DNA from: Paramecium tetraurelia
Taxonomy: Eukaryota
NCBI GenBank assembly: GCA_000165425.1
Contig: CT868252.1
Span: forward strand, 489,600-509,599
Length of the DNA: 20,000 bases
Direction of reading: 5' to 3'
The notes beneath the pieces were generated by a model that did not search any database, was not told the DNA's origin, and saw only the letters and a list, made by a program, of their open reading frames with translations. Shown in pieces: positions 1-20,000 of the stretch. Within the stretch, counting starts at the first letter, position 1, and the number at the start of each line of letters is the position of its first letter. The position numbers and the translations under genes are program-made.

Positions 1-2334
1 CTTTCGTTTGCTTGATCACCTCATCATCATTGACCCAAGGTTAGATGGCTGGCTGTGCCCATTTTGATAGCCCTTATTTTATATCTCTATATTCAAATCT
101 CTTATCGCATAGATAAACAATACTTAATAATATTATTATATTTTTACCCATAATCATTTATGTGTCGAATAACTCTTCCCATGGCTTGATTAGTAGCACG
201 AATGGCCTATTGAGTATACCACTCAGAGCTCTTTATTCGTTATTAATTAGTAAATTCTGGATCATTAAAGATTTTATCCAAGTAGCCCATTTTCTCTAGT
301 AGATGATTGTCTTATTTAGGAGGATAGGGAACCCCAACTAAAAATATAGCTCTACATAATTCATCAGAGAAATCAATTCCTTCAGCAACCTTTCCTCTAT
401 GGACTGCAAACATGATGGCACCTTTCTTAGACTTTTATTTGTATAGATCAAAAACGTTCTGCATTTCTGCACTTTGCTATGGTTCCCATAAGCAGGCTTT
501 GATTTCACATAACCTAGGTAATAATTTATTATATGTCCATTTGCTTCTGAATTTATTCATGAGACTATAGGATGAGAAAATAACAAGAATTCCATTGGGA
601 ATAATCTAACTTAAGCTTAATAATGTAACACCAAATTTGCTGACTTATTCCTCGTTGTTTCTTTAATTGAATGAAAAATCAAAAGTTTTATGTTAGAAAA
701 CTCTAAGATTTTTATTGAGGTCAATTATATGCTCATTAACTAGTTAAACTTCAAAAGGTATTCTTAATTCACAAGCCCATGATGGCATTGGGGACAGTGT
801 ACCAGATGTCAACAAGATTGAGTATATACTTTTACTGAATAGCCTAGAAAAGGCAAGGGAGGGTTCAAGACACCACATATTAATGGATAACTAATTAGAT
901 TAGTCAAGAATGAAAGACAATTTGTATTGATTAAACTCGTTTTATAAAGAGTTTAATGATAATTTTTATTTCTCTCTTTCATCTTCAACCTTGATTAGAT
1001 CAAAAACATTTTTCATAAACTTAACCCATGATTCAAAATGATAACCTGGAATCTGAGATAATTCACCCATAACTTCAATCAAAACAGAACAATGAATCAG
1101 ATATTTAGCAAAATTATTTTTATTGACTCCTTTTGCATAATTAGTCTAGGAATTCTCAGACCACAATCTAAATGTGTTTTCTTTGTCTTGAGTGTGTTCA
1201 AAAATCATATTTTATATTCTTCGAGCATCTGAAATTAAATATTTCTCATCCTTATCAGAAATGACAAATTCTGGATTATTTTTGAATGATTCAATATATT
1301 AAGCAAATACTCTAATTGTAATCATGATCGATCTGAATTCCTTTAATTCAGTCGGTACTTTAGCTGAATTTAATTTAGCTTTTAATTGATCATAAAAGAT
1401 CGAGACTGATTCCAACTCATCAATCCACTTTTCAAGATCTTTTTCAGCTTCTATTATATTGTTATGAGTGATAAGAAATGAAGAACCTTCTTCAGCTGTC
1501 GACTACACATTATGTGCTTCATCAAAAATCAAAATGGAATTTTCAATTTCAACAACATCTTAAAAGTCTTTCTCTAAGAGGTAATTATATGGAAGCAATA
1601 TGAGGTCTGCAAAATCCAATCTTTATCTCTCGAAATAATAAGGGCACAATTTATTTTTAAATCCAAATTATTTTGCTTCATCTAGACTACTTATCAATGT
1701 ACTATAATTTTGAGCCATAAGTATGAGATGTTCTTTTTTATAAAATTGACATTAATTTGACTTGACTGATTTTCGGCAACTTTAATTTAACAAAGTCCCT
1801 TTAATCGCACTAAAATCACCTCTTATACAATATTAATCCCTTGATCCAAGCATAGAAACATTAGGTTTATAGACGGTCTTCTTCAACTCCATAGCCACTT
1901 ATTTTAATTGAGCATGGGTTCTTGAAGAATAGATAATTTTAATATTCTTAGGCTGATCAGAATTTAATTGATCTTTTCTATTCTTTTTTAACCATGCCAA
2001 AGAAGCACAAAGCAAAGATAAAGTTTTGCCTGTCCCTGTTGGGGATTCCAATCTAATCTTTATTGATTTTAATAATATACAATGCATTTTATTTCTTATT
2101 TAACGCTCTTATCACACTTTCCATATAACTCTTTTAAACATCATATGGCTAATGAGGAAAATACACAGGAGTATTATCCAATACAAGTGAAGCTTGTTTC
2201 TTACACATGTTTCCATCTATTTCAATTTCCTTGACCATCATCTTATGGGTGCGTTCAGACTCCTCATCCAACAGTTGATGATGCTGAGCTTGCTTAGTAG
2301 CGAAGTATTATTGCAGTCCGAATGGAGTTTTCAT
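1..2334 (-). CDS. XPD/DinG-family Fe-S DNA helicase, RTEL1/FANCJ-like (3' end lies beyond the window); introns 2053-2080 (28 nt) and 123-147 (25 nt)
   Basis: Code-6 translation from ATG 2334: [10 protein letters not shown]...VYFPHQPYDVQKSYM (Q motif). After intron removal it reads [22 protein letters not shown] (Walker A), [11 protein letters not shown], Fe-S cysteines (SRDQYC...SC...QC...LCPYY), ILIFDEAHN (Walker B), [54 protein letters not shown]. Codon phase is consistent across both introns. Confidence 0.93.
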
Positions 2335-2973
2335 TTTTGTAATTTTTGGAATCAAATTTGGTTCAAAAATTATTTTTAATTGAAATAACAATTACAATTT
2401 AAAATTAAGAATTAAGCGCTCCTAAATTCTCAGAAATCAATTGTATATGACAGTTTTTCAAATATTTAGAATTGGTAGGTTGGGAATGGAAGGACTTCAA
2501 TTCTAAAAGTAAAAAGTAATAATCCGAAGAATTATACCAAAAATATCATTGGCACTGATTTATTAAACATGGGAGGACTTTTCAAAGCAATATTCATGAA
2601 TGCTAACCATCTTATTAGCAAATTTAACTGTTTAAATTATACTCCAATAAATCTGAAAATCTATTTAATTAGAGTAATCTTTATTAGATTATTTAGAGTA
2701 ATAGGAATAGAAAAGATAAATACTTTTGAATAAAGTAAATTAATTCAAGAAAGATAATTGAATACTACCAATAGAAATACGCACTGCAAGTAATGGTTAA
2801 GAATCTCCTATTGGAGACACTCTCATTATATATTGACTAAAGGATTATTTGAGCAATATATTTTGAGTTCTAAAGCAATCAACCTAACAAAAATTTGAAA
2901 GTAGCAAAATTGATATAGGTTTTCCAGGAATTTTAATTTAATTGATTATAAATTAATATATACTCAATATTAA

Positions 2974-5923
2974 ATGACTAACTTGAAGTTGTTCTAAGTG
3001 ACTGGCTATCAAAATGAAATTATTGTATAAAAATATCCCTATTACTAGATTAAATCAGAATTACCATACATAACCACCTACCTAAAGTTTCATCGATTTT
3101 CATAAATCATTGAAGAATCACCAAAATTTTAGGAATAGGAAGGAAATATCAAAGGAGATAAAAGATGCTCATACATCTTAGGAGTCTTTAAGACTTATAA
3201 TAAATCATTCATAGTGATTGTTGATGAATGCACAAAAGTTGCAACAATTCAGGATCAAATTATATATCACATTGATCAAGTGTCCTACTTTGCCATCGAT
3301 GTAAAACAAACATTTAATTAGAGGACTATAATCCTAATAACAATAAAGATATTTTGGAAAGCATAAACAATCAAAAAAAACTATTGTAATCAGGATTCTA
3401 CTTCTCGCTCTATGGAGATATAACTCTTGCAAGACATTTTTAAAAGTATGAAAATAGTTTTGTTTGGAATAATAAACTCCTAAGCTCTTTTAGAGAGAAT
3501 AAGATTTCCTCTAGTTGGCAATTGCCTATGATCTAGGGTTATGTTGAATAAATAGATTCCTAAATTGATAAATAGCCAGTTACAGTAGTTTTGATTTCCA
3601 GAAGAAGCAGATTTATGGGAGGAACTCGCTATTACTCAAGAGGAGTAAATGATGATGGCCATGTGGCTAATTTTGTTGAAACAGAGCAAATAATTATCTC
3701 AGGTTCAATTTTAATAAGTTTTGTTGTTATAAGAGGATCAGTTCCTTTATTTTGGAATTAAGATGGTGTTAATAGTATAAAACTAACTAGATCAAAAGAA
3801 TTAACATAATCTGCGTTTAGCAAACATTTTAATCTTTTAAGAAGATATGGCAAAATATTTTGCATTAATTTAATGTAAAATAGTAGATAATTAGAATAAG
3901 TATTAACAGAAAACTTTTACTATCAACTCTAAAAGGCTAAATTAGATCATGTTAATTATTAATCTGTTGATTTTCATTCTTTAGTTAAAAATGGTAAGTC
4001 TTCTGGAGTTAATTCCTACATATATTAATATGATTAAACTTTGGAAAAATTTTAGTGCTATTTTGAAAAAGATAGACAAATGATAAAAAAATAAAATGGA
4101 GTCTTTCGAATCAATTGTTTGGATTGCTTGGATAGAACAAATTTATTTATGAGTAAGCTTTGTCTTTATAGTTTGGAGCGAGCTTTAAGAAATTTAAATC
4201 TATAATTAAGTGGTAATAATGATATCCTTAATTCTTTTGATGAGAACAATAAAAAATTATTACATGATCTAATCATAAAATATAAGATTATGTGGGCTAA
4301 TAATGGAGATATGTTGAGTTTCATTTATTCAGGATCAGGAAGTACTGTATCAGAGATGGCGAGAGAGGGAAAAAGAGGTTTTATGGGAATGCTCAAAGAT
4401 GGATACAATAACATCGAGAGATTTTATAATCGCCAATTTGAAGATGATGCTAAACAAAATACTATAAACTAATTATTGTATCAGTCAACATCATAAACTC
4501 ATTTTGATAGTTGGATTGCTCAGTAAGAGAAGCAATTCTGCACATTTAGTGAAATTTCAATTTTATTAATTACATGGAATGTTGGTGGTAATACTCCGAT
4601 AACAAAAGACTTTTTATAAAATATATTACATTTTCAAGAACAATCTAATCCAGATGTTATTGTCTTTGGTTTATAAGAAATTGTTGATTTGAATCCATAA
4701 AATATTGTGATTATGAGCAACGAAAAAACCCTTTAGTTGTGGAATTAATTGATTCAATCTAACTTGTCAAAAATAGATTCCTATACAAAAATAGGAAATA
4801 GTGATTTAGTTGGTTTATATTTAGCAATTTTTGTGAAAACAAATTAAATCTCAAGAATAACATAAATTGATACAGATGCTATTAAAACTGGTTTGGGTGG
4901 CACGTTGGGTAATAAAGGAGGTGTTTCGGTGAAATTTAATTTTGATGATTCTCTAGTAAATATGTTGTTTATCAATTATTTTAGTTAGGATTTACTTGTT
5001 GTCATCTTACATCTGGTAATAAATAATGTCAATAAAGATTATCAGACATAGATGAGATTCATCAAAAAGCCTTTTAAAATTCTAAATAGAAGATTAGTTT
5101 AAAGAACCTCGATTATTCATTTTTTTTCGGTGATATGAATTTCAGAATTGAATTGTCATATTAAGAAGTTATTGAACAAATTAAGAATTATCAATAATTA
5201 ATTTCAGAAGATCCAAATAGCCAGAAAGCAAAAAGAAAATTAGCCCATTTATTGAATTTCGATCAACTTGGAAAAAACAAAAATAAAAATTAACACCTTC
5301 AAAACTATCATGAAGGTAGCATCAATTTTTTACCAACCTATAAATATGATAAAAACTGTCAAATTTATGATACTTCAACAAAATTAAGAATACCTTCTTG
5401 GTGTGATAGAATTTTAGTTAATTGCAAAGAGGAATTGATTTGTTCATAACGTTATTATTAAAGAAATGAATGCTTAGATAGCGATCATCGGCCTGTATCT
5501 AGTTATTATGTTATTGAAATCAAAAAAATAGATAAAGAAAAGTTAGAATCTGTAAAATCTCTATATTGCTTATCATAAATGTAGAATTTTAAGTCTCCCC
5601 CACCTAACTTTGATGTTTCAACAAAACCTTTTCCAACTAAATAATTTTAACAACCTCAATAACCTTAATAATATGGTAACTATTAAGATCTCTCATAAGA
5701 ATCATAGAATGATTAATAAAGAAACTAACAATAACTTAATTTAACTCCATAACACTAATAATAGATTTAAAACACTTAAGATTTTTTGAAAAATAATTAA
5801 GATAAATAATAATAGTATTCTTAATAACATTAAGGCTTCGAATAATATACTTTTGAATAGATGTTATAGTAATAAAAATCTGCCTAATAACAATCAAATT
5901 AACATAAGCTTGATTTATAATGA
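2974..5923 (+). CDS. Synaptojanin/Inp5x-like phosphoinositide phosphatase: SAC1 domain + inositol polyphosphate 5-phosphatase domain + Q/N-rich tail (~965 aa); introns 3301-3323 and 4956-4984
   Basis: SAC motifs [46 protein letters not shown] and catalytic CX5RT in [13 protein letters not shown]. 5-phosphatase motifs [56 protein letters not shown] at 2974, TGA at 5921-5923. Confidence 0.95.
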
Positions 5924-6047
5924 ATTGTATTTTATTATCCAATAATTGAAATAATTTTTGAGTCTTTTAGTTTGGTATTCAATAGGTATATAAATTATTT
6001 AATAAATAACTGTTTATAAATTATCATATTATAAATATAAAATGATT

Positions 6048-9000
6048 TCATAAATTTTTCTCTGAATTTGAAGATACTTAACTTCCAATCAAATTGGCCA
6101 TTCCTGAATTCATTATTTTCATAGTCATCTAAGCTTTTTCTTTCTTTAATTTTGTAACTTAATCTGATAAACACTTGTTTTACTCATTTAAACTTAAATA
6201 TTCTTTATTTAAATCTATTTTTTCTTGCTTTAAACTTGTATTTTATTTCTGTAGGGAGTCAATTTATTATTAAAGGGCAATAATCTTATTGTTCAAATTA
6301 TCACTTATTTGCTAATTTTCCCTTTTGAGCTAATTAATCGTTTATAAATTATTATTGTTTTAATCTTGAAGTGATTAGATTTAACTTTCATATTTTTAAG
6401 TCTATTATATTTTCTCCTTTTTTATTTGATTTAATTATTCTTATAAATTTAAATTTGCTTCTTATAATTTGTAAAGGTCACCTTAGCTATTTGGCTAAGA
6501 GATAGGTTTATCGTTTTTCTAACCAGCAAGTTCCTCTTCTAAATTTTAATTGATCTCATTCAATCTTGATATGTCATCTTCAGTTGCTAGTAATTATTAT
6601 TCTAAATTTTTTATCTTTTATTAGTAAATTGAAAGCTATTTGTTATTAATTTTTATTTAATCATCATATGTCCCAATTCTTAATTCTAGTTCCTTTATTT
6701 TATTTTCATAATATTTTTACATTGAGACAGTTTAATTTTCTGTCTCCTCCACTGTTTTTTATTTTAACTCAAAATCTTTAGTTTTAAGTTAATTTTCTTT
6801 TAGTTTTTATTCTAATAACTTAATTTATTAATCTTTTTCAATGATTTATTTTTCTAAATCAACAGGTTTTTGGTCTCGCCTTAACGAATTTGGTTGTGCA
6901 ATTTAATTGTCTTAATTTTTTTTTTGCAACATTTAAATTTACTGTTCAATGATTTACTTTTATTCTTCGAAACGCTAAATAATAAAATGATAAATGTTAC
7001 TTATTTCTATTCACTTTATTCTTTTAAGGATTAATCATATTTCTCCTATAACTCTTTTAAATTTTGTTCCAATATTTCATTATAATTGATCAACTCCACA
7101 TTTTTAATTTTAAGTTGTTTAATTTACTATCATAATTACTAAAATTAAATACATCCTGAAATTATTATTTTTCACTCATCATAATTTAATCATTTTATTT
7201 TCTTCTTAACTATTCTTCTTCATTTAATTTTTAATATAGTTCTTTTATTTAAGATTCTTTTTTGCTGTCCAGCTTTTAACTGGTTTCTAATTACGATTTT
7301 AATTCTTCAATTTATTATTTTTACTGTTTTATTAAATTATTACTTTAATCTTATTCTCGATTGTTTTTCTCTTCCATTAATTCAAGCTAAGCTTACAATG
7401 TTTTAATTTTATTTTCAAAATCTCTGTTTATTTCAAAAACTTAATCTAAATGATGCAAAAGTAAATCCATTTCTTCTTTTTTATAAGATAATTATTATTC
7501 CAACTATTAAATTCTCTCTGTAGAATCATATGTGTCTGATTTTCGAGTAAAATTTTAAAAATTATTTTAATTAGAATTTCCAATCATAGAATTTAATTCT
7601 TAAATTTACTTAGTAAGAGATAATGTTTTATATTGTGAATCTTTGGTTAGATTTTAATATGCAGCCTCTTAATTTATCATAGCTTATTCTAAATTGTCAG
7701 CCTTTTTTTTTATTTTATTCATTTACTCGACTAAAGTTTTATTTTCCTATACTAAAACAGCTATCTTTTATTCTAAAAATAAAATCGATTATTTTTGTGA
7801 ACTAATTTAAGATTCTTTCTAAAATTAAATAGATGATATCATACATCTTGGCTTATTTTATTTATCTTATCTTCATACAATTATTACAGTTGTTGTTTTT
7901 CTACAATACTGATTTTTTGTACTTCTTCTAGTTTCCCATTTATGTGATGCTAAACCTAAATTTATTAACTTTATAATGTCTATTTGTGAGTTTAATCCAA
8001 TTCAACCATCTATTAACTCAAAATTGTATTATGTTATTTTAACTCATTTATTAGTTATTCCTGTTGTCTTTATTTCTAAGTATATTAATTTATCAGTTAT
8101 TTTGTATTGTTTTCATATTTTTCTAAAGATGTATTATAATTATTCTAGAGCTTTTCATATTCCAATTTCTTTTCTTCTAGTGCTTAATGATACATATTTA
8201 GATCATTGATTCTATCCTCTAAATATATTGGGATAAAGATTACATAAACTTTTTTAGATTTCTTTATTTTGATTTACTACATTATTTATTAAATCTTGCT
8301 ATTTCTGATTATCTTTTTGTTAGATAGCTAGTTTAGCATTAAGATTATTAATAACAGCATCAGTTTCTGTTTTTAAAAGAACATATTATTATTTCCATGT
8401 TTACTCTAAACCATTTAAGTTTTCTTGAGCCTAAAATTTTATTGCTTATAAATCTCTTTAATGAGCTAATTAATTATTAGCCATGATATCATCAAATTAT
8501 CGCTTATTATTTATTTTTTCTTGTTCGTTTAAAATAATTTGCTATTTTAGTTGCATGTTTTCTTTGAGCAATTACTCTATTTATTTTTATTGATCTTTTA
8601 TTTTATCATTTGTTTATTGTAAGGCTACTTTAAGCTAAATAATTAATGTAATGATTACTTCATTTACAACTTATACTAAAGGCTATAGTTAAGCTACATT
8701 TCTTAATAAATCTACATTTTATTCTTTCAAATTTCTGTAGGTTTGATCACTAATTGGACTATTGGTTGGAAACAATTGAACTGGCTGAGGAAGTTATTAC
8801 GGTGGAGTTTATTTTGGTAAAGTAGAAACGCTTTAAACCATTCTATTGTTAGGTGTTTAATTTGGTGTCTGATCATACTAGCTAGGAGGATATTACTGTT
8901 TAACACTTGGTGTCTATGATTATGATTATGATTATGAAGTTGATTCTTGTAATTTTCCGAGTCTATCTAGAAGTCTTGAAATATCACTAAGTTTTTAATC

Positions 9001-9242
9001 AAATTTTACTTTTGAAATTACTTTTAATCTTAAATGATATTTTAAACCTATTTCAATTTATCTTGCTCTCCATTATCTTAGTTTTCTGGTTGATTCATAT
9101 TTGGAAATATTTGCTTGTATTTCTCATCTTACTCATTTTATTGACTAATGATATTTGTATATTAATACTCCTTATTGGGTTATTATTTTTAGATAAGAGC
9201 ACTTAAGTTACTTAGTTTCTCTCCTATTGGCTTTCTTTCCAT
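6048..9242 (-). CDS. Large Gln/Glu/Lys-rich coiled-coil protein of unknown function (~1039 aa); introns 8987-9009, 7127-7152, 6975-7000
   Basis: ATG at 9242 (MERKPIGEKLSNL...) to TGA at 6050-6048. The frame changes are explained by three GT..TAG introns of 23, 26 and 26 nt. TAA/TAG (Gln) usage is heavy and the composition is heptad-like. The middle was spot-checked rather than read codon by codon. No family recognised. Confidence 0.8.
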
Positions 9243-9506
9243 CAAAATAGGAATAATTTTGAAATAATATAAATAAATTTTATATAATCTGATAATTATA
9301 AAAACTATGTTTAATATCAAGTTTTTATCAGCATTTGAATAGAAATGTCTCCATCAATTTAATGATTCTTCAGAAATTTAATTTATATTGGTATGCTAAT
9401 ATAGTGAATTAAATAGTTTACGATATTGCTTACATTCAAATATTTTAAATATTAAGCTCATAAAATTCTACAATATATATTTATTTATAGCGATTAAATC
9501 AAATCG

Positions 9507-10255
9507 ATGCAAGTTAAATAAAAAGTTCTTTGTTTTCATGGATTTGGGACAAACTCGGATATTCTTTCTTATTAATTAAGATAGTTCAAGAAAGAGTTCA
9601 AAGACATTGAATTTATCACACTAAATGGACCTATTCCATTAAATAGGAATGTAAAATTTTCTAAAATAATCAGATTATTATGGATGAAAATTTAGCTAAA
9701 ATGCTTGAGAATTAGAACATTTATAGTTGGATGAGTTTTCTTCATATGAAAAATAATGATATGAATTCAAGTATTTTATAATGCAATATCAAGTTTATTC
9801 TCCCGCTTTTGAAGAAGTTGTGAAAATATTAAAGGAGTAAGGCCCTTTTTTTGGAGTTATGGGATTTTCATAAGGATCTTCTATTGCTGTTAGGTTGGCA
9901 TCAAAAATTGCAGCTGGAGAGGTGGACTTAGGTTATGATCTATAATGCTTTATTTTTGTTTCAGCTTAAGTTAACCCCTTTGCTAACACAGACTCCAAAT
10001 CTTATTTGTGTAGAGTTCCTTCTCTACATTTGATTGGAATGAATGATTTTTTAGTAGATAGGTATGTTTAATGAATAAAATAGATCTTTAGGATTAGTTG
10101 TGCAATTTCTAAATCCTTATGTTATCTATCATAATCAAGGACATAAAGTTCCAACTCTAACTTATGAATAAGTGAAAGAATTATAGAAATTCTTTCAAAA
10201 TCCAGCTCAAGATTGGACAAAAACTGTGTATGTACCTCAATTAGCCAAATTATGA
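9507..10255 (+). CDS. FSH1/OVCA2-family serine hydrolase, copy A (226 aa), C-terminal -AKL; introns 9651-9673, 9771-9793, 10062-10083
   Basis: KVLCFHGFGTNS, LNGP, EQGPFFGVMGFSQG (nucleophile Ser), PSLHLIGMND (Asp), HNQGHKVP (His); ends YVPQLAKL-TGA. Confidence 0.92.
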
Positions 10256-10938
10256 ATTATAAAATGAAATGTTGATGGCTTAAATTATATTTGCATTTTA
10301 AAAAGGTTATAATCTAATTTGAACTTTTTAAGGGACAAAGATGTGTCCTTATAATTCATTTTATTTTTAAGAGTAAAAGTAGCATATTTTTTCTTGACAA
10401 ATTTATCAATAAATCAGATTCAAGGTGTTATAATTACCTTTCTTATTAAGTTCTCAGTTTAATTCTATTTCAAATATTTTCAAATTCAATTGATAAATTG
10501 AAATTTTCATTTTCTTCAAATATTTAGTTATTATTATAAAAACTAGAGTAATTTAAGATTTTAAAATAAAGTAATGATCTTTAAAATAGAATGTTATTCT
10601 ATTCTAACTTGTAATTTACAAATTTTACTTAAATATGAGATTTATTTTACAAGTTTTCGGGCTATAAATAGCAACAATATTATGTTTTAATGCACATAAT
10701 TAGTGTTATAACCTATTTTTAGATTATGCTTATCAATTTGATTAAAAAGAAGTTGCTGAAATTAGTTCACCAAGATAATCTGTTTACTTAATGTTGAAAA
10801 ACATTTGTTAAATCTAATTTTCATTTATTAATTTTTATTTAATGATTATGAGAGTGAGCCAATGTTGTTTCTAATTTAAAATTCCGGAGATCCATATTTT
10901 AAATTCATTATACTAAATTATTTAAAAAAATAATAACT

Positions 10939-11688
10939 ATGGAAGTAAAATAAAAAGTTTTGTGTTTTCATGGATTTGGGACAAATTCAGAACTCTTATC
11001 ATATCAGTTGAGATAGTTCAAGAAAGAATTTAAAGATATTGATTTTATTACACTTAATGGACCTATTCCATTAAATAGGAATGTAAACATTTCTAAAATC
11101 CTATAGGTAATTATGGATGAAAGTATAGCCAAAATGTTGGAGAATAAGAATATATATAGTTGGTTGAACTTTTTGTAATTTAAAAACAATGATATTGATT
11201 CAAGTAAGCTTAAATTAGCTATCTTAGTATTTTCTCCAGCATTAGAAGAAGTAGTGAAAATACTTAAGGAATAAGGACCCTTTTTTGGAGTTATGGGTTT
11301 TTCGTAAGGATCAGCCATTGCTGTTAGGCTAGCATCCAAAATTGCAGCTGGAGAAATTGATTTAGGATATGACTTAAAATGTTTCATTTTTGTTTCAGCT
11401 TAAGCAAATCATATTCCTGAAACAAAATAATTCTTATGTCGAATCCCTTCACTTCATTTAATAGGGTTTAATGATTTCGTTGTAGATAAGTAACATTCTT
11501 GAATAACCATATTTAGATCACTGGGATTAGTAGTGCAATTTCTAAATCCTTATGTAATATATCATAACTAAGGTCATAAAGTTCCTACCTTGACTTATGA
11601 ATAGGTAAAAGATCTTAAAAGATTTTTTGAAAATCCCCAAAAAGATTGGTCAAAAACAATTTATGTACCTAAATTAGCGAAATTGTGA
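10939..11688 (+). CDS. FSH1/OVCA2-family serine hydrolase, copy B (224 aa), tandem paralog, C-terminal -AKL; introns 11083-11106, 11204-11227, 11490-11516
   Basis: Same motifs as copy A (KVLCFHGFGTNS, GFSQG, PSLHLIGFND, HNQGHKVP) and the same three intron positions; ends YVPKLAKL-TGA. Confidence 0.92.
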
Positions 11689-11747
11689 TTTTATATATTT
11701 TTTTTTGACATATATCTTTAGTTATTTAATAACATAAAAAATTATTT

Positions 11748-12300
11748 ATGTAAGATGAGAAAACACTTAGACAATACGAAATCGGTGCAAAAGTAAAGAA
11801 TTTCATTCCTCAAATAACTAATTATTTAAAAATATTGCAAGATTTAGAATTTATTCCTTCAGATGGTACAAAATTAATTAAAAGAATTTCACTTCCCTAA
11901 AATTAAGCTAAAAGCGATAAACAATACCAATTTCATGGCACTAGAAATTCCATGATTACCTTATTGATGATTTGATATTAGGACTAAATTTAAATCTGCG
12001 TTTTAGAATCCTTAGTAAGTTTAACTAAATTATCTGCCTTTAGCTTTGAGATAGAGCACTTGTTTTGAAGTGAATCTATATTTGGAGTAATTATTTTATT
12101 TTTTCTTTAATTATGATGATGGACCTAAAAAACAAAAGTTTGGTTCCAAGATTCGTTCTTTTTATTGTGTTTCTTCCATGATTAAATTGATAGGTATTAA
12201 GGATATCATCAAATATTAAGAGTTCTCAGGTATCAACTAAATTTAATTATATTTCTAATTAATTCAACTAGGAACTTTTTTGAAGTAAATGCATTTTTGA
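11748..12300 (+). pseudogene. Possible decayed gene remnant or short ORF
   Basis: ATG at 11748 opens MQDEKTLRQYEIGAKVKNFIPQITNYLKILQDLEFIPSD..., which stops near 11975. Downstream coding-like pieces lie in different frames and are interrupted by TGA. Confidence 0.25.
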
Positions 12301-12416
12301 ATTATGAAAGCATTTATTTATAAAGAGAAAAGGGTTAAAATTAATATATTTATTCCAAAAAATTATGATTAATATAAGAATATTTATAATGCATATTATG
12401 TATTGTATTTAAATGT

Positions 12417-13521
12417 TCATTTGTAATGGTTGGTCCATGCAAATCTTTGAGTAGATTCATCCATTGTTCCTTATTTGATTCTCATAGAAAATACGTGTTT
12501 TGGTTTGCCGGTCAAGTAAATTTTTGCCTATTGTTTAGAATTAAGATAAGCATTAGGTAACCAATCAATGTTCTTAAATAAATACTTTATTTATTTACAT
12601 CAAAAATAGCAGGTTTTAAAGGTATTTCAAGATATTAATTGTGATAGTATAGAACAGGTGTTTAATATTAGAAGAATAAATCAAATAGCTATGATAATAA
12701 TTAAATAATACAGAAATATATTTTTAGGCCTTTACTAAACTTTCAACATTAATTGGTTTTCTTCTGATTTGGAAGTACACATAACCATAAAACCTAAAGA
12801 AGATTCCAGGTGGAGTGTAAGTTCCAGTCCTTTCAATTTCTGAAAGAACATCATTTACATTTACAAAAATACTTTACAATATTCTTTAAGAATTAATAAA
12901 TATGAGTACCTTTCAGCTTCAAAAGCATGTGTGATTCTTTCATTTATCAATGCTCTTTTAATAGGATGCTTATTAATCTCATTCTCATCCTTCATAATCA
13001 TTTCCTCTTCTGGTTTCTCCCATTCCTCAGGGTCAACTTCAAACCACTTCAAATCCCCATATATTGTATAATCAGCCTATATTTGTATAATTAGAAATAA
13101 ATACAAGCATCTTCTCACTTGTTGGATCTCCTCTATATCTAAGCATCCTATCATTAACATCTGAAAACATTGTAATTATTTCCTCCTTTTTTTGCTCTTC
13201 GTTTTCAATAGATTTTTATCTCAAATTGTCAATAGTTTAATTTGATATATGGGTCTGTTTTGCTTTTGCTTCTTACTTCTATTATTATTAAGAATTTTAA
13301 TAGGCAACATATCCGCCAGTACCCAAACCTACTATTCCGAAAAATGCTGCAAATATTTTCACAAGCTCAGTGTTTGAAGTACCTTATTAAGAGGACTAAC
13401 TGAAATAGCTTTTAGAGGTTTTATTCAGTTATTTTGAGAGTACTAAATTAATCACTCAGATTTTCATACATTATTAAGATGCATTGGACATTCTACTATA
13501 AGACATTAACCTTTGGATCAT
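12417..13521 (-). CDS. Hypothetical single-pass membrane protein, probably mitochondrial (~324 aa); introns 13443-13469, 13077-13104, 12884-12909, 12689-12711, 12573-12598
   Basis: ATG at 13521: MIQRLMSYSRMSNASQQLLSKQLNKTSKSYFSQSS (acid-free, Ser/basic-rich), then the hydrophobic IFAAFFGIVGLGTGGYVAY. Five GT..AG introns of 23-28 nt give a continuous 975-nt frame ending ...QRFAWTNHYK-TGA. Confidence 0.8.
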
Positions 13522-13689
13522 TTCGATAGCTCTAAAATTATCACAATTAAAAAATATTAATAATAAGATTTTGAATGTTTTATAAGATTTATATCCCTAA
13601 AATTACAATTTTTATTTTGTTATAACACAATTTTATTATTAATATTATATACAATTATTATAGTAATTAGTTAATAATTTCTATAATTA

Positions 13690-14329
13690 TCAAAAGCACT
13701 TATTGAAAAAGCAAAACCCTCCGCTCTTTTCCTTCTTATCATTTTCTTTGATGGGCTTCTAAAAGTAATAATAACAACATTAGTATACCTTTCCTTTATT
13801 TAACCCATTTGTATATGATGCTCTAGATTTGATGGACATATCCTATGATTCTTATTATGAGCACATAGTAGTAGTCACTGAAGTTTAAGGCTATTGGTAA
13901 TTTTCAGAATTTTATTGATTATTTTTATACACTAAAGTGAATGTTTGACTTCCTGTTTCAAACAGAATTTATTCATTATCTAAACCTAGGCGAAGATAAT
14001 ATTTAGTTCATACATGGCAAATCATCTTTGGGCTACCCAGACTTTTTTGAAATTTTTAATACGTAATCACTTCCTTTTTTTGATCTAAAGTTCTCTCCTA
14101 AGTCATTATTTTTATTAAACTTACCTATCTCCTTTTAGAATTGACTAAGTGTGAATGTTATAGCATCTTCAACAGTGAAAATGTTAGGTAATTCACAAAT
14201 AATTTAGACATATTTATCATTTTACAATGTAAAAAATGCATACTTTTTATTATAGAGCATTTATTATTCCTAAGTTTTCAAGTTTAAATTTACTTCATGC
14301 ATTTAAGCATCATTTTTTGTAAGCTTCAT
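13690..14329 (-). CDS. Small protein with a SIN1/Avo1 CRIM-like (ubiquitin-fold) domain and a Cys/Phe C-terminus (~184 aa); introns 14098-14124, 13986-14013, 13759-13788
   Basis: ATG at 14329; TVEDAITFTLSQF...DYVLKISKKSGQPKDDLPCLDNEQILFETGSQTFTLV; ends KSGGFCFFNKCF-TGA. The gene model is well supported, but the domain call rests on remembered motif resemblance only. Two of the introns are 3n and stopless, so they could be retained. Confidence 0.7.
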
Positions 14330-14390
14330 TTTATTTAAATGATCTAATTTAGATATTTATTTTCTATATAAATACTTATTTTATATCACA

Positions 14391-15210
14391 ATGAGAAAAC
14401 GTGAAAAATTAATTATATTATCTATTTCAGTTTCATGGCTGATTAATACAACTATAGATGACAGATCTAATATAACAACATCCGATAGTGACCTAATCTA
14501 AATAAAAAAAGTTGAAGTTTTGCAGTATCGTAAAAAATGAAATGAAAAAACAAGTTAAAATATGAAACATTTAAAGGTTCAAAAATAAGAAAAGTCAAAT
14601 CATTATAAAAGTAACATAATTGTATGAGGAAGAAAAGAAAGGAATATATAGAAAGTTCAATCAGGAATTTGAATCTTGAAAGGAGTCAATATATAAGATA
14701 GCGTAAAAAGAGAGGGAGGGAAGAGAAATATCAGAGATCAATGTACTTAAAGTAAAAGGAAGTTCTACATTTATAAAGGAAATCACAGTTCAAAATAGAT
14801 AAATGTAGTAAGAAAATTGGAAATATTTACTCCAAATAATAAAGGTAGCTAATAGTTTTATATCATTTAATTATTACGAAATAACGTAAGAAAGGTAGTG
14901 ATGTAAGTATATTAAATTAAATTTATAAGCGAAAATTTAAAAAGGAAAAAAGGAGAAAAAGAATACTAACATAAAAAGATGGGGAAAGATCAGAGACTAA
15001 AGGATCTTTACAAAAAAGAAATTAAGATTGATTTTTTTTATTTTATTAATGGATGCTCATAAAAAATGATAAAGTATAAATAGTATCGAGCTACTTTGAG
15101 TTTGTAATAGGAAAAAAGCTAATAGTTCAAGTATACAATCAAAATTTAGAAGAGGAAAAAAGAAAAAATGAATATAAAAATTTTCGGAAAATGTCCCTGT
15201 TGATTTGAAT
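14391..15210 (+). pseudogene. Possible decayed gene remnant (K/E/R-rich)
   Basis: About 0.8 kb of strongly purine-skewed, coding-like sequence with TGA stops in the frames examined and no intron model that restores a single ORF. Confidence 0.35.
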
Positions 15211-15333
15211 AGAAGTGATATCAGAAAGAGATCAAATTCCTTTAATTGTTATATGAAATGTACAAATATATGATATAAAAATGAATATTAATTTGAAATT
15301 AAAATTAAATCTTTTTTAATAAATTAGAGTAAT

Positions 15334-16385
15334 ATGGCAAATTAGGTTGAATTCAAATAACTTGGTTTCTTGAAAGGTCATGGTGATTGGGTTACTACTA
15401 TCATAACAAATTAAGATCCAACTTTGGCTGACTTAGTCATTTCAGGCTCAAGAGACAAATCCATTTTAGTTTGGAAACTATTCAAACAACCTGATGGTGA
15501 TTTAGCTGGTCAACCAAGAAAACAATTAAATGGACACTCTCACTTTGTTAGCGATTTAGTGTTGTCAAATGATAACAAATATTTATTATCTGCTTCATGG
15601 GACAAGGAATTGAGATTTTGGGATTTGGTTAATGGAACTTGCACACATAGATTCGTTGGAAATAAAAAGGAAATCTTTACATGCGCAATGAGTCCAGACA
15701 ATAGATAAATTCTTTGTGGTGGAGCTGAAAGAAAATTTAAATTATACAATGTTAAGGCTGAAGAAAAACTCACCCAATAAAGCCATCTCCACTCTGATTG
15801 GATCAGCTCTGTCAGATACTCACCAATTATCAAAAATATCTAACCATATTTTGTTACAGTTGGTTGGGACGGTTGGCTTAAAGTCTGGAATTAAAATTTT
15901 ACAATCAGATTCTAATTCAAAGCTCATGATTCTTAAATCAACAGCGTTGCCATTAATCCATCTGGTGAATACATTGCTACTGGAGGTAAAGACAAGAAAT
16001 TGTACATCTGGAACATTACCGATTTGAAGAAACCCCTTTGAATACGATGCTGGAGGAATCATTAATTAAGTAAATAAAAAAATTAATAAATAGCTCGCTT
16101 TCCATCCTTAATAAAATTGGATCGTTGCCGCCACAGAAAATGGAATAAAAGCTTGGTAAATATCATAAGAAGAAAAAGCTGAAACCAAAACACCAATTGT
16201 TACCTTAGATCATCACACTGAAAGTAATAATTATAAGTTATCGTTAAGCTTTGGTTGCTGGCGGAGTTAAGAAGATCTAAAAGCATGGTGCTATTTCTGT
16301 GGCCCTTGATGCTAATGGTGCTAAACTTTATGGAGGCTTCACAGATGGATCAATCTTAGTTTGGGAAGTTTCAACCAAAAATTGA
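15334..16385 (+). CDS. RACK1: RACK1 / guanine nucleotide-binding protein beta-like 40S ribosomal WD40 protein, interrupted by an in-frame TGA with continuation in the +1 frame at 16033-16041; introns 16070-16093 and 16224-16248
   Basis: LKGHGDWVTTI, ISGSRDKSILVWKL, GQPRKQLNGHSHFVSDLVLS, SASWDKELRFWDL, SPDNRQI, HSDWISSVRYSP, VGWDGWLKVWN, IATGGKDKKLYIWN. After the +1 shift: EYDAGGIINQLAFHPQQNWIVAATENGIKAW...KLYGGFTDGSILVWEV, with TGA at 16383-16385. Confidence 0.93.
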
Positions 16386-17403
16386 AATCATTATGTATAT
16401 TAAAAAAATTACAATAAACTTACACTATAAATATGATTTTGATAAAAATAAGTAGAAATAGAATTATATACAGTGAAATTATTATTGGAATTTAAAGTCG
16501 CAACATTTAACCGATTTTTTTTCTTTATTATAAGTGGATCACAGATTCTCTGCTTTACTCCTTATAGTTATTTATAAACAATTAAACAACAACTATGCTG
16601 TTTCAGATCATCTTGCATACAGCAAGTATTCTATTGTAATAAATTTGCAATATGTTGATTAATTTAAAAGAAAAGCTAATAGCATTTTAATTTAATAGTA
16701 TCTTTATAAACTTATGAATTATTATAAAATAAGAAAGTATGTTCAATCTTTTATTTATACACAATTATTATTTTAATCTAGCTTTGATCTTAAAAATAAC
16801 TGTCTATTGTTGAATTAGGATACAAATTTACAGGCTAAAATTATTATTATCAATAGTTTAATTTCAAATTTAATTTTGGCCCTAAATCCAAAAATAGAAA
16901 ATATCAATACAAAATTTGTTTGGCTTGCCATACAAATTAGACTTAGATGATTGTAATTGGAGTTAATGATCCTTCCATTTGATATAAATTGTTTTCGAAA
17001 TAATTTATTCTATCGTTACAATCCAATTTTTTTTTACTCACTCCATTTATATTTTTCCTGAAATTTTGTAATTTTAGTTTTGCGTCAATTTGAATTCTAA
17101 AAAAATAATATCTTCAATTAGTTACTTCTAAATTAAAATAAAATTCTCTTGCAAGATTATTAACAATATATAATAATTTAATTGAGACTTAAAATAAATC
17201 AATAAATATCAAATTTAATTACAGTTTTAACAGATTTAGTATAACTTGACATCAGTAAATTTTAGTTTTTTTCTTAAATAGAGAAAATTATTTAGAATTA
17301 TACTCAATCTTATTAATTTATTATTGATTATCCCTACATTCAAAAGTAAACTATTAAAATAGCATATATTTTATTTTTTAATAATTTTAACTTAATTTAT
17401 TTA

Positions 17404-17515
17404 AATATATTAAAAACTCAATTAATTACTATAATAAAAATATTAATAGAAATTTAGAATATATTAATAACTCAATTAATTACTATAAAAAATGTATTAA
17501 TAGAAAAATAGAATA
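17404..17515. repeat. Two imperfect 54-bp direct tandem repeats just upstream of the WD40 gene start
   Basis: Unit 1 (17404-17457): aatatattaaaaactcaattaattactataataaaaatattaatagaaatttag. Unit 2 (17458-17511): aatatattaataactcaattaattactataaaaaatgtattaatagaaaaatag. Confidence 0.85.
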
Positions 17516-17529
17516 ATTTCTTTTTTAAA

Positions 17530-20000
17530 ATGAATTGCAATTATCATCAAGATAGTCGAATAGAATTGATTTGTGTTGCTTCTCATAAATGTTAAAGGAA
17601 ACTCTGTTCATAATGCGAACATTAAGAGGAATACAGTACCCATGACGCACGTCTTTTCGAACAATTTCATAAATCACTATTAAAATAATTAGATGAATCA
17701 AATTTAGAAGAGAAAAATGATTTCAAATAAGATCTGAGTGATATTGAAAGTATGTTGTAAAAAATTAAGGAAGAATTATCAAAAATAATAGCAGAGATAT
17801 GTTATAATATTGATTAGAAAAACGAATATTATTTGAATGTGACAAATGAAACTACTAATCTAGCAGAATAGTCATATGTTAAATTAGAAGAATTGCTTGA
17901 AATTCATTAAGGAACATTATTAGATGATTGGAAATGCGAGAAACAATTTTATTTGGGCCAAATGAAAGACATGATACAATTTTCATAGAAAGAAATTACC
18001 ACTTTGAGTGAAAGGCTAAATCAAAAAATTATTTGTTTTAGAGAATTTCAAAAAATTGGATAAAAATGTTTCGTTTGGAAAGAAGATTTGTATGAGGTTT
18101 TAGCTTTAACAAAAGATATAAACAGTAATGATGAAATATTCAATGTTATTCTTTAAAGTATAAAAAAATAAGATAAAACCCCTCTAGATTATTGTTTTTT
18201 TAATTCTATTAAAAAAAAATTCAAAGAAGAAATCAATTTCTATAATCACGATTTAACTGAAATTTAAAAGTAAACCAAATTGAAGAATAAAAACAATGAT
18301 ATTTAGATTATCGCCCATGTTATCAAAAATATTCGCGAACTTGAATTTTATAAAATGAATTATTCTTTATAGGATTTTTAAGAAACTAGGAAAATCCTAA
18401 TTTAACAAATAGAAAACGATGAGAAGATTATGAAATTTTTAATATTTTTAGTAAAACTTACAAGCTTTGATGAAAAATTTATTTAATGTGGATCAAATTC
18501 ACTTAATTTGTTAGTTGAGATGAAGGCTGATCTGAGAGGATAATGCTTTAATAATATTAGGATATAAGATACTTTATTAATAAGAGCTAATTTTGCAAGG
18601 TGTAATTTGAGTAATTCATAATTCATAAATGTGAATATAAGCGGAATTAATGTAAATTAAGCTTAGCTAATTGGATGTAAATGGAGGAACTTAAAAATAA
18701 ATGAATTAATTAAATTATAAGGCCATAAAAACAGCATTTAATCAGTATGCTTCTCTCCTGATGGTAAGACATTAGCTTCTGCCAGTGACGATAAATCTAT
18801 TATTTTATGGGATGTTAAAACAGTACAATAAATAGCCAAATTAAATGGTCATAGCAATCCTGTCAGATCAGTTTGCTTCTCTCATGATGGTGCTACATTA
18901 GCATCTGGTAGCGGATATCCTATATATAACTTTGAAAATGATTCTGATGATTACTCTATCCGTTTATGGGATGTTAAAACAGGATAATAAAAAGCAAAAT
19001 TAAATGGTCATTGTAATTGTGTTTATTAAGTGTGCTTCTCCCCAAATAGAAGAATATTAGCATCTTGTAGTGATGATAGAACTATCCGTTTATGGGATAT
19101 AGAAAAATAAAAATAAATAGCCAAATTAGAGGGTCATTATAATGGCGTCTAATCTGTATCCTTCTCACCTGATGGTTCTAATTTAGCATCTGGTAGTTAT
19201 GATAAGTCTGTGCGTTTATGGGATCCTAGGACAGGATAATAAAAAGCAATATTAAATGGTCATTAAGATGATGTCATGTCAGTCTGTTTCTCTCCTGATG
19301 GAACTACATTAGCATCTGCTAGTAAAGATAAGTCTGTCCGTTTATGGGATGTTAAGACAGGAGAATAAAAAGCCAAATTAGATGGTCATTCAAGTTATGT
19401 TATGTCAGTCAACTTCTCTTCTGATGGTGCTACACTAGCATCTGGTAGTAGGGATCACTCTATCCGTTTATGGGATGTTAAGACAGGATAATAAACAGTT
19501 AATTTAGAGGCTAGTTCTATTCGATCAGTTTGTTTCTCACCTGATGGCTTAATATTAGCATCAGGTAGTTATGATAATTCAATCAGTTTATGGGATGTTA
19601 GAGTAGCTCAAGAAAATGCAAAAGTAGATGGTCATAGAAATATTTTCCAATAAGTATGCTTCTCTTCTGATGGCAATAAATTATATTCTTGTAGTGATGA
19701 TAAAACAATCCGTTTTTGGGATGTTAAGAAAGGTTAATAAATATCCAAGTTAAATGGTTTAAATTAAAATTTTCAATTTATATGCTTTCCAAGTAATGGT
19801 AATACAATTGCATATATATGTGATGACCACTCAATCAATTTAAAGGATGTTTAGACAGAGCAATTAATAGCCAAATTAAATGATTATAATGGAACTGTGT
19901 TGTCAGTAAGTTTTTGTAATAAAAGTTCTAAATTAGCATCTGGTAGTGATGATAATTCTATAGGAATGTGGGATGTTAAAACAGGAAAATTAATAGCTAA
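17530..20000 (+). CDS. Intronless Cys/His N-terminal + coiled-coil + pentapeptide-repeat + HET-E-like WD40-repeat protein (over 820 aa, 3' end beyond the window)
   Basis: ATG at 17530: [31 protein letters not shown]. No in-frame TGA to the window end. [68 protein letters not shown] (pentapeptide-like). Then 10 repeats of ~42 aa with consensus [41 protein letters not shown]. Confidence 0.92.
18712..20000 (+). repeat. Coding tandem array of ~126-nt WD40 units (10 in the window)
   Basis: Recurring DNA motifs tctcctgatgg, ttagcatctggtagt, cgtttatgggatgttaa(a/g)acagga and gccaaattaaatggtcat at ~126-nt spacing. Confidence 0.9.

Follow-up and report, generated by a model that had tools for sequence, protein, structure and literature searches.

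RACK1/Asc1 is a seven-blade WD40 protein of the head of the 40S ribosomal subunit (chain R of the Tetrahymena structures 4bts/4v5o), and its ribosome contact involves an Arg-Asp-Lys motif in blade 1, known from work on yeast Asc1. The Paramecium tetraurelia gene described here encodes a homologue of this protein, the reading frame of which ends after about five blades.

After the whole-genome duplication of Paramecium aurelia, reportedly described by Aury et al. in 2006, duplicates are said to have been lost, leaving pseudogenes behind. A preprint by Gout et al. (10.1101/573576) reports that the lower-expressed of two Paramecium duplicates is preferentially lost and that highly expressed genes are most often kept as two copies. 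The locus studied here (gene GSPATT00012567001) resembles the post-duplication pseudogenes in that an intact and highly expressed copy is accompanied by a low-expressed copy with a lineage-specific disabling lesion. Unlike them, it concerns a gene of the highly expressed class that is mostly retained, so that its loss would run somewhat against the trend, and its lesion appears so young that the rest of the gene is undecayed.

The second set of related systems is found among +1 frameshifts. In bacteria, CUU-UGA is the +1 shift site of prfB (release factor 2), and CUU is the P-site codon in the yeast Ty1, EST3 and ABP140 shifts. Conserved across bacteria and stimulated by a Shine-Dalgarno sequence upstream, the prfB site lies in the only functional gene and serves as a feedback sensor of RF2. 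In Euplotes, stop-associated +1 shifts reportedly occur genome-wide and mostly at AAA-UAA/UAG, and the antizyme shift sites are conserved and polyamine-sensing. The break in the Paramecium gene consists of the same six bases as the prfB site, with the protein continuing in the +1 frame; it shares with Euplotes a ciliate host and, with both Euplotes and antizyme (UCC-UGA), a stop codon that occupies the A site when the frame shifts. In contrast to prfB, the Paramecium site occurs in a single copy of a single species, was born from a deletion and is backed by an intact paralogue, and neither of the two properties of the antizyme site is found in it. Euplotes-like stop-associated shifting in Paramecium was not reported in the available portions of the papers among the matches listed by a literature search, and none of the papers listed dealt with frameshifting in a Paramecium RACK1 gene.

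A RACK1 gene divided between two reading frames

The window (the whole stretch of 20,000 nt that was analysed) is AT-rich, with 21-32% GC, and reads as ciliate nuclear genome in which TAA and TAG encode glutamine; translation was performed throughout with NCBI table 6 (ciliate code). From the ATG at 15334, the open reading frame on the + strand leads to ...WNITDLKKPL and is halted after 235 aa by the TGA at 16039-16041, the codons at the break being AAG AAA CCC CTT TGA (CCCC at 16033-36, TTT at 16037-39). The frame-0 exon matches the Pfam WD40 family with E = 5e-37. Its best database match, with 97% identity, is a P. tetraurelia protein of 334 aa (P0003, hereafter the sister copy), which in turn aligns with Tetrahymena 40S RACK1 (4bts chain AR) over residues 7-331 with E = 8.2e-101. 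The predicted product encoded at 15334-16385 is RACK1, and a candidate for the Arg-Asp-Lys motif, SGSRDKSILVWK, was found in the frame-0 product (P0001).

The seven blades are not contained in a single open frame: frame 0 covers 235 aa (about five blades), and the final 99 aa are encoded by the +1 frame. The latter starts at 16034/16037 with (P)FEYDAGGIINQ and, with two introns removed (16070-16093 and 16224-16248), stays free of stops until the TGA at 16383-85. Excision of the first intron joins IINQ to LAFHPQQNW, the same as in all homologues aligned. Only 2/99 residues of the tail differ from the P. octaurelia orthologue and 3/99 from the intact sister copy, which shows that it is not a chance open frame; in the frame-0 part, the corresponding differences are 1/234 (P. 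octaurelia P0126) and 6/234 (P0003). The layout thus translated confirms what had been read from the sequence alone, namely a truncation to 235 aa at CCC-CTT-TGA with the rest of the protein, interrupted by two introns, held in the +1 frame. No further lesion was found in this RACK1 copy beyond the break at 16033-41 (Table 1).

Table 1. Features of the broken RACK1 copy, in window coordinates
Feature	Coordinates	Strand	Details
RACK1 exon 1, frame 0	15334..16035	+	ATG to ...TDLKKP, 234 codons, blades 1 to ~5; 97% identity to P0003
Lesion CCCC TTT GA	16033..16041	+	AG of the sister copy missing at the 16034/16035 junction; premature stop 16039-41
Exon remainder, in sense only in +1 (FEYDAGGIINQ)	16037..16069	+	+1 translation, homologue alignment
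Intron 1	16070..16093	+	24 nt, GT..AG, 8% GC; multiple of three, no in-frame TGA
Exon LAFHPQQNWIVAATENGIKAWQ...HHTE	16094..16223	+	+1 translation
Intron 2	16224..16248	+	25 nt, GT..AG, 20% GC
Last exon, to the normal stop TGA 16383-85	16249..16385	+	Translation
28-nt 'intron' of the public model	16002..16029	+	Codes for (L)YIWNITDLKK; 39% GC; most likely no real intron

The 90% cluster around the best match comprises seven full-length Paramecium proteins. Among them is a P. tetraurelia protein of 324 aa (CAK77042.1, GSPATT00012567001; P0124) that has all the private residues of the broken copy and reads ...GGKDKKL-NPFEYDAGG..., without the segment YIWNITDLKK. When 16002-16029 (GTACAT...TGAAG) and both true introns were removed by script, the translation was exactly P0124, and the RACK1 gene at 15334-16385 is therefore GSPATT00012567001. 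In the public model, the frame is most likely kept open by a 28-nt intron invented by the annotators. The 324-aa public protein would then be a modelling artefact that needs a pseudogene flag in studies of orthology, duplicate retention and expression.

That the public gene model conceals the break had been missed by the sequence-only reading. A literature search found no papers naming the gene identifiers, with 0 likewise in the readable supplements of PMC3091696; as for papers on Paramecium and RACK1, none among the matches listed concerned GSPATT00012567001.

The lesion in genomic DNA and the same site in relatives

Two short homopolymer runs adjoin at the break, and the first assembly of the genome goes back to the Sanger era, both of which would favor a sequencing or assembly error at CCCC/TTT with the true gene in frame, as the sequence-only reading had proposed. 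We compared the site with contigs of two independently assembled runs from two other studies, neither of them marked as a possible source of the window. Both the X1 contig (record 4, 999 nt, covering 15703-16701) and the X7 contig (record 19, 1952 nt aligned, covering 15849-17800) run across the break without a single differing letter or gap. In X7, the contig containing the break has a depth of 159.7 versus 179.8 for the upstream flank, which rules out a minor somatic variant. A fraction of 0.97-1.00 of the words sampled from the gene was also recovered in fourteen runs from five studies, among which base-by-base comparison covers the contigs of X1 and X7. All of these runs may derive from the same laboratory stock, and the lesion may thus not be fixed in the species. 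What sets the gene apart from the sister copy is moreover a loss of AG and not a change of homopolymer length (see below). An error is refuted by the two contigs and retains hardly any probability.

The original state of the site is given by the sister copy and by the relatives. In an oligo-dT stranded RNA run with the same species label (X21; reads of <=58 nt, about one third of the run used), 1267 reads agree with the window as far as 16034 and from there on read AGCCTTTGAATATGATG, the sequence of the in-frame sister copy. The sister mRNA thus has CC-AG-CC TTT GAA TAT (Pro-Ala-Phe-Glu-Tyr) at the break, while the broken copy around the shift site is CCCCTTTGA. With CC-AG-CC in the sister and CCCC here, it is GSPATT00012567001 that lost two bases, AG. 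All seven of the other aurelia-complex RACK1 proteins read KKPAFEYD at this place (7/7), P. bursaria reads KPFAEFD, and Tetrahymena RACK1 (4bts chain AR) reads ...LTYPQREFDAG, i.e. PQREFD at the break position. Two residues are consequently found between P and E in 8/8 other Paramecium proteins and in Tetrahymena, where in the broken copy a lone C precedes TTT. The earlier remark that Tetrahymena has one more residue here, favoring a 2-nt deletion, was right.

The motif CTT-TGA is accounted for by the same event. A TGA pre-exists out of frame in TTT-GAA, and the C in front of TT comes from the third position of the Ala codon, so that the AG loss necessarily creates CTT-TGA, and no selection is needed to explain it.

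In a maximum-likelihood tree of 10 proteins, into which GSPATT00012567001 was entered as P0124, it forms a clade with P. octaurelia P0126 (support 98/95). These two alone share N66, H105, A (in IKAWQ) and I (in GAISV) against all other aligned proteins. The clade places the RACK1 duplication before the split of tetraurelia and octaurelia. P0126, the direct orthologue, is in frame and has KKPAFEYD at the break site; the loss of AG is lineage-specific and occurred after the split from P. octaurelia. The broken copy and P0126 differ by 3 residues (1/234 plus 2/99), not counting 9 residues that the P0126 model lacks, and 7 differences separate the intact pair P0003/P0128 (counted by hand on the protein alignment). 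The absence of extra protein changes and of a second lesion indicates that the deletion is recent.

We also considered imprecise excision of an internal eliminated sequence (IES) as the cause of the deletion. Paramecium IES ends are TA dinucleotides, and TA is missing at the CC/CC junction; in X7, the lesion is present at full copy level. This candidate was rejected.

Transcripts of the broken copy and its sister

Expression was assessed in two RNA data sets, the raw reads of X21 and the assembled contigs of X15. In X21, 3242 reads mapped to the region, 3133 of which were only 95-99% alike. Nine differences distinguish the copies (Table 2), and since all of them (9/9) are synonymous and fall on third positions, the abundant reads stem from a paralogue that is conserved. 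Coverage was patchy over the gene, as expected if a diverged paralogue maps only to its more similar stretches. In bins where the sister copy cannot be mapped the depth was 1.2-6.9, compared to 454-530 elsewhere.

Table 2. X21 reads at the sites that distinguish the two copies
Site	Other-letter/all reads	Broken-copy reads
15492	142/151	9
15504	146/156	10
15702	215/224	9
15738	1148/1159	11
15744	949/960	11
15879	377/385	8
16008	1279/1292	13
16020	1282/1289	7
16370	153/153	0

The reads with the letters of the broken copy stay flat at about 10 whatever the total, and they are therefore not sequencing errors of the abundant copy. Nor are they carry-over of DNA, as the depth on both flanks of the gene is 0. 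The first mates map almost exclusively to the - strand, as predicted for a gene on the + strand, and the transcription is thus in sense. The intact sister mRNA reaches a depth of about 1280 reads in the same run, with its own alleles and the in-frame AGCC junction. In X15, a contig of the broken copy was found at 15336-15527 (0 differences, depth 23; it ends short of the lesion), and the depth is 9,933-13,000 in short fragments common to both copies or bearing the sister allele. Taking the two data sets together, mRNA of GSPATT00012567001 amounts to roughly 0.2-1% of that of the sister copy, which is some 100-500-fold more abundant.

The same reads bear on the 28-nt segment of the public model. 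Had a newly recruited intron rescued the gene, splicing of 16002-16029 would restore the frame and yield the 324-aa RACK1 without YIWNITDLKK. The segment is the one used by the public annotation, and its GT..AG ends and its length fit a Paramecium intron of about 20-35 nt. When all GT..AG pairs of 15-80 nt starting between 15900 and 16044 were listed, only two reopened the frame, of which this is the only one of intron-like length (the other has 70 nt). Paramecium introns have a median length of 25 nt (PMC5485702), and those of P. tetraurelia typically have 13-19% GC, with poor splicing accompanying high GC (PMC8997360). At 39% GC, the segment is near the exon value of 35%, as opposed to 8% and 20% in the two true introns. 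It encodes residues kept in 8/8 other Paramecium proteins, the Trp of the WD repeat included, so the spliced product would lack part of a blade. Letters of the broken copy inside the segment (13 reads at 16008 and 7 at 16020) occur about as often as those at the exonic sites (8-11), an indication that the 28 nt are retained. No joint of 16001 to 16030 was reported, with the limit that 0 splice joints were seen over the whole gene, the true introns included, at about 10 broken-copy reads of <=58 nt. A minority of the broken-copy transcripts may be spliced at 16002-16029; as an explanation of how the gene survives, we consider the recruited intron very unlikely.

At 6/9 of the synonymous differences (a small and biased sample), the codons end in C/G in the sister copy versus T/A in the broken copy. 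If C- and G-ending codons are the preferred ones in Paramecium, this hints at weaker codon selection on GSPATT00012567001.

The probable fate of the copy and the candidate slip site left by the deletion

Reading through the break by a +1 shift would require the tRNA-Leu to slip from CUU to UUU at the UGA, whether by accident or by program, giving KKPL-EYDAGG..., i.e. a full-length RACK1 minus one loop residue. Several features agree with such a shift. CTT TGA at 16036-41 combines a slippery P-site codon with a stop, the +1 frame is intact and conserved up to the normal stop, and the broken copy is transcribed in sense. The product would be one residue shorter in a loop that varies between species anyway (PAFE, PFAE, PQRE). 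Against the shift stand the relatives, since the motif is compatible with none of the other Paramecium RACK1 proteins (0/8), the direct orthologue P0126 among them, nor with Tetrahymena. The motif was moreover forced by the deletion of AG from CC-AG-CC TTT GAA, and with a sister mRNA exceeding it about 100-500-fold, any product of the broken copy would be a trace. No excess structure was seen in the 90 nt that follow the stop in the spliced mRNA (MFE -9.3, shuffled sequences averaging -13.6, z = +1.45); a structural element is dispensable at many +1 sites.

Low-level accidental slippage at CUU-UGA may occur. As an account of the gene, a +1 shift of either kind has a very small chance of being correct, and that it is a selected, programmed device is next to impossible. 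An intermediate version, in which an accidental CUU-UGA slip site provides a trickle of full-length RACK1 that depends on frame-holding, forming a newborn feedback loop before decay or fixation, seems to us highly improbable. If it were true, the output of the slip site would depend on how well the ribosome holds its frame at the stop, which is itself influenced by RACK1. The autoregulatory CUU-UGA shift raised by the sequence-only reading is thus unsupported, given an unconserved motif that is a by-product of the deletion, an abundant intact sister mRNA and the lack of excess structure. That reading had placed the mundane explanations above the frameshift. Of these, the assembly error has fallen, and the recently inactivated duplicate is supported by CC-AG-CC in the sister copy, by the two residues in 8/8 relatives and by the in-frame orthologue of P. 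octaurelia.

We conclude that GSPATT00012567001 is very probably a young, lineage-specific pseudogene of a minor RACK1 duplicate. After the split from P. octaurelia, CC-AG-CC became CCCC in the loop that follows blade 5. Ribosomes starting from the ATG would halt at the TGA hidden within TTT-GAA and release a fragment of 235 aa with about five blades, which would be unable to form a seven-blade propeller and is probably useless. Sense transcription persists at about 1% or less of that of the intact sister, which would supply the RACK1 of the cell. The process would be ordinary loss of a duplicate after whole-genome duplication, and that the lower-expressed copy is the one hit agrees with the pattern reported by Gout et al.; the duplicate itself probably dates from the recent whole-genome duplication, and its expression was presumably already low before the lesion appeared.

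On the pseudogene reading, the locus offers a clean and datable case of the very early loss of a highly expressed duplicate, with a single lesion, no other decay and mRNA at about 1% of that of its partner. It opens no new mechanism, and its look of a frameshift site follows from where the deletion fell.

Two observations run against a pseudogene. Relaxed constraint on the protein is not apparent, as judged from 3 residue differences from the orthologue and no second lesion, and sense transcription is about 10 reads deep in X21.

Another member of the complex carries a RACK1 copy in a far more advanced state. The P. pentaurelia protein P0004 is heavily decayed, with a Trp-to-Cys and a Trp-to-Ser replacement, gaps and a divergent tail, and has a branch length of 0.23 compared to a median of 0.013. 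Its state indicates that a second RACK1 copy has been lost earlier, too, within the P. aurelia complex.

Public model of the RACK1 gene and its first intron

The public gene model of the window's RACK1 (CAK77042.1 / GSPATT00012567001, P. tetraurelia) gives a 324-aa product that depends on the removal of 28 nt at 16002-16029. These 28 nt are conserved coding sequence, modelled as an intron to bypass the frameshift, and the 324-aa protein exists only because they were so called. The entry is best handled as a pseudogene model.

The table lists RACK1 intron 1 and the neighbouring genes, which are named by their Pfam matches. RACK1 intron 1 falls into the 'NMD-insensitive' class, and its retention would have the sole effect of inserting VNKKINKQ. 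Counter-selection of such introns in Paramecium is reported in PMC8997360.

RACK1 intron 1 and neighbouring genes in the window
Feature	Coordinates	Strand	Basis or remark
RACK1 intron 1	16070-16093		24 nt, multiple of three, without in-frame TGA
DEAD_2 / Helicase_C_2 helicase (XPD/RTEL-like)	93-2087	-	Pfam
Synaptojanin-like protein, SacI and inositol 5-phosphatase-type domains	3354-5138	+	Pfam
Large WD40-repeat protein (8 or more repeats), extending past the window edge	17080-19998	+	Pfam

RACK1 copies in other Paramecium species

Outside the window, a strongly decayed RACK1 copy of P. pentaurelia (P0004, CAD8131407.1) is annotated as a 369-aa protein. In this copy, conserved tryptophans are replaced by cysteine or serine, internal gaps are present and the C-terminal tail is unrelated; its branch in the tree has a length of 0.23 versus a median of 0.013. 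P0004 probably represents a pseudogene that belongs to the gene family of the window's RACK1 and is older.

The model of the in-frame P. octaurelia orthologue (P0126, CAD8166712.1), also outside the window, lacks nine residues of blade 1, IITNQDPTL, which are found in all other Paramecium RACK1 copies (matching window position about 15400-15426). This gap may be a second annotation intron masking a lesion, or it may be a genuine in-frame deletion.

Contig breaks and surroundings of the gene

Contigs of two DNA runs from other studies, X1 and X7, break or continue into unlike sequence at window positions 14373-14448, 16701-16761, 17408 and 17762-17767, all outside RACK1. Loose contig ends of 255 letters occur, and 14 of the 21 aligned X7 records fit the window only in part. 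At these points, a run containing micronuclear DNA may carry inserts confined to the germline (IES) or alternative forms of rearrangement.

Among the neighbouring genes, the inositol 5-phosphatase-type domain of the synaptojanin-like gene is cut by an intron at the end of the ORF, and the WD40-repeat gene has an RNA depth of 0 in the oligo-dT, stranded RNA run X21. A long region at about 5100-11000 has 21-25% GC; the 'ORFs' within it reach their length through a great abundance of TAA/TAG codons translated as Gln (e.g. 40-42 per about 290 codons). The region is probably intergenic or non-coding.
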